Positions 1-64,000 of a stretch of DNA of 64,000 nt are shown here, one piece after another. The translations under genes and the position numbers were made by a program. The notes below the pieces were generated by a model. It saw only the letters and a list, made by a program, of their open reading frames with translations, did no database searches and was not told the DNA's origin. Numbering within the stretch: position 1 is the stretch's first letter; each line of letters begins with the position of its first letter. This DNA comes from Candidatus Parcubacteria bacterium (lineage in GTDB: Bacteria; Patescibacteriota; Patescibacteriia; Magasanikbacterales; UBA922): contig PKTJ01000066.1 in assembly GCA_002869205.1 (NCBI GenBank), positions 187 to 64,186 of the forward strand, given 5' to 3'.

Positions 1-1017
1 ATACCCTCTTTCCCCCGTATCTTCTTTGGGTGTATCTTCTTTAGGTTTTGGTTCTTCTTCTTTTTTTGGTTCATCTGTGTCACTAAGAGAATCAGCCATT
101 TGCTTCCATTTTTTGTCGCCCCATAGACTGGCTGGCCCTCGTGGGCCACCTTTTGTGCGCAATGGTTTTTGTGAACCGTCATTATCTTCGGGCTCTGTTG
201 TTTTTTCTTGTGCTTTGTCTCTGGGCGCTGTTTCATTATTTGGTTTATCTTCTGGTTTTCGGTCTTCAGCTCTTTTTGTGTCCGCTACTTTACCCTCTCC
301 TTCTTCGTTTTGATCTTGTTCTGAAGAATTACCATCCTGAGCTTCTGTCTCTGATTCATTTTCTTCGTTATCTCCATATTCATCTTCTGGTGTGTCAACA
401 ATGGATCTGCGATCATCATCAGTGAGAGGCGAATCATCAAGATTGTTGGCGCGATTTGTCCATTTGCTATTATTATCTTGTGTTGGGTCAGCATCTGATT
501 TACGCTCTTCATCGGTAAGAGGATCATCGCTTAGATTGCGATTACGATCTGCCCAATCACCTGTGCCATAATCATCTGAACTTTCTGGCTTCTGTGATTC
601 TTCTGTAGGTTTTATACCTTCTTTCTTTTCTGATTTAGGAGTTTGTTTTGGTTCTGGTTTTTTGTTTTCAGCTTTTTTTGCATCACGTGCATCTTGTTTA
701 TCAGCGCGCTTACTCCATTTATCATCACCTGTATAGTCATCTTCTGGTGAGTCGACAATGGATTTACGGTCATTATTACTCAGAGGTGCATTATCAAGAT
801 TTCTGGCACGTCTGCCCCATTTATTATTATCTTCCGCAGATAGTGGTGTGTCTGTGGAAGAGGATTTTTGTGGTGCATTAGTATTTCTTGATTGCGACGT
901 AGACGATTTCGTTATTTTTCTAGTTTTTTTACTTTTACTATTCTGACTCCTTTTCGCCCTTTGTTGGTCTCTGCGTAATTGCACGGCACGTTGTTTTTGT
1001 TTGCCTTTTTTTGGCAT
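1..1017 (-). CDS. Partial (3'-truncated) low-complexity hydrophilic protein with internal W-x-x-R-x-x-NL-x-x-x-PL repeats
   Basis: Hand translation from ATG at 1017 (MPKKGKQKQRAVQLRRDQQR...) stays open to base 1 (339 codons). It is missing from the ORF track because it has no stop in the window, and it starts just downstream of the clpC stop. Confidence 0.8.
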   Translation of the reverse strand, partial: MPKKGKQKQRAVQLRRDQQRAKRSQNSKSKKTRKITKSSTSQSRNTNAPQKSSSTDTPLSAEDNNKWGRRARNLDNAPLSNNDRKSIVDSPEDDYTGDDKWSKRADKQDARDAKKAENKKPEPKQTPKSEKKEGIKPTEESQKPESSDDYGTGDWADRNRNLSDDPLTDEERKSDADPTQDNNSKWTNRANNLDDSPLTDDDRRSIVDTPEDEYGDNEENESETEAQDGNSSEQDQNEEGEGKVADTKRAEDRKPEDKPNNETAPRDKAQEKTTEPEDNDGSQKPLRTKGGPRGPASLWGDKKWKQMADSLSDTDEPKKEEEPKPKEDTPKEDTGERGY

Positions 1018-1030
1018 ACGGAGGCTTACG

Positions 1031-3565
1031 TTAGTTTAAGCTATATGTATTATCACGGTAACTTAGTTTGTATGCTTCTTTTTTTGTTTTGTCCTGAAGT
1101 GTTTCTACTGCTAATTCGTGTAGTAATTCTTGCACCTTTTTTTCTATATTTCGTGCACCAAGGTCAATATTTGATGTTTCTTTTGTAATTGATTTGAGCG
1201 CAGATGCGTCAGCCGTAATACTAAATTTCTGTGTTTTTTTGAAATGTTTACTTACGCGATCTATGTGTTGTTTGATTATCTTTTCAATATCTTTTTTTCC
1301 TAGTGTGTTGAATACACAAATAGTTCCGAGTCTGCTCAATAGTGCATTACCTAATGTTTCTTTTAATTTATTGTGTATGTTTTTGGTAAAATTAGTATCT
1401 ACATCTCGGTTTTCGTGTGTTTCGTTATCAAATCCAATGCCCTGAGATTTGAATAGTTCATTTCCTACATTAGTTGTGAGAATTATAGTGGTGTGTTTGA
1501 GACTTATCTTGCGTCCATTGCTATCAGAAATTTCTCCTTCATCTAGTATTTGTAATAAGAGTTTAGAAACATCTGGGTGTGCCTTGTCAATTTCATCAAA
1601 GAGAAGCACACAATATGGTCGCTTTTTTAATTTTTCTATAAACGGATTTCTATCCTTGTATCCAATATATCCAGCAGGGGAGCCAAGGATTTTTGACACG
1701 CTATGACTCTCACTAAATTCTCCCATATCGAGTTTTATAAGTGCTTGTTTGTCATGATAAAGTTCTTCTGCAAGACGTTTTGTTAGTTCAGTTTTCCCTA
1801 CACCACTTGGGCCAACAAAAAGAAAAGAGCCAAATGGTTTGTTTTGGTTTTGTATACCAAGTTCAGCACGTTTGAGTGATGCAATAACTTCTTGAATGGT
1901 TTGTTTTTGCCCCACAATATGTTTACTCAATCGCTTTTCGAGTGTCTTGAGATTTTCCCATTCATTTTGTGAAAGAATTGTTTCGTCGATGTGCATTTTT
2001 TTACTCAGCACACTGCGAACATGCTGTTCTGTGACGCGGAGTTTTTTCTTAGTTTTATTTTGCGTTGTTTTGCTCAAGTCAGTTATTTGTGTGTCTAACT
2101 TTTCTATTTTCTTTTTGAGTTCCAGAGCATCTTTGAGTCGTTCTTGTGAAATTGCTTTATCTTTTTCTTCTATGTATTCTTCTTGTTTTTGCTCTAGTGC
2201 AAATAGGCGTGTTGTGTGTTCACTTGTTTTTCTACTTGTCTTTACTGAGCTCGCAGCTTCGTCTATTAAGTCTATAGTTTTGTCTGGTTGAAAATTGTCG
2301 TGAATGTATTTATTACTCAACCTCAACGCTTCTTTGAGCGCGTTTTCAGTAATTGAGACATGATGAAATGATTCGTAGTATTTTTTTATACCTTGCAAGA
2401 TCGTGAGTGTTTCTTTGTCATTTGGTTCTTCTACATCGATCATTTGAAATCGGCGTTCAAGTGCAGGGTCGCTGGTAATATATTTTTTATACTCATCATA
2501 TGTTGTTGCTCCAATACAGCGTAGTTGTCCGCGTGCAAGAGCGGGTTTGAGTATGTTGGCTGCATCCATAGTTCCTTGGTTGGATCCAGCTCCGATAATG
2601 TTGTGAAGTTCGTCAATAAATAAAATATAATTTGGATTGGCACTGCACTCGTCTACAATTTGTTTGAGTCGTGCTTCAAATTCTCCACGATATATGGTTC
2701 CTGCAACGAGCAGTGTAAGGTCAAGTGATAATATTTTTTTGCGTTTCAATACATCTGGCACGTCACCTGACGCAATTTTTTTGGCAAGTCCTTCTACGAT
2801 TGCAGTCTTACCAACACCTGGTTCACCAACAAGAATAGGATTGTTTTTTGTCCTACGTGCCAAGATATTTATAATACGTTCAATTTCCTCATCTCTTCCC
2901 ACAACAGGATCAATTTTTTGTTGACTTTGTTTCGATGTGAGATTGGTAGTAAATTGTGTGGTGGCATTTATTTTTTTATTTCCTTTCATGTGTGGCGGCA
3001 TTGGCATACTAGATGGGGGAGGTGGCATAGATCCTGGTGCAGGCATGTCCCCTAGATTGTCAAAAACTTCACTCACATCTCCCATCTGTGAAAAACGGGT
3101 TGTGTTTTGAAATGAAGTATCTAGCTGATCTTTTATGTGCTCATATTCAATATTGAGAGATACAAATACTTCGGTTATATCTTTGTTTTGTGCGTGTACC
3201 AATCCAAACAGGAGGTGTTCAGTTCCTACGTACGTGTGTTCTTGATCATGTGCAAGGACAAGTCCTTTTTCCAATACTTTTCGTGATGTCGGACTTAGTT
3301 CTGGTAGATTTTCTGGTCCTGTTGTTTTTGATGATTGGTTAAGCGTTTGTATATCTAGTGAAGAAATATTTTTTATAAATTCTGGTGTGATACCAAATTT
3401 TTTCAAAATCTCTCCTGCAACACATCCTTGTTCTTCTGACAAAGCAAGAAATAAATGGATAGGTTCCACTTGTTTGGAATTATAATGTGAAGCGAGGGAA
3501 ATAGCTCGCGCAATGACATTTTTTAGGTGGGTGGAAAAATTATCAATGAGTTTTTGTGCGTCCAT
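1031..3565 (-). CDS. clpC: ATP-dependent Clp protease ATP-binding subunit (ClpC-type)
   Basis: Clp N-domain, two AAA modules ([16 protein letters not shown]), FIDELH and DEIDKAHP motifs, short middle coiled coil; start placed at MDAQKL. Confidence 0.9.
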
Positions 3566-3691
3566 ATTTTGGTTATATATCAAAACAAATAGTTGCTTTA
3601 GAACTACGCTTATTATATAATAAATGTCCCTTTTTATCAATTACTTTGAATTATAAAATTATATATTAGTTTAGCTATTTATTTTGCATTG

Positions 3692-3738
3692 AACCCTACC
3701 CATTCCCTCCCCTAGTAGGGGAGGGTCGGGGGAGGGGT
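3692..3738. repeat. Palindromic miniature repeat family A (CCCTCCCC-TAGTA-GGGGAGGG), copy 1
   Basis: Near-identical ~47 nt copies at 24503-24549 (inverted) and 45384-45430. Confidence 0.85.
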
Positions 3739-3789
3739 TGCAAAGCAATAGTATAGTTTTATAATTCGGAATAAATATTTTTATTTTCT

Positions 3790-5154
3790 ATGAGCTTTCC
3801 AGATCACATATTCAAGGCATACGATATTCGTGGGCTATATCCACAAGAATTAGACGAAAAAATGGCATATAACATGGGTCGTGCTTATGCTGAATTTATG
3901 AAAAAAGATACTGGAAAAGACGATCTGAAACTCGTGGTCTGTCAGGATATGAGAGACTCTTCTATTCCGCTCAAAAAAGAGTTGGTTCGCGGTATGCTTG
4001 AGCAAGGAGTCGATATTGTTGACATTGGTCTTGCCTCCACCCCAACGTTTTATTTTGGTGTGAGTTTTTATGGGTATGATGGAGGTGTCCAGGTTACGGC
4101 ATCGCATAATCCAGGAGAGTATAATGGATTCAAGATTGTGCGTGCTCGCGCAGTGCCTATTAGTGGTGAGACAGGAATTCATGAGATCCGAGATATGGTT
4201 AGAGGTGCTCAATTTGATCCAGTGGAAAAACAAGGGCAGATTGAAACACGAGAAGGGGTTCTCGAAGAGCAGATTGCTTATGCACTCAAACATATTGATT
4301 ACAAATCAATCAAACCATTGAAAGTCGTGGTAGACACTGGGAATGGTATGGGCGCTCCTATTATTGAGGAGTTGTTTAAACATTTGCCATGTGAACTTGA
4401 TAAAATGTACTTTGAGCTTGATGGTAGTTTTCCAAATCATGAATCAAATCCGTTTAAGGAAGAAAATAACGTAGATATTCAAAATAGAATTAGGGAGACG
4501 GGGGCTGATTTAGGTATTGGGCTTGATGGAGATGGAGATCGCGTATTCTTTTTTGATGAGACAGGTAGAACAATTGATCCAGGTATTATTCGTGGTATTT
4601 TGGCACAGCTTGTGTTGCGCGATCATCCGGGTGCCGCAATTGGATACGATATTCGTCCGGGTAGAATTACACGCGATATGATCGAAGAAGGTGGTGGTAA
4701 ACCATTTGTAACACGTGTCGGTCATTCATTGATTAAAATGAAGGGTATTGAAATGAAAGCACCATTTTCAGGTGAATCATCTGGTCATTTCTTTTACAAT
4801 GAGCCACATGGGTTTTTTGAGATGCCTGCATTTATCATCCTTAATTTTTTAAAAGAGATATCGCAGAGTGGTAAGACGGTGAGTGAATATACAGCACCAC
4901 TCTATCGTTACTCACATTCTGGTGAAATTAATTTTAATGTGGATGACAAAGAAAAAGTATTGCAATTACTAAAAGAAAAATTTGCCGACTCAAAGATTAA
5001 TGATCTTGATGGATTATCTTTTGAGTACGAGGATTATTGGTTTAATGTGCGACCAAGTAATACTGAGTCTTTACTTCGGTTAAATTTGGAAGCCAAGACA
5101 GACGAGATTATGAAGGAAAAAGTTGAAGAGGTAACACGCGTTATTGAAAGTTAA
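3790..5154 (+). CDS. Phosphomannomutase/phosphoglucomutase
   Basis: FKAYDIRG, TASHNP phosphoserine loop, DGDGDR metal loop, GESSGH. Confidence 0.93.
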   Translation: MSFPDHIFKAYDIRGLYPQELDEKMAYNMGRAYAEFMKKDTGKDDLKLVVCQDMRDSSIPLKKELVRGMLEQGVDIVDIGLASTPTFYFGVSFYGYDGGVQVTASHNPGEYNGFKIVRARAVPISGETGIHEIRDMVRGAQFDPVEKQGQIETREGVLEEQIAYALKHIDYKSIKPLKVVVDTGNGMGAPIIEELFKHLPCELDKMYFELDGSFPNHESNPFKEENNVDIQNRIRETGADLGIGLDGDGDRVFFFDETGRTIDPGIIRGILAQLVLRDHPGAAIGYDIRPGRITRDMIEEGGGKPFVTRVGHSLIKMKGIEMKAPFSGESSGHFFYNEPHGFFEMPAFIILNFLKEISQSGKTVSEYTAPLYRYSHSGEINFNVDDKEKVLQLLKEKFADSKINDLDGLSFEYEDYWFNVRPSNTESLLRLNLEAKTDEIMKEKVEEVTRVIES

Positions 5155-5166
5155 GAATTACATAAT

Positions 5167-5197
5167 TAAAAAAGACGTGTGCAGCACGTCTTTTTTT
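5167..5197. terminator. Bidirectional intrinsic terminator
   Basis: AAAAAAGACGTG-tgcag-CACGTCTTTTTTT between convergent genes. Confidence 0.8.
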
Positions 5198-5200
5198 GTT

Positions 5201-5968
5201 TTAATTATTTTGTATCCATCCGGTAATCTTTGTCGCCACATTTCTCGGTGCTAGTCTATTTGCAAACGCAAGAAGTTTGTTTCTAAATCCTGGTATCACT
5301 ACACGTTTGTTTTTTATCAGTCCTCGATATCCAACATAGGCGACTTCGTCGGCATTCATAACCTTCATTGTTTTGGGAAAGCGTAGTTCGGCAGCTTTTT
5401 CAAAACCAGTCCGAGTAGGGCCAGGACACAGTGTAGTGACACTCACGCCGGTATTTTTTAATTCTTCTCCAAGAGCTTCTGAGAAATGAAGTACAAATGC
5501 TTTACTTGCATAATATACTGCCATGCCAGGACCTGGTTGGAATGCTGCGGTTGAGGCGATGTTTAAAACTTTTCCACTTTTTTTAGATATCATGTCTGGT
5601 AAGAAAAGTTTTGTAAGTTCTGTCAGTGCAGAGATATTTATTTTGATCATGTCGAGTTCTTTTGCTAGATTTGTTTCTGTAAATTTTCCATATAATCCAA
5701 ACCCAGCATTATTCACTAGTATGTCTATAGTAATATTGTTTTCTTTTATCTCAGCATACAGTTTTTGAGGTGCGTCATCGTCAGTAAGGTCGTGGGTAAA
5801 TACATGGGTTTGAATATCGTGTGTACTCGAAAGTTCTTTTGCAATTGTATCTAGTTTTTCTTTATTACGTGCCACCAAAACGATATTGTGATTGTTTTGT
5901 GCAAAACGTTTACATAGCTCATATCCTATACCACTTGATGCGCCAGTGATGAGTACTGTTTTTTGCAT
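5201..5968 (-). CDS. Short-chain dehydrogenase/reductase
   Basis: TGASSGIG, NNAG and YYASK motifs. Confidence 0.92.
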   Translation of the reverse strand: MQKTVLITGASSGIGYELCKRFAQNNHNIVLVARNKEKLDTIAKELSSTHDIQTHVFTHDLTDDDAPQKLYAEIKENNITIDILVNNAGFGLYGKFTETNLAKELDMIKINISALTELTKLFLPDMISKKSGKVLNIASTAAFQPGPGMAVYYASKAFVLHFSEALGEELKNTGVSVTTLCPGPTRTGFEKAAELRFPKTMKVMNADEVAYVGYRGLIKNKRVVIPGFRNKLLAFANRLAPRNVATKITGWIQNN

Positions 5969-5978
5969 AATATATCTA

Positions 5979-6632
5979 TTAGATTTCTATGTCTTTGAGA
6001 GATTCTGACAAGAAAATAGTATCAAAATTTCCATTAAAAAATTCTTTTGGATGAAGTGCGCGAGTTACCATGAGGAGGTTTTTTTCAATAACATTTTCAG
6101 CTTTCTTGTGATTTGCGAGTCCTGTGTTGAATCCTGCTTGATGGTATGCATCGTTCACAAGTTGTGAACAAAAAAATTGTTGTTGTTTTGATGCAAAAAA
6201 GAAATCAAAAGGTTTGCCAATTTGTTTTCGTGCATAGCGCACAGTTTTCTTTATTATTGTTTTTTTGTGTTTTTTGAGACGTGGTCTGAGAATAGCGAGC
6301 GTATCATATTCTGAAAAGAAATTTCTAAATTTTTCTCTTACAACACCATCTGAAACTGCATGTATGACACGTCCGCCACCGGTATAGATACATGCATGCG
6401 TGACAGGACCGCGTATGAATAAGCCACTTGCCCTTCTGTGGTTTCCGACCAAGAGCATGTCTCCTTTTTGGATTATTTTTAGTGCATTTTTATAATCTTG
6501 TGGAGTAAGATTATTTTTTCGCCACGTAACTTTTGTAACCCCAATCAAAAAAATAATATTTCCAAATATTTTTTTGAATACTGAAGCATTCTCTTCAAAA
6601 TTTTTTATGAGATGATATCTATAGGATTTCAT
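5979..6632 (-). CDS. Permuted papain-like NlpC/P60 (YiiX/YebB-like) hydrolase
   Basis: GD...THACIY, GKPFDF and FFCSQLV motifs. Confidence 0.7.
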   Translation of the reverse strand: MKSYRYHLIKNFEENASVFKKIFGNIIFLIGVTKVTWRKNNLTPQDYKNALKIIQKGDMLLVGNHRRASGLFIRGPVTHACIYTGGGRVIHAVSDGVVREKFRNFFSEYDTLAILRPRLKKHKKTIIKKTVRYARKQIGKPFDFFFASKQQQFFCSQLVNDAYHQAGFNTGLANHKKAENVIEKNLLMVTRALHPKEFFNGNFDTIFLSESLKDIEI

Positions 6633-6639
6633 TTTTTGT

Positions 6640-7509
6640 TTATACTAGTCCACGAAGTTTTTTAATACGATCTTCTGCTGGTGGATGTGTAGAAAAGAAT
6701 TTTGAAAAGCCCTTTCCTTTGAGAGGGTTTGAAATGAAGAGGTGGGCTGTCGCAGTGCTTGCGGTAGGGAGAGCTGAAGATTTGGAAATTTTTTCAAGCG
6801 CTCGCGCAAGACCTTCTGGATATCTTGTTAGAAGTGCGCCAGATGCATCTGCAAGGTATTCGCGTTTTCGTGAGATAGCGAGTTTGATGAGTTCGGCGAT
6901 AATAGGGGAGAGTATGAGTAAAATCAGTCCGATAATCGCAAAATATCCACTTCCTTTACTATCACTTTTTCCACCACCATACCATCGTGCACGGAAAAAC
7001 CAATTACTAATCAGAGATATTGTTCCGACAAGGACGACTACAATGGTCATGAGTCTAATGTCGAAATTTTTGATATGAGATATTTCATGTGCGATCACTC
7101 CTTCGAGTTCTTCGTTTTCGAGTGCTTTTACAATTCCTGTGGTGACAGCTACTGATGCGTGCTCTGGATCTCTACCTGTGGCAAATGCATTCATGGCAGG
7201 GGAGTCTATAATATATACTTTTGGGGTCGGGATTCCGGCGGTAATAGCCATGTTTTCTACCATGCGATATACATATGGATCAGCTTCCTTCGTTGTTTCT
7301 CTGGCGCCGGTAGAGCGTAGTGCGATTTTGTCTCCCTTGTAGTAGCTTATGAGTGTCATGAGAACAGAAATAACCATAGCACCCACGACCATAGCGTATC
7401 CACCGCCATAATATACATCGAGTGCCCAGCCGATTGCGAGAATGATTATCATAAACACAAAGATGAGAATCTTTGTCTTGCGTTTGTTTGAGTCTATTTG
7501 AGAATACAT
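6640..7509 (-). CDS. htpX: M48 zinc metalloprotease HtpX
   Basis: NAFATG, HEISH, SRKREYLAD, STHPP. Confidence 0.92.
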   Translation of the reverse strand: MYSQIDSNKRKTKILIFVFMIIILAIGWALDVYYGGGYAMVVGAMVISVLMTLISYYKGDKIALRSTGARETTKEADPYVYRMVENMAITAGIPTPKVYIIDSPAMNAFATGRDPEHASVAVTTGIVKALENEELEGVIAHEISHIKNFDIRLMTIVVVLVGTISLISNWFFRARWYGGGKSDSKGSGYFAIIGLILLILSPIIAELIKLAISRKREYLADASGALLTRYPEGLARALEKISKSSALPTASTATAHLFISNPLKGKGFSKFFSTHPPAEDRIKKLRGLV

Positions 7510-7597
7510 ATTATTTAGTATTTAGTTCGTAGCCAATAGCCAATAGAAAATTTACAAAAGGTATTCCTATTGGTTGTAAATTATTGGTTGTGAACTT

Positions 7598-8164
7598 TTA
7601 GAGTTTTACTTCGATATTCTCACGTTCAGTTGCATCTTCAATTTCGAAGAATACAAATTTCTCAAATCGTTTAAACATTCCTGCAATAACATTGTTTGGG
7701 AATGATTCAATTTTGATATTGAAATCACGTACATTGCCGTTGTAAAATCTACGTGCTGCCATGATTTTGTTTTCAGTATCAGAAAGTTCGTCCATGAGCT
7801 GCATAACATTTTGATTTGCTTTCAAATCTGGATATGCTTCCATAGCTACTTTCAAATCACGCATCATTGAGTTGATTTGTGTTTCTGATTTTGCAAGACC
7901 TTCTGTGTCACCAGCTTCTTGTGCTTTCATAGCATCAGCACGAGATTTGGTAATGTTTTCGAGTAGTTCACGCTCGTGTTTCATGTATCCTTTCACACTA
8001 TTGACCAAATTTGGAATGAGGTCGTGACGACGCTTGAGTTGTACATCAATATCACTCCAAGATTCTTTCGTGCGATTTTGGAGTTTGATAAGTACGTTGT
8101 AGACACCAATAATCCAAAAGAGGACAACGGCGAGGATAATAAGGATCGCGAATAATACTGGCAT
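7598..8164 (-). CDS. lemA: LemA family protein
   Basis: IDVQLKRRHDLIPNLV, EAYPDLKAN, ARRFYN; adjacent to htpX. Confidence 0.93.
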   Translation of the reverse strand: MPVLFAILIILAVVLFWIIGVYNVLIKLQNRTKESWSDIDVQLKRRHDLIPNLVNSVKGYMKHERELLENITKSRADAMKAQEAGDTEGLAKSETQINSMMRDLKVAMEAYPDLKANQNVMQLMDELSDTENKIMAARRFYNGNVRDFNIKIESFPNNVIAGMFKRFEKFVFFEIEDATERENIEVKL

Positions 8165-8271
8165 AATATAAACGGTTACGTGGATAAGTTTCCACTATTG
8201 ATTAAGATACTACATTATGAGATAATGATACTGTTATTTTACGCTAATTTATAGCTTTTCGTCAATATATT

Positions 8272-9477
8272 ATGATTACTGTACTACTTTTTATACTTAT
8301 CTTAGGGGTTTTAGTAATTGCTCATGAATTTGGACATTTTATTACCGCACGTATGAGTGGTATGAAGGTCTATGAATTTGGTTTTGGGTATCCGCCGAGG
8401 GTATTTAGTTTCTATAGAGATCCAGAGACAAAGAAAATTAAAATTATCTGGGGCAAAGGAAAGAGTAATTTGAAGAAGACTGTTTCAGGAGATGAGCAAC
8501 AAGATGAGTTTCCTGGTATGCTTTGGTCAATTAACCTTTTACCAATTGGTGGTTTTGTACGTATTAAGGGAGAGAATGGTGAGGAAGCTCAAGATCCTGA
8601 TAGTTTTGGTGCTCACAAAGCGTGGAAACGTATTGTTGTTTTGGTTGCCGGCGTTACCATGAATGTAATTTTGGCTGGTATTGTGCTTGGTGTTGGATTC
8701 ATGATCGGATTACCTACAGACATGTCCCAAGGTGTTGATAAACATGCTCAGGTTTTAGAAAGTCCGAGTATTATTGTTCAGCAAGTTCAGCCTCATACTC
8801 CAGCAGAGGAGGCAGGTGTAAAATTTGGAGACAAAATTTTGCGTGTTGGTGAAGGAGATACAGAGTGGACAAAAGAAAAAGAGTGGAATGGTGAGTCTGT
8901 AGATTCGATGTCTTTTATATCATTTGTAAATGAGCGTGAAGGAGAAGAGATTTCTCTTGTTATTGCTCGTGGTGAAGAAGAGTTTATTACCACGTTAGTG
9001 CCTGAGGTTTTTGAAGGAGAAGAGGTGGCGAAAATAGGTGTTGCATTGGCTGACGCAGGCATTGTTCGTTATCCGTGGTTTATTGCAATTTACAAAGGTT
9101 TTGTCGCAGCAGTGTTTGGTCTCATGAATATCTTTATCGCTTTTTATTACTTGATTAAGAATCTGATGTTGGGGCAAGGTCTGTTGTTTGATGTCGCAGG
9201 ACCAGTAGGTATTGCAAATATTGTGGGACAGAGCGCTAAGCTCGGAATTAATTATCTTTTGAATGTGACAGCCATGCTTTCTCTTAGTTTGGCGGCTATC
9301 AATATTTTGCCAATTCCTGCTCTTGATGGTGGTCGTATATTGTTTATTTTGATAGAAAAAATAATTCGTCGTCCTGTCCCTATAAAGTATGAACAACTTG
9401 CTCATACTATTGGATTTATGTTGCTTATGTTACTTGTGGTTGTGGTCACATGGCGCGATGTGGTAGGGTTATTTTAA
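8272..9477 (+). CDS. rseP: RIP metalloprotease RseP
   Basis: HEFGH, PDZ domain, NILPIPALDGG. Confidence 0.92.
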   Translation: MITVLLFILILGVLVIAHEFGHFITARMSGMKVYEFGFGYPPRVFSFYRDPETKKIKIIWGKGKSNLKKTVSGDEQQDEFPGMLWSINLLPIGGFVRIKGENGEEAQDPDSFGAHKAWKRIVVLVAGVTMNVILAGIVLGVGFMIGLPTDMSQGVDKHAQVLESPSIIVQQVQPHTPAEEAGVKFGDKILRVGEGDTEWTKEKEWNGESVDSMSFISFVNEREGEEISLVIARGEEEFITTLVPEVFEGEEVAKIGVALADAGIVRYPWFIAIYKGFVAAVFGLMNIFIAFYYLIKNLMLGQGLLFDVAGPVGIANIVGQSAKLGINYLLNVTAMLSLSLAAINILPIPALDGGRILFILIEKIIRRPVPIKYEQLAHTIGFMLLMLLVVVVTWRDVVGLF

Positions 9478-9486
9478 GTACGATAT

Positions 9487-9771
9487 ATGACTAATATTCC
9501 TTCATTTAGATTAGCACAAGTTAAAAAAGATCTCAGGGATGGGCGATTGAAGTTTAGTCTCGATTTGGTGGATGCTTTGGCAGATATTATTATTGAAGCA
9601 GAAGATGAAGAAACACATATGGATCCCATGACTCTGGAAACTCGTTTAAAAGATTTAGTGGGTAGCTTGGAAGGTAAAAAAGCTGAACAACAGTACGATT
9701 TTTTATGTGGTATTGTTCGGGATGTGGCCAAACGTACTCCATGGTCTCGCATGGCCCTAGATCGAAGATAA
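9487..9771 (+). CDS. Hypothetical protein
   Basis: 94 aa ORF tightly packed between rseP and the next ORF. Confidence 0.6.
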   Translation: MTNIPSFRLAQVKKDLRDGRLKFSLDLVDALADIIIEAEDEETHMDPMTLETRLKDLVGSLEGKKAEQQYDFLCGIVRDVAKRTPWSRMALDRR

Positions 9772-9781
9772 TTATATTTTT

Positions 9782-10195
9782 ATGGATTCCTATACAAGAA
9801 CTCTTACTGATGACGAAAAGAAACGTCTCAAAGAAGCGATTGAGACTAAATTACAAGAGACAATCGTACAAGAAGATAGAGTCAAAGATCCAGAAGCAGC
9901 GACGGAATTGATCGAGCGTATTGTTGGTAGATTGGATCAGGACGGTATGAATATTAGGGATTTCCAAACAGCCATGGCTCAAGAACTCGAACGTCTGTTA
10001 CGTGTTGCAGGTGATATTTTCAAAGAAGGTCCTGAAGGTGAAATGAGAAGAGGTGTCCAGCAACAAATAGGAGTTTTTACAAGGTTTTTACAAGATGAGT
10101 CTCGTGCCATACTTTTTCCCCCAGAGGGTGGGGGCAGGGATGCTTCTACAGAATTTCCTGATAACGTAACAAAAGGACCCTGGTCAAAAAGATAA
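9782..10195 (+). CDS. Hypothetical protein
   Basis: 137 aa ORF co-oriented and tightly spaced before pheS. Confidence 0.65.
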   Translation: MDSYTRTLTDDEKKRLKEAIETKLQETIVQEDRVKDPEAATELIERIVGRLDQDGMNIRDFQTAMAQELERLLRVAGDIFKEGPEGEMRRGVQQQIGVFTRFLQDESRAILFPPEGGGRDASTEFPDNVTKGPWSKR

Positions 10196-10205
10196 CTATA
10201 TTTTT

Positions 10206-11237
10206 ATGAAACAAGAACTCGAAAATTTACAAAAAGATTTTAAAAAAGCAGTTGACGACGTCAAAGATGTTTTGAAACTTGATGAAGTATATCAGAGATT
10301 TTTTTCACGCAAGTCTGGTGAGATGACAAACATCATGAAGAATTTGAAAGAGCTCACTGGTGACGCGCGAAAGGAAATTGGTAAACTTGCCAATGAGGTA
10401 AAAGGAGAGCTTGAGGATATATATGGTAAGAAAAAAGACGAGCTTGAAAATCAAAAATGGGATGAGATTGCACAAACGGAAAAAATTGATATCACGCAAC
10501 CAAAATTACCAAAGAAACGAAAAGGTCATTTGCATCCTATGACCATTGTGCACAATGAGTTGGAAGACTTATTTACCAGCATGGGCTTCATGGTGCTTGA
10601 TGGTCCAGAACTTGAGAGTGACTTTTATAATTTTGAAGGATTGAATATTGCGAAGACTCATCCTGCTCGAGATAGCCAGGATACTTTCTTTATAAAAAAT
10701 AAACCAGAGTGGGTGATGCGCACGCATACGTCACCAGTACAAGTTCGTGCTATGCAAAAGTATGGGGCGCCACTTCGTACTGTGGTAACAGGGCGGTGTT
10801 TTCGAAACGAATCAACTGATGCGAGTCACGAACACACGTTTTATCAGATGGAGGGTCTTGTTATAGATCGTGAGATTTCCATAGCAAATCTTATTGGTAC
10901 CATGAAAGAACTTTTGCAAGGTGTGTTAAAACGAGAAGTTGAAGTACGTCTTCGCCCAGGGTATTTTCCATTTGTGGAGCCGGGCTTTGAACTTGATATG
11001 AAATGTCTCGTGTGTGAAGGGCAGGGCTGTGGTGCATGCAAACATAGTGGATGGGTGGAAACACTTCCATGTGGACTTGTAAATCCAAAAGTTATTGAAC
11101 ATGGGGGTCTTGATCCAAAAGAGTGGACTGGATTTGCATTTGGTCTTGGGTCTATGCGACTGTGTATGCAAAAGTATGGAGTGGAAGATATCCGTCATCT
11201 ACATGCGGGGGATATGAAATTTCTTGAACAATTTTAA
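10206..11237 (+). CDS. pheS: Phenylalanine-tRNA ligase alpha subunit
   Basis: HPARDSQDTF, RTHTSPVQ, YFPFVEP, GFAFGLG. Confidence 0.96.
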   Translation: MKQELENLQKDFKKAVDDVKDVLKLDEVYQRFFSRKSGEMTNIMKNLKELTGDARKEIGKLANEVKGELEDIYGKKKDELENQKWDEIAQTEKIDITQPKLPKKRKGHLHPMTIVHNELEDLFTSMGFMVLDGPELESDFYNFEGLNIAKTHPARDSQDTFFIKNKPEWVMRTHTSPVQVRAMQKYGAPLRTVVTGRCFRNESTDASHEHTFYQMEGLVIDREISIANLIGTMKELLQGVLKREVEVRLRPGYFPFVEPGFELDMKCLVCEGQGCGACKHSGWVETLPCGLVNPKVIEHGGLDPKEWTGFAFGLGSMRLCMQKYGVEDIRHLHAGDMKFLEQF

Positions 11238-11248
11238 ATTTTTGAAAT

Positions 11249-13720
11249 ATGTTAGTAAGTTACAATTGGTTAAAATATTACGTTGATCTCCCAGATTCAC
11301 TTACACCCGAAGAGTTGGGATTGAAATTGACTATGGGGGTGGTTGAGGTTGAGGGTGTGGAGAAACTTGGAAATAATCTGGAAAAGATTTTTGTTGGCAA
11401 AGTCTCTGGCGTTCAAGATCACCCAAATGCAGATAAGCTTAAAATCTGTACAGTTGAGTTTGGACAGGACCATCCTGCACAAGTAGTGTGCGGTGGTTCA
11501 AATGTGACAGAAGGAATGCTGTGCGCGTTTGGTTCGCTTGGTGCAAAAGTAAAATGGCATGGAGAAGGTGAATTGGTTGAACTCAAAAAAGCAAAAATTC
11601 GTGACGCAGAAAGTTATGGAATGATTTGTGCCGCAAGTGAGATTGGTCTTGGGGAAATGTTTCCTGCAAAAGACGATGCAGAAATTTTGGATTTGAGCGA
11701 TATGAAATTAAAAGTAGGGGAACCTCTTGCAAAAGCACTAGGGTTAAATGATGTCGTATTTTATATTGATAATAAATCAATGACACATCGTCCAGATCTC
11801 TGGGGTCATTATGGTATGGCACGAGAGGTCGCAGCGGCTTATGGCAAGAAGTTGAAGAAATATGAGCCGGCTGAGATAGGTAAGGCAAAAAAGACCGAAG
11901 GGGCAGCTCTAGAGCTGTCCGTACGGGTTGAGGATGCGCAATTATGTCCACGATATATGGCAGTCGCAATAGATGGTATCAAAGTCGGTCCGTCTCCAGA
12001 TTGGATGCAGACACTATTATTAGCAGCAGGACTTCGTCCGATTAATAATATTGTAGATATCACCAATTTCATTTTGTTGGATCTGGGTCAACCAATGCAT
12101 GCTTTTGATAAGTTAAAAGTAGAAAGTGAAAAGGGAAAAGTAGACATACTCGTGCGTAGAGCAAAAGATGGAGAAAAGTTTACAGCTTTAGATGAGCAAG
12201 AGTATGAATTGACGAGTGATATGCTTGTCATTGCTGATAACAAAAAAGCCGTTGCGCTTGCCGGTGTGATAGGTGGTTTAAATAGTGAAATTTCAGATGA
12301 CACCACCGCTATTGTATTTGAATCAGCAAATTTTGATGCAACAAATGTTCGTAGAACCGCTACGAAATTGGGTTTGAGAACTGATGCGTCAGCTCGTTTT
12401 GAAAAGAGTCTTGATCCAAACAATGCAGAACTTGCACTTCGTCGTGCTGTGGAGCTTACACTTGAAATATGTCCTGAAGCAAAAGTTGTGAGTAAGGTAG
12501 CTGATGAAAAGAATTTTAATTTGAATCAAGGTCCAATTGAATTATCTTTAGAATTTTTAAACAAAAAAATTGGTAAAGAAATTTCTAAAAAAGAAGTTGT
12601 TAAAATTCTCGAAGGTCTTGGGTTTGAAATTAAAGATAAAAAAGATGTATTGTTTGTCACTGTTCCTACGTGGCGTGCGACAAAAGATATTTCTATCCCA
12701 GAAGATCTCGTAGAAGAAGTTTCTCGTGTGTATGGATATGATAATATTGAGACGGTTTTGCCTTCTTTTCCTGTTGCACCGCCAGAACGCAATGAATTAC
12801 GTCTTCTTGAGCGCACGGTAAAGAATGTAATGTCGATGTCTCATGGATATACTGAGAGTATTAATTATTCGTTTATTTCTCCTGATCTCTTGAATGCTGT
12901 TGGTTTAGAGGTTGGTAAACATATTGAGCTTGATAATCCGATTGCAAAAGATCGTCCATATTTGCGCAGAACTCTTTTACCAAATTTATTTGAAAATGTA
13001 GAGAAAAATATTCATGACAGAAATGACCTCTATCTATTTGAAGTAGGTAAGGTTTTCAGGTTGGAAGAATCAGGTGAACGTGTGAGTGGTAATAGTGATG
13101 ATTTGTTACCTCGGCAAGATGTGGTGTTTTCAAATGTATACGCAAGCAAGAATGATAAAAAACCATTTTATGAAATTTCACAAAGCGTAGGGTCTTTACT
13201 CAATGAGTTAGGTGTCCATACCTCGTTTGATATAGTGGGTGAGACACAAGAAAAATATATTCATCCCGGCCGTGTAGCATACATTACTGTCAATGGTGAA
13301 AAGCTTGGTGTAATCGCAGAACTTCATCCTGCCGTCCAAAAAAAGCTTGGTATTGATGTACGCGTTGGTTTTGCTGAAATAAATCTTACTAGACTCCTGG
13401 AATATTCAGCAGAACGTGCCAACTATACGGGTGTACCAGCATATCCACCAGTTTTGCGCGATATTGCTCTTGTCGTGGATGAAGGTGTGATGAATCGTGA
13501 TATGATTAACACTATTAAATCTGTGGACAATCTTGTTTCTGATGTTGAATTATTTGATGTGTTTGAAGGTAGTAAGCTAGGAAAAGGTAAGAAGAGTGTG
13601 GCATATCATATTACATACATGTCAAAGGAAAAAACACTTGAAGCAACTGACGTTGATAAAATCCATGACAAAGTTGTGAAGGTGCTTGAGAAGGAATTTA
13701 AAGCAGAGGTGAGGAAATAG
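11249..13720 (+). CDS. pheT: Phenylalanine-tRNA ligase beta subunit
   Basis: HPNADKL OB domain, B3/4, B5 and C-terminal anticodon-binding domain; follows pheS. Confidence 0.96.
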   Translation: MLVSYNWLKYYVDLPDSLTPEELGLKLTMGVVEVEGVEKLGNNLEKIFVGKVSGVQDHPNADKLKICTVEFGQDHPAQVVCGGSNVTEGMLCAFGSLGAKVKWHGEGELVELKKAKIRDAESYGMICAASEIGLGEMFPAKDDAEILDLSDMKLKVGEPLAKALGLNDVVFYIDNKSMTHRPDLWGHYGMAREVAAAYGKKLKKYEPAEIGKAKKTEGAALELSVRVEDAQLCPRYMAVAIDGIKVGPSPDWMQTLLLAAGLRPINNIVDITNFILLDLGQPMHAFDKLKVESEKGKVDILVRRAKDGEKFTALDEQEYELTSDMLVIADNKKAVALAGVIGGLNSEISDDTTAIVFESANFDATNVRRTATKLGLRTDASARFEKSLDPNNAELALRRAVELTLEICPEAKVVSKVADEKNFNLNQGPIELSLEFLNKKIGKEISKKEVVKILEGLGFEIKDKKDVLFVTVPTWRATKDISIPEDLVEEVSRVYGYDNIETVLPSFPVAPPERNELRLLERTVKNVMSMSHGYTESINYSFISPDLLNAVGLEVGKHIELDNPIAKDRPYLRRTLLPNLFENVEKNIHDRNDLYLFEVGKVFRLEESGERVSGNSDDLLPRQDVVFSNVYASKNDKKPFYEISQSVGSLLNELGVHTSFDIVGETQEKYIHPGRVAYITVNGEKLGVIAELHPAVQKKLGIDVRVGFAEINLTRLLEYSAERANYTGVPAYPPVLRDIALVVDEGVMNRDMINTIKSVDNLVSDVELFDVFEGSKLGKGKKSVAYHITYMSKEKTLEATDVDKIHDKVVKVLEKEFKAEVRK

Positions 13721-13797
13721 TTTGGTGATGTAATAAATTGTGGTATAATACTTTCACCTTTTAAACTTTTTACTTTATAAACTAACTTGCCTGTCAT

Positions 13798-14148
13798 ATG
13801 TTTGAAACAAGTAAAGATCTACTCTATGTAGTCTTATCACTTTCAATACTCTGGTTTACTGTATTTCTGTGTTGGCTTTTATACCAAGCAGCACGAGCTT
13901 TGCGTAATGCCAATAAGATTATTGAGACGCTTACACAAAAACTCGAACTTATCACTGATGCAGTAGAATTTATCCGTGCGAAGGTCGATAATATGTCGAG
14001 TCACATGGGTGCGGTAAGTGGTGTTGCATCAAGTCTGGTAAATAAATTTGTTTTGGGGAAGATATCAGATAAGCTTGATGAGAAGATGGGTGAAAGGAAG
14101 GCTAAAAAAACACCCAAGAGGAAAACGACCAAGAAAAAGAAAAAATAA
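13798..14148 (+). CDS. Small membrane protein with Lys-rich tail
   Basis: N-terminal TM helix and coiled coil; TATAAT upstream and a terminator downstream. Confidence 0.7.
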   Translation: MFETSKDLLYVVLSLSILWFTVFLCWLLYQAARALRNANKIIETLTQKLELITDAVEFIRAKVDNMSSHMGAVSGVASSLVNKFVLGKISDKLDEKMGERKAKKTPKRKTTKKKKK

Positions 14149-14154
14149 TACTAA

Positions 14155-14185
14155 TAAACCCCGCTAACGGCGGGGTTATTTTTTT
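14155..14185 (+). terminator. Intrinsic terminator
   Basis: AACCCCGC-taacg-GCGGGGTT followed by a T run. Confidence 0.75.
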
Positions 14186-14189
14186 GCAT

Positions 14190-14813
14190 ATGCTTACCAG
14201 TTTGAAATTTTATAGTTTTTTCAACAAAGAAATAAAAATTATAAAAAAGAAAGATCTATCAGGGTCTATAAAAGATGTGGTCATGCAGATAGACAGCAGT
14301 GGCTCTGCTGAGGGCTGTGTTTTTCGTCCCACACCAGATGTAAGCAAAGTCATGACTGTAGTTATGGGTTTGTTTTTTATCATGTTTAGTATACTTGTGT
14401 TTCAAGGGTTGTCTTTCAAGGGTATGTTTACTGCAGAGTTATGGTGGTCTTTTCCTGCTGTCTTTTTTGTATTTTTTATTTTATTTTATTATAGTTTTTT
14501 TATTTATTGGATTGGTCCTGTGTATGTGAAAAAAAATATAGATAATTATTTTATTTATATTGGTAAGGAGGGGATTATACGTAAAGAATCAGGTAGGGTT
14601 GCGTTGGTGCCCTGGGAGATTATCACGGGAGTAAGCGTAGTCTTTGGCGTACGTGGTGGAGGTAATTATCTCGAGCTTGAAATAAAAGGACATCAGGTGT
14701 GGACACCCAAGCTTGTGCGAGGTGCAAATGAATCTACTTTGTTTGCCGACTGGGTGGAATATAGCGCACAAGACATGAGAGCGATGAAAGATATAATCCA
14801 AAAATTTTTGTAA
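14190..14813 (+). CDS. Hypothetical membrane protein (2 TM helices plus soluble C-terminal domain)
   Basis: Two hydrophobic segments followed by a PH-like GII...PWEII pattern. Confidence 0.6.
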   Translation: MLTSLKFYSFFNKEIKIIKKKDLSGSIKDVVMQIDSSGSAEGCVFRPTPDVSKVMTVVMGLFFIMFSILVFQGLSFKGMFTAELWWSFPAVFFVFFILFYYSFFIYWIGPVYVKKNIDNYFIYIGKEGIIRKESGRVALVPWEIITGVSVVFGVRGGGNYLELEIKGHQVWTPKLVRGANESTLFADWVEYSAQDMRAMKDIIQKFL

Positions 14814-14820
14814 GTTTTTC

Positions 14821-14860
14821 ATAAAATAAAAAATCACCTGTATGGTGATTTTTTATTTTA
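14821..14860. terminator. Bidirectional terminator
   Basis: TAAAATAAAAAATCACC-tgtat-GGTGATTTTTTATTTTA. Confidence 0.75.
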
Positions 14861-14879
14861 TCATACAAGACAATATTCA

Positions 14880-16361
14880 CTACATGAGTTGGTATACATA
14901 ATAATCTACAGGAGCATACTCATCAGTGAGTATCGGCATGTCGTTTGGTATTTCTTTTTGCCATACATTATTTAGTCGTGAGTTTGTTTCGATATCATCG
15001 GATTCAAAAGATGGGGGAACGTCTCCCTTGAGCGCGACAAGCATGAGGTTTTGTATATCAGACCCATCGTCTGGGTTTGCAACTGGTATGATATATACGT
15101 AAGGAAATATGCTTTTGTATGTGGCGTACTGTGCGCGAAGAAATTTTCCCTTATCTCCTTCGATCGCAGAAATGATGTTCACCAAAGTAACCCCACCATC
15201 ATTCAAGATATCGTATGTTTTTTGGATGACTTCTTGGGTAGTGAGTTGGTAGGGAAGTGAATAATATGAATCAAATGCGTCTCCAAACACTACATCGTAT
15301 TTTTTCTCTGTCATATTTAGAAATGTCCTTCCATCTTCATGAAAAATGTTTAATCGAGGACTTTCTTCCAAACGAAAATATTTTTTTGCGAGTTCTGTTA
15401 CTTTTGGATCTATCTCAATGACATCCATAGATGCATCAGCGTATTCTCTGAGATAATATTTTGGATAAGAAAATGCAGCTCCACCGAGAAGTAGGCTGGT
15501 TTTGAAATTTGGATTAAAATGTTTTGCGAGATCATAATATTTTGTGTATTCAAATACCAAATCATCATTTTCTAAGAACATGGCAGAACTTGCATTGCCA
15601 TCAATACTCATTCGTCGAATTTCTTTTTTTGTCCGATGATCTATTGTGTCGCGGATAATAACACGACTATATGAGGTGTCTACATCGATAAAATTATGTG
15701 ACAGCTTTTCTGCTTCAACCGTGTTGATGATTAGTAGTGATGATGCAATCAGGGTGAGCATGTAGATTTTCAAGATAATTCCTTTTTGTGTAAATAATAG
15801 GATTGACACCAATATGAGAGTCAAGGATATTAACAAAAGTATTTTGGTTGTACCAAGTGTAGGGATAAGCCAAAAACCAGCAGCAAATGTGCCGACAATG
15901 CTACCAATAGTCGATATGGCGTAAAGATTTCCGACAGTAGAGCCAGATGTTTCTAGTGAATTTATTTTGAGTTTCACTGCATAGGGAGAAACCATTCCAA
16001 GAAATACACTTGGTAGTGAAAATAATGTAATAGTGCTCAAGACAGTACGGAGCTTGAAGTCTCCTATAATGTTTTGTAAGAAAATAAGTGTCGGTTCTTT
16101 TATCAGTGTGATAAAACTAATAAGGATCGCTGAAGTAAAGATGATCCACGAGAGTGTCTTTACATTTGCTTTTTTGTCAGACAGTTTACCACCAAGCCAA
16201 TATCCTAGACTCAGACTTCCGAGAATAATACCGATTAAGCTCGTCCATACAAATATAGAATTTCCAATATAAGGAGAAACGACACGAGATCCAACGACTT
16301 CGAAGACCATGACCACGGCCCCACTAGTAAAAACGACGAGTTCGAGTATATATTTTTTCAT
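14880..16361 (-). CDS. Fused membrane domain / spermidine synthase-like SAM-dependent transferase
   Basis: Multi-TM N-terminus (LYAISTIGSIVGT); IEIDP, DGRTFL, YDVVFGDAF, LTDEYAP. Confidence 0.85.
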   Translation of the reverse strand: MKKYILELVVFTSGAVVMVFEVVGSRVVSPYIGNSIFVWTSLIGIILGSLSLGYWLGGKLSDKKANVKTLSWIIFTSAILISFITLIKEPTLIFLQNIIGDFKLRTVLSTITLFSLPSVFLGMVSPYAVKLKINSLETSGSTVGNLYAISTIGSIVGTFAAGFWLIPTLGTTKILLLISLTLILVSILLFTQKGIILKIYMLTLIASSLLIINTVEAEKLSHNFIDVDTSYSRVIIRDTIDHRTKKEIRRMSIDGNASSAMFLENDDLVFEYTKYYDLAKHFNPNFKTSLLLGGAAFSYPKYYLREYADASMDVIEIDPKVTELAKKYFRLEESPRLNIFHEDGRTFLNMTEKKYDVVFGDAFDSYYSLPYQLTTQEVIQKTYDILNDGGVTLVNIISAIEGDKGKFLRAQYATYKSIFPYVYIIPVANPDDGSDIQNLMLVALKGDVPPSFESDDIETNSRLNNVWQKEIPNDMPILTDEYAPVDYYVYQLM

Positions 16362-16427
16362 AGATATGGGTGATTTGATTTTGTAATGGATATATTATAA
16401 ACTAGTGGAAGCTTTTAGCCAAATACT

Positions 16428-19400
16428 ATGGATTTTGTACATCTCCATGTACATTCACATTATTCACTTTTGAACGGTTTGTCCAAGGTCAAAGCGCTTG
16501 TTAAGGCTGCAAAAAAACGTGGTTTTAAGGCTCTTGCGCTTACTGACTATGGTTCTATGTATGGTGCTATAGAATTTTATCAGGCGTGTCTAGCAGAAGA
16601 TATCAAGCCAATTATTGGGTTTGAGGCATATGTGGCTCCACGGAGTCGGCATGATAAGGATCCAGAAAAAGACAAAGGTGTATACCATATCATGTTGTTG
16701 GCAGAAAATTTTGAGGGATACCAAAATCTAATGCGTCTTTCTTCCATAGGACACTTGGAAGGGTTTTTTAATGATAAGCCTCGTGTTGATAAGGAGCTTT
16801 TAAAAGAGTTTGGAAAAGGAGTGATTGCGTTGTCTGGACCTATAGAAGGGGAAGTGCCTCAATTATTAAAAGATAATAAAGATGATGAGGCAAAAAAGGT
16901 GGTAGCCGAATTTGAAGAGATTTTTGGAAAAGGAAATTTTTATCTTGAACTTCAGGATCATCCAGCAATTGAGGGTCAGATGCAGGTGAACACAAAACTT
17001 ATTCAATTATCAAAAGATGTGAATACACCTTTGGTAGTTACTCGAGATGTACATTATTTAGATTTTAATGAAGCTGAGGCGCAAGATGTCTTGCGTTGTA
17101 TTTCCAATGGATGGAAAGTGGGGCAGTCTGATAGAGAAGATTACCGGCATGTAGATCGTTCATTTAATACTGCTCAAGATATTATTTCACGTTTCAAACA
17201 CGTACCAGAAGCAATTGAGAATACGGTAAAGATTGCAGACAGGGTGGACCTAGATATTCCTCTCAATAATTGGCACTTTGCACCAGTAGATTTGCCAGAA
17301 GGAAAAAATGCAGATGAACATTTGCGCGATGAAGCGTACCGATGTGTCAGTGATTTTTATGGAGATACCACACAAGAACTAAAAGATCGTATTGAGTATG
17401 AACTTGATATTATCAAGACAAAAGGTTACTCACCGTATTTTATTTGTGTTGCAGATTATGTGAGATATGCAAAACGCAATGGTATTGTAGAGTCTACTCG
17501 TGGTTCTGCTGCTGGTTCACTTGTGTCATACATTCTTGGTATTACGACGGTTGATCCTATGCGGTTTAAACTTCCGTTTGAACGTTTCTTGAATCCATAT
17601 CGTCCGAGTCCTCCTGATATTGATACAGATTTTGCTGATGATCGAAGAGAAGAGATGATCGAGTATATGACACGCAAATATGGTGAAGATAAGGTGGCTC
17701 AGATTATTACATTTGGAACAATGGCTGCGCGTGCAAGTGTACGTGATGTCGGTCGTGCTCTTGCGCTTTCATATGGATTTTGTGATCAGGTTGCCAAACT
17801 GATTCCTCAAGGTGCACAAGGATTTCCTATGACTATCGAGCGTGCACTCAAAGAAGAGCCAGATCTCAAAAAACTCTATGAAATGAATGAAGATGTGAAG
17901 CGTCTCCTTGATCTTGCTCAGCAGGTCGAAGGGTGTGCACGTCATACATCTATTCATGCGGCGGGTGTGGTGGTTTCTCCTACACCGCTTACTGATTTTA
18001 GTCCGGTGCAGCGAGAAACAGGAGGAGATAAATTGACTACACAATATGAGATGCATTCAGTCGAAACAGCTGGTGTGCTCAAAAATGATTTTCTCGGGAT
18101 TCGTAATCTCGCAATTTTAGGAAATGCTGTGGTAATTGTAGAAAAAACAACAGGAGATAAAATTGATATTTATAATCTTCCACTTGACGATACAAAAACA
18201 TTTGAAATGCTTGCGCGTGGTGAAACTATGGGTGTGTTTCAGCTCGCGGGAGCAGGTATGACTCGATGGGTCAAAGAGCTTAAACCAAATAGAATTGAAG
18301 ATATTATGGCCATGGTTGCTCTGTATCGTCCTGGTCCGATGGAATCTATTCCAGAATATATTCATCGTAAATATAATCCAGAGACCGTAAGTTATCTTGA
18401 TCCGCGTTTAGAAAAGATTCTGGATGCATCATATGGTCTTCTCGTGTATCAAGATGATGTGATGCTTACTGCTATTGAGCTTGCGGGGTATGATTGGATG
18501 GAAGCTGATAAATTTCGAAAAGCGATGGGAAAGAAAGTTCCCGAAGAAATGGCAAAGCAAAAAATCAAATTTTACGACGGGTGTAAAAATCACGGAAAAG
18601 TACCAAAAAATATTATTGATGAGTTGTGGACTGCTATTGAGCCGTTTGCCGCGTACGGGTTTAATAAGGCTCATGCGGCTAGTTATGGTATTGTGGCGTA
18701 CCAAACGGCTTATATGAAGGCTCATTACCCTGTACAGTACATGACGTCGGTTTTGCAGGCTGAATCAGGTGACGCAGACAAGATTTCTGCTATTGTAGGG
18801 GAATGTCGTAGAATCAATATCGAAGTGTTGCCGCCTGATGTAAATGAGAGTTTTAAGTCTTTTGCTATGGTGTCAAAACCAGGCGAAAAAGGACGTATCC
18901 GTTTTGGTTTGACTGCAATTAAAAATGTTGGAGATCATATTTGTGATGTTATCTACCGTGAAAGAAAAGCAAATGGTCAATACAAAGATTTGGAAGATTT
19001 TCTTGACCGTATTGATGACAAGGATTTAAATAAGAAATCTGTAGAGAGTTTGGCCCAAGCTGGTGCGCTTGATTGTTTTGGGTATGATCGAGGAGTACTA
19101 ATGGCCAATAGTGAAAATATTTTGGGTTATATAAAACAGATAAAAGAAAAACGTACCACCAATCAGGATTCTCTCTTTGCTGGCACAGACATCGCACTTG
19201 ATTCAAAGGTGCGTATAGATGATACAGAGCCTGCTACGCTTGAACAAAAGCTGGTGTGGGAAAAAACATTGCTTGGTATTTATGTTTCTTCGCATCCGTT
19301 TGCTTATTATGAAAAATTTTTGGGAAATAAAGTTGTGCCTGTTGCAGAAGTAGAAGAAAAAGATCGGGATTCGTGGGTGGTTGTTGGTGGTGTGATCGAT

Positions 19401-19904
19401 GCAGCCAAGAAAAAAATAACAAAAAAAGGTTCTGTCATGATGTTTGCGACAATTCAAGATATGACAGGTCGTATTGAAATGTTGGTTTTTCCAAAAGCAT
19501 ATGAAGTAAGTAAAGAAGTTTGGGAAGCGGGTAATGTTGTGTGTGTGGTAGGAAAAACTCCGCGCGAAGATGGAGACAATAAGATATTTGTAGAAAAGGC
19601 ATATGTATTAACGAAAGAAAATATTGAACAAATTAGTGGGTATCTATCTTTTAATACAAGTGGTGTAGAAAAAAAGAAGAAAGAAGAAAATAGTAAGTAT
19701 ATTACAATAGGTTTGACTCAAGATGAGGTCAAGGAATATACCAATGATCTAAAAGTATTGTTAGAAGAATATCCGGGTAATTACGATGTATATGTTCGTG
19801 TTGGTATGAACACAATTCGTGCTCAATCACAAGTTGACTGGAACGAAGAGTTGAAGGATAGACTTGAGTCACTGATAGGTCCAGGTAAGGTAGAAGTGCG
19901 GTAA
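16428..19904 (+). CDS. dnaE: DNA polymerase III alpha subunit
   Basis: HLHVHSHYS PHP domain, RGSAAGS, PDIDTDF, YGFNKAHA, OB fold. Confidence 0.97.
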   Translation: MDFVHLHVHSHYSLLNGLSKVKALVKAAKKRGFKALALTDYGSMYGAIEFYQACLAEDIKPIIGFEAYVAPRSRHDKDPEKDKGVYHIMLLAENFEGYQNLMRLSSIGHLEGFFNDKPRVDKELLKEFGKGVIALSGPIEGEVPQLLKDNKDDEAKKVVAEFEEIFGKGNFYLELQDHPAIEGQMQVNTKLIQLSKDVNTPLVVTRDVHYLDFNEAEAQDVLRCISNGWKVGQSDREDYRHVDRSFNTAQDIISRFKHVPEAIENTVKIADRVDLDIPLNNWHFAPVDLPEGKNADEHLRDEAYRCVSDFYGDTTQELKDRIEYELDIIKTKGYSPYFICVADYVRYAKRNGIVESTRGSAAGSLVSYILGITTVDPMRFKLPFERFLNPYRPSPPDIDTDFADDRREEMIEYMTRKYGEDKVAQIITFGTMAARASVRDVGRALALSYGFCDQVAKLIPQGAQGFPMTIERALKEEPDLKKLYEMNEDVKRLLDLAQQVEGCARHTSIHAAGVVVSPTPLTDFSPVQRETGGDKLTTQYEMHSVETAGVLKNDFLGIRNLAILGNAVVIVEKTTGDKIDIYNLPLDDTKTFEMLARGETMGVFQLAGAGMTRWVKELKPNRIEDIMAMVALYRPGPMESIPEYIHRKYNPETVSYLDPRLEKILDASYGLLVYQDDVMLTAIELAGYDWMEADKFRKAMGKKVPEEMAKQKIKFYDGCKNHGKVPKNIIDELWTAIEPFAAYGFNKAHAASYGIVAYQTAYMKAHYPVQYMTSVLQAESGDADKISAIVGECRRINIEVLPPDVNESFKSFAMVSKPGEKGRIRFGLTAIKNVGDHICDVIYRERKANGQYKDLEDFLDRIDDKDLNKKSVESLAQAGALDCFGYDRGVLMANSENILGYIKQIKEKRTTNQDSLFAGTDIALDSKVRIDDTEPATLEQKLVWEKTLLGIYVSSHPFAYYEKFLGNKVVPVAEVEEKDRDSWVVVGGVIDAAKKKITKKGSVMMFATIQDMTGRIEMLVFPKAYEVSKEVWEAGNVVCVVGKTPREDGDNKIFVEKAYVLTKENIEQISGYLSFNTSGVEKKKKEENSKYITIGLTQDEVKEYTNDLKVLLEEYPGNYDVYVRVGMNTIRAQSQVDWNEELKDRLESLIGPGKVEVR

Positions 19905-19916
19905 TAAAAATATATA

Positions 19917-19955
19917 AAAAATTCCCTCTGGCAAAAACCAGAGGGATTTATTTTT
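19917..19955. terminator. Bidirectional terminator
   Basis: AAAAATTCCCTCTGG-caaaaa-CCAGAGGGATTTATTTTT. Confidence 0.75.
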
Positions 19956-20034
19956 CTTTGGAGGCGCCGTCAAGAAACGACGCCTGTCGGGGAGGGGAAC
20001 GCCCCGCCGCCCGAAGGCGGCGGGAGTAGAGCGT

Positions 20035-21078
20035 TCAGCGAGTTGTGCGGATCGAGGTGTCCCAGTGGTGGTGGTAGATGATGTGACCGAGGTCTGTGAG
20101 CCACGAGACGACACGGATCTTGCCCGACTTGACGAAGGGGTTCAAGAACTGTCGATTCACGAGCGGGACCGTGTCTGCGACGTAGAGGCGATCGAGCGGC
20201 GAGTGATCGAGCTGCAGGTTCTCCACCGCGTCACCACACAGAATGGCGTGCGTAACGATTGCCCAGAATTCGTGGATCTCGGCACGTTCTCGGACGGTGT
20301 TAGCTGTCCTCAGATTCGTGCTGACTGTCGCCGCTTCATCGTCCACAGACAGAACCAGTGCACCTTCGAGTTCATCGACATCTCGATAGATGTCTTTGAT
20401 CTCGACGTCGCGGCTGTTTCCACGACGTTTGTCACCAAACGTCGTGAAGATGTCACAGTCGAGCTCGTCGGCCACGTTCGTGACAGCTTCCTCATAGCGC
20501 TTCTTGGCGCCGTTGTCTGGGTAGTGTACGACGATCTTGTCGTGAGTTTGCAGCGCTTCTTCGAGCGCCTGCTTGAATACGCGCTTGAACATACTCACTT
20601 CGGTGATGAGACCAGGGTCACCGGCCATCACAACCTGCGAAGCGTGGAGATCGACGGAGATGATTCTGTCGAGTCTGCCTTGCGCGGCCGTCTTCATCAG
20701 CGAGACGATGAGGGGTGGAAGAGCGAACTCGTCGTCAGCTTCGTCTCTGTCGGATCGCGAGAGCGGGAAGTAGGCGGTGATGACGGTGATTCGGGCGGCT
20801 CTTCTGCCTGCCACGTGGTTGAGCAAGAAGAATAGGTTCACGAGCATGTCGGGGGTGCCAGGGCCACTGGTCAAGATCACGCAGTCGTGACCGCCGATGT
20901 GCTTCTTCTTCAGCTTGATGAAGGGTTCTTTGCTGCTGCGCCGACCGAAGATCGGAGACGCGATGTCGACAGGCGTCTCTTTCCTTTCGATCTGCTCTTT
21001 GAGAAGGGTGGCGATGTCTTCGAATCCGGGCATGGGAACGAGCGTGAGCGCGCCGTGCTGGCTGTGTCTGTCTTTCAT
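20035..21078 (-). CDS. Divergent ribose-phosphate pyrophosphokinase-like protein (second PRS paralog, GC-rich)
   Basis: YFPLSRSDR, VDLHASQ, PDNGAKKR, KRR, VDDEAAT, THAIL, DTVP; GAGGG SD motif upstream. Confidence 0.8.
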   Translation of the reverse strand: MKDRHSQHGALTLVPMPGFEDIATLLKEQIERKETPVDIASPIFGRRSSKEPFIKLKKKHIGGHDCVILTSGPGTPDMLVNLFFLLNHVAGRRAARITVITAYFPLSRSDRDEADDEFALPPLIVSLMKTAAQGRLDRIISVDLHASQVVMAGDPGLITEVSMFKRVFKQALEEALQTHDKIVVHYPDNGAKKRYEEAVTNVADELDCDIFTTFGDKRRGNSRDVEIKDIYRDVDELEGALVLSVDDEAATVSTNLRTANTVRERAEIHEFWAIVTHAILCGDAVENLQLDHSPLDRLYVADTVPLVNRQFLNPFVKSGKIRVVSWLTDLGHIIYHHHWDTSIRTTR

Positions 21079-21189
21079 AACGAAACCCTCGTAATTAGAT
21101 CAAGAAAACGACCTCCCCGGCCGTCTCCTCGATGTGTGAAATGAGCAAACATGTCACCATAATAATTGTTTTGAGTTGTCATGTCAACC

Positions 21190-21237
21190 ATAAAAAAAAC
21201 GAACACCCCGAGGCCGAAGCCACCGGGGTTTTAGTTC
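21190..21237 (-). terminator. Terminator after udk
   Basis: ACCCCG...CGGGGT hairpin followed on the minus strand by a T8 run. Confidence 0.6.
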
Positions 21238-21239
21238 GC

Positions 21240-21863
21240 TCAGGATGGGTGGAATCCGTTGAGCATCTGTTCGAGTCCTGCCTGAATGAACAGGCGTGCG
21301 ATCTCGTTGTTCCCGCCGTGTGGCACGATCAGGTTCGCGTGTCTGCGGGTCGGGTGACAGAATTCGTCGTGCATGGGTGCGACAGTGCCTTCCCATTGCT
21401 CGAGGATACCTTCGAGTTTGCGTCCTCGTTCCAGAACGTCTCGTTTGATACGACGCGCGAGACGTGTGTCTCCGGGCGTGTCGACGTAGATCTTGATCTT
21501 GGCGAGGCTTACCAATTCAGGTACAGCGAGCGCGAGTATTCCTTCGGCGATGATGAACGTTTTTGGGTCCACCTGGACACGCTCAGGTTCACGCGAATGC
21601 GTGTTGTAGTCCCAGCGCGGGGTCTGGACCGATACACCATCGACGAGCTCGCGAACGTGTGACACCATTAGGATGTTGTCGAAAGACCCTGGGTGGTCGA
21701 AGTTGCCGTTCTGGACGTAGGGAGACTCGGGGTCGTAATAGAAGTCGTGGCAGATTCGACAGCACTTGTCATCGCCGAGCATTCGGATGATTTCACGCGC
21801 GAGCGTTGTCTTACCAGAACCAGTGCCACCAGCGACGATGATCACGACAGGCGTGTTTTCCAT
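21240..21863 (-). CDS. udk: Uridine kinase (GC-rich)
   Basis: AGGTGSGKTT, NFDHP, EGIL, RLARRIKRDVLERGR, PMH; GGAGG SD before the ATG at 21863. Confidence 0.9.
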   Translation of the reverse strand: MENTPVVIIVAGGTGSGKTTLAREIIRMLGDDKCCRICHDFYYDPESPYVQNGNFDHPGSFDNILMVSHVRELVDGVSVQTPRWDYNTHSREPERVQVDPKTFIIAEGILALAVPELVSLAKIKIYVDTPGDTRLARRIKRDVLERGRKLEGILEQWEGTVAPMHDEFCHPTRRHANLIVPHGGNNEIARLFIQAGLEQMLNGFHPS

Positions 21864-21959
21864 CTTGAGCTTCCTCCAATTTGCAACAAAGCAGGCCATC
21901 GGCCTGCTCCTTTGTTGTATTTCAGAAATATTGTAACGCTACTTTTGTAGTTTGTCAAA

Positions 21960-22220
21960 TTATTCTACATCTCCATTTTCTTTGATTTTTTCGTCTTCGT
22001 ATGGAGCGATGTGTTTTCTATAGAGTTCGAGTTTACATGATTCAAGTGCACCAACAAGTTCGTTCCAGTCTTTATATCTTCCCTCACCTTTGTTCAATAA
22101 AAGAAGTTTTGTGATGGTGTAATTTAGGTCACCAGCACGCTGGTCTGTGCTTATGAGCTTTGCAAGTTCTGTTATTGTTGGATCAAGACGTTCGCGGTCT
22201 TGTGGTAGGATGTATGGCAT
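21960..22220 (-). CDS. Small conserved hypothetical protein (DUF6899-like)
   Basis: MPYI...GDLNYTIT...GALESCKLELYR...PYEDEKIKENGDV pattern; family name recalled, not searched. Confidence 0.7.
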   Translation of the reverse strand: MPYILPQDRERLDPTITELAKLISTDQRAGDLNYTITKLLLLNKGEGRYKDWNELVGALESCKLELYRKHIAPYEDEKIKENGDVE

Positions 22221-22299
22221 ACAATGAGTTTATAAAGTTTAAAAGTTTAAAAAGTATACAAACTAACTATATGTAAAATACTTTACAAACTTTATAACT

Positions 22300-23250
22300 T
22301 TAGTAACTTTCGAACTCATTAATAGATTTTACACTTTCATTTTTATGGATTTTTGAAATAATTTCAGCAAATCGTTTGCTCACTGACACTATTTCCAAAT
22401 CTCGTAGGTTGTGATGGTCACTTGGAATTGTGTCAGTAGTAATGAATTTGGTGATAGGGGAGTTGTTTAGTTTTTCACTTGCGCCTACACCCAAATTCGC
22501 GTGTATGAAACATGCATCTACACTCACTGCTCCTGCAGAATTGAGGAGAAATTCAGCATCTTCAATCAATGTTCCACCACTAAGTGTTTCGTCATCAATG
22601 ATAAGACATTTTTTATTTTGTACATCACCAATAACACCTTTGATTTTTACTTTTTCATCATTACCAATTCTACGTTTATCCATCATAGCAACAGGTAAGT
22701 CGAGACTGTCGGCATACGATTCCATCATTTTTGCTGCGCCGCTGTCTCCAGCTACGAGAACATAATTAGATAAATCCCAATTCTGTTTTAGGTGTTTGAT
22801 AATATCTGGTGCCGCAATGAGATGATCACACGGTACGCCGAAGAAGCCATGGAGTTGTGCCGAGTGCATCTCCATGATGAGGACACGGTTTGCACCAGCT
22901 GTCTGTAGCATGTCGGCTATGAGTTTGGCAGTAATACAAATTCGTGGTTGATCTTTTTTGTCTGATCGTGCATATGAAAAGTAGGGGAGAACTGCGGTAA
23001 TTCTTTTTGCAGAAGCATCTCTGAGTGTTCTGATATACATGAGAAGTTCCATGATATGGATGTGTACCGGTGTTGTGTGAGTTTGTATAACAAACACATC
23101 ATCTCCTCGCACAGCCTCATCAACAGTCACAAATTTATCTCCATTACTAAATGTTATAGAAGATGTTTGTGTCTCTTCTATATCCAAGTGTTCACAGATT
23201 TTCTTTACAAATCCTTTGTGGCTGCTACCACCAATAATTTTGAGGGACAT
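22300..23250 (-). CDS. prs: Ribose-phosphate pyrophosphokinase
   Basis: FSNGD, YARSDKK, DKRR, IDDETLSGGT, TDTIP. Confidence 0.92.
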   Translation of the reverse strand: MSLKIIGGSSHKGFVKKICEHLDIEETQTSSITFSNGDKFVTVDEAVRGDDVFVIQTHTTPVHIHIMELLMYIRTLRDASAKRITAVLPYFSYARSDKKDQPRICITAKLIADMLQTAGANRVLIMEMHSAQLHGFFGVPCDHLIAAPDIIKHLKQNWDLSNYVLVAGDSGAAKMMESYADSLDLPVAMMDKRRIGNDEKVKIKGVIGDVQNKKCLIIDDETLSGGTLIEDAEFLLNSAGAVSVDACFIHANLGVGASEKLNNSPITKFITTDTIPSDHHNLRDLEIVSVSKRFAEIISKIHKNESVKSINEFESY

Positions 23251-23253
23251 ATG

Positions 23254-24453
23254 CTATATATGTGTTAGTTTCATTTTTATAGATCTCATGAAGAGTGTTT
23301 GTATCAGTATACCGCATGCCATGATACCAAGTACAGTCTGTAGATGAGTGCTCGATAAACTCGGTACGAAAAACAGGAGGCTGTAGCTTGCGATTCTACT
23401 CATAATTACGTATACCCATTCTCGAATGACAATATATTCCACACGATGATTTTTGTAATTTGGTAACGTGTGAAGGAGATTGTCTCGGTATGTTTTGGCT
23501 GGGATTTCCATCATTGGTAGGAAGAATTGTCGTGCAAAACCGTAGAGGATATACGTCGCAAACAGAGGGGCGCCAACAACCGACATACTTGCAAGAAAGA
23601 ATATTGATCCACCAAATGTAAGCAAGCTTCTGTAATGTTTGTAATCTATTTTTTTGCCAATGAGCCAGACACTTACAATAGCAAGTATTGAAAACACAGA
23701 AAACCATGTGCCTAATTCTAACTCACTGTTTAATACATCAAAAATAAATATAGGAAGTAGACGTTCAAACGCTCCCTTGAACGCAAGGTTGCCAAAAAAC
23801 CGAGAAGCAAGAAGCTTCGTAATATCTTTGTGGGACCATAGAGCCTTGATAGTTTTTTTGTAATGAAGCGGTGTATTGGTATATTTTTCAATTTTTACAT
23901 TTCCAATGATAGCTGAGAGTACATAGGAGATTGTACCGATGATAAAAATATTTCCATAGCCTAGATTGAATATATTGAGACCGATGGCTGCACCTCCAAC
24001 AATTGGTGCAATAAGATTCACAAAGTTTCGTGTTGCCTCTATCATCCCATTATAATTGCCTCTGTTTTGTTTGTTTGTGGTGGCGAATTGTATGAATAGA
24101 TAACTGAGCCAATACATACCATTGAAAAAACCAAGTGCAAGTCCTGTGATGATAAGGTGGCTTGGTATGTATTCTTTGAATACAAATAGCACAATATAGA
24201 GAATAGATGATCCCACAAGACTCAAAAGACGTGGAATGTGGGGGCGTCCTCTATTTACTATACCTGCAAGCGAGGTGAATGATATTCCGTGTCCAATGAT
24301 TAACGCAATTGAATATGTGGCGATAGCTTGCAGGGAGTTAGTCTGTGTCCACACAAAAACCGCAAAAAATATATTAAATACGGTTCTCCCAAACATGGTT
24401 AAATTGTGTGAAATAATGAGACGTTTTATTTCCTGTGTGTTTATGCGATTCAT
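23254..24453 (-). CDS. MFS transporter
   Basis: About 12 hydrophobic segments; NRGNYNG and IAPIVGG patterns. Confidence 0.8.
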   Translation of the reverse strand: MNRINTQEIKRLIISHNLTMFGRTVFNIFFAVFVWTQTNSLQAIATYSIALIIGHGISFTSLAGIVNRGRPHIPRLLSLVGSSILYIVLFVFKEYIPSHLIITGLALGFFNGMYWLSYLFIQFATTNKQNRGNYNGMIEATRNFVNLIAPIVGGAAIGLNIFNLGYGNIFIIGTISYVLSAIIGNVKIEKYTNTPLHYKKTIKALWSHKDITKLLASRFFGNLAFKGAFERLLPIFIFDVLNSELELGTWFSVFSILAIVSVWLIGKKIDYKHYRSLLTFGGSIFFLASMSVVGAPLFATYILYGFARQFFLPMMEIPAKTYRDNLLHTLPNYKNHRVEYIVIREWVYVIMSRIASYSLLFFVPSLSSTHLQTVLGIMACGILIQTLFMRSIKMKLTHI

Positions 24454-24502
24454 GCGTTACTTGCTTTGAGTTAAAAATATAAATACTTAGATCATTACCA
24501 TA

Positions 24503-24549
24503 CACCCCTCCCTAACCCTCCCCTAATAGGGGAGGGAATGGGTGGGGTT
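24503..24549. repeat. Palindromic miniature repeat family A, copy 2
   Basis: CACCCCTCCCTAACCCTCCCCTAATAGGGGAGGGAATGGGTGGGGTT. Confidence 0.85.
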
Positions 24550-24582
24550 TAGCACAAAATAAATAAACAAACATCCTCATCA

Positions 24583-25611
24583 TCATCTAAAATTATTATA
24601 AATTTTCCAACTTGGGTCTGCCTGAATTTTGTTCCAAGCAGTAAATTTTTTATTTTTTGCATGATTGTATGCAGCTACAGCAATCATTGTAGCGTTATCC
24701 ATACAATAGGGTAGAAGAGGAAAAGTAAAAGTAGGCTGTGGTGAAACTTTTTTAATTTCTTTTTCTAATGTGTTTCTGAGTTTTTTGTTTGCTGATACAC
24801 CGCCAGCTAGAATAATAGTTTTTGGATTATATTTTTTTGTGGCTTTGAGTGTTTTTGAAACCAATAAGTCGACAATTGCTTGCTCAAAGCTTGCGCAAAA
24901 ATCATTTTTATCGGTATTAGGATGATCTCGTAAATGATAGAGCGCCGCAGTCTTTAATCCTGAAAAACTCATATCAAAATCTTTTGAATGTATCATGGGG
25001 CGAGGAAAGTCTATTGCTTTTGGATTTCCGGCTTCGGCAAACTTGGAAATCTTTGGTCCACCAGGATAATCGAACTCCAAGAGTTTGGCAACTTTGTCAA
25101 AACATTCTCCTGCAGCGTCGTCTCGTGTGCCACCAACTTTTTTATAGCGTCCTTGTTCTTTGCTTAATATAATTTCTGTATGTCCACCAGACACAACTAA
25201 AGATAATACTGGAAAATTTATATTTCTTTTTCTTCCCTCTTTTTCATTTTCTATTAATACAGAATGTATATGACCTTCGATATGGTTCATGCCAACTATA
25301 GGTATGTCCCATAGATACGAAAGTGTTTTTGCTGTTTCTACGCCCACGATGAGCCCGGTGATGAGCCCGGGTCCCGAAGTAACTGCAATAATATCAGGCT
25401 TTTCAAAATCTTTCATAATTTCTTCTACAACGGGCGTTATTTGTTCTGCATGTTTTCGTCCGGCAATCTCTGGCACGACACCACCATACTTTTTGTGTAT
25501 TTCAATTTGACTTGCAGTTTTTTCTGCAAGTATGTTTATTTTATTGCCTGTTATATCAATCAGCGCGACTGATGTGTCATCACACGATGATTCTATGCCG
25601 AGTATTTTCAC
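24583..25611 (-). CDS. tsaD: tRNA N6-adenosine threonylcarbamoyltransferase TsaD
   Basis: GIESSCDDT, GGVVPE, NHIEGH, SGGHT, DDAAGE, GGVSAN; GTG start. Confidence 0.96.
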   Translation of the reverse strand: MKILGIESSCDDTSVALIDITGNKINILAEKTASQIEIHKKYGGVVPEIAGRKHAEQITPVVEEIMKDFEKPDIIAVTSGPGLITGLIVGVETAKTLSYLWDIPIVGMNHIEGHIHSVLIENEKEGRKRNINFPVLSLVVSGGHTEIILSKEQGRYKKVGGTRDDAAGECFDKVAKLLEFDYPGGPKISKFAEAGNPKAIDFPRPMIHSKDFDMSFSGLKTAALYHLRDHPNTDKNDFCASFEQAIVDLLVSKTLKATKKYNPKTIILAGGVSANKKLRNTLEKEIKKVSPQPTFTFPLLPYCMDNATMIAVAAYNHAKNKKFTAWNKIQADPSWKIYNNFR

Positions 25612-25614
25612 AAA

Positions 25615-25899
25615 TTATATTTTAATAGCATTTTTGAGTAATAATTTTATGTCTTTTGCGCTAATACCAAATTGATCCTGTATTTTTTCGATTGATTCTA
25701 TTAAAAAATGAATATTTTGTATACCAAACTCACCGTCTCTTAATTTCATTTTTTCATTTACCCAACTCTCTATCGTGTCATGGTCACTGACCATACATTC
25801 AACAAGTATTTTGTACTCTTGAGGACGCAATGATTGTATAAATTGTGACAAAGCCTCTTTTATTCCCTCCAACCTCTCTCTTTCTCTGTCGTGATTCAT
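25615..25899 (-). CDS. Hypothetical protein
   Basis: 94 aa ORF ending 3 nt before the tsaD start. Confidence 0.55.
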   Translation of the reverse strand: MNHDRERERLEGIKEALSQFIQSLRPQEYKILVECMVSDHDTIESWVNEKMKLRDGEFGIQNIHFLIESIEKIQDQFGISAKDIKLLLKNAIKI

Positions 25900-25964
25900 A
25901 TAAGTGTATTATGTGAAATATGATTTTATTTTAGCAAAGAAATAGCAATTTGAACACCTTTAAA

Positions 25965-26204
25965 TTATGTAACCAAGAAGTGTGTTCCTACACTTTCTTT
26001 TCTATCTAGAGCCGACTGAGTAATCAATTTTGCTACAGTATGTAAGTTTTTAAGTTCAAGAATTTCTTTGTTTATACCATCGTTTAATATCTCTTTAAGT
26101 TCTATATTGTATTTATTTAATTCTTCAAGTGTTTTTTTCATATTTTCTTCTTTTCGAATAATGCCAACATTATTCCACATCAATTTTTGAATTGATGATT
26201 TCAT
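25965..26204 (-). CDS. nadB: C-terminal fragment of L-aspartate oxidase
   Basis: LMWNNVGIIR and ALDRKESVGTH motifs; same frame as 26247-27485. Confidence 0.8.
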   Translation of the reverse strand: MKSSIQKLMWNNVGIIRKEENMKKTLEELNKYNIELKEILNDGINKEILELKNLHTVAKLITQSALDRKESVGTHFLVT

Positions 26205-26231
26205 TTTTTTAATTTTTGGATCATTATTTTT

Positions 26232-26270
26232 TCCAACTTTCCAACTTTACAACTTTCCAACTTTCCAACT
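26232..26270. repeat. Heptamer tandem repeat (AAGTTGG-like, about 5 units) containing the nadB stop
   Basis: Plus strand reads TCCAACTT-TCCAACT-TTACAAC-TTTCCAAC-TTTCCAACT. Confidence 0.85.
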
Positions 26271-27485
26271 TTTTTCTTTTTCAATATATGTTTTTGTTGC
26301 GTCAACTGCTCTCCCACTAAATACCATACACTCTAGCAAAGAGTTTGATGCGAGACGGTTTGCGCCGTGTACTCCTGTGTGTGCGACTTCGCCAAATGCG
26401 AAGAGTCCAGGAATGTTCGTCCGTCCATCGAGGTCTGTATGAATACCGCCGCATATAAAATGTGCAGCAGGGGATATAGGAATCAAATCTTTGTCCATTT
26501 TGATATCATGCCACCAGAGATTTTCATAGAGGTATGGGAAACGTTTTTTTATATAAGCACTTCCTTTGTGTCTAATATCTAAATATACGGTACCATGCTT
26601 CATTTCTTCCAAAATTGCTCGAGCAACTATATCGCGGGGCGCCAAATCTTTCAATTCATGATAGTTTTTCATGAATTGTTCGCCTTTGCTATTTACAAGA
26701 ACACCGCCTTCACCGCGAACTGTTTCTGATATAAGTAACGACGGCGCACCTTTTTTATTAAGAGCAGTTGGGTGAAACTGAATAAATTCCATATCTTTAA
26801 TTTCAGCACGTGCTTTGTATGCCATCGCGACACCATCACCTGTGGCGATTTTTGGATTTGAATTTCTTTCATATACTTGTCCTGCACCGCCGGTTGCAAG
26901 AATTGTTGCCTTTGCAGAGAAATTGAGAATCTTGTTATTATCAGTGTCCAGGACGAATGCACCTATGCATTGTCTTGGTGTTGAGACGCGATCAATCGCG
27001 TCTTTACTTTCGGCTAATTTAAATGCGACATGCGATTCAAATATGGTTATGCGCTTATGGTGGCGCACTTGGTGAATGAGGGCTCGCTCTATTTCTTTGC
27101 CAGTTGTATCGTGTGCATGAGCGATCCTGCGCTCAGAATGTCCACCTTCTTTGGATAGACATAGCTCGTCTTGTTTTTTGCTAAAGCCAACACCGACGTC
27201 GATGAGTCGCTTGATTTGATTTGGTGCTTCTTTGATCATTATCTCTACTGCTTCTTTATCATTCAGATGGCACCCAGCTTTCATAGTATCTTCGATATGT
27301 TTATCAAAACTATCCATCTTATCTAGTACCGCAGCAATACCACCTTGTGCATAGTTGCTGTTGCTTTCCATAAGCTCTTTTTTGGTCACAATAGCGACAG
27401 TTCCATACTCACTTGCTTGCAAGGCAAAATTCAGGCCTGCAATGCCGCTGCCTATTACTAAGAAGTCAAAACTGTTTTTAAACAT
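26247..27485 (-). CDS. nadB: L-aspartate oxidase FAD-binding part, ending at a premature in-frame TAA (split gene or pseudogene)
   Basis: GSGIAG, SNYAQGGIA, EGGHS, QFHPT, LAPRDIVAR, HGANRLASNSLLE. Confidence 0.9.
   Translation of the reverse strand: MFKNSFDFLVIGSGIAGLNFALQASEYGTVAIVTKKELMESNSNYAQGGIAAVLDKMDSFDKHIEDTMKAGCHLNDKEAVEIMIKEAPNQIKRLIDVGVGFSKKQDELCLSKEGGHSERRIAHAHDTTGKEIERALIHQVRHHKRITIFESHVAFKLAESKDAIDRVSTPRQCIGAFVLDTDNNKILNFSAKATILATGGAGQVYERNSNPKIATGDGVAMAYKARAEIKDMEFIQFHPTALNKKGAPSLLISETVRGEGGVLVNSKGEQFMKNYHELKDLAPRDIVARAILEEMKHGTVYLDIRHKGSAYIKKRFPYLYENLWWHDIKMDKDLIPISPAAHFICGGIHTDLDGRTNIPGLFAFGEVAHTGVHGANRLASNSLLECMVFSGRAVDATKTYIEKEKSWKVGKL
26980..27007. repeat. REP-like palindrome inside nadB
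   Basis: GTTGAGACGCGAT-ca-ATCGCGTCTTTAC, encoding the insertion KDAIDRVST. Confidence 0.7.
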
Positions 27486-27493
27486 ATAATATG

Positions 27494-27550
27494 CTGATTT
27501 CCAGATAACCCAGATTTACGGATATCTGAATTATCTGGAAATCCGAATCT
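27494..27550. repeat. Repeat family B (GGATTTCCAGATAATCCAGATTTACGGAT-type), copy 1
   Basis: 27524-27550 is the exact reverse complement of 46035-46061; related copies at 31831, 37898 and 52021. Confidence 0.85.
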
Positions 27551-27558
27551 TAAAATGA

Positions 27559-28422
27559 TTAAAGAATGTCTAAGCTTATATCCAAAGACTTAACCGAGTG
27601 GGTGAGACTTCCAAGAGAAATTACGTTTACACCACTCTTTGCATAAGAAATAATATTTTTTTCTGTAATACCACCGGATGCTTCAAAAATAATATTTGTT
27701 TTTCCAATTTGTTTTATTATTTTTTTAATATCTTGTGGTTTGAAATTGTCGAACATTATTGCGTCTGGTTTTTGTTTTACAAAGTCTAATATTTGTTTTT
27801 TTGTTTTGCATTCTACTTCTGTGAAGTAACTAGTTACTGGTAACTTGTTACTAGTTACTAATTTGAGATGGTTATCTTTTATCAAAATCCAATCATATAG
27901 ACCAAGTCGGTGGGTGCCTCCGCCGCCGAGTGTCACTGCTTTTTTGTCTACCAATCCCCATTGTGTCTTGCGTGTTGGTACCACAAGTACATGTTTTCCA
28001 ACTTTTTTTACAAGTTTATCAGTTTGCGTTGCAATACCAGACATGCGTTGCATCAAGTTTAGAATCGTGCGTTCAATCTTTAAAATATCTTTTATGCCTC
28101 CTGTTAGTTTTAAAATCTTATCTCCTTTTTTTACTCTCGCTCCGTCTCGCTTGTATCTTGTAATTTGTATCTTGTATCTTTTTAAGAACCATTTTGTTTC
28201 TTCAAGACCAGCGAGTGTGCCAGATTCTTTTGCTTTTAGTATAGCAGTAACTTTTGGATTTCCTTTTATTGTTGCGTCGCTTGTGACGTCACCTTGGCTA
28301 TCCAAATCCTCAATCAAAAAATCCTCAGTTAATCTTTTTACCTGCCTCAAGTACTTACGATTTTTCAAGGTAAGTTTTTCTCTTTGGTTATAATATTTTT
28401 TGATTTTTTGTTGCTTGGTCAT
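27559..28422 (-). CDS. nadC: Nicotinate-nucleotide diphosphorylase (carboxylating)
   Basis: GDVTS, ERTILN, SGIAT, TRKT, HRLGL, LIKDNH, EASGGI. Confidence 0.94.
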   Translation of the reverse strand: MTKQQKIKKYYNQREKLTLKNRKYLRQVKRLTEDFLIEDLDSQGDVTSDATIKGNPKVTAILKAKESGTLAGLEETKWFLKRYKIQITRYKRDGARVKKGDKILKLTGGIKDILKIERTILNLMQRMSGIATQTDKLVKKVGKHVLVVPTRKTQWGLVDKKAVTLGGGGTHRLGLYDWILIKDNHLKLVTSNKLPVTSYFTEVECKTKKQILDFVKQKPDAIMFDNFKPQDIKKIIKQIGKTNIIFEASGGITEKNIISYAKSGVNVISLGSLTHSVKSLDISLDIL

Positions 28423-28482
28423 ATTGACTATAAAAATTTATTGTGATATGTTTTATAAGTTACACAACGGAAGGAGAGCCCT

Positions 28483-28701
28483 ATGACGTCAAAGGATGTG
28501 GTTGTCACCATCACGATCGGAGATGCAGAAGGTGATCAAGGTATCAAGGTGTCCGGAGATGTTCACCTGACTCACAACGTCGCGAACAGGGCGCTGAATC
28601 TGTTCGCCAGCACGATGCTTCATGCGCTCGGAGAGAGTAGCATGCTCGCGCGTAACTTCTGGAGTGCGATCTCGAATCTCGCATCAACGGTCCGTAAGTA
28701 G
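28483..28701 (+). CDS. GC-rich small hypothetical protein inserted antisense within the NAD cluster
   Basis: TTGACT-N17-TATGTT promoter-like sequence, AAGGAG SD, 72 aa ORF, downstream hairpin and terminator. Confidence 0.65.
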   Translation: MTSKDVVVTITIGDAEGDQGIKVSGDVHLTHNVANRALNLFASTMLHALGESSMLARNFWSAISNLASTVRK

Positions 28702-28830
28702 GACTAGTGAGGTTCGGTGACCATGGAGGAAAGGACATGCCCATGGAAGTACAGTATATATGAATTTCGTTTATACTGTTCTATCATGGGTAAATAATTT
28801 TGAAAAGGACTGTAGAGATACGGTTCTTTT

Positions 28831-30180
28831 TTATTTACTTAATTCCATCATTTTATCTAAACTTATTTTTGCTTTTTGTAATACTTCTTTACCAAGATTA
28901 ATAATTTGATCTTTACGTGGATTCTTAAGTGCAGTGAGAATATCTTCTAACTTTATTTTTTTCATATACGGACAGAGCTGGCAGCTACCAACAATGTGTT
29001 TATTCGGGAATTCTGTTTGTACCCTGTCGGTAATACCGCATTCAGTAATTAGCATGTAGTGCTCAGAAGGGTTGTCTTTTACATAGTTCAACATATCACT
29101 CGTGCTACCAACTAGATCAACCGAGTCAATGACAGAGGGGGTGCATTCATAATGTGCTAATATTTTTGTATGAGGAAATTGAGCTCTAATTTTTTTTACT
29201 GCGCGTTTATCAAATTGTTCATGCACTATGCATACACCATCCCATAAAATTAACTTTTTTTTCGTCAATTTTTGTAAGTTATGCCCCATAAGCATGTCGG
29301 GAATAAAAATAATTTCATCGTTTGGAAGACTTTCGATAATTTTGAGTGCATTTGAACTGGTGACACATATATCACTTTGAGCTTTTACTTCCGCACTCGT
29401 GTTTACATATGTCAAAATAGGAACTCCTGGATGTTTTTCTTTTAGATTTTGTACATCTTTGGCAGTGATTGAGTCAGCGAGTGAACATCCTGCAACTGCA
29501 GGAATAAGGACTTCTTTTTCTGGACTCAAGATTTTTGCAGTCTCACCCATGAAGTGTACTGAGCAAAAAATAATTTTCTTTGCGCTGTGTTCTGCCGCAA
29601 TTTTACTAAGCCCATATGAATCTCCAAGGAAGTCTGCTACACCATACATAATGTCTGTTGTTTGGTAAGAGTGGGCGAGTATGATGGCATCTTGTTCACG
29701 CTTTAATTTATTTATTTCAAGTGTTGTTGGTGCAATGCTTAGACAGTAGCCAAATGTCCTTTTTGTTTTTTTTAATTTTTCAAATAGACGTGCAGCTTCT
29801 TCACGTATCTCGGTTGCGCTGATGTTAATATTTTTTTTAATCATTTTTACGTTGTAATTTTTTTCTTCAAATAATTTTTTTACTACATCATTTCCTGTAT
29901 ATACTGTGTCAAATTCTCCAACAGTATTTTTGACATGATTAACCCATTCATTTTCGTTATGAATATCAGGAATGGCGATGATTTGATAATTTAAATTTAA
30001 TCCATCTAGATTAGATTCTATGTTTTTTTTACGCTCCTCAAAACTTTGTGGATTGTCATCGGTTTCACTATATTGTGAGCTACCAACACCAATAATAATC
30101 TCACTTTCTGAGATTTGTTTAATGGCATCTAAATGCCCATCATGAAATGGCTGGAATCGTCCGATGAATAGTGCTTTCAT
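28831..30180 (-). CDS. nadA: Fused NadM-type NMN/NaMN adenylyltransferase and quinolinate synthase NadA
   Basis: N-terminus GRFQPFHDGH...ISATEIR; C-terminus ILAHSYQ, HFMGETAK and three Fe-S Cys motifs (GCSLAD, CIVHEQF, CPYMK). Confidence 0.9.
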   Translation of the reverse strand: MKALFIGRFQPFHDGHLDAIKQISESEIIIGVGSSQYSETDDNPQSFEERKKNIESNLDGLNLNYQIIAIPDIHNENEWVNHVKNTVGEFDTVYTGNDVVKKLFEEKNYNVKMIKKNINISATEIREEAARLFEKLKKTKRTFGYCLSIAPTTLEINKLKREQDAIILAHSYQTTDIMYGVADFLGDSYGLSKIAAEHSAKKIIFCSVHFMGETAKILSPEKEVLIPAVAGCSLADSITAKDVQNLKEKHPGVPILTYVNTSAEVKAQSDICVTSSNALKIIESLPNDEIIFIPDMLMGHNLQKLTKKKLILWDGVCIVHEQFDKRAVKKIRAQFPHTKILAHYECTPSVIDSVDLVGSTSDMLNYVKDNPSEHYMLITECGITDRVQTEFPNKHIVGSCQLCPYMKKIKLEDILTALKNPRKDQIINLGKEVLQKAKISLDKMMELSK

Positions 30181-30214
30181 GGCAGAGTTAGAAAGTTTAT
30201 AAAGTGAAAAAGTT

Positions 30215-30949
30215 TTAAAGTTTACAGATAGGAGGTATTTTGTTTTTGTGAGTGGCTTTGTTCATCAACTTTCTTACTTTTTCTACATCATTTGTTTCAA
30301 ATTTATCTAGACTTTTATTTTGTTCAAGTGACGTCAAAATTTTATCGAGTGTTTCATATGTCATTCCAATCTCATCTTCATCAGTTTGCCCATCCCATAG
30401 TCCAGCCGTTGGTGGGCGATCGATTATTTCCTGCGGTACACCTATGTATTTTGCAAGCTCTCGTTCTTCGGTCTTGTATAAGTCACCAATGGGAAGGAGG
30501 TCTGCGCCGCCGTCACCATGTTTTGTAAAGTATCCAATTGAGAGTTCAGTCCTGTTTCCTGTACCGAGCACGAGTCCGTCTAGTTCGTTTGCTTTTCCAT
30601 ACAGAAGTGACATGCGAATGCGTGCTTTCAGATTTCCCAAAGATTGTTTTGAGGTATAAAGGTTATCTGTAGATTTTTGGAAGCTTTCAATAATAGTATC
30701 AATATTGAATATTGAATATTTAATATCTAGATTTTCACATATATTTTTTGCATATTCCAAATCTTGATCAGTATTTGTTTCAGAAGGGGATATGATTGTA
30801 TGAATTTTATTGCTCCCGAGTGCTTCTGCTGCTAAATATGCAACGACAGAAGAGTCTAATCCGCCACTTAATCCCAAGACGGCAGGCTTGTCTTCACAGT
30901 ACTTTTGCAAGAAGGAAATAATCGATTTTTTGGAGTGTTCTGAGTTCAT
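30215..30949 (-). CDS. nadE: NH3-dependent NAD+ synthetase
   Basis: GLSGGLDS, GNLKARIRM, GYFTKHGDG, PPTAGLWDGQTDE; start placed at MNSEH. Confidence 0.94.
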   Translation of the reverse strand: MNSEHSKKSIISFLQKYCEDKPAVLGLSGGLDSSVVAYLAAEALGSNKIHTIISPSETNTDQDLEYAKNICENLDIKYSIFNIDTIIESFQKSTDNLYTSKQSLGNLKARIRMSLLYGKANELDGLVLGTGNRTELSIGYFTKHGDGGADLLPIGDLYKTEERELAKYIGVPQEIIDRPPTAGLWDGQTDEDEIGMTYETLDKILTSLEQNKSLDKFETNDVEKVRKLMNKATHKNKIPPICKL

Positions 30950-31048
30950 GTGATAGGTATTATGATCGACAGGTATTCTAGCACAAGGATCCACAGTTGT
31001 CATTATTGACAAACTTGCCTGATTTATGTATAATTTTCTCGTCCTTAA

Positions 31049-31120
31049 GGCCCCATCGTCTAGTGGTTAGGACATCTGGTTTTCATCCAGAAAACAGGGG
31101 TTCGATTCCCCTTGGGGCTA
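31049..31120 (+). tRNA. tRNA-Glu(TTC)
   Basis: GGCCCCA/TGGGGCT acceptor stem, TCTGG-ttTTCat-CCAGA anticodon arm, GGTTCGATTCC T arm. Confidence 0.95.
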
Positions 31121-31171
31121 CGAATTATCGTACTATTGACATATATGTGTTTATATAGTACTATATTCACA

Positions 31172-31270
31172 TCCATAGACAGCAGGTGCCATAAGGCTTA
31201 ATTTCCTGCCGAGGTAACTCTTAGCTAATTTTAGCTAAAATAAGGTCGAAGAGTACCGAAAAGTCTGTGG
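31172..31270 (+). promoter_or_regulatory. Ribosomal protein L10 leader
   Basis: AGACAGCAGG...TTAA...CCTGCCGAGG motif upstream of rplJ, after a TTGACA-N17-TACTAT promoter. Confidence 0.8.
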
Positions 31271-31300
31271 TTAAAAACCACAGTTTTATTTTTTCAAGTT

Positions 31301-31822
31301 ATGGCAAAAACAAAACAAACTAAAGAACAAGCCGTTCAAGAGTTGGTGGAGAGCCTAAAAAACTCAAAATCAGCTGTTTTTGCAAATTTTCAAGGACTCA
31401 AAGTTTCTGAGTCTGAAGAGCTTCGCGCACTTTGTCGTGAACAAAACGTGAAGTATGTGGCTACCAAAAAGACATTGCTCAAGCGTGCACTCGCTGAACT
31501 TGATCTCGAAGTAGACACAAAAGCATTTGAAGGTGGTCCTGCTATCGTCCTCGGAGTAGAAGACGAAGTTGCTCCAGCTCAAATTCTTGCAAAATTTGCA
31601 AAAGATCATGAACTCGCAACTATGTTTGGTGGAATTTTAGAAGGAAACTATATTGACGGAGAAAAAGTCAGTGAACTTTCAAAACTTCCAAGCAAAGACG
31701 AGCTTCTTGCGAAAATGGTTGGTTCTCTCAATGCACCGGTATCTGGATTTGTAAATGTCCTTGCTGGTAATTTGCGTGGACTTGTAAGTGTACTAAACAA
31801 TATTAAAGACGCAAAAGCGTAG
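31301..31822 (+). CDS. rplJ: 50S ribosomal protein L10
   Basis: KKTLLKRAL and LSKLPSKDELLAK motifs. Confidence 0.96.
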   Translation: MAKTKQTKEQAVQELVESLKNSKSAVFANFQGLKVSESEELRALCREQNVKYVATKKTLLKRALAELDLEVDTKAFEGGPAIVLGVEDEVAPAQILAKFAKDHELATMFGGILEGNYIDGEKVSELSKLPSKDELLAKMVGSLNAPVSGFVNVLAGNLRGLVSVLNNIKDAKA

Positions 31823-31830
31823 GTAATATA

Positions 31831-31895
31831 CGGATTTCCGGATAATCCAGATTTACAGATATCTGTCGATCAGGATTATCCGGAGATAAGGATCT
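31831..31895. repeat. Repeat family B, copy 2
   Basis: CGGATTTCCGGATAATCCAGATTTACAGAT...GGATTATCCGGA, between rplJ and rplL. Confidence 0.8.
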
Positions 31896-31933
31896 AAAAG
31901 ATTAAGTTAAATTATCATAAATTTACAAAACGT

Positions 31934-32347
31934 ATGTCAGAAGAAACAAAAACAGAGGTAGTAGTACCAGAAAAATTTAAATCTCTTGTAGAAGAGGTTG
32001 AAAAAATGTCTGTACTTGACCTCGCAGAACTTGTAAAAGTTCTTGAAGACAAATTTGGTGTTTCAGCTGCTGCTCCTGCAATGATGATGGCAGGCGGTGC
32101 TGCTGCTGGCGGTGACGCTCAAGCTGCAGAAGAGAAGACTGAATTCACTGTTGAGCTTACTGCTGCTGGAGATAACAAAATTGGTGTTATCAAAGCTGTA
32201 AAAGCTGCAACTGGACTTGGTCTTGCTGATGCAAAGGCACTCGTAGACGGAGCTCCAAAAGCTATCAAAGAAAATATCGCAAAAGCTGAAGCTGAAGAGC
32301 TTCAAAAAGCTTTAGAAGAAGCAGGTGGTTCTGTAGAACTCAAATAA
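31934..32347 (+). CDS. rplL: 50S ribosomal protein L7/L12
   Basis: FGVSAAA hinge, [16 protein letters not shown]. Confidence 0.97.
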
Positions 32348-32353
32348 ATCGTT

Positions 32354-32707
32354 TGTCATCCTGAGCGTAGCGAAGGATCTTTCGAAAATAAGACCGGTGT
32401 TGATTCACCGGTTTTTATTTTTGTGATACACTACTAGTAGTATTCACTAACAAATTCATGTAATATGCATTTAAGTTGGGTTTTTGTTTTGATCTCTTTA
32501 ATTATTTTATACGGATTTTATGCATATAAGATGTATAAGAAAGATCAGGAGATAGAAAGGTGGAGATCAGAGTCTGAGAAATGGCATAGACGGTATAAAG
32601 AAAAAGGTGAAGAATAAAAAACTGACATTCTGCTGTCAGTTTTTCTTTTTAAAACATTTGTGGTCAGAAAGATCCCTCGACTTCGCTGCGCTCCGCTCGG
32701 GATGACA
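32354..32707. repeat. Imperfect inverted-repeat pair (TGTCATCCTGAGCG... / ...CGCTCGGGATGACA) enclosing a small gene
   Basis: Left arm 32354-32380, right arm 32670-32707. Confidence 0.7.
32465..32617 (+). CDS. 50 aa single-TM small protein
   Basis: Hand translation MHLSWVFVLISLIILYGFYAYKMYKKDQEIERWRSESEKWHRRYKEKGEE; extended -10-like TGATACACT upstream and CTGACA/TGTCAG terminator downstream. Confidence 0.55.
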   Translation: MHLSWVFVLISLIILYGFYAYKMYKKDQEIERWRSESEKWHRRYKEKGEE

Positions 32708-32708
32708 A

Positions 32709-34955
32709 TTACATATTAAATCTGTAGACTTTGTTTTCGTCTAGAAGATAGACTGATTTTTCAGATTCTTGTACCACTATGCTTGTCGGGTTTTGCCAAG
32801 CATCAGATGTGTACTGTCCTACGAAATTACCTTCCTTATCAATTGCTACAACACGCTTGTGTGTTGGTTCGAGAATGTATACATTGTTTACATCTGCATA
32901 GGTCCAGATCTCACGTGGATTTTCTAGTACTGGGTCAAGTCCTCGAATTTCAAATCCTTGTTGTGTTCCTGCAAAGAATTTAAGTATGGTATTGTCTGTC
33001 AGCACATATATGTCACCATCCACGGTAAGTGAACGTGCATTACTCAGTGAGTCTGTTTTGCTGGTTATCCATTCACTACCACGATCATATCCTGTTTGTA
33101 TTGGGTTGTGTTTGTAGATTTGATCATTTTCTGAACTCAATAGATATGTACGTCTGTTGTAAATTGATATATCAGTAAGAGGTGGGTCATCTACTGGATA
33201 TGTTATATCTTTGTTTGCAAATCCATTTGATTCCTTTTCAAGCTCAACTATATTGTTGTTGCTAGAAATAAATACCGCTTTGTCATCTTCTTTTGGTACA
33301 TCAGCCGCTGATAATTGCGCGATGGTTTCGTGCTTTTTTTGTTCTACATTTTTTGTTATTGGGTCTACGGTGTAAAGGATTTCGTCTTCAGGGCCGTATG
33401 CAAGTATTTTTTCATTAAATAATATAATGTTTGTGGTGTTTGCCTGCCCGTTTGAAACAGATAGGTCTGTGATGAGTTCAGCGTCAACAACAGTTATGTT
33501 TCGCAATGTCTGTAGTAGAGTTTCAATGCTTTGTTTTAAATTGTCGCTTGTTTCTCTTTCACTATCTTTTTTTGTAGGAAGCGTGCTTGCGAGCTCTGAT
33601 GCTTCGTTGAGAAGTTCAAGTGCTTTCTCATCTTCTCCATACAAGAGTCTACTTTCTGCTTCATCTCTTTTTTCTTCAATCGTTTCAATAAGGGTCGTGT
33701 ATTGTGCCTGTTTTATTTCACGGTTTTCTCGCACCTTTATATAGGTAATACTTCCAATAAATAGTATTACAAATACAAGTAAGGCAATAAACAATACTTT
33801 ACTTACCATGCCCATATGTCTTACTTGGTGCTTTTTGTTATCAATATATGATTTTGAACTGTCGATAGTTAGTGTTCTCTTTCCGTTCTTATTGGTAATA
33901 AAATAAAAGCTGTGTTGTAAAAATAAAGCTGTCCATTCAAGTATCTTTTTTGAAACAATAAATAATCCGGTTCCGAGAATCACAATACCTCGTCCAAGTA
34001 GGATAAGTAATTTTCCTGTCCAATTTTCTTGAGATTGGACAGAAGATGTGCGGTGGTTAGTTTCTATATTTCCATGTCGTGTTGTCTTTGTCTCTGTTGC
34101 ACGTTTTTTTGCTTTTTCTACTCGTTTATTCTTTCCTGAGGTAAATTTTTGAAATACGTCTTTTACCTTACCTTTGGCATGCTTCATGATGGGTGGAGAA
34201 AGCGTTTCTTCTGTTGCTTTTGCCGTACCAAGAAAGTTATCAAGAGATGCTTGTGAACCAACATGCTCTTTTTCGTCTTCTTCTATAAGTGGTTGTATAG
34301 ATTTTGGTGTGTGAAATAATATACCACCAAAGGAGTATTCATTTTTTAGACTTTCAAGTACCTTGCCGATATGCATGGCACTTTGTCTTGTGGTGCGCGA
34401 CTGCAGTATCTTTCGTACACGATCAGAAGAGAAGAAATCATTGACATGCGGTGTTGCAATATACACGAAATCTCCTTTGCTTATATTTCCTTCCACTACA
34501 GCTGAAAAAAGTTGGTGTGAATTGTTGGTATCTCCGTCTATAATAGATGTCTCTCTGAGTCCGTCTGGTGTTGTGTAGTAGAGTAGTGCTTGTGGTGCAC
34601 CGTGATAGGCGAGCACTAGTCGTGAATTATTGAGTGTGCCAACGAGTGCATTTATTTCACTTTCTTTGTATCCGAGTATATGGTGACTTTTGCGATTGAT
34701 ATCCTGGATGATGTGTTCAAATGTTTCATCATCAACATCTTCGGTTTCATAGTATTCAGTTTCTATCTCATCAATGATTTGTTGGAGTTGTGTGATCTGT
34801 TCATGGTGGCTCTCGTTTATTTCGATGAGTGCAAAAAAATAACCCTTTTCTTTCTCCTCTTGGGTTACGGGTTCTGCAAGGTGGAGGAGTACATGAGAAG
34901 TCTGTTGATCATTTCCTTCAACAAAAAATTCTTGAATTTCGAGTTTATTGTTCAT
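32709..34955 (-). CDS. Large membrane protein: N-terminal PP2C-like domain, TM segment, C-terminal beta-propeller-like domain
   Basis: Hydrophobic segments mid-protein; C-terminal repeats (DISIYNRRTYLL, LTVDGDIYVL, VYILEP); fold calls are inferred. Confidence 0.7.
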   Translation of the reverse strand: MNNKLEIQEFFVEGNDQQTSHVLLHLAEPVTQEEKEKGYFFALIEINESHHEQITQLQQIIDEIETEYYETEDVDDETFEHIIQDINRKSHHILGYKESEINALVGTLNNSRLVLAYHGAPQALLYYTTPDGLRETSIIDGDTNNSHQLFSAVVEGNISKGDFVYIATPHVNDFFSSDRVRKILQSRTTRQSAMHIGKVLESLKNEYSFGGILFHTPKSIQPLIEEDEKEHVGSQASLDNFLGTAKATEETLSPPIMKHAKGKVKDVFQKFTSGKNKRVEKAKKRATETKTTRHGNIETNHRTSSVQSQENWTGKLLILLGRGIVILGTGLFIVSKKILEWTALFLQHSFYFITNKNGKRTLTIDSSKSYIDNKKHQVRHMGMVSKVLFIALLVFVILFIGSITYIKVRENREIKQAQYTTLIETIEEKRDEAESRLLYGEDEKALELLNEASELASTLPTKKDSERETSDNLKQSIETLLQTLRNITVVDAELITDLSVSNGQANTTNIILFNEKILAYGPEDEILYTVDPITKNVEQKKHETIAQLSAADVPKEDDKAVFISSNNNIVELEKESNGFANKDITYPVDDPPLTDISIYNRRTYLLSSENDQIYKHNPIQTGYDRGSEWITSKTDSLSNARSLTVDGDIYVLTDNTILKFFAGTQQGFEIRGLDPVLENPREIWTYADVNNVYILEPTHKRVVAIDKEGNFVGQYTSDAWQNPTSIVVQESEKSVYLLDENKVYRFNM

Positions 34956-35112
34956 AGTTAAAATACGTTGACTTTTATGGTCATACTTATTATACTATAA
35001 CTCGCAAAAGCTTGGAAGAGCTGGTAGGCCAAAAAAGCCCACAGGGCCTTGAATAGTAATGGAGGATTTTTTAGAAAGATGTCAGTTTATCGGCATTTTA
35101 AAATATCAGTAT

Positions 35113-35721
35113 ATGCTTGAACAACTATTTGGTTCAAAGACCAGATTAAAAATTTTACGTGTTTTCTTTCGTGATCCCCAGGAATCTTTCTTTGTTCGGG
35201 AGTTGTCACGGCAAGTAGGTGTTCAGATCAATGCCGTTCGTCGCGAATTAGAGCTACTTCTGAGGCTGGATATTATCCAGGAAAAAGAAGAGAAAGAAAA
35301 AAAGGCAGAGGAGATAACGAGTGGTAAGGCAGGTGCGGGATTACGTAAATATTACCAACTTAACCCTGAGTCAATTATTTACTCAGAGCTTCAGGCACTT
35401 CTTTTGAAAGACACCATCATTGGTCAAAAAGAATTTATAAAAGAACTTGAACAAAAGTCAGGGGATGTAAAATTGCTTGTTTTGACAGGGGAGTTTACCG
35501 GCACAAGAAAAGCACCAACTGACTTACTTATTGTTGGAAAAATAAAACCACGGTCACTTTCAAAAATTATAGAACAGTATGAGAAGGATTTGGGATTTGA
35601 TATTCGCTATACCGTGATGAGCGATGGTGAGTTTGCTGATCGTAGATATGTGATGGATAAATTTATATATGGAGTCTTTGAGGCAGAACATTTGAAGGTG
35701 GTAAACAAACTAGGTGTATAA
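35113..35721 (+). CDS. Winged HTH plus nucleotidyltransferase-like protein
   Basis: LFGSKTRLKIL...FVRELSR...INAVRREL helix-turn-helix; TDLLIVG. Confidence 0.75.
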   Translation: MLEQLFGSKTRLKILRVFFRDPQESFFVRELSRQVGVQINAVRRELELLLRLDIIQEKEEKEKKAEEITSGKAGAGLRKYYQLNPESIIYSELQALLLKDTIIGQKEFIKELEQKSGDVKLLVLTGEFTGTRKAPTDLLIVGKIKPRSLSKIIEQYEKDLGFDIRYTVMSDGEFADRRYVMDKFIYGVFEAEHLKVVNKLGV

Positions 35722-35735
35722 AACCTACAAAATAT

Positions 35736-36122
35736 ATGTTTTTGTTAATCGACATGTCAGAGCTAGACCAGATTCATCTGGCTCTTTTTGATTCAGAAAA
35801 GCGGTTTGACAAAACATTTGAAGGAAGAAATCGTGAGCTTCTAGCATCGATCGACACATTAACGAAAAACCATGGAGCATGGAGCATGGAGCAGTTGGAA
35901 GGTGTTATGGTTGTGGTGGGTGCGGGGAGTTTTACGAGTACCAGGATTGCATGTGTGGTGGCGAATACGTTTGCTTATGCAAAGCAGATTTCATTACTCG
36001 CTATTTCAGTTGACCAAGTTGATCAAGTGCAGGATTTAATCCCAGAACTTTTGAAACAACCAAAGGGGCAGTATATTTCAGCAACTTATTCAGCTGAGCC
36101 AAATATTGGGAAGAAAAAGTAA
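35736..36122 (+). CDS. tsaB: Short TsaB (t6A biosynthesis)
   Basis: VVGAGSFTSTRIACVVAN and YSAEPNI. Confidence 0.8.
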   Translation: MFLLIDMSELDQIHLALFDSEKRFDKTFEGRNRELLASIDTLTKNHGAWSMEQLEGVMVVVGAGSFTSTRIACVVANTFAYAKQISLLAISVDQVDQVQDLIPELLKQPKGQYISATYSAEPNIGKKK

Positions 36123-36123
36123 T

Positions 36124-36399
36124 ATGAAACGTCTCACACTAAAAATTTATGGAGATGTACAAAATGTCTTTTTTCGTCAAAACGTGCTTGAAGTTGCCAA
36201 GAGACTGCAACTAACTGGTTGGGTGAGAAATGATAAAGACGGATGTGTGTCTGTTGTTGCAGAAGGTGAAGAAGATAAACTTATTGAGTTATTGGGTTAT
36301 TGTAGTGAAGGACCAAAGATGTCTGTGGTAGAAGATGTCGTAGAAAAGTGGGAACATATAAAATCTAATAAGTTTGAGGAGTTTAAAATCATGTATTAG
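36124..36399 (+). CDS. acyP: Acylphosphatase
   Basis: GDVQNVFFR and LTGWVRN. Confidence 0.9.
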   Translation: MKRLTLKIYGDVQNVFFRQNVLEVAKRLQLTGWVRNDKDGCVSVVAEGEEDKLIELLGYCSEGPKMSVVEDVVEKWEHIKSNKFEEFKIMY

Positions 36400-36403
36400 C
36401 ATT

Positions 36404-37891
36404 ATGCTTACTGACTATCAACGGTACAGACTATATGAGATATTGCCAGGGTTGACTATCTGGCTTACTTTGATACTCGGGATTTTATTTTCGTTTATAA
36501 AACCATTATGGATGATATATTTTATCATTCTTTTTGATATATATTGGGTACTCAAGGTTATTAATTTTGCGTTTTATCTTGTCACTGCGTGGTTTCGGTT
36601 TCGTCGTGTCAAACGTGTTGACTGGAAAGACGCTCTTCATCATGAAATTACAGATTATGATACCAAGCGTCATATTGTATTTTTGACCGTATATAATGAA
36701 TCTTGGGATGTGGTACGAAGTGCCATGCAAAGTGTGTGTGATGCATGCTATGATCATACTAAATTCACTATTGTTGTGGCGGGTGAAGAAAAAAACAAAG
36801 AACATTGTGAACAGATTTTTAGACATGTTGAACAAACATTTGGTGATTGTTTTGCTGACACCGTATTTACATTACATCCGTCAGACTCAGACGGAGAAAT
36901 CCCGGGCAAAGGATCAAACCTTCATTTTGCAGAGACACAGATGAAAGTATATGTTGATAAGAAAGGTTGGAATTATGATGATATTATCGTGACTGTCTTT
37001 GATATCGATACCGTGTGTCACTCAGGATACTTTGCATATCTCACATACTTATATTGTACACATCCAAATCCTACACGATCATCATTTCAGCCAATTGCTC
37101 TATATAATAACAATATGTGGGAATCTCCATCGATCTTGCGTATTATGGCATTTAGTACCACGTTTTGGACCATGATGAGTCTGGCTCGACAAGATTCGCT
37201 GGTTACATTTTCGTCACACTCTATGAGCTTCCGTGCATTGGTTGATGCAGGATTTCATGAAAAGCGTATTGTGAGTGAGGATTCTCGTATTTTTTATCAG
37301 TGTTTGCTCAAGTATGATGGTGAATATGAAGTAACACCAATGTACATGCCTGTATCTATGGATACGGTGCGTGATGATAATTGGTGGCAAAGTATTAAGA
37401 ATTTATATGGGCAACAACGTCGATGGGCATGGGGTGTTGAGCATGTACCTTACTTGTTGTGGGAATTTCGTAAAAAAGGAAACAAGATTCCACTTTGGAA
37501 AAAATTTAAATGGGTTTTTATAGAATGGGAAGGTAAGTGGTCGTGGTGTCTGGCAGCTCTTATTATTACTATTTTGGGGAGACTGCCTTTGTGGGTTGCC
37601 GGACCTGAGGTTCGTCAAAGTGCGTTGTTTTTTAATGCACCACATTTACTCGAAGTACTCATGCTTACCGCTATGACAGGGCTCATGCTTTCTGCTATAC
37701 TAAGTATTCCTATACTACCAAAACGTCCCGAAGTACATTCAAAACACATGTACATCATCATGCTGTTGCAATGGATTCTTTTGCCTATTGCAATGATCCT
37801 CGTTGCAGCTATTCCTGCGATTGATGCAGTCACACATTTAATGTTTGGTAAGTATCTAGGCTTTAATGTTTCACAAAAGAAAAGAAATTGA
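36404..37891 (+). CDS. Membrane glycosyltransferase, GT2-like
   Basis: GKGSN, DID, SEDSR and QQRRW motifs with flanking TM helices. Confidence 0.85.
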   Translation: MLTDYQRYRLYEILPGLTIWLTLILGILFSFIKPLWMIYFIILFDIYWVLKVINFAFYLVTAWFRFRRVKRVDWKDALHHEITDYDTKRHIVFLTVYNESWDVVRSAMQSVCDACYDHTKFTIVVAGEEKNKEHCEQIFRHVEQTFGDCFADTVFTLHPSDSDGEIPGKGSNLHFAETQMKVYVDKKGWNYDDIIVTVFDIDTVCHSGYFAYLTYLYCTHPNPTRSSFQPIALYNNNMWESPSILRIMAFSTTFWTMMSLARQDSLVTFSSHSMSFRALVDAGFHEKRIVSEDSRIFYQCLLKYDGEYEVTPMYMPVSMDTVRDDNWWQSIKNLYGQQRRWAWGVEHVPYLLWEFRKKGNKIPLWKKFKWVFIEWEGKWSWCLAALIITILGRLPLWVAGPEVRQSALFFNAPHLLEVLMLTAMTGLMLSAILSIPILPKRPEVHSKHMYIIMLLQWILLPIAMILVAAIPAIDAVTHLMFGKYLGFNVSQKKRN

Positions 37892-37897
37892 AATATT

Positions 37898-37978
37898 GAG
37901 ATACGGATTTCCAGATACCCTAAGGGCATCCATCTTCGGGGATAATCCAGATTTACGGATTTTGTATCTGTATATCAG
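37898..37978. repeat. Repeat family B with nested CCCTAAGGGCAT element, copy 3
   Basis: Same composite layout as 52021-52110. Confidence 0.75.
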
Positions 37979-37989
37979 AATATTATTTT

Positions 37990-39489
37990 ATGAATAATCA
38001 GTACAAACCAATTCAACTTCATAAACCACGTAAATGGCCATGGGTATTATTTGTGATTGTTTCGATATTGTTTGGTACTGGTTGGTATGCATATACATGG
38101 CTCAAACAGTTGGATCCCGCAGATATATTTGAATCTGAATTTGTACGTGATCAGGTTGAGCGTCAGCTCGGAGAGGATAAGGCTGAGTTGTTTGACCTCT
38201 TGCCAGGATTGCTTGGGTTTACTGAGAAAAAAACATACCTTGTACTACTATTGAATAATACAGAGATGAGACCAGGCGGAGGATTTATTGGAACCTATGC
38301 AGTTGTGGAGGCCAATAAAGGAAGTGTAAATGTGCTCGAGGTAGAAGGAACAGAGCGTATTGATGGGCGTACTCCTGCGAGTTGGAATCCGAAACCAATT
38401 CCTGTTTTGGAAGAGCATTTACATGTTGATAAATGGTATTTTCGTGATAGTAATTGGTCACCCGATTTTCCTACGGGCGCACAAAAGGCACTTGAACTAT
38501 ACAAAGGAGAGAGTGGTGTTGCGGCAGAAAGAATTGATACGGTAGTAGCAATTACTACGACTGTTTTAGAAGAGTTGTTAGAAATCACTGGCCCTATTGA
38601 AATACAGGGGATTACATTTGATGCTCAGACAGGTATTGAAACACTTGAGTATGAGGTAGAATATGGGTTCAAAAAGAGGGGTATTTCTTTTGCTGAAAGA
38701 AAACAAATTATTGAGCCGTTTATGAGTGAGCTTATGGATAGGTTAACTGATGATGTTTTTCAAAATCTGGATATTTATGAAGAGGCGTTGAACAAGATGA
38801 CTGAAGAAAAACATTTGTTTGTATATTCCAAAGATGAGGATTTTCAAAAAAAGATGGATGAGTATGATTGGTCTGGTCGTATGCATGAGTCAACAGGTGA
38901 TTATCTTTTGTGGACAGACGCAAACTTGGCTGCACTGAAGACTGACCATGCAATGGAGCGCACACTTTCGTATTCTCTTTCAAAGCGTCCTCCTGCTCAC
39001 GAGTTAGAAGATTTTCATTATTTGGCAGCTGCAACAATGACATATACCAATAATGGTTCATTTGATTGGCGTACGACGAGATATCGCACATACGCACGTG
39101 TATTTGTTCCACTTGGATCCAAGCTTGTTTCTGTAGTTGGGTCGATGAAGTGGGATCGCACGGATGAGGAAGGTGTTGTCGATGAGGGTATTGAGAATGG
39201 TAGACAATGGTTTGGCACCTTTATTGCAATCGAGCCAGGAGAAACAAAGTCACTTGAATTTATTTACAGATTACCAGCACATGTGACTGATGATATAGAA
39301 AATGATTCGTATACACTTTTTGTTCAAAAGCAGTTAGGAACTATTAATCATGGTTTGACGCTTGGTCTGGATTTTGGTAAAACTATTACAGTGGCCAAGC
39401 CTGCAGAAGATGAGCAGGAGTGGTTTGATACATCATATACATATAGTACAGATTTACATATAGACAGAGAGTTTCATGTGAGCTTTTAA
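37990..39489 (+). CDS. DUF4012-like membrane-anchored protein
   Basis: YLVLLLNNTEMRPGGGFIG, RDSNWSPDFP, YARVFVPLGS. Confidence 0.8.
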   Translation: MNNQYKPIQLHKPRKWPWVLFVIVSILFGTGWYAYTWLKQLDPADIFESEFVRDQVERQLGEDKAELFDLLPGLLGFTEKKTYLVLLLNNTEMRPGGGFIGTYAVVEANKGSVNVLEVEGTERIDGRTPASWNPKPIPVLEEHLHVDKWYFRDSNWSPDFPTGAQKALELYKGESGVAAERIDTVVAITTTVLEELLEITGPIEIQGITFDAQTGIETLEYEVEYGFKKRGISFAERKQIIEPFMSELMDRLTDDVFQNLDIYEEALNKMTEEKHLFVYSKDEDFQKKMDEYDWSGRMHESTGDYLLWTDANLAALKTDHAMERTLSYSLSKRPPAHELEDFHYLAAATMTYTNNGSFDWRTTRYRTYARVFVPLGSKLVSVVGSMKWDRTDEEGVVDEGIENGRQWFGTFIAIEPGETKSLEFIYRLPAHVTDDIENDSYTLFVQKQLGTINHGLTLGLDFGKTITVAKPAEDEQEWFDTSYTYSTDLHIDREFHVSF

Positions 39490-39511
39490 TTGAAGATTAA
39501 ATCGTTATAGT

Positions 39512-40513
39512 ATGAAAAAGGTAGGAATTGACCTCGGTACAACTAATATACTTGTTTTCGTTCCTAAGCGAGGTATTGTTATTAATGAGCCATCGGTGGT
39601 AGCAATCTCAAAAGGAGACGGAAAAATTCTTGCAGTTGGTGGTGAAGCAAAAGAAATGATTGGACGTACTCCCGATACTATTATTGCAGAGAGACCACTC
39701 AAAGATGGTGTGATTGCAAGTTATAAAACAACAGAAGCTATGCTTCGTTATTTTATCAACAAGGCAATCGGTGGTATGCGACTTTTTCGACCAGAAGTAA
39801 TGGTTGCTGTTCCTGCAGGTATTACATCTACTGAACGTCGTGCGGTTATTGACGCTGCGATGGCAGCAGGTGCAAAAGCAGCTTACATTATAAAAGAACC
39901 TATTGTTGCGGCAATCGGAGCTGATATTCCTATTGGTAGTGCGTCAGGTCATATGATTATTGATATTGGTGGAGGTACAGCAGAAATCGCTGTGATTTCA
40001 CTCGGCGGTATTGTATCAGTAGGATCTGTGAGGATCGGTGGAAATAAATTTGATCAATCAATTGCAGAATATGTTCGTAGAAAATATGGTTTGGCAATAG
40101 GGGACAGAAGTGCCGAAGAGGCAAAAATTAGTGTTGGTTCTGCTATGTTTATGGATCAGCCTCTGAGTATGGAAGTAAAAGGACGAGATATGATCTCAGG
40201 ACTTCCGCGGACTATCAAAATTACTTCTGATGATACTACTGAAGCATTGCAACATGACCTTGAGGGTTTGGTAGAAGCAGTAAAAGATGTACTTCATAAG
40301 ACACCACCAGAATTGTCAGCTGATGTTATGGATAAAGGCATTATTATGTCCGGTGGTTCAAGTCAGCTGAGAAACCTAGATGAACTCATTGCTCAGGCGA
40401 TTGGTGTGGCAACATATGTGGCAGAAGAACCATTGCTTTGTGTGGCAAAAGGAACAGGTATTGCACTTGAAAATTTAGATAATTACAAACGGTCAGTTTT
40501 GGCCACAAAATAA
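39512..40513 (+). CDS. mreB: Rod shape-determining protein MreB
   Basis: GIDLGTTN, RPLKDGVIA, DIGGGT, TPPEL. Confidence 0.96.
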   Translation: MKKVGIDLGTTNILVFVPKRGIVINEPSVVAISKGDGKILAVGGEAKEMIGRTPDTIIAERPLKDGVIASYKTTEAMLRYFINKAIGGMRLFRPEVMVAVPAGITSTERRAVIDAAMAAGAKAAYIIKEPIVAAIGADIPIGSASGHMIIDIGGGTAEIAVISLGGIVSVGSVRIGGNKFDQSIAEYVRRKYGLAIGDRSAEEAKISVGSAMFMDQPLSMEVKGRDMISGLPRTIKITSDDTTEALQHDLEGLVEAVKDVLHKTPPELSADVMDKGIIMSGGSSQLRNLDELIAQAIGVATYVAEEPLLCVAKGTGIALENLDNYKRSVLATK

Positions 40514-40519
40514 TTTATT

Positions 40520-40665
40520 AACCTGGGTGGCGTGTAATTCGCCAACTGGACGTGAGCCCAGTACCGTATGGTACAGGGTATAGCCGTCGATCCACATTTA
40601 GTGGAATGATTCCGTGCAACTCGGAAGCCAACCGTATAGTCGGGACCCTGACGTTAGTCGGGGTA
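40520..40665 (+). ncRNA. FMN-riboswitch-like (RFN) element with an atypical 3' end
   Basis: Four arms in RFN order: GGCG-TGTAATT-CGCC, GACG...TATAGC-CGTC-GA, TTCCG-TGCAACT-CGGAA, GCCAA-CCG-TATAGT-CGG-GA; upstream of an EamA gene that has an SD motif. Confidence 0.65.
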
Positions 40666-40705
40666 TCACATTGTGTTCCTGCATAGTGTGATAATAAGGA
40701 AATAT

Positions 40706-41680
40706 ATGAAGAAAACATATGTTGGTGCTTTGAGCATCATGCTCGCAGCTTTTTTGTGGGCGTTTGATGGTGTGGTTCTCACACCATGGATTATGAAATT
40801 GGGTCTCTATGACGTCCCAATTTTTGTTTTTATGTTCCACGCAGTAGGATCATTATTTTTGTCCTACTTTTTTATTACCAAGAGACAAGAACTAAAAAAG
40901 CTTGATTGGAAAGATTGGGGCGCATTTGTTTTGGTTGGTGTATTTGGAGGAGCGCTCGGAACCATGGGAATTGTTGGGGCAATTATTTTTGTACATAGTC
41001 ATCATCTAAATATTTCGGTTGTATTATTACTCCAAAAATTACAGCCTATTTTTGCTATTTTGCTTGCTATCTTAATTCTCAAAGAGCGTCCAAAGATACA
41101 ATTTTATGTACTGGCGGCTTTTGCATTGGTTGGTAGTTACTTTTTAACATTTGGATTTGGTATGCCAGATTTGAGTGCGGGTGGTATGTTGATACCTGCA
41201 CTTCTTGCGCTACTTGCTGCGTTTTCATTTGGTTCATCAACTGTATTTTCCAAACGTGCGATTACAAAGGTGAGTCACGGCACAGGAACTATGCTTAGAT
41301 TTTATATCACTACACTTGTCATGATTGTGATTATCGCAGCCGTGTCATTGTTGAAAGCTTTCGGGATGGAGATATCGTATGCAGGGTTTGGTGGATTTAG
41401 TATTGTTGGCTGGAAATTGATTGGTGCATTTGTTGTAGTTGCTCTAACAACAGGAATTTTTGGTATTTTTATCTATTATTATGGACTTAAGCGTATCATG
41501 GCTTCACGTTCGACTATTTACGAACTTATGTTTCCTGTAAGTTCTATCTTTCTTGAATGGCTCATTCATGACAAGACATTGAACATAGGGCAATGGTTTG
41601 GTACTATAGTACTGTTCACTGCAATGATTTTTATTGCACGTCTAAGTAAATCATATGAAAAAAACAGTGAAATTATATAA
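40706..41680 (+). CDS. EamA/DMT family transporter
   Basis: About 10 TM helices, LQPIFAILLAILILKER, GSSTVFSK. Confidence 0.88.
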   Translation: MKKTYVGALSIMLAAFLWAFDGVVLTPWIMKLGLYDVPIFVFMFHAVGSLFLSYFFITKRQELKKLDWKDWGAFVLVGVFGGALGTMGIVGAIIFVHSHHLNISVVLLLQKLQPIFAILLAILILKERPKIQFYVLAAFALVGSYFLTFGFGMPDLSAGGMLIPALLALLAAFSFGSSTVFSKRAITKVSHGTGTMLRFYITTLVMIVIIAAVSLLKAFGMEISYAGFGGFSIVGWKLIGAFVVVALTTGIFGIFIYYYGLKRIMASRSTIYELMFPVSSIFLEWLIHDKTLNIGQWFGTIVLFTAMIFIARLSKSYEKNSEII

Positions 41681-42128
41681 TGTATTTTTTCCAATCTATG
41701 TAATGGTTTTTTTTCCACCAATAATTTTTTTGGTACTCATTGGGAACTTTGTAATTGACGCGGTTGTCATAGTGTCTGTTCTTTATTTCAGTAAAGCATT
41801 GTCTACTATAAAGCATAAAAGAAAATACATTACAAAGGCTTGGGGCTATGGTTTTTTGGCGGATATTTGTGCGGCGTTGCTTTTGCTTGTGCTAGAATGG
41901 GCTGGTCTTGTATATTCTTACAAACCATTTGAATCAGTATCTAACGTAATGTTTATATTTTTTGCTATTGTTGTTGGCGGTGTGTTTGTTGGAATATTCA
42001 ATTATAGATTAGCTCTTCGAAATGGTCTTAATAAAAAGATTGCTTTGCGTCAAGCATTGTTTATGGGGATTATTACTGCACCATGGATGTTTTTATTACC
42101 TCTAAGTTTATTTGGTTTTAATATTTGA
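41655..42128 (+). CDS. Hypothetical membrane protein
   Basis: Four hydrophobic segments; YNVFFP...ITAPW. Confidence 0.7.
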   Translation: MKKTVKLYNVFFPIYVMVFFPPIIFLVLIGNFVIDAVVIVSVLYFSKALSTIKHKRKYITKAWGYGFLADICAALLLLVLEWAGLVYSYKPFESVSNVMFIFFAIVVGGVFVGIFNYRLALRNGLNKKIALRQALFMGIITAPWMFLLPLSLFGFNI

Positions 42129-42129
42129 T

Positions 42130-43233
42130 ATGAAAATAGGGATAGACGCATCACGAGCTAATGAAACACAAAAGACCGGTGTAGGTTGGTATGCTTATCA
42201 TGTGATACAAGAATTGAAAAAACAAACACCTCGCGATGTCGAGGTTGTTTTGTATACGAATAAACCACTTCAAGGTGACCTTGCTGACTTGCCAAGTGGA
42301 TGGACACAAAAAGTACTCAAATGGTCACCAAAAAGATTGTGGACGCAGGTGAGGTTGAGTTGGGAGATGTTATTACATCGACCAGATGTTTTGTTTATTC
42401 CAGCTCATGTGTTCCCATTGATTCATCCCAAGAAAACAGTAATGACAGTGCATGATATTGCAGCTATAACATTTCCTGGGAGCTATAGTTGGTTTGAGAG
42501 GTGGTACAGTGTGTGGTCTGCACGCGTAGCTTTGAAAAAGTTATGGAAAATAATTACGCCGTCAGAGTTTACGAAGAGTGAGTTAGAAAGTTTAAAAGTT
42601 AGAAAGTTTAAAAGTGATAAAATTCATGTGATTCATCATGGGTATGATAAGAGGTATAGTGAGAATGAGAATAAGGTTGAGATTGAAAAGGCGTTAGACA
42701 AGTACGGATTGAAGAAACCATTTCTCATGAGTATTGGTCGTCTTGAAGAAAAGAAAAACACGGTAAGAATTATCAAAGCATTTGAGAAATTACGGCTTAC
42801 GACTGAAAACTTGCAGCTCATTCTTATCGGTAATCCAGGTCATGGTTATGACAAAGTGAAAAAGGTGATTGACAATTCAAAATATAAAGAGGATATTATT
42901 ACACCTGGTTGGGTAGACAATAATGATCTACCAATCTTGATGAGCGGTGCAGAAGTATTTGTTTTCCCGAGTCTCTATGAAGGGTTTGGAATCCCTGTAC
43001 TTGAATCCCTGGCAAGTGGCACACCTGTCGTTACCTCAAAAGGTAGTTGTCTAGAAGAAGTTGGTGGAGACGTGTGTATATATGTTGATCCAGCCGATGT
43101 TGATAGTATTGTGCATGGTATTTCAGACGCTTTTGATGCATCAGAGATTAGAATTCAACAGGGCTTGAAACATACAGAAGGTTTTTCGTGGGAAAAGTGT
43201 GCTAAAAAGACACTTGAGACATTATTGTCTTGA
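42130..43233 (+). CDS. Glycosyltransferase family 4
   Basis: TGVGWY, TVHDI, FPSLYEGFGIPVLE. Confidence 0.92.
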   Translation: MKIGIDASRANETQKTGVGWYAYHVIQELKKQTPRDVEVVLYTNKPLQGDLADLPSGWTQKVLKWSPKRLWTQVRLSWEMLLHRPDVLFIPAHVFPLIHPKKTVMTVHDIAAITFPGSYSWFERWYSVWSARVALKKLWKIITPSEFTKSELESLKVRKFKSDKIHVIHHGYDKRYSENENKVEIEKALDKYGLKKPFLMSIGRLEEKKNTVRIIKAFEKLRLTTENLQLILIGNPGHGYDKVKKVIDNSKYKEDIITPGWVDNNDLPILMSGAEVFVFPSLYEGFGIPVLESLASGTPVVTSKGSCLEEVGGDVCIYVDPADVDSIVHGISDAFDASEIRIQQGLKHTEGFSWEKCAKKTLETLLS

Positions 43234-43262
43234 GGTTAAAATTATGCTATCCTTAGACATAT

Positions 43263-44156
43263 ATGTCAGATATCATAGGTCATCAGAGAATCCTACAATT
43301 TTTCGATTCGGTCATAACGCATGGTAATTTGAGTCATGCATATTGTTTTGTAGGTCCAAAATCTGTTGGTAAGAAGGCTGTTGCCGAACGTCTGGCGTCT
43401 CAGATTTTGAATATTGATTATAATAAATTATACACCTCTCCAGATTTTAGTCTGGTAGAGCGTTCAATAAACGAAAAGACAGGTAAGACTCGAAAAGATA
43501 TTAGTATCGATCAAATTCGTAATTTAATTTCTATACTTTCTCAAAGTGCGTTTGCAAAAGATGGTTACAAGGTTGCAGTTGTCGATGAAGCGGATATCAT
43601 GAGTGTGGGTGCATCAAATGCATTACTCAAGACACTCGAAGAACCAAAAAAGAATACTGTACTTTTTATTATTACAGACGACGAATCAAAATTATTACCA
43701 ACGATCCAGTCCAGGTGTCAGATGATTTATTTTTCACCTGTTGCAAATAAGGAGATTCAAAAACACATGAAAGATGGTAGTACTGATGAAATTATTGAGT
43801 GTGCACATGGATTACCGGGAAAAGCAATTACTTGGAGTCGGGACGCAGGTAATTTTCAAGAATATAAACATGAGGTAAGTCGTTTCCAAAGTTTGTTTGG
43901 AAAAAACTTTTATGAAAAATTGGCACTAGTGGAGGAACTGTTTGGAGACAAAACTGATCACATATTAGCAAGAAGTCGTCTACAAGAAGTGCTAAATATT
44001 TGGCAGATAGAATTGCATAACAGTATCAAGCAAGAAAAAATTGCTGCACAAAATTTTGTTCAGATTAGTAAGAACATCAAACAAGCACGTACGTTACTTG
44101 GAAAAAACGTACATCCACGACTTTTGGTTGAACACATTTTATTACAATTACCATAG
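43263..44156 (+). CDS. holB: DNA polymerase III delta-prime subunit
   Basis: HAYCFVG, ASNALLKTLEEP, LLPTIQSRC. Confidence 0.88.
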   Translation: MSDIIGHQRILQFFDSVITHGNLSHAYCFVGPKSVGKKAVAERLASQILNIDYNKLYTSPDFSLVERSINEKTGKTRKDISIDQIRNLISILSQSAFAKDGYKVAVVDEADIMSVGASNALLKTLEEPKKNTVLFIITDDESKLLPTIQSRCQMIYFSPVANKEIQKHMKDGSTDEIIECAHGLPGKAITWSRDAGNFQEYKHEVSRFQSLFGKNFYEKLALVEELFGDKTDHILARSRLQEVLNIWQIELHNSIKQEKIAAQNFVQISKNIKQARTLLGKNVHPRLLVEHILLQLP

Positions 44157-44250
44157 GTCAGTTATAAGTCATAAGCTGTAAGTCGTAGTTTCCAATATCG
44201 ATATTTAATCTAAGGCTTACAGCTTAATATTTATAACTTATAACTTTTAT
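44157..44250. repeat. Inverted 7-nt tandem arrays (TAAG(T/C)-like units)
   Basis: GTTATAAGTCATAAGCTGTAAGTC ... GGCTTACAGCTTA...TTATAACTTATAAC. Confidence 0.6.
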
Positions 44251-44252
44251 AT

Positions 44253-45335
44253 ATGAGAAAATATCTTATATCATTTTCCCTTGTATTTGCTGTTCTGTTG
44301 TTTACGGGGCAGAGTTGTGTCTTGGGACAAGATAATAAACCAAAGACTACTGGTCCTGCTGGTATGTTTGTTAGTGTTGATAAAGGTGAGACCTGGAAGG
44401 TCATTTCATCTATGCCTACTGTTGAGGGTGTAAAACAACTTACTAGTGTGAATGTCTATAGAGTCATAGAGGATCCTCAGGATCCAAAAGCTCTCTATTG
44501 GGCATCACGTGCCAATGGATTGTTCTATAGTTTTGATGATGGTAAGTCTTGGCAACGGCCAAGTGCTCCGGTGAACAGTTCGTTTATCTATGATGTAGCA
44601 ATTCATCCAGAAGATAGATGTACTATATATACGACTAAAGCACGTATTGTGTACAAAACTGAAGATTGTGGTCGTTCATGGGAAGAGGTGTATCAAGAGG
44701 GTAGACCAGCTGATATTATTACTTCAGTATCTTTTGATCCTCATGATTCACACCATATTTATCTTACTGAAACAAATGGAGATTTGCTCAAAAGTACAGA
44801 TCTAGGTAAGACGTGGTCAGTGGTGAATCGTTTTGGTGTATATGTGCGTGATGTTGAGTTCGATCCAAATAAAAATGATTTGATGTATGTCGTGACACGA
44901 GAAAAAGGACTGCGTCGTTCTAGAGACGGAGGAGCGACTTGGGAAGATCTCTCGGAAAAACTCAAGGTGTACCCTGGTTCACTTACGTATAGAAGATTTC
45001 TTGTGTATCCTAGCAACCCAGACCAAATTTATTGGGTTTCAAAATATGGTGTACTTATGTCACGTAACGCAGGGGATGACTGGGAACCTATTAATCTTGT
45101 GACGCCTCCAGGAAGTGTAGATATTTATGGATTTACCGTGAGTCCGCTCAATGATAAGGAAATATATTACACAGGTAGTATTGATTACAAATCTACATTC
45201 TATCGTAGTATGGACGGTGGTCAAACATGGGAAACACGCAGACTTCCTTCTGGACAATTGCCTACAGAGCTTCGTGCACATGGTGAGAATGATGGATGGT
45301 TGTATCTTGGATTTACCAATCCTGCATCTATTTAA
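44253..45335 (+). CDS. Lipoprotein with BNR/Asp-box beta-propeller
   Basis: Signal peptide ending FTGQSC; repeated SxDxGxTW motifs. Confidence 0.85.
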   Translation: MRKYLISFSLVFAVLLFTGQSCVLGQDNKPKTTGPAGMFVSVDKGETWKVISSMPTVEGVKQLTSVNVYRVIEDPQDPKALYWASRANGLFYSFDDGKSWQRPSAPVNSSFIYDVAIHPEDRCTIYTTKARIVYKTEDCGRSWEEVYQEGRPADIITSVSFDPHDSHHIYLTETNGDLLKSTDLGKTWSVVNRFGVYVRDVEFDPNKNDLMYVVTREKGLRRSRDGGATWEDLSEKLKVYPGSLTYRRFLVYPSNPDQIYWVSKYGVLMSRNAGDDWEPINLVTPPGSVDIYGFTVSPLNDKEIYYTGSIDYKSTFYRSMDGGQTWETRRLPSGQLPTELRAHGENDGWLYLGFTNPASI

Positions 45336-45383
45336 CTAGGACTAGTCGTAAAATTATTTGTTTGGATTTTGCTTTTTGTAACT

Positions 45384-45430
45384 AACCCCACCCGTTCCCT
45401 CCCCTAATAGGGGAGGGTCAGGGAGGGGTG
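45384..45430. repeat. Palindromic miniature repeat family A, copy 3
   Basis: AACCCCACCCGTTCCCTCCCCTAATAGGGGAGGGTCAGGGAGGGGTG. Confidence 0.85.
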
Positions 45431-45480
45431 TAATAGCTGAGAAGCAGATTATCTGATTTATTATTAACACATAGTATTGT

Positions 45481-46032
45481 ATGGATTTAATCGCACCACA
45501 TAAGGAGCAGTTTGAAAAAACTATTGAACACTTACGATCTGAAATTTCTGGATTACGTACCGGTCGTGCAACACCTGCGCTTGTCGAAGATATTGTTGTT
45601 GAAGCATATGGTGTCAAACAACAGCTCAAAGCAGTTGCGTCTATTGCCGTTGCTGATGCCAAAACACTTACGGTTGATCCGTGGGACAAAGGCCTTATCC
45701 AGTCAGTTGAGTCAGCTATTAGCCATTCTGATTTGGGGATTAATCCGGTGAATGATGGCAAACTTATTCGTCTACCATTACCTGAACTAACTCAGGATCG
45801 TCGTCAAGAGCTTATCAAAGTTTTACACAAGAAATTAGAAGAGGCACGTGTGGCTATTCGTAAAATTAGAGAAGAAGCACGAAAAGAAATTGATAACAAA
45901 GAGAAAGCAAAAGAAATTGGAGAAGATGAAAAATATAATTTACAAGATGATTTAGATAAGGTAGTCAAAAGTTACAATGAAAAAGCAAAAGAAATTGGAG
46001 ATGAAAAGGAGAAAGAGATAACTACTGTGTAG
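45481..46032 (+). CDS. frr: Ribosome recycling factor
   Basis: LRTGRATP, LGINPVNDG, PELTQDRR. Confidence 0.96.
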   Translation: MDLIAPHKEQFEKTIEHLRSEISGLRTGRATPALVEDIVVEAYGVKQQLKAVASIAVADAKTLTVDPWDKGLIQSVESAISHSDLGINPVNDGKLIRLPLPELTQDRRQELIKVLHKKLEEARVAIRKIREEARKEIDNKEKAKEIGEDEKYNLQDDLDKVVKSYNEKAKEIGDEKEKEITTV

Positions 46033-46033
46033 T

Positions 46034-46069
46034 GAGATTCGGATTTCCAGATAATTCAGATTTACGGAT
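46034..46069. repeat. Repeat family B, copy 4
   Basis: GAGATTCGGATTTCCAGATAATTCAGATTTACGGAT fills the frr-dtd spacer. Confidence 0.8.
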
Positions 46070-46507
46070 ATGAAAATTATACTACAGCGAGTAACACAAT
46101 CTCAGGTTGATGTAGATAATCAAACCGTTGGAAAAATTTCTAACGGTTTCTTGGTCTTACTTGGTGTAGGTCAAGGAGATACAACTCTTCATGCAGGTAG
46201 TTTGGTTGAAAAGATAATAAAATTGAGAATCTTTGAAGATGAAGATGGAAAAATGAATAAAGATATTACAGAAGTGGGTGGTGAAATGTTGGTTGTGTCC
46301 CAATTTACATTGTATGCAAATTGTAAAAAAGGGAATAGACCTAGTTTCGTAGAAGCTGCACCGCCAGATGAAGCAAAAAAACTATACGAATATTTTGTTA
46401 AAAAAATAAAAGAAAAGGGCATAAGTGTTGCGACGGGTCAGTTTGCAGCACATATGTATGTAGAGCTTGTCAATGACGGGCCTGTCACATTAATTTTAGA
46501 ATCTTAA
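46070..46507 (+). CDS. dtd: D-aminoacyl-tRNA deacylase
   Basis: SQFTL, GNRPSF, NDGPVT. Confidence 0.96.
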   Translation: MKIILQRVTQSQVDVDNQTVGKISNGFLVLLGVGQGDTTLHAGSLVEKIIKLRIFEDEDGKMNKDITEVGGEMLVVSQFTLYANCKKGNRPSFVEAAPPDEAKKLYEYFVKKIKEKGISVATGQFAAHMYVELVNDGPVTLILES

Positions 46508-46512
46508 TTTTT

Positions 46513-47085
46513 ATGAAAAAAACAATCGTACTCATAGGGGTTTTATTTGCAGTGACTTTTATTTTTACCGGTTGTACAAAAACTGATGTAGAAAATGATC
46601 TTGAACAGTCGCGTGAAGGAGAAGAACTTATGACACAAGATGAAGCTGATGTATTGCACCAGGAAGACCAAGAATTTCAAGAAGACTATATGCGTGAACT
46701 CGCTGACGCGACAGAGGAAAAACATCTTGATGAATCTATTGCGCTCATCGATGAGCTCGAAGATGGGTATGCAAAGAAAAAAGAAGGTGGCCACGCAAAA
46801 GGAAGTTGTGATGCAATTGCCGAGAGTTCTACATGTATGGAATATTATGGATCTTTCTGGAATGAAGCAGAGATGAAATTACACTGTTCTGATTCTGGTA
46901 CGTTTTCATTTGATGGATGTCCTTCTGACATGTCGGGTGGGTGTAATACTGGCACTGGTACTTCAGCAGACATGGTTGCGTGGATGTATACACGTGGTGG
47001 CGGGGGTATTACCGTAGAGTCTCTCAAATATGCCAAAATGGCGTGTGATGCAACGATGGCATCGCAGTGGATCATGACTAAATAG
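46513..47085 (+). CDS. Lipoprotein with acidic linker and Cys-rich C-terminal domain
   Basis: FTGC lipobox; six further Cys in the C-terminal half. Confidence 0.75.
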   Translation: MKKTIVLIGVLFAVTFIFTGCTKTDVENDLEQSREGEELMTQDEADVLHQEDQEFQEDYMRELADATEEKHLDESIALIDELEDGYAKKKEGGHAKGSCDAIAESSTCMEYYGSFWNEAEMKLHCSDSGTFSFDGCPSDMSGGCNTGTGTSADMVAWMYTRGGGGITVESLKYAKMACDATMASQWIMTK

Positions 47086-47103
47086 GTTGTCATCGATTAT
47101 GAT

Positions 47104-48417
47104 ATGCCAAAAAAAGCTTCTAAAGAAAGAAAAACAATTTTTGACACTACAGATCTTGAGATAACTAAGGAAATCAAAAAAGCCTTGGGTATAATGGAAA
47201 ATACCAGAGACAATGTGTATGTGACAGGGAAAGCTGGAACAGGTAAGTCTACGCTGCTTAAGCATTTTTGTAATAACACGACAAAAAATATTGCCATAGT
47301 GGCACCAACTGGCGTGTCTGCTATTAACGTTGAAGGAGTGACGATTCATTCCTTTTTTAAATTTCCTTTTGGAATACTCGAGGAAAAAGATGTTGAATAT
47401 CATTTTTTCAAGCAGGATATTTTTAAAAATTTACAGACATTGGTTATAGACGAGGTTTCTATGATTCGATCAGACTTAATGAATGCGATAGACCTCGCAC
47501 TGCGAAAAAATACTGGAAAGAAAAATCTTCCATTTGGTGGAGTACAGGTTGTTATGTTTGGCGATCTTTATCAGTTGCCACCGGTGGTAACGAGCAGAGA
47601 AGAGCGAGATTATCTAAAAGAAACATTTGGAGGAATATATTTTTTTTATGCACCAGTTTTTAAAAAGATGAAGCTTAAGAAAATTAATTTGACCAAAATC
47701 TTTCGACAAAAGGACGATAAAAAATTTGTACAACTTTTGAATAGTATTCGTGAAAAAAAAGTATCAACACAAGATTTGAAAAATATCAACGAACGCGTAG
47801 TACCTTACAATAAGAAAAAAGAACCAGCCATAGTGTTGGCTACGGTAAATAAAACTGTAGATAATATCAATGAAGAAAAATTAGCGCAGATAAAACAAAA
47901 AGAATATACATTTCACCACACATTAACAGGAGATTTTGATGAAAAAAAGTCACCAGCTGATACTGAGCTGAAGTTAAAGAAAGGTGCTCAGATAATGATG
48001 ATTAGAAATGATAACCAAATACCACGTCGTTGGGCCAACGGCACTCTTGGTACAGTCACTACATTGTCAAAAGATAGAATTGTAGTAACAATTGGGGTAG
48101 AAAAATATGAGATAGAAAAAGCAACTTGGGATGATATGGAATATGAGTATGATGAAGAGGAAAAGATAATTGATCGTTTTTCAAAAGGTTCTTTTATACA
48201 ATATCCTCTCAAGCTTGCATGGGCGGTGACCATACACAAGAGTCAGGGTAAAACTTTTGATCGTGTTATTTTGGATTTGGGGCGCGGTGCGTTTACCCAT
48301 GGTCAAACGTATGTTGCATTTAGTAGGTGTACCACTCTTGATGAGATTTATCTCAAACAACCTGTGAGATTTTCAGATATTATTTTGGATAGCGAAGTAA
48401 AGGAATTTCATGAATAA
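47104..48417 (+). CDS. Pif1/RecD-like SF1B helicase
   Basis: GKAGTGKS, DEVSM, GDLYQLPPV, LAWAVTIHKSQG, YVAFSR. Confidence 0.9.
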   Translation: MPKKASKERKTIFDTTDLEITKEIKKALGIMENTRDNVYVTGKAGTGKSTLLKHFCNNTTKNIAIVAPTGVSAINVEGVTIHSFFKFPFGILEEKDVEYHFFKQDIFKNLQTLVIDEVSMIRSDLMNAIDLALRKNTGKKNLPFGGVQVVMFGDLYQLPPVVTSREERDYLKETFGGIYFFYAPVFKKMKLKKINLTKIFRQKDDKKFVQLLNSIREKKVSTQDLKNINERVVPYNKKKEPAIVLATVNKTVDNINEEKLAQIKQKEYTFHHTLTGDFDEKKSPADTELKLKKGAQIMMIRNDNQIPRRWANGTLGTVTTLSKDRIVVTIGVEKYEIEKATWDDMEYEYDEEEKIIDRFSKGSFIQYPLKLAWAVTIHKSQGKTFDRVILDLGRGAFTHGQTYVAFSRCTTLDEIYLKQPVRFSDIILDSEVKEFHE

Positions 48418-48458
48418 TGTGGCTTGACATATACATTGTTTTTAAGTACCATAGATAT

Positions 48459-48592
48459 ATCATTTATGAAACATATATGGCGTATGTGGAGATGATACAA
48501 ATCTAACGAGAGATCTGGCAACCAGTCAGATAACTTGGGTGGAACCCCCCGACGCACATCGGGGCCCGAGACCGTTTTTATGGTCTTTTTTT
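48459..48592 (+). promoter_or_regulatory. Compact glycine T-box riboswitch with intrinsic terminator
   Basis: Antiterminator CTTGGG-TGGAACC-CCCCGA-cgcaca-TCGGGG-CCCGAG; overlapping AGACC/GGTCT terminator with T run; K-turn stem with GGC in the loop; promoter TTGACA(48424)-N17-TACCAT. Confidence 0.8.
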
Positions 48593-48637
48593 AATGTAAC
48601 ATATCAGGTATAATTAACATACACATAATATAAATAT

Positions 48638-49948
48638 ATGACTTTAGATAGTTTAGAACCAGTCGTTTCTTTAGCAAAACGTCGTGGTTTTATTTTTCCT
48701 GGATCAGACATCTACGGAGGGCTTGCTAATAGTTGGGACTATGGTCCTCTTGGTGCACAAATGCGCATGAATATTAAGACTGACTGGTGGAAGAAAATTG
48801 TAGAACAGCGCGCAGACATGGTTGGGCTTGATGGTGCCATCATGATGAACCCAAAAGTATGGGAAGCAAGTGGACACGTGGACACGTTTAATGATCCTTT
48901 GGTGGAATGTAAGAAATGTAACAAGCGTTTCCGAGCTGATACTATGACAGGTGAAGAAAAATGTCTCAAAGGAAAAGATCATGAACTGTCAGAACCACGC
49001 ACTTTTAATCTCATGTTTCAGACAAGTCTCGGGAAGACAGGAGAAGACAAAGGAATGGTGTATCTTCGTCCCGAAACAGCTCAAGCAATGTTTGTAAATT
49101 TTAAACATGTATTAGATACAACACGCAAACGTCTGCCATTTGGTATCGCTCAGATTGGAAAAGCATTTCGTAATGAAATTACGCCAGGTAATTTCACGTT
49201 TCGTACGCTTGAATTTGAACAGATGGAAATTGAATATTTTCTTGAGGAAGAAGATTGGAAAGAATCTTTTGAGTCGTGGGCAAATTGGATGGAAGAATGG
49301 GCAGCGTCAGTTGGTATCAATCCAGACATGCTACATCGCTTAGAAGTTCCCGAGGAAGAGCTTGCACATTATTCCAAACGTACGCTCGATTTTGAATTTG
49401 ATTTTCCATTTGGAACAAAAGAATTGTGGGGCCTTGCATATCGCACTGATTTTGATTTGAAAAATCATGAAAAACATTCAGGAGAATCTCTCGTATATTC
49501 TGATCCGGCTGACAATAAGAGAAAAGTAGTGCCGCATGTGGTAGAGCCAACATTTGGTGTTGATCGTACACTTCTAGCAATGCTTGTGAGTGCGTATAGT
49601 GAAGAAGAAGTAAAAGATGGTGACACACGTGTGGTAATGCAATTCAAACCACATATGGCACCATATCACATTGCGGTATTACCGTTATCAAAAAAAGAAG
49701 AGCTTTCAGGTGTAACACACGAAATTTTTGAAGATCTCATAAAGACATATCGATGTGAGTATGATGACACCGGAAGTATTGGTAAGCGTTATCGTCGTCA
49801 AGACGAAATTGGTACACCATATTGTGTTACGGTTGACTTTGACTCACTCGAGGACAAGGCAGTGACTGTACGTGACCGTGATACTATGGAACAGGAGAGG
49901 ATCTCTATTGAAGAGTTAAAAAATTATTTTGAAAATAAATTTAATTAA
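48638..49948 (+). CDS. glyQS: Glycine-tRNA ligase (homodimeric type)
   Basis: KRRGFIF, LRPETAQ, FRNEITP, EFEQME, RYRRQDEIGTP. Confidence 0.96.
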   Translation: MTLDSLEPVVSLAKRRGFIFPGSDIYGGLANSWDYGPLGAQMRMNIKTDWWKKIVEQRADMVGLDGAIMMNPKVWEASGHVDTFNDPLVECKKCNKRFRADTMTGEEKCLKGKDHELSEPRTFNLMFQTSLGKTGEDKGMVYLRPETAQAMFVNFKHVLDTTRKRLPFGIAQIGKAFRNEITPGNFTFRTLEFEQMEIEYFLEEEDWKESFESWANWMEEWAASVGINPDMLHRLEVPEEELAHYSKRTLDFEFDFPFGTKELWGLAYRTDFDLKNHEKHSGESLVYSDPADNKRKVVPHVVEPTFGVDRTLLAMLVSAYSEEEVKDGDTRVVMQFKPHMAPYHIAVLPLSKKEELSGVTHEIFEDLIKTYRCEYDDTGSIGKRYRRQDEIGTPYCVTVDFDSLEDKAVTVRDRDTMEQERISIEELKNYFENKFN

Positions 49949-49968
49949 ATTTAATATTTTTGTTGCGT

Positions 49969-50454
49969 ATGGGTGGTGTGGGATTTGGAAAAACAAGAGA
50001 AATAAATAGAACAATAGTAGAAGATGATACGCTAGATACAGAGCCCTGTACTCTTGGCGGAGCGTCTTTGTCACAAGAAGAAAGTTCACCTGATGTGTCT
50101 TCACACGAAGTAGTTACACAGGAGCACGATATCCCAACATCTATTGAAAAAGCGAAAAAGCAGAAAGAGGAATTCGAGTGTGCTTTTAAGAAAGAATTTC
50201 CAACAATGTTTGAAGGTAGAGAGAGAACGGTCTTTGATTGTATTCAGATGTTTGTGGATCAAGATGGTGCTGGTAATCATGAGTTCAAAAAAAGAGGTGA
50301 ACTTACGAAAGCAGACTTGGATAGACGAGAGGAATATGAAAGTGATCTTCTTGAAATATATAAGAGTGGGAGAGGGAGAGATTATGAAGATGCACTTCTA
50401 GAATATCAAGGTATAATCCTTTGTTTGAGAGATTTAACTACTCGAAAGAAATAA
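49969..50454 (+). CDS. Hypothetical acidic protein
   Basis: ORF fills the gap after glyQS. Confidence 0.55.
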   Translation: MGGVGFGKTREINRTIVEDDTLDTEPCTLGGASLSQEESSPDVSSHEVVTQEHDIPTSIEKAKKQKEEFECAFKKEFPTMFEGRERTVFDCIQMFVDQDGAGNHEFKKRGELTKADLDRREEYESDLLEIYKSGRGRDYEDALLEYQGIILCLRDLTTRKK

Positions 50455-50471
50455 TCTTTAATATAACACAT

Positions 50472-50747
50472 ATGAAACCAGGTAATCCATCTATGGAGGC
50501 AATGCGTGAACAAAGGGCGTTTCGCATAGAGGCTATCGAAGGACAATTAGGTATCGTCAGGGCAAAGTTAGATACTTTGTTTAAAGATAAAGGAGGTTAT
50601 GATATTAATTCTGAAGGGCTCATCTTACAAAAAGAGAGCGAAGTTGTGTTTGAGGGAGATGAGACTGAGGTTTTAAGAGAATCTCAAGAACAATTATTTT
50701 CTTTATATAGAGAACTGAATATACTCAAATCTCAAGAACAAAAATAA
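50472..50747 (+). CDS. Hypothetical protein
   Basis: ATG in the host-style AT-rich context; ends 3 nt before the M16 peptidase. Confidence 0.55.
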   Translation: MKPGNPSMEAMREQRAFRIEAIEGQLGIVRAKLDTLFKDKGGYDINSEGLILQKESEVVFEGDETEVLRESQEQLFSLYRELNILKSQEQK

Positions 50748-50750
50748 ATT

Positions 50751-52010
50751 ATGTACGAAACATATACATTGAATAATAAAGCACAAGTAATATTTGTCCC
50801 TGTTGAAGGTACGAAATCCGTGACCACGCTTGTTATGTATCCTGTTGGTTCACGCTATGAATCTGAAAAAATGTCCGGTGTATCACACTACGTAGAACAC
50901 CTTATGTTCAAGGGGACAAAGAAGCGCCCAAACACACTCAAACTGACACGAGAAATTGATCGTCTTGGTGCACACTATAATGCGTTTACGGGGAAAGAAT
51001 ATACTGGTTACTATATTACGACTGATGCTGGTTATACCCAGACTGCAATTGATATTTTGTCAGACATGCTTTTTGATTCTCTCTACGATCCAAAAGAAAT
51101 GGAACGTGAAAAAGGGGTAATTGTCGAAGAGATTAGAATGTACAAAGATAATCCACTCATGAACATTGATAATATTTTTGAAGATCTCATGTACGAAGGG
51201 TCTCCGCTTGGTAGAGATATTGCCGGTACTGAGAAACATGTACTTGGGTACAAGCGCAAAGATGTTCTTAATTATCGAGACAAATATTATGAACCTCAAA
51301 ACATGATTATTGCAGTGGCAGGCGCGGTGGATGATAAGACAAAAGAATTAGTAAAAGAATATTTTGGCTCAAGGAAAAATAAAAAGTCATCATCAAAATC
51401 ATTTAAGCCATATTGTTTTGGTTCAGAAAAAAAAGAAGACAGGATTTTGGTTGAGCACAAAGAAACAGACCAAGCGCAGCTTATGCTCGGATTTCCTGGA
51501 TTTAAATATGATGACAAACGAAATGTTGTAGAAGGTGTAATGAATACTATACTTGGTGGTTCCATGAGTTCTCGTTTGTTTATTCAAATTCGTGAGCGCA
51601 GAGGCTTGGCATATATGATTCGTAGCGGATCTGATAATTTTCGTGACACCGGGTACGCATACATACGTGCAGGACTTGATGCAAAAAATATAAACAAAGC
51701 AATTAGTGTAATTAAAAAGGAAATAGAAAAGATTGTAAAAAATGGTGTGACAAAAAAAGAATTAGAAGATGCAAAAACGCATATTCGTGGATCACTCACA
51801 CTGTCTCTTGAAGATTCTGGTGCACAAGCTAGTTGGTATGCGCGCCAAGTGATGTTTGTGCCGACAATTAAGACACCAGAACAAAGACTTGCAGAAATTG
51901 ATAACGTGACAAATGAAGATATTAAACGTGTAGCAAAACAAATTTTCAAATGGAATAAAATGCGTATCTCTGTGATTGGAAATGTCCAAAAAGAAGATAT
52001 TAAATTTTAA
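50751..52010 (+). CDS. M16 family peptidase
   Basis: HYVEHLMFKGT, NAFT, SSRLF..IRERRGLAY. Confidence 0.93.
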   Translation: MYETYTLNNKAQVIFVPVEGTKSVTTLVMYPVGSRYESEKMSGVSHYVEHLMFKGTKKRPNTLKLTREIDRLGAHYNAFTGKEYTGYYITTDAGYTQTAIDILSDMLFDSLYDPKEMEREKGVIVEEIRMYKDNPLMNIDNIFEDLMYEGSPLGRDIAGTEKHVLGYKRKDVLNYRDKYYEPQNMIIAVAGAVDDKTKELVKEYFGSRKNKKSSSKSFKPYCFGSEKKEDRILVEHKETDQAQLMLGFPGFKYDDKRNVVEGVMNTILGGSMSSRLFIQIRERRGLAYMIRSGSDNFRDTGYAYIRAGLDAKNINKAISVIKKEIEKIVKNGVTKKELEDAKTHIRGSLTLSLEDSGAQASWYARQVMFVPTIKTPEQRLAEIDNVTNEDIKRVAKQIFKWNKMRISVIGNVQKEDIKF

Positions 52011-52020
52011 TTAAGATCCT

Positions 52021-52110
52021 GATATTCGGATACCCTTAGGGCATTTCTCTCCGGGAATAATCCAGATTTACAGATATCACATCCGTAGATCTGGATTATC
52101 CGGAAATCAG
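52021..52110. repeat. Repeat family B with nested CCCTTAGGGCAT element, copy 5
   Basis: ATAATCCAGATTTACAGAT and the inverted ATCTGGATTATCCGGAAATC. Confidence 0.8.
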
Positions 52111-52126
52111 TATATAAAATAGTTTT

Positions 52127-52867
52127 ATGAAATATATATTTGGTAATTGGAAAATGTATTTAAACACACAACAGAGTATTGATCTTGCTCGTGAATTTGC
52201 ACAACTCGTCCAAGATGGTGATGGGGTTGAATACGCTGTATTTCCAAACACACTTGCATTTTATGACGTAGCCGCAGAACTAAAGAACAGTCCAGTAGCA
52301 ACAGGAGCGCAAAATGTTGGTTGGACACCGCAAGGTGCTTATACAGGTTCTACGTCTGCATTTATGTTTAGTGATGCTGGTGCCAAATATGCTTTGGTAG
52401 GGCACTCAGAACGACGCCATGTATTTGGAGAGACAAATGAAGATGTGAGAAAGAGGCTTGAGGCAAGTATTGATGTGGGGCTTACACCTGTGTTATGTAT
52501 TGGTGAGACAAAAGAGGATCGAGATGCTGATAAGACTGAATATAGGCTCAAAAAACAGCTTTTGAAGGCATTTGAGAACCTTTCGTTGAATGGCAATCGT
52601 GTGATCGTCGCTTATGAGCCTGTATGGGCAATTGGTACAGGTGATGCTTGTGTGCCAGAAGAGGCACAACGTGTAATTAATCTTATAAAACAGGAGATCA
52701 AACAGTATGTAGATACAGATGTTCCTGTGCTGTATGGAGGTAGCGTTTCTGCTGACAATGTGGTATCATATGTTTCGCTTCCAGATATCGACGGTGTGTT
52801 GGTTGGTGGAGCATCTAGCAAGGCTGAATCATTTATGACATTAATTAATAATGCGATTTCTGCATAG
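52127..52867 (+). CDS. tpiA: Triosephosphate isomerase
   Basis: GNWKM, GHSERR, AYEPVWAIGTG, LYGGSV, LVGGAS. Confidence 0.97.
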   Translation: MKYIFGNWKMYLNTQQSIDLAREFAQLVQDGDGVEYAVFPNTLAFYDVAAELKNSPVATGAQNVGWTPQGAYTGSTSAFMFSDAGAKYALVGHSERRHVFGETNEDVRKRLEASIDVGLTPVLCIGETKEDRDADKTEYRLKKQLLKAFENLSLNGNRVIVAYEPVWAIGTGDACVPEEAQRVINLIKQEIKQYVDTDVPVLYGGSVSADNVVSYVSLPDIDGVLVGGASSKAESFMTLINNAISA

Positions 52868-52870
52868 TGT

Positions 52871-53767
52871 ATGACGGTTATACTACCATTTATACTTATC
52901 GCGGTTTCACTTGGAGTGATTATCGTTATTATTGTACGCAAATATCCACAATTATTGTTGCTTGATATTGATTCCCTTCCTGAAATCCAACAATCAAGGA
53001 AAAAAGATATCATTATAAAAAAACGTGCTGAAAAAGAAAGTAAACACTTGTATACCAAACTTTTTGAATCACTAAAACCAGCAATACAAAAATTAAAAGA
53101 TATACAGCTTTTGTTTCGTAAGTTTGTCGGTCGTATTGAGCGAAAATCTGCAATGGAGGATGGTAAGCGTGCAAAATCTGGAAGTCAAGAATATAAAAAA
53201 CAAAAAGAAAAAGAATCTCTCACTCTTGTCCAGGATGCATCTCAAGATGTAGATCAGGATGATTTTGCTACAGCTGAGAAGAAGTATCTGGCAGCACTCA
53301 AGGCAGATGCTAAGAATAAGGATGCGTACAAAGGTTTGGCCCATGTTTATTATCAGCAAGGTCAAAAACAAGAAGCAAAAGAGACATATAAATTTATATT
53401 ACAACTTGATGATAATGATGAAGAGACTCATTTGAAACTTGGAGAAATGGCGGAAGAAGAAGGAGATATTCAGGAAGCTGTGGAATGTTATCAACAGGCA
53501 GTGATTCTCAACCCTCACAATCCACAACGGTTTGTTAAGATCTATGATCTGTTATTTGGGATAGAACAGTATGAGACGGCACTTGAGGCCATAGAGCAGG
53601 CTCTGGAGCTTGAGCCTCAAAATCCCAAATATCTTGACAATTTCGTAGAAACGAGTATAATAATCGGGCGTAAAGATCTCGCAGAAGAGGGAATACAGCG
53701 TTTACGTATGATAAATCCAGAAAATCAGAAGCTCCAGACGTTTAAACAGCGTATTGAGGAACTGTAA
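52871..53767 (+). CDS. Membrane-anchored TPR protein
   Basis: N-terminal TM helix and several TPR-like repeats. Confidence 0.85.
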   Translation: MTVILPFILIAVSLGVIIVIIVRKYPQLLLLDIDSLPEIQQSRKKDIIIKKRAEKESKHLYTKLFESLKPAIQKLKDIQLLFRKFVGRIERKSAMEDGKRAKSGSQEYKKQKEKESLTLVQDASQDVDQDDFATAEKKYLAALKADAKNKDAYKGLAHVYYQQGQKQEAKETYKFILQLDDNDEETHLKLGEMAEEEGDIQEAVECYQQAVILNPHNPQRFVKIYDLLFGIEQYETALEAIEQALELEPQNPKYLDNFVETSIIIGRKDLAEEGIQRLRMINPENQKLQTFKQRIEEL

Positions 53768-53775
53768 AAATTTAT

Positions 53776-53849
53776 GCCAACTTAGCTCAGCTGGTTAGAG
53801 CAACTGTTTTGTAAACAGTAGGTCCGGGGTTCGAATCCCCGAGTTGGCT
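53776..53849 (+). tRNA. tRNA-Thr(TGT)
   Basis: GCCAACT/AGTTGGC acceptor stem, ACTGT-ttTGTaa-ACAGT anticodon arm. Confidence 0.95.
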
Positions 53850-53937
53850 CGAAGAGAGTTTGAAAGTTTATAAAGTAAAAAGTTAAAAGAATTCCTTTTA
53901 AACTTTCTGACTTTAGAAACTTTAAGAACTGTTTCAC

Positions 53938-54019
53938 GGGTCGGTTCCCGAGCGGTCAAAGGGGGCAGACTGTAAATCTGCTGGCTCCGCCTTCGAAGGT
54001 TCGAATCCTTCCCGGCCCA
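53938..54019 (+). tRNA. tRNA-Tyr(GTA)
   Basis: GGGTCGG/CCGGCCC acceptor stem, GCAGA-ctGTAaa-TCTGC anticodon arm, long variable arm. Confidence 0.95.
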
Positions 54020-54020
54020 C

Positions 54021-54055
54021 AAAATCCTTGTGTGAAATACATGAGGATTTTTTTA
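54021..54055 (+). terminator. Terminator after the tRNA pair
   Basis: AAAATCCTTGTG...CATGAGGATTTTTTT. Confidence 0.7.
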
Positions 54056-54190
54056 TTGTTTAGATGTTTTTTTTAAGGTATACTTTCTTTGAATATAGTT
54101 TTTAAAGTTTCTAAAGTTGAAAAGTTCATAAAGAGTAAAATGTGTATGGAACTTTTAACTTTATGAACTTTATAACTTTTTACTTGTGTT

Positions 54191-55627
54191 ATGACAAAAC
54201 AAACAAAAATTGTATGTACCATAGGTCCAGCATGTGAAACCGTGGAGACGCTCGAAAAAATGGTGAAAGCGGGGATGAATGTTGCACGATTGAATTTTTC
54301 TCATGGTTCATACGAGCACCATAAAAAACTTATAGCCAATATTCGTGAAGTAGAAAAACGTACAGGCGAACCTGTCGCAATTGTGCAGGATTTGCAAGGA
54401 CCAAAAATTCGTATTGGGGATTTGGGTGAAAAGGGTATCAAGCTTATACCGGGTGAAGATATATATTTTTCTACTGACATGACCGATAGGCAATCTATTC
54501 CTATTCAGTATGAACACTTGCATGAATATATAAAACGCGGCGAGAAGATGTTGCTCGACGATGGAAAAATGGAAGTAAAAATTTTGGATGTAGAAGGAAA
54601 GAAAATAAGAACAAAAATTATCGTAGGTGGTCTGTTGCTCGCGCACAAGGGAATCAATATTCCCGAATCCGATTTGTCTCAAATGCAAGTGCTTACATCA
54701 AAAGACAAAAGTGATGTGCGCTTTGGTGTGGAAAATGGTGTGGATATGATTGCGTTGTCCTTTGTCATGAAGCCAGATGATATTTTGGATCTACGTTTTC
54801 ATGTAAAACAAGTGGAATCAGAATTAGATATTGTAGGCAATCAGCCAATTCGACTTATTGCTAAAATAGAAAAACCAGAAGCAGTAGAACGTATGGAGGA
54901 GATTGTTCAGGTGGTAGATGGAATCATGGTGGCTCGTGGAGATCTAGGACTTGAGATCCCAGCCGAAGAAGTTCCTCTTGTGCAGAAAAAACTAATTGAC
55001 ACAGCGATGGAAGCTGGAAAGCCAGTGATTGTTGCTACGCAGATGCTTGATTCTATGCAGCATAATCCACGTCCAACGCGTGCTGAGGTGTCTGATGTAT
55101 CAAATGCCGTTATTGATCATACTGATGCAGTCATGCTTTCCAATGAGACGGCAGCAGGGGAATATCCTGTTGAGACTGTCGCAACTATGGCACGAATCAT
55201 TGCAGAGACTGAAAAATCTCATTATGATGATTTGCCATTTCGAGAACCAAAGACAAAGATTCACAAGATCGACGATACTATTAGTGGATTGTCTCGAGTC
55301 ATGGCAGAAAAGATTGGTGCAAAACTTATTTTGGCTGCTTCCATCTCTGGTGAAACAGGCCGACTCATTTCTCGTTATCGTCCCGAGTTTCCTATTGTTG
55401 TTGCGACAAGTACAGATCGTGTGCAACGTCAATTGAATTTATCATGGGGTGTACGACCGTTTATCCTCATGCCGTGTAATTCTATTGAAGAGCTTGTGGA
55501 TCGTGCAGTGATACATCTAAAAAAAGAAGATTTGGTCAAAATTAATGACAAAATTATTGTGGTAGCAGGGGAGCCAGTCGGACATGCAGGACATGTGAAT
55601 TTATTGGAAGTTAGAGAAGTAAAGTAG
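54191..55627 (+). CDS. pyk: Pyruvate kinase
   Basis: TKIVCTIGPA, RLNFSHG, IAKIE, MVARGDLG, ATQMLDSM, PTRAE. Confidence 0.97.
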   Translation: MTKQTKIVCTIGPACETVETLEKMVKAGMNVARLNFSHGSYEHHKKLIANIREVEKRTGEPVAIVQDLQGPKIRIGDLGEKGIKLIPGEDIYFSTDMTDRQSIPIQYEHLHEYIKRGEKMLLDDGKMEVKILDVEGKKIRTKIIVGGLLLAHKGINIPESDLSQMQVLTSKDKSDVRFGVENGVDMIALSFVMKPDDILDLRFHVKQVESELDIVGNQPIRLIAKIEKPEAVERMEEIVQVVDGIMVARGDLGLEIPAEEVPLVQKKLIDTAMEAGKPVIVATQMLDSMQHNPRPTRAEVSDVSNAVIDHTDAVMLSNETAAGEYPVETVATMARIIAETEKSHYDDLPFREPKTKIHKIDDTISGLSRVMAEKIGAKLILAASISGETGRLISRYRPEFPIVVATSTDRVQRQLNLSWGVRPFILMPCNSIEELVDRAVIHLKKEDLVKINDKIIVVAGEPVGHAGHVNLLEVREVK

Positions 55628-55864
55628 TGCGTAGTAGGGGGTGTGCCTGCCCGTCCGAAGCCTCGGCGTAGGAGGGTGAATATGCTTGAGGTGAGAGAGG
55701 TGGGGTAAATAATATTTTAAACAAAAAAACATCGCCTGTATGGCGGTGTTTTTAATTATACTAACTTCGCTCTGTTTGGACTCATTATCTTCGTCTTTTA
55801 ACAAAGCTAATGAATCGGGCGGGAGCGAAGGTAGCATGGTTGTGAGTAGCAGTCGCGCCGTCCG

Positions 55865-56575
55865 CTAGTTCACGGTGTGGTCGTCGCGCCACCTGGCACA
55901 GATGTCGTCCGGGTACTTCCACGTACCGTCGTCTCGGGTGTCGAGACAGTGGATCATCGGATCTTCCTGTGAGGTAGAGATGTTGTAGGATGTGCCATCT
56001 GGTGTGATGATGATGACCGTCGAGGTGATCGGCTTGTCACCTTCATGTTTCCAGTCAGTCGGTCCACGATACGGGCGAGGGGAGATGTCGAGGTGGGTGT
56101 TTTCATCGCAGTTCTTACCCTCGATGTAGAAGCAGCGACCGTATTCCGGGATGGGATAGATGCCGTGAAACTCTATGTGACAGACCGCGTGCGTGATGCA
56201 CTCGTGAGGAAGTTCCTCACCGAGACAGTCACTCACGGTGGCGCACTCGTAGTTGTCGTAGTCTGGCGCGGGGAGCTCCGACGCTTCGATCGAATCGACG
56301 TAGATGAACGAGTCGACTTCGATTTCACCCACGAGAACCCACTCGTAGATGGATCCGTCCGGCGTCCAGAAGGGGCCGTCGAGCCAGATGACTTCATCAC
56401 GCTTGGGTTGTGCCGCCATCGTGGCGGCCTTGTCCAGCGTCTTCATCTTATCCGTCGAGTCCTGCTGCTCGGCTTCCAGGGACGCGCCGAATCCGATCGC
56501 GATCGACGCGAACAGGACGAGGGTCATCATAGGGACGTTGACGATGGTTCTGATGCTGGCCGCTCGGTTGCTCAT
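55865..56575 (-). CDS. GC-rich secreted or membrane-anchored Cys-rich hypothetical protein
   Basis: GAGGAG SD before the ATG at 56575, hydrophobic N-terminus, CATVSDC...C...C...C...C cluster. Confidence 0.7.
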   Translation of the reverse strand: MSNRAASIRTIVNVPMMTLVLFASIAIGFGASLEAEQQDSTDKMKTLDKAATMAAQPKRDEVIWLDGPFWTPDGSIYEWVLVGEIEVDSFIYVDSIEASELPAPDYDNYECATVSDCLGEELPHECITHAVCHIEFHGIYPIPEYGRCFYIEGKNCDENTHLDISPRPYRGPTDWKHEGDKPITSTVIIITPDGTSYNISTSQEDPMIHCLDTRDDGTWKYPDDICARWRDDHTVN

Positions 56576-56626
56576 TTTCGAGCTCCTCATTGTGTCCGTG
56601 GGCTTTTTCGAGCCCTGTTGCGATTC

Positions 56627-56818
56627 TTATCTTCCGAGACTGCAGGTGCCACAGTGCTTGCCGCAGTATCCTCCGCCCTGGCAAATGCCACGAGGTTCTT
56701 TGGGAGGTAGTGGCGGAAGGTCCTTGAACCTTTCTTCCATCGGAAGCAGCGGAGCTTTCTCCTGGTCTCCTTCCGGAACTGCGATTTCTTCTGGGTCTGT
56801 GGTATGACGAGAGGTCAT
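56627..56818 (-). CDS. GC-rich 63 aa peptide with C-terminal Cx5Cx3Cx2C
   Basis: GAGGAG SD, TTGACA promoter upstream, ends GICQGGGYCGKHCGTCSLGR. Confidence 0.55.
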   Translation of the reverse strand: MTSRHTTDPEEIAVPEGDQEKAPLLPMEERFKDLPPLPPKEPRGICQGGGYCGKHCGTCSLGR

Positions 56819-56963
56819 CGGTGACTCCTCTATGCTGGAGAGTACGTTAATCATTTTTTACCAAAAAAACGGTATTTTGTCAATGTTATGTAAGAATAGT
56901 GGGACGTTTTGATTCCCGATTATTTTATGGTATACTTATGACCACTATTTCTAACCTTATTTT

Positions 56964-59900
56964 ATGGTTGCAAAGGGGGCGAAAAAATCTCGAAAAGACA
57001 AACATATTTTGTGGTTCAAAGAAATCGGCATCAAGGATGTTCCACTTGTTGGTGGAAAGAATGCAAGTCTTGGAGAGATGTATAACACGGTTACAAAAAA
57101 AGGCATCAATGTCCCAAATGGTTTTGCAGTTACCGCTGCGGCATATTGGGATTTTTTGGATAAAACAAATCTGAAAGCAAAGATAAAAAAAGAATTAAAA
57201 GATCTCGATGTAACAAATGTTCGTGAGCTTGCACGTGTAGGAAAAAAAGTTCGCAACATGGTTCTTGCAGCAAAATTTCCTGCACATTTGGAAAAGGAAG
57301 TGGAAAAAGCATATGCAGAATTATCTAAACTAGAAAAAACAAAAAATATCGCAGTTGCTGTGCGATCTAGTGCAACTGCAGAAGATTTGCCTGATGCGAG
57401 TTTTGCTGGTCAGCAAGAAACATATTTGAATATAAAAGGCGTCAAGTCACTTCAGACTGCAGTAAAAAAGTGTGTCGCGTCGCTCTTTACGAATCGCGCC
57501 ATCTCATATCGTGAGACAAAAGGATTTGACCATCTCACTGTTGCCCTGTCAGTTACGGTTCAGGTGATGGTTCGTTCAGATGTGGGTTCTTCTGGAGTAC
57601 TCTTTACACTCGATACAGAATCAGGTTTTCCTGGAGTGGTACTCATCAATTCATCCTACGGTCTTGGAGAATACGTGGTAAAGGGTCGGGTAACACCAGA
57701 TCAATTTTATGTTTTCAAAGAAGGAATAAAACAAGGCAAAAAATCTATTATTAGTAAAATTATTGGTTCAAAAGAAGTAAAACTTGTATATGGAGCCACT
57801 AGTGGTACGAAGCAACTTGCAGTAAAGAAAGCTGATCAAAATAAATTTTCTATTACACCAGATGAGGTTATTAAATTGACGAAATGGGGAATGCAGATTG
57901 AAGAGCACTATAAACGACCTCAAGATATTGAATGGGCAAAAGATGGTAAGACAGGAAAGCTCTATATTGTCCAAGCTCGACCTGAGACAGTAAAATCTCA
58001 TACAAATAAATCGGTGATTGAGACATATATTCTCAAGAAAAAGGGTAAACAAGCACTTACCGGTATTTCAGTAGGACAAAAGATTGGTGCAGGAAAAGTT
58101 CGTGTGATTGACAATCCAAAGCAGATGAAACAGTTCAAAAAAGGCGAAGTGCTCGTGACTCGTATCACTGATCCAGACTGGGAACCAATCATGCGTATTG
58201 CAAGTGCTATTGTCACAGAGCAGGGTGGTAAGACAAGTCATGCTGCTATTGTAAGTCGTGAGCTTGGTGTGCCATGTGTTGTTGGTGCGCGTGCTGCACG
58301 CAAGACTTTGAAAACAGGGAAACAGGTTACCGTGAGTTGTGCTGAGGGCGATGAGGGTATTATTTATAATGGTATTCTTCCGTTTGAAGTCAAGAAAACT
58401 GAAATTAAAAAAGTAGAAAAAACAAAAACAAAAATCATGATGAATGTTGGTGATCCTGACAATGCATTTAGTTTGTCATTTTTACCAAATAATGGCGTAG
58501 GTCTGGCACGTGAAGAATTTATTTTTTCCAATTTTATCCGTATTCATCCACTTGCGCTCGTTCACTACAATAAGCTCAAGGATAAGAAAGCCAAGAAAAA
58601 GATTGCTGAGATGACAAAAGGGTATAAGAAAAAGACTGACTATGCAGTAGATAAGCTTGCGGAAGGTATTGCACGAATTGCAACAGCATTTTATCCAAAT
58701 GAAGTAATTGTTCGCTTGTCTGACTTCAAAACAAATGAATATGCAACACTTCTTGGTGGAAAAGAATTTGAACCAAAAGAAGAAAACCCAATGATTGGAT
58801 GGCGTGGGGCAAGTCGTTATTATTCAAAAGAATATAAGCCAGGATTTAAGATTGAGTGTGAAGCACTCAAGAAAGTTCGTAATGAATGGGGTCTGACCAA
58901 TGTGATTACTATGGTGCCATTTTGTCGTACACCAGAAGAAGGAAAAAACGTGCTCAAGACTATGGCAGACTTTGGGCTCAAACAAGGTGAGAATGACCTC
59001 AAAGTATACGTAATGTGTGAAATCCCAAGTAATGTTATCTTGGCAGAAGAGTTTGCAAAATTATTTGACGGATTTAGTATTGGGTCAAATGATTTGACTC
59101 AGCTTACTTTGGGTGTTGATCGTGATTCATCTCTAGTGAGTCATGTGTATAGTGAAAAAAATAAGGCAGTAACTAAATTGATTCGTGATGTGATTCGTGT
59201 TGCCCACAAACATAAGCGAAAAGTAGGTATTTGTGGACAAGCTCCGAGTGATTATCCTGAATTTGCAGAGTTTTTGGTACGTGAAGGTATTGATAGTATT
59301 TCTCTTAATCCTGATACCGTTGTTTCTACGCGTGAACGTATTGCCTATGTAGAAAAAACTCTAGGAAAGAAAGGTAAGAAGACACACAAATCATATCTTG
59401 GTCTTGTTGCCGGTCTTGCTGTCCTTTCTGCTAGTCTGATGATGGTGGGTGGTGGCTGTGATTCAATTCGAGGTGATTTACCAACCCCTCATACCGACCT
59501 CATCGATATGAGCCCTGCAGAGATTCGTGAACGTGTAGAGAAAAAATTAAATGAAACACAGGAATTAGAAAAACAAAAACCAACACAAGAATTAAAAGTA
59601 AATAGTTTTGAACATTTTTCAATCAAATATCCACAAGAATGGTCTGTAGAAAATTGGAATGGTGGTGTCACGATGAGAAATAATGAGACAGGGGAGTATG
59701 TGAGTTTGTTTGATCAGCTTGTTGGTCACCCTGTGGCAGAAGGTGTGAAGGAGATTGTTACAGTTGGTGGAAAAGATGCAACGAGGTATGTAGAAGATTA
59801 TAAGGGTGACGATACAGAGTCAGCATCATTTACCGTAGTTGAGATTGATATGGAAGGATATGTTTTTGAAATCAACAGCAATGCAGATAATTTTGATGAT

Positions 59901-60098
59901 ATCTTAGACACGTTGGTATTTGTCTCAGAAGATTCGCCAGACAGACCACTAACACACTGGGATGTGAGAGAGAAGCGTGTGTGTATACAGATGATCACCT
60001 ATGCTCGCCAAGGAAGTGAGGGTATGTGTGAAGTATTTCCTACACCGTGTGACGTACCTGATGGGTGGAATGTCTGTGACGCAACAGACCTAGAATAA
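56964..60098 (+). CDS. ppsA: Phosphoenolpyruvate synthase with a C-terminal TM/lipobox and extracytoplasmic extension
   Basis: GGKNASLGEM, VRSSATAED, TSHAAIVSRE (phospho-His), GWRGASRY, SIGSNDLTQ, GICGQAPSD, then about 240 extra residues. Confidence 0.93.
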   Translation: MVAKGAKKSRKDKHILWFKEIGIKDVPLVGGKNASLGEMYNTVTKKGINVPNGFAVTAAAYWDFLDKTNLKAKIKKELKDLDVTNVRELARVGKKVRNMVLAAKFPAHLEKEVEKAYAELSKLEKTKNIAVAVRSSATAEDLPDASFAGQQETYLNIKGVKSLQTAVKKCVASLFTNRAISYRETKGFDHLTVALSVTVQVMVRSDVGSSGVLFTLDTESGFPGVVLINSSYGLGEYVVKGRVTPDQFYVFKEGIKQGKKSIISKIIGSKEVKLVYGATSGTKQLAVKKADQNKFSITPDEVIKLTKWGMQIEEHYKRPQDIEWAKDGKTGKLYIVQARPETVKSHTNKSVIETYILKKKGKQALTGISVGQKIGAGKVRVIDNPKQMKQFKKGEVLVTRITDPDWEPIMRIASAIVTEQGGKTSHAAIVSRELGVPCVVGARAARKTLKTGKQVTVSCAEGDEGIIYNGILPFEVKKTEIKKVEKTKTKIMMNVGDPDNAFSLSFLPNNGVGLAREEFIFSNFIRIHPLALVHYNKLKDKKAKKKIAEMTKGYKKKTDYAVDKLAEGIARIATAFYPNEVIVRLSDFKTNEYATLLGGKEFEPKEENPMIGWRGASRYYSKEYKPGFKIECEALKKVRNEWGLTNVITMVPFCRTPEEGKNVLKTMADFGLKQGENDLKVYVMCEIPSNVILAEEFAKLFDGFSIGSNDLTQLTLGVDRDSSLVSHVYSEKNKAVTKLIRDVIRVAHKHKRKVGICGQAPSDYPEFAEFLVREGIDSISLNPDTVVSTRERIAYVEKTLGKKGKKTHKSYLGLVAGLAVLSASLMMVGGGCDSIRGDLPTPHTDLIDMSPAEIRERVEKKLNETQELEKQKPTQELKVNSFEHFSIKYPQEWSVENWNGGVTMRNNETGEYVSLFDQLVGHPVAEGVKEIVTVGGKDATRYVEDYKGDDTESASFTVVEIDMEGYVFEINSNADNFDDILDTLVFVSEDSPDRPLTHWDVREKRVCIQMITYARQGSEGMCEVFPTPCDVPDGWNVCDATDLE

Positions 60099-60135
60099 AT
60101 AAGACTACAGAGCCTCACAGAGGCTCTTTTATATA

Positions 60136-61173
60136 ATGCATATGATGTTATCTCAAAAAGAAAAATTATTTTTAATACCTCTTGGGCTTGTTGCTATTGT
60201 GGTAGCTGCGGTTGGTGGGTATGTTATTTCTGAAGTGGGTTTTTCTGGAGGTGGTGAGGAAAGACAAATAGTTTCATATAGTGAAGAATCACCTGATCAA
60301 GATGAAAATAAGATCGATACTAAAGTGGAGGATCAGATGATTTCGTGTGTCATGGTAGACAAAAGTTTGGATATTGTTCCAGACGAAGGTCTGGGTGTGT
60401 ATTACAAGACACGCTTGTTTCCTGTAGAGACAAATGTTAGGCATGATATTTTTGTAAATGATTCAGCAATTATTGCGTTTAAACATTTTAATGGAGGAGG
60501 GGACCCCTATAATTATGATGAGGAAAAGTGGAGTAAGTTTGCTGGACAAGGACCTTCTTATTTTGTCGAAATGCTAGATTTTTCTGCACCTAGGAATGTT
60601 TCTGTTATCCCAACTTTTTCTATTCCTCATGAGGTTATTACCAATGACAATTTTATGGGTAATATCACAAATGTGAGTTATGGTGATAGTTGGTTTATTT
60701 TCTCTCGGGGGTTTGCAGCGTTTACTGGTTCGGTGGTGGATCAGAGATTGACAGAGGTTGCCTATGATCGTAAGTTTCGAGAGATTGTTATTCCAGAAGA
60801 ATACACTGCTGATCCAGAATTTCGTTCTGGTCCGGTTCATGGTTTTACTGTTAATAATAATACGTCAACCATAGGAGACATGCTTGGTCTTTTGCGTGAT
60901 GATACCATTGTGTTTTCTTTGCAAAAAAATACTAGTACATATATTGGTTATGAAATAAAAAATGACTCATGGATAGAAGTTTCTGTAGATGAGATATATG
61001 ATGTTGATATGACAGTCTATGAAGAGGTTGGTGGACCACGTATATACAAACCCCTTGATCTTATCAAGGAGTATGGTTGTTTTGCACTTCCAACACCGCG
61101 TGGTGATATGGTTTTTACGTCGCATGAGCTTGGTAATCTGAATGACGAGATGGATGTGTGGTTTGCTCGATAG
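60136..61173 (+). CDS. Membrane-anchored hypothetical protein
   Basis: N-terminal TM helix, 345 aa, host-like composition. Confidence 0.7.
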   Translation: MHMMLSQKEKLFLIPLGLVAIVVAAVGGYVISEVGFSGGGEERQIVSYSEESPDQDENKIDTKVEDQMISCVMVDKSLDIVPDEGLGVYYKTRLFPVETNVRHDIFVNDSAIIAFKHFNGGGDPYNYDEEKWSKFAGQGPSYFVEMLDFSAPRNVSVIPTFSIPHEVITNDNFMGNITNVSYGDSWFIFSRGFAAFTGSVVDQRLTEVAYDRKFREIVIPEEYTADPEFRSGPVHGFTVNNNTSTIGDMLGLLRDDTIVFSLQKNTSTYIGYEIKNDSWIEVSVDEIYDVDMTVYEEVGGPRIYKPLDLIKEYGCFALPTPRGDMVFTSHELGNLNDEMDVWFAR

Positions 61174-61190
61174 GAATATAACATAATATC

Positions 61191-61220
61191 AAAAAATGAT
61201 CCGGAGAGGGTCATTTTTTA
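61191..61220 (+). terminator. Intrinsic terminator
   Basis: AAAAAATGATCC-ggaga-GGGTCATTTTTT. Confidence 0.7.
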
Positions 61221-61292
61221 TTTGCTTTTTATTTTTGGTCGTGTTAGGTTTTATATATTGTCAACAATGTTCTCCACCAGATGAGGTCTGAT

Positions 61293-62045
61293 ATGAGCAT
61301 CAGGTTTACGTGTGAAGTCGAGACGCCTGACGGTGTCGTGCGATTCGTTCTTGATTCGTGGCGTTCTTCGTCGGAGGATGATCGAACCATCGAGCCGGAG
61401 TTCTATGTGGATTACTGTGCGGATGGTCAGATCCCGCAGGGTCCTCATCACGAGGTCGAGATCCTCGAGCCGGCGAAGATCGGTGGTCACGAGCACGAAG
61501 AAGTCATCCACTATCACATCAATCGTGGTGGTGGGCAGTTCGTGTGCTGGACCGGTTCTCTGCCGTCGCTCAGTGCGGTCAGTACCATGCTTCGCGTGTG
61601 GTGTGCTGGGACTGCCTTCACCATGGCGACTGGTAAGGACTTCACGGTCGAGTTCGAGGGTGATTTCGATCAGATCGTACGCGGCCTTTCTGAGGCCGGA
61701 TACAAGGTAGTTCTGTGTCGTAACGACCTGCAGCAGTTCGAAATTAGTATGACGTTTTCTCATAACGTGACATGGTCTGCTTTCAGCTCACCGCTGGTCA
61801 AGGAGATCGTGGCGCGGCTGCCGCGTGAGCAAGAAGACGTCTTGCGTGCAGTAGTAGAACACTTGCGTTCTCGCACACCACACGAGAACGGCGCGATCGA
61901 AGACAGTCTCATGGTTGCCTGGGGTGTGTTCTGTCAGAGGCTTCGGGGTAATTTGGACCTCAGCGAGCCTATCGCGACGCCATTGGCGATCGGTGATCTG
62001 AGCGGGTGGGTTCTGTGGGCTGAAGAAAGCGCCAACATGTGCTGA
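61293..62045 (+). CDS. GC-rich hypothetical protein
   Basis: GAGGT SD before the ATG at 61293; strong third-position G/C bias. Confidence 0.7.
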   Translation: MSIRFTCEVETPDGVVRFVLDSWRSSSEDDRTIEPEFYVDYCADGQIPQGPHHEVEILEPAKIGGHEHEEVIHYHINRGGGQFVCWTGSLPSLSAVSTMLRVWCAGTAFTMATGKDFTVEFEGDFDQIVRGLSEAGYKVVLCRNDLQQFEISMTFSHNVTWSAFSSPLVKEIVARLPREQEDVLRAVVEHLRSRTPHENGAIEDSLMVAWGVFCQRLRGNLDLSEPIATPLAIGDLSGWVLWAEESANMC

Positions 62046-62118
62046 AGGGAGGGTGTTGTGGCACGTTCACCACCAAGGGGAAGCCCTGACTGATCGCACC
62101 GAACAGTCGGGGACAGTC

Positions 62119-62150
62119 AAAAACAGTCTAGTTTATAGACTGTTTTTTTG
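62119..62150 (+). terminator. Terminator of GC-rich unit 1
   Basis: AAAAACAGTCTA-gttta-TAGACTGTTTTTTT. Confidence 0.75.
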
Positions 62151-62238
62151 TGTTTTTACCCTTGACATAAGGGTTTTTTTGTGATACAACTCGAGCAGGT
62201 TTGAGAAAGCGAAACCAGGAAACAACAGGAGTGACATC

Positions 62239-63060
62239 ATGTCGCATAAGAATAGTTCGCGTTCGTTCATGCAGAACCTCGGTACGTACCGTGTGCAGCG
62301 TAGAATCTTCATTTTTTCGACACTTATCTCTCTGATCGTGATGTGTTCACTGCGTTCGGATAGCAGCGACGACCAAGAACAAGAGGTCGCTGTGTCAGCC
62401 ACTCCTGTCATCGTGCCGACGCAGTCCGGTCGTCCGGCGATTCCTGGACCGCTCGAGATTCCGAGCGATGAATTCAGGAAGTGGTCGGCCAAAGAGCTTG
62501 ATCGAATCGTGCGTACACACCCGAGTGAATTGATCTCTCGAGATCTGCTCGGACATGTCGAGGCACGTCCTCGCCGAGTTCATCCGAGTTTCGCTCTCGT
62601 CGAGACACCGGTACCACGCATGGCACAAGCGTTTTGCGATCTTCTGCCAAGCAGTGGAACTCGCGTGGGCTTCACCATCTTTCCGAGACTGTTCTTTGCA
62701 GACAATGTCTCGGATGTGGATCGTTACACCGCGCTTTACCATGAGTATGACCATATCGCCGAGATGCTGGCAGACCCATCCCTGTGTCCGTTTTTCTCAG
62801 AGACATGGGTCGGCACGTCTCTCGAGGTCCGTAGGTTTTTTGACCTCGAGATGCAGGCCTACAGCGCGGCATGTGAATTCGAGATCGTACATGAGCTTGT
62901 GGACCGGGCGCACCAGTCGGGCTGTCGCATATATCGCGATCAGGGTCCGGAGACTTATCTGAGGCTCACCTCTACACGTCTCGAAGCTATGCCGATCTTC
63001 GCGCCGTACCGGAACAAGCTTCTGGGATGGGCGCGTGAGTACATCGAACATAATCGTTAG
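62239..63060 (+). CDS. GC-rich membrane-anchored protein with HEXXH motif (putative metallopeptidase)
   Basis: TTGACA promoter at 62162, AGGAG SD, N-terminal TM, LYHEYDH and downstream LEMQAY. Confidence 0.7.
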   Translation: MSHKNSSRSFMQNLGTYRVQRRIFIFSTLISLIVMCSLRSDSSDDQEQEVAVSATPVIVPTQSGRPAIPGPLEIPSDEFRKWSAKELDRIVRTHPSELISRDLLGHVEARPRRVHPSFALVETPVPRMAQAFCDLLPSSGTRVGFTIFPRLFFADNVSDVDRYTALYHEYDHIAEMLADPSLCPFFSETWVGTSLEVRRFFDLEMQAYSAACEFEIVHELVDRAHQSGCRIYRDQGPETYLRLTSTRLEAMPIFAPYRNKLLGWAREYIEHNR

Positions 63061-63147
63061 GCTGAGGAGGTGCCTCAAGAACCCGACGCCCAAAGCGTCT
63101 GGCTGGTCCCGCAGGGATCATTCAGCGAGCGTGCATCGGGATCAGTC

Positions 63148-63178
63148 AAAAACAGCTTTTTCTAAAAGGCTGTTTTTG
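63148..63178 (+). terminator. Terminator of GC-rich unit 2
   Basis: AAAAACAGCTTTT-tct-AAAAGGCTGTTTTT. Confidence 0.75.
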
Positions 63179-63350
63179 TTTTGACCCACTCACAAAAACA
63201 TGTTAAAATAATCCACCTGTGATAAGGCGCGTGAGCGTTTTGTCACGGTTTTTTGTAATGTTGAGACAGAGGAGTGGGTTTGATAGCTTTGTTTGTGTCG
63301 GGATTGGCCCGTCGCTGGCAAGGTGTCTAACTCACTTTTCGAGGTAGTCC

Positions 63351-63974
63351 ATGCGCGTTTGTAGCTTGTTCTCGATCCTGGTTCTCAGTGTCTCTTTCTC
63401 CTTCCTCGCTGCGTGCAACGATGATTCGTCTGGCGGCAGCGGTACGGTGGAGGAGACTGAGTACATCTCCTGCAATCCGGCTATGGGAGGTGACTGCCCG
63501 GATGGATCCTCGTGCGCTCGTCTCGAAGGCGATGCGCACACGCTCTCGGTATGCGTCCAGGACGAGCACGTGCCCTGTGTCGCCGACTTCGAGTGCGATG
63601 GCGGGCAGTGTATCTCCGTCCAGGGTCTTCAGCAGACCATCTGCACTCAGTCCTTGGCTGAAGATATCGGCTGTCCGTTCTACGGCTTTGATGAGCTCGA
63701 GTACGAGGTGAAGGTCGGGAACGAGACGTTCTACTTGCTCACCGAGTATGTCTCGGAATCGTGTGAGCTGTCCATGAGGCTGAAGTCCGACCTTAGCAAC
63801 ATGGCCTGGCATTACGTCTTGTACGTCGATGAGGATGACAGCCTCCGTGGCGTCGTCGGCAATGGCGCCCAGGTCGAAGTCCTTCACCTCAGCTTGGGCT
63901 GGATCCAGGTTCGTGAGACCGATCCGGACGGCGGCGCCGACCCGATCGAATACACCTTCTTCCTCGTACCGTAG
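63351..63974 (+). CDS. GC-rich Cys-rich lipoprotein
   Basis: TTGACC-N17-TAAAAT promoter at 63181, GAGGT SD, LAAC lipobox, Cys-rich repeats. Confidence 0.75.
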   Translation: MRVCSLFSILVLSVSFSFLAACNDDSSGGSGTVEETEYISCNPAMGGDCPDGSSCARLEGDAHTLSVCVQDEHVPCVADFECDGGQCISVQGLQQTICTQSLAEDIGCPFYGFDELEYEVKVGNETFYLLTEYVSESCELSMRLKSDLSNMAWHYVLYVDEDDSLRGVVGNGAQVEVLHLSLGWIQVRETDPDGGADPIEYTFFLVP

Positions 63975-64000
63975 CCCAGCTTCGGTGGCTGAGGATCTTA

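Follow-up and report, generated by a model that had tools for sequence, protein, structure and literature searches.

What becomes of a core metabolic enzyme when its gene runs on, in frame, into a lipoprotein-like signal and an exported-type domain? The question is raised by an open reading frame in a window of 64,000 nucleotides (the whole stretch of DNA that was analyzed) from a Candidatus Parcubacteria genome, here G000, in which PEP synthase (PpsA) continues without a stop or an internal start into a membrane-type extension (Table 1).

Table 1. Features of the fused reading frame and its surroundings, in window coordinates
Feature	Position	Strand	Basis or remark
Whole fused ORF: PpsA, linker, helix, lipobox, outer domain	56964..60098	+	1044 codons, one open frame
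PEP synthase, residues 1–801	56964..59366	+	PPDK_N 27–352, mobile His domain 391–462, PEP-binding barrel 478–796
His426 codon	58239..58241	+	TSHAA motif; phospho-carrier histidine
Cys757 codon	59232..59234	+	GICGQ motif; catalytic cysteine of the barrel
Basic cytoplasmic linker, residues 799–809	59358..59390	+	Conservation
Predicted single membrane helix, residues 810–828	59391..59447	+	Model (helix 809–829) and conservation
Internal lipobox-like GGGC, Cys832	59448..59459	+	Matches the type (GxGC) of the N-terminal lipoboxes in G000
Variable, predicted-disordered tether 833–849 and stalk helix 851–870	59460..59573	+	Model, conservation
PsbP/Mog1p-fold domain, residues 873–990, predicted outside the membrane	59580..59933	+	Model pLDDT 88; Foldseek and VIA matches
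Four-cysteine module, C1007, C1022, C1029, C1038	59946..60095	+	Missing in some relatives
Terminator-like hairpin just 3' of the stop codon	60109..60127	+	Pattern match alone; 7 hits, with 4.3 expected from shuffled sequence
Pyruvate kinase gene pyk	54191..55627	+	Neighbor by ancestry, outside the fusion

A continuous frame through the junction

The sequence-only reading had described PpsA passing in frame into a basic patch, a hydrophobic helix, GGGC, the segment FSIKYPQEWSV, and a four-Cys tail, and every part is present: KKGKKTHK at residues 802–809, the hydrophobic stretch at 810–828, GGGC at 829–832 (Cys832 codon, 59457–59459), FSIKYPQEWSV at 885–895, and tail cysteines at 1007, 1022, 1029, and 1038. 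Its remark that no Met separates the enzyme end from the helix was borne out and extends to other start codons—in the window, no in-frame ATG, GTG, or TTG occurs from the enzyme end to the helix, the first lying at residues 826–828, the far end of the helix.

A search of other genomes recovered the same fusion in 68 further clusters at 90% identity, and among 240 genomes of the order 131 have the extension; wherever the frame can be read, it is shared with the enzyme. The fusion occurs in two sister families of tiny uncultured bacteria, f1 and f4, and the named relatives are Candidatus Magasanikbacteria. At the read level, a contig of run X1 that covers 58943–60300 showed zero differences, with no stop or frameshift at the junction, though X1 may be the source sample and is not independent. 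The junction is not a product of chance or an assembly slip, because it recurs in these 68 clusters with an invariant G-x-G-C (69 of 69) and matches the X1 contig; we therefore rejected an assembly error or a lost stop. The relatives do not consistently carry the two parts as separate genes, and a search of shorter proteins for a split version gave 12 matches, none of the 8 examined being a complete extension with its own signal. Short frames in G215 and G229 break at runs of N, and that in G165 breaks within a dead enzyme, away from the junction.

The proposed position next to the opposing gene pyk needs correction: an opposite-strand ORF of 241 aa and ~58% G+C lies between pyk and the fused ORF. 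The pyk–ppsA pairing is older than the fusion, because it is present in the unfused family f8 and absent in the fused family f4, and a link between the fusion and pyk was accordingly rejected.

The enzyme half

Residues 11–801 match PpsA far above the cut-offs (NF005057, 1204.9 bits against 598; TIGR01418, 1162.3 against 739.75) and run from a nucleotide-binding through a mobile His to a PEP-binding domain. All 14 of the chosen key residues are present; H426 and C757 would be the phospho-carrier histidine and the catalytic cysteine of the PEP-binding barrel. The enzyme is a predicted active PEP synthase that would face the cytoplasm. The fused ORF, the sole PF02896 gene of G000, is the genome's only PEP synthase.

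Linker, helix, and internal lipobox

Linker residues T799, G801, and G804, with E797 just upstream, are invariant in 69 of 69 proteins, and the linker is 73–87% identical across five genome pairs. Small residues at helix positions 813, 819, and 822 are kept in 67–68 of 69 proteins, and G829, G831 (position -1), and C832 are invariant in all 69 f1-like proteins. The basic region, uncharged hydrophobic region, and [AGS]-Cys of the Sec/SPII pattern are all found, in residues 802–809, 810–828, and GGGC, though not at an N-terminus: the Cys is residue 832, and a conserved internal start is absent. Compared with one control family of ordinary lipoproteins, the helix was more conserved than the control's signal in five of five genome pairs, and the outer domain behind it was less conserved than its counterpart in four of five. 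Within the AlphaFold2 model of the full 1044-aa chain (mean pLDDT 84), confidence falls below 50 at residues 829–850, and the majority-residue fraction in the tether is 0.21.

In family f4, the Cys and the Gly at -3 are kept in 37 of 37 genomes, with Thr at -1 in 27 of the 37. Going by work in E. coli, Thr at this position would be expected to block LspA. It was seen in none of the N-terminal lipobox candidates of two small censuses, 0 of 9 in the f4 genome G087 (800 of 963 kb covered) and 0 of 20 in G000, and a published lipobox pattern, as given in the available part of PMC13068155, requires A, G, or S there. Across representatives spanning the helix, the Cys is kept in 57 of 60. An intramolecular disulfide between Cys832 and the four-Cys module is unlikely; f4 and the genus g4 keep the Cys without that module.

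G000 encodes Lgt and LspA that look intact on inspection of their motifs. Of the 240 genomes of the order, 224 have Lgt and 227 have LspA; with both near-universal, correlating lipobox loss with loss of either gene is uninformative. Because this machinery appears intact and the genome uses GxGC lipoboxes, lipidation of Cys832 seems likely. Cutting by LspA would not be required, given the Thr at -1 in f4 and the existence of Cys-less forms. No SRP54-family gene scored above the cut-off in the 21 genomes searched; in G000, VKOR was found and DsbB was not.

The outer domain

Structure prediction of the extension gave a PsbP/Mog1p fold that the sequence-only reading had missed. With the predicted model, Foldseek returned 11 chains of this fold (E 3.5e-5 to 8.8e-4), and the seven best VIA matches had Z from 12.4 down to 9.3 (rmsd 3.0–3.7 over 109–118 residues). 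Sequence searches of the domain in Pfam, NCBIfam, and PDB found nothing significant: Pfam PsbP_2 scores 14.7 bits against a cut-off of 27, with a weak match in 6 of 48 members, and the free-standing relatives P0187 and P0191 pass that cut-off. The best score in a protein atlas comparison, 0.88, offers leads only. The four-Cys module is also found, in repeated form, in unrelated proteins whose N-termini look like signals.

Residues 787–1044 are predicted to form a homodimer, with a score of 0.71 against 0.01 for the best control (of the solved structures tested against this score mark, 20 of 30 homodimers and 1 of 23 monomers attained it; the protein's own alignment was used). Contacts agree across runs to at least 76%, with pLDDT at least 75, and fall within the outer domain, at residues 874–881, 894–903, 919–925, and 991–1013; no confident contacts were found in the helix or at Cys832. 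Outside the order, the PsbP-fold domain stands alone, and none of the 10 long PpsA frames fetched there, of 19, has a C-terminal helix. When the window's extension, P0087, and P0151 were used as queries to locate loci, no match came back.

Evolutionary states of the fusion

Four states can be told apart. The commonest joins an enzyme that is active by its key residues to the lipobox and outer domain; a second keeps lipobox and outer domain behind a dead enzyme; in a third, made up of three clusters (P0083–P0085), the helix and an entire outer domain follow a dead enzyme and the Cys is replaced by F or Y, P0085 lying at the orthologous ftsZ-nrdR-x-pyk site. The fourth, active by its key residues and ending with the helix, is formed by 12 f4 genomes of three genera in one clade (support 0.98), which lost the Cys and outer domain and retain all 14 key residues along with a tail that is strongly hydrophobic. 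Three f4 genomes (L037, L038, L042) lost the helix as well. P0151 and P0087 start with their own Met, and P0151 may be a free-standing extension.

Among divergent long PpsA homologues, 31 of 32 representatives of 50% clusters retain 0–9 of the 14 key residues, and 30 of 32 keep G-x-x-C. Six full-length loci of genus g4 retain 1–2 of 14, with pyk motifs intact; the stand-alone PPDK_N genes of g4 were rejected as substitute PEP synthases, being without a PEP-binding domain and having a counterpart in G000. Decay occurred more than once, because intact and decayed copies share a genus (G171 against G172; G022 and G026 against G027). Rough dN/dS values for the dead enzyme part, with dS near saturation, were obtained for six g4 pairs, five at ~0.3 and the other at 0.05; across the junction region they are 0.04–0.13 in active pairs where computable.

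Candidate explanations for the fusion

The reading we favor, with about even confidence, is an uncut, probably dimeric single-pass protein that would tether the enzyme and also provide a scaffold independent of catalysis. One chain would insert with PEP synthase in the cytoplasm and the PsbP-fold domain outside, and would work uncut as a membrane-spanning dimer: the helix would keep PEP/pyruvate interconversion at the membrane, and the enzyme body would serve as a cytoplasmic scaffold for an outer domain that likely binds an envelope or host-surface partner. Such a second, structural job across the membrane is likely, because many relatives have lost catalytic residues yet keep the whole chain. 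The lipobox itself likely goes back to an ancestor of the two families, in which ppsA was joined at its 3' end to the gene of an exported PsbP-like protein. Cys832 would probably be lipid-modified by Lgt, or bridge two subunits, and an LspA cut would be unnecessary; in P0083–P0085, LspA has no Cys to act on. The Thr at -1 in f4, the conserved helix with its small residues at fixed positions, the predicted homodimer, and the helix-only clade with its intact enzyme also speak for this reading. Several observations count against an uncut chain. The window's box, VGGGC, is canonical, with the Gly at -1 invariant as a cut site would require, and we know of no way for Lgt and LspA to ignore it; the tether after the Cys is variable and disordered, as lipoprotein tethers usually are, and would couple the two sides only loosely; the dimer model has no confident contacts in the helix or at Cys832; the helix-only clade does without the outer domain, which is therefore dispensable; and the helix itself can be lost, as in L037, L038, and L042, with P0151 possibly representing the extension on its own.

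The main rival is a polyprotein, which we rate as a serious possibility short of probable. The helix would here be an internal type II signal—Lgt would lipidate Cys832 and LspA would cut, yielding a tail-anchored PEP synthase (1–831) and a PsbP-like lipoprotein (832–1044), one helix being the anchor of one product and the signal of the other, and the gene would not split because the helix serves both. This fits the invariant f1 G-x-G-C, which resembles the genome's own lipoboxes, the retention of the Cys in most helix-covering representatives, the disordered tether, the helix-only genes that encode nearly exactly the predicted N-terminal product, and free-standing homologues of the outer domain that include N-terminal lipoproteins (L091, L099). 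The presence of Lgt and LspA agrees with it as well, but their near-universality in the order makes them non-discriminating. Thr at -1 in f4 and the Cys-less forms argue that cutting is not general, and some 700 residues of dead enzyme under selection ahead of the helix would be explained only by a separate job for that dead enzyme. Both alternatives of the sequence-only reading, an intact tethered enzyme with an outside domain and a processed polyprotein, are thus still live, with the evidence leaning toward the intact tethered enzyme; that reading did not include the repeatedly dead yet retained enzyme half, or the relatives that are without the Cys or the whole outer domain.

A one-component receptor, in which ligand binding outside would switch PEP synthase activity through dimerization by analogy with PknH-type receptor kinases, is improbable. 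The order of enzyme, helix, and outer domain, the predicted outer dimer, and a weak fold match to the two-disulfide sensor domain of PknH (Z 5.3) would suit it, and G000 (97% complete) gave no match to PF03618, the family that usually regulates PpsA; but the outer domain is kept where catalysis is gone, so that the enzyme cannot be the only output, some enzymes active by key residues have lost the outer domain, the tether is floppy and variable, and a Z of this size also arises between common arrangements. We give very little credence to a functionless fusion, be it through two products made by internal initiation, a stop lost neutrally, or an error of assembly. In f4, a Met of the enzyme's last helix could initiate (ATG at -40 to -18 in 10 of 13), and P0151 and P0087 have their own Met, but the same Met is present in unfused PpsA, and the P0087 evidence comes from a 1058-base contig. 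The window has no start codon ahead of the helix, and in f1 an ATG occurs in 9 of 46, with no column of the stretch above 16 of 46 for GTG or TTG; by these counts an internal start is rejected for the window and f1, and not fully for f4. The number of fused clusters and the low junction dN/dS in active pairs speak against neutrality.

A further proposal, which we consider somewhat unlikely, is that PEP synthase was co-opted into a dimer that spans the envelope and has the enzyme as its cytoplasmic half—an attachment, division-site, or host-contact scaffold—with a job that outlived catalysis, with the internal lipobox as a processing switch set per lineage (cut with Gly, slow or uncut with Thr, absent without Cys) and insertion without a signal recognition particle.

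The locus is a natural setting in which to ask whether a lipobox 830 residues into a chain, behind a large folded cytoplasmic enzyme, is still a substrate for Lgt and LspA, in cells where no SRP54-family gene was found above the cut-off in the 21 genomes searched. It is also a case of a core metabolic enzyme repeatedly becoming a retained pseudoenzyme. Metabolic maps of Patescibacteria, in the available part of PMC7304191, have PEP synthase connect PEP with pyruvate; in this order, some copies could not interconvert the two, and the rest would be held at the membrane. The outer domain may also provide a handle on envelope organization or host contact in these host-dependent cells.

Comparison with known systems

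A fused PpsA with a putative internal lipobox appears absent from the literature searched, where we found no description of the fusion (subscription papers and preprint supplements lay outside that search). PpsA (pyruvate, water dikinase, EC 2.7.9.2) is normally a soluble enzyme, and residues 11–801 share its three-domain layout (among solved structures 2ols matches best, at E 2.5e-268; the solved relatives 9dae and 8a8e are deposited with 24 chains). Known PpsA ends near residue 800, as in 20 of 20 class or f8 copies examined, whereas the window's protein adds 243 residues. Those residues share the fold of residues 873–990, the basic-hydrophobic-Cys layout, and a disordered tether with Sec/SPII lipoproteins of the PsbP/Mog1p fold (CyanoP 2xb3, DcrB 6e8a, LpqN 6e5d, Tsi3 4luq, BT_1490 3hlz), several of which we take to be lipoproteins. 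In contrast to these, the window's signal follows 800 folded residues, and it is longer and more conserved than ordinary lipoprotein signals, with relatives that have Thr at -1 or no Cys. The likely donor family consists of exported PsbP_2-like proteins that stand free in Patescibacteria (P0187, P0191, P0224; loci L081–L100). They have the same outer domain, several with the four-Cys module, but carry an N-terminal anchor helix or lipobox in open frames of 176–474 aa with no enzyme.

Bacterial tail-anchored proteins, as described in the available part of PMC3087755, combine a soluble domain with one C-terminal helix, the layout of the helix-only relatives (exactly or nearly) and of the predicted LspA product; the window's chain differs in having 212 residues after the Cys, and that part of the source mentions no PEP synthase. 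PknH (sensor domain 4esq) likewise joins a cytoplasmic phosphotransfer enzyme to one helix and an outer domain. Its sensor domain has two disulfides (PMC3601408, PMC4118811) and is also found in lipoproteins (PMC4118811), according to the available parts of these sources. The window's cytoplasmic part is instead a metabolic dikinase, with PpsA domains and no Hanks-type protein kinase domain found in the protein, and the fold match is weak. To our knowledge, the PknH helix carries no lipobox. The cytochrome b-c1 polyprotein FbcH of Bradyrhizobium is a bacterial chain whose internal signal sequence is cut by signal peptidase; there, a type I signal lies between two respiratory membrane subunits, with no lipidation and no cytoplasmic enzyme.

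The PEP synthase gene and its in-frame extension

The sequence-only reading had PpsA running on in frame into a basic-hydrophobic-Cys extension, and this proves real: the frame is open, the stretch from the end of the PpsA part to the helix holds no in-frame start codon (ATG, GTG or TTG), and a contig of sequencing run X1, which may be the source sample, spans the junction with 0 differences. G+C is even there (38–40%), the N-terminal part belongs to the PpsA family, and the gene is the sole one in its genome (G000) to encode a PEP-binding barrel. We consider the fusion genuine; full-text literature searches found no description of a fused PpsA, the available part of PMC7304191 treats CPR PEP synthase solely as a PEP-pyruvate route, and that of PMC12419801 is unrelated to the fusion. 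The sources name the fused proteins plain PEP synthase. The 241-aa ORF between pyk and ppsA, with no Pfam family of note, is likely an insertion.

Features of the fused gene and of neighbouring or related open reading frames
Feature	Position	Description
Fused ORF	56964-60098 (+)	1044 open codons
PpsA match	residues 11-801	
Basic linker	residues 799-809	after PpsA part
Hydrophobic stretch	residues 810-828	after basic linker
GGGC	Cys832	after hydrophobic stretch
Variable tether, then helix, then beta-rich domain, then four cysteines		in this order C-terminal of Cys832
PsbP/Mog1p fold	residues 873-990	predicted model (Foldseek, VIA)
241-aa ORF	window 55865-56590 (-)	~58% G+C in a region of 38%; signal-like N-terminus
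Three ORFs (254, 273, 207 aa)	window 61281-63974	51-59% G+C stretch; no Pfam families; the last (207 aa) with lipobox-like signal and Cys-rich segment
Tandem array (L208, L209)	G000:C5:19170-40127	~10 ORFs of 349-544 aa, each with terminal PEP-utiliser mobile His domain; also two stand-alone domains, a His domain (122 aa) and a PPDK_N (319 aa)
1225-aa PpsA (G505, outside the order)	L101:583-4260	~415-residue insertion beside catalytic His motif
Different 421-aa PEP-utilising protein (G233, a genome of family f1)	L218:1495-2760	His domain and barrel only; 29% identical

Distribution, ancestry and gene neighbourhood

Residues 790–1044, searched against proteins of 574–1827 aa, matched 68 clusters, all with PpsA domains, whose named members are Ca. 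Magasanikbacteria or Patescibacteria. The extension was found in 131 of 240 genomes of the order—96 of 106 in the window's family (f1) in addition to G000, and 34 of 100 in the sister family f4—and in none of 33 genomes from eight other families. By our tally of the match table, frames of at least 861 aa hold 115 of the 131 best matches; judged by coordinates, most of the remaining 16 begin at a contig end, and in the shorter matches that were read the frame is interrupted by N runs, by a contig end or inside the enzyme part. In 401 genomes sampled from the class, whatever matches the extension outside the order stands in a frame of its own, 176–474 aa long; of the 20 free-standing frames fetched, two have an N-terminal lipobox and the others an anchor helix at the N-terminus. 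PpsA outside the order is mostly 790–830 aa long (among 150 listed of 225 matches), with a C-terminal helix in 0 of 19 fetched, the longest included; in the unfused family f8 it is plain, at 777–788 aa. In a FastTree of 87 enzyme cores, the f1 and f4 enzymes group together as a clade (support 1.0) and f8 is among the closest rows outside it; the simplest reading of these sequences would be one fusion event in the common ancestor of f1 and f4.

The usual f1 order is ybeY, dgkA, ftsA, ftsZ, nrdR, a small gene, pyk and ppsA, with pyk at most three genes from ppsA in 16 of 20 loci. Since pyk-ppsA occurs at 3 of the 4 loci of unfused f8, whereas most fused f4 loci read pilin, prepilin peptidase, ligA, ppsA, and pyk was seen at none of the f4 loci in the ~3 kb read upstream, the pyk link predates the fusion and the fusion does not need it. 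The small ORF that separates nrdR from pyk (cluster c7; f1 loci L123–L140) is conserved, 90–150 aa long and without a Pfam match; it is present in 19 of 61 loci compared, all f1, and its product is a candidate partner.

Other PEP-utilising proteins were also met. The array on contig C5 resembles a rifamycin-phosphotransferase/PigC-like ligase system that has been split and expanded, with one shared ATP-grasp protein and many substrate modules; contigs C12 and C28 hold further single copies of its ORFs, and genomes G178, G165 and G233 gave many similar hits. The L101 insertion is possibly an intein. No fused gene was found in G233.

Decayed enzymes and reduced forms

The window PpsA has all 14 chosen key residues, which we take to be catalytic or substrate-binding, as do 18 of 20 f1 loci; decayed copies account for 5 of 69 proteins compared. 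In a 50%-identity library, 31 of 32 long PpsA-homologous hits have just 0–9 of the 14, imprecise counts from alignments at 14–49% identity, in a library where fast drift inflates the number of clusters and intact fused copies presumably cluster with ordinary PpsA. Decay affects the nucleotide domain (P0018, P0020, G027), the barrel (P0021, L139, P0050) or the whole enzyme, His included (genus g4, P0034, G165), and in two cases one genus holds both intact and decayed copies. Because the dead part keeps ~700 residues at a dN/dS of roughly 0.3, beside a pyk that stays intact, we infer that the PpsA body likely has a job independent of catalysis.

Short f4 frames listed for the order were fetched and read. 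In 12 f4 genomes from three genera, an enzyme with 14/14 key residues ends in a hydrophobic tail (19-residue hydropathy 2.3–2.8), without lipobox Cys and outer domain; one of these frames runs off its contig. They form one clade (support 0.98) and therefore reflect a single loss event, and their kept tail means that membrane attachment of the active enzyme was retained over a long branch. Three further f4 forms, nested among fused ones, have lost the helix too, and attachment is thus dispensable in some lineages. In L037 and L038, where the helix is lost, the C-terminus of PpsA is a short basic tail containing hydrophobic and aromatic residues, which may form an amphipathic membrane-binding helix.

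The outer domain

An AlphaFold2 model of the outer domain, built on 48 sequences, reached pLDDT 88; its PsbP/Mog1p likeness (VIA Z scores: BT_1490 12.4, Tsi3 11.0, TplEi 10.9, CyanoP 9.7, LpqN 9.6) is one of fold, which alone assigns no function. The four-Cys module, without a specific family in the Pfam library used, is mobile, because it is repeated in unrelated proteins and is found in free-standing anchored proteins, where it follows the PsbP-like domain as in the fusion. P0109, P0119, P0128 and P0081, unrelated proteins with signal-like N-termini, carry it as 2–6 tandem repeats. G000 encodes VKOR, for disulfide formation.

Homodimer prediction for two copies of residues 787–1044 scored 0.71 versus 0.01 for the best control, against a mark that was reached for 20 of the 30 homodimers with solved structures and for 1 of the 23 monomers; with our own alignment as input, at least 76% of contacts agreed between runs at pLDDT of at least 75. 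All predicted contacts named lie in the outer domain and none in the helix, and the model lends support to a putative dimer of this segment.

Topology, processing and rival readings

By the charge rule, the basic residues preceding the helix would place the enzyme inside and the PsbP domain outside. A single chain joining a membrane-anchored PpsA to an outward PsbP-fold domain is the core common to all readings, and we hold it with high confidence. No SRP54-family (Ffh, FtsY) match above cut-off occurs in 21 genomes of the order (G148, G000 and 19 relatives); G000 has two YidC-family genes, and PF03618 was not found there.

One reading, to which we give tentative credence, is a polyprotein cut by LspA. 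The window has a canonical box and a floppy tether, G829, G831 and C832 are unchanged in 69/69, and genes for Lgt and LspA are present in G000 and, across the order's 240 genomes, in 224 and 227, respectively. N-terminal lipoprotein candidates of G000 include VGAGC, LGAGC, SGGGC and AGFGC; the fusion is its only convincing internal lipobox among 2–3 rule matches. In 37 f4 genomes picked to cover genera, Cys and the Gly at -3 are universal, and position -1 is Thr in 27, Gly in 5, Ser in 2, Ala in 2 and Asn in 1; Thr is absent from this position in all 9 N-terminal lipobox candidates from 800 kb of f4 genome G087 and in all 20 from G000. In E. coli, Thr at -1 allows slow lipidation and blocks cutting. 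The published monoderm pattern permits A, G or S at -1, and in one proteome A and G together account for 94% (PMC13068155). The lipobox Cys is kept in 57 of 60 representatives covering the helix and replaced by F or Y in clusters P0083–P0085; the P0085 locus, with ftsZ, nrdR, the small gene and an intact-looking pyk upstream, is the f1 site. Judged from these sequences, the Thr and Cys-less forms argue against simple cutting. The fusion helix is also better conserved than an ordinary lipoprotein signal across five genome pairs (0.94, 0.67, 0.44, 0.50, 0.61 versus 0.72, 0.50, 0.11, 0.17, 0.39 for one control family).

Because of the dead-enzyme, Cys-less and Thr forms, we favour a dimeric chain that would work without being cut and serve as a scaffold, at roughly even chances of being right. 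This reading and cutting by LspA could each be true in part, or apply to different lineages; an enzyme switched by a ligand is improbable by comparison. Among known systems, the fused chain resembles, in its way of working, a single-pass protein of type II or a polyprotein with an internal signal, and differs from a Sec/SPII lipoprotein in the position of the signal.
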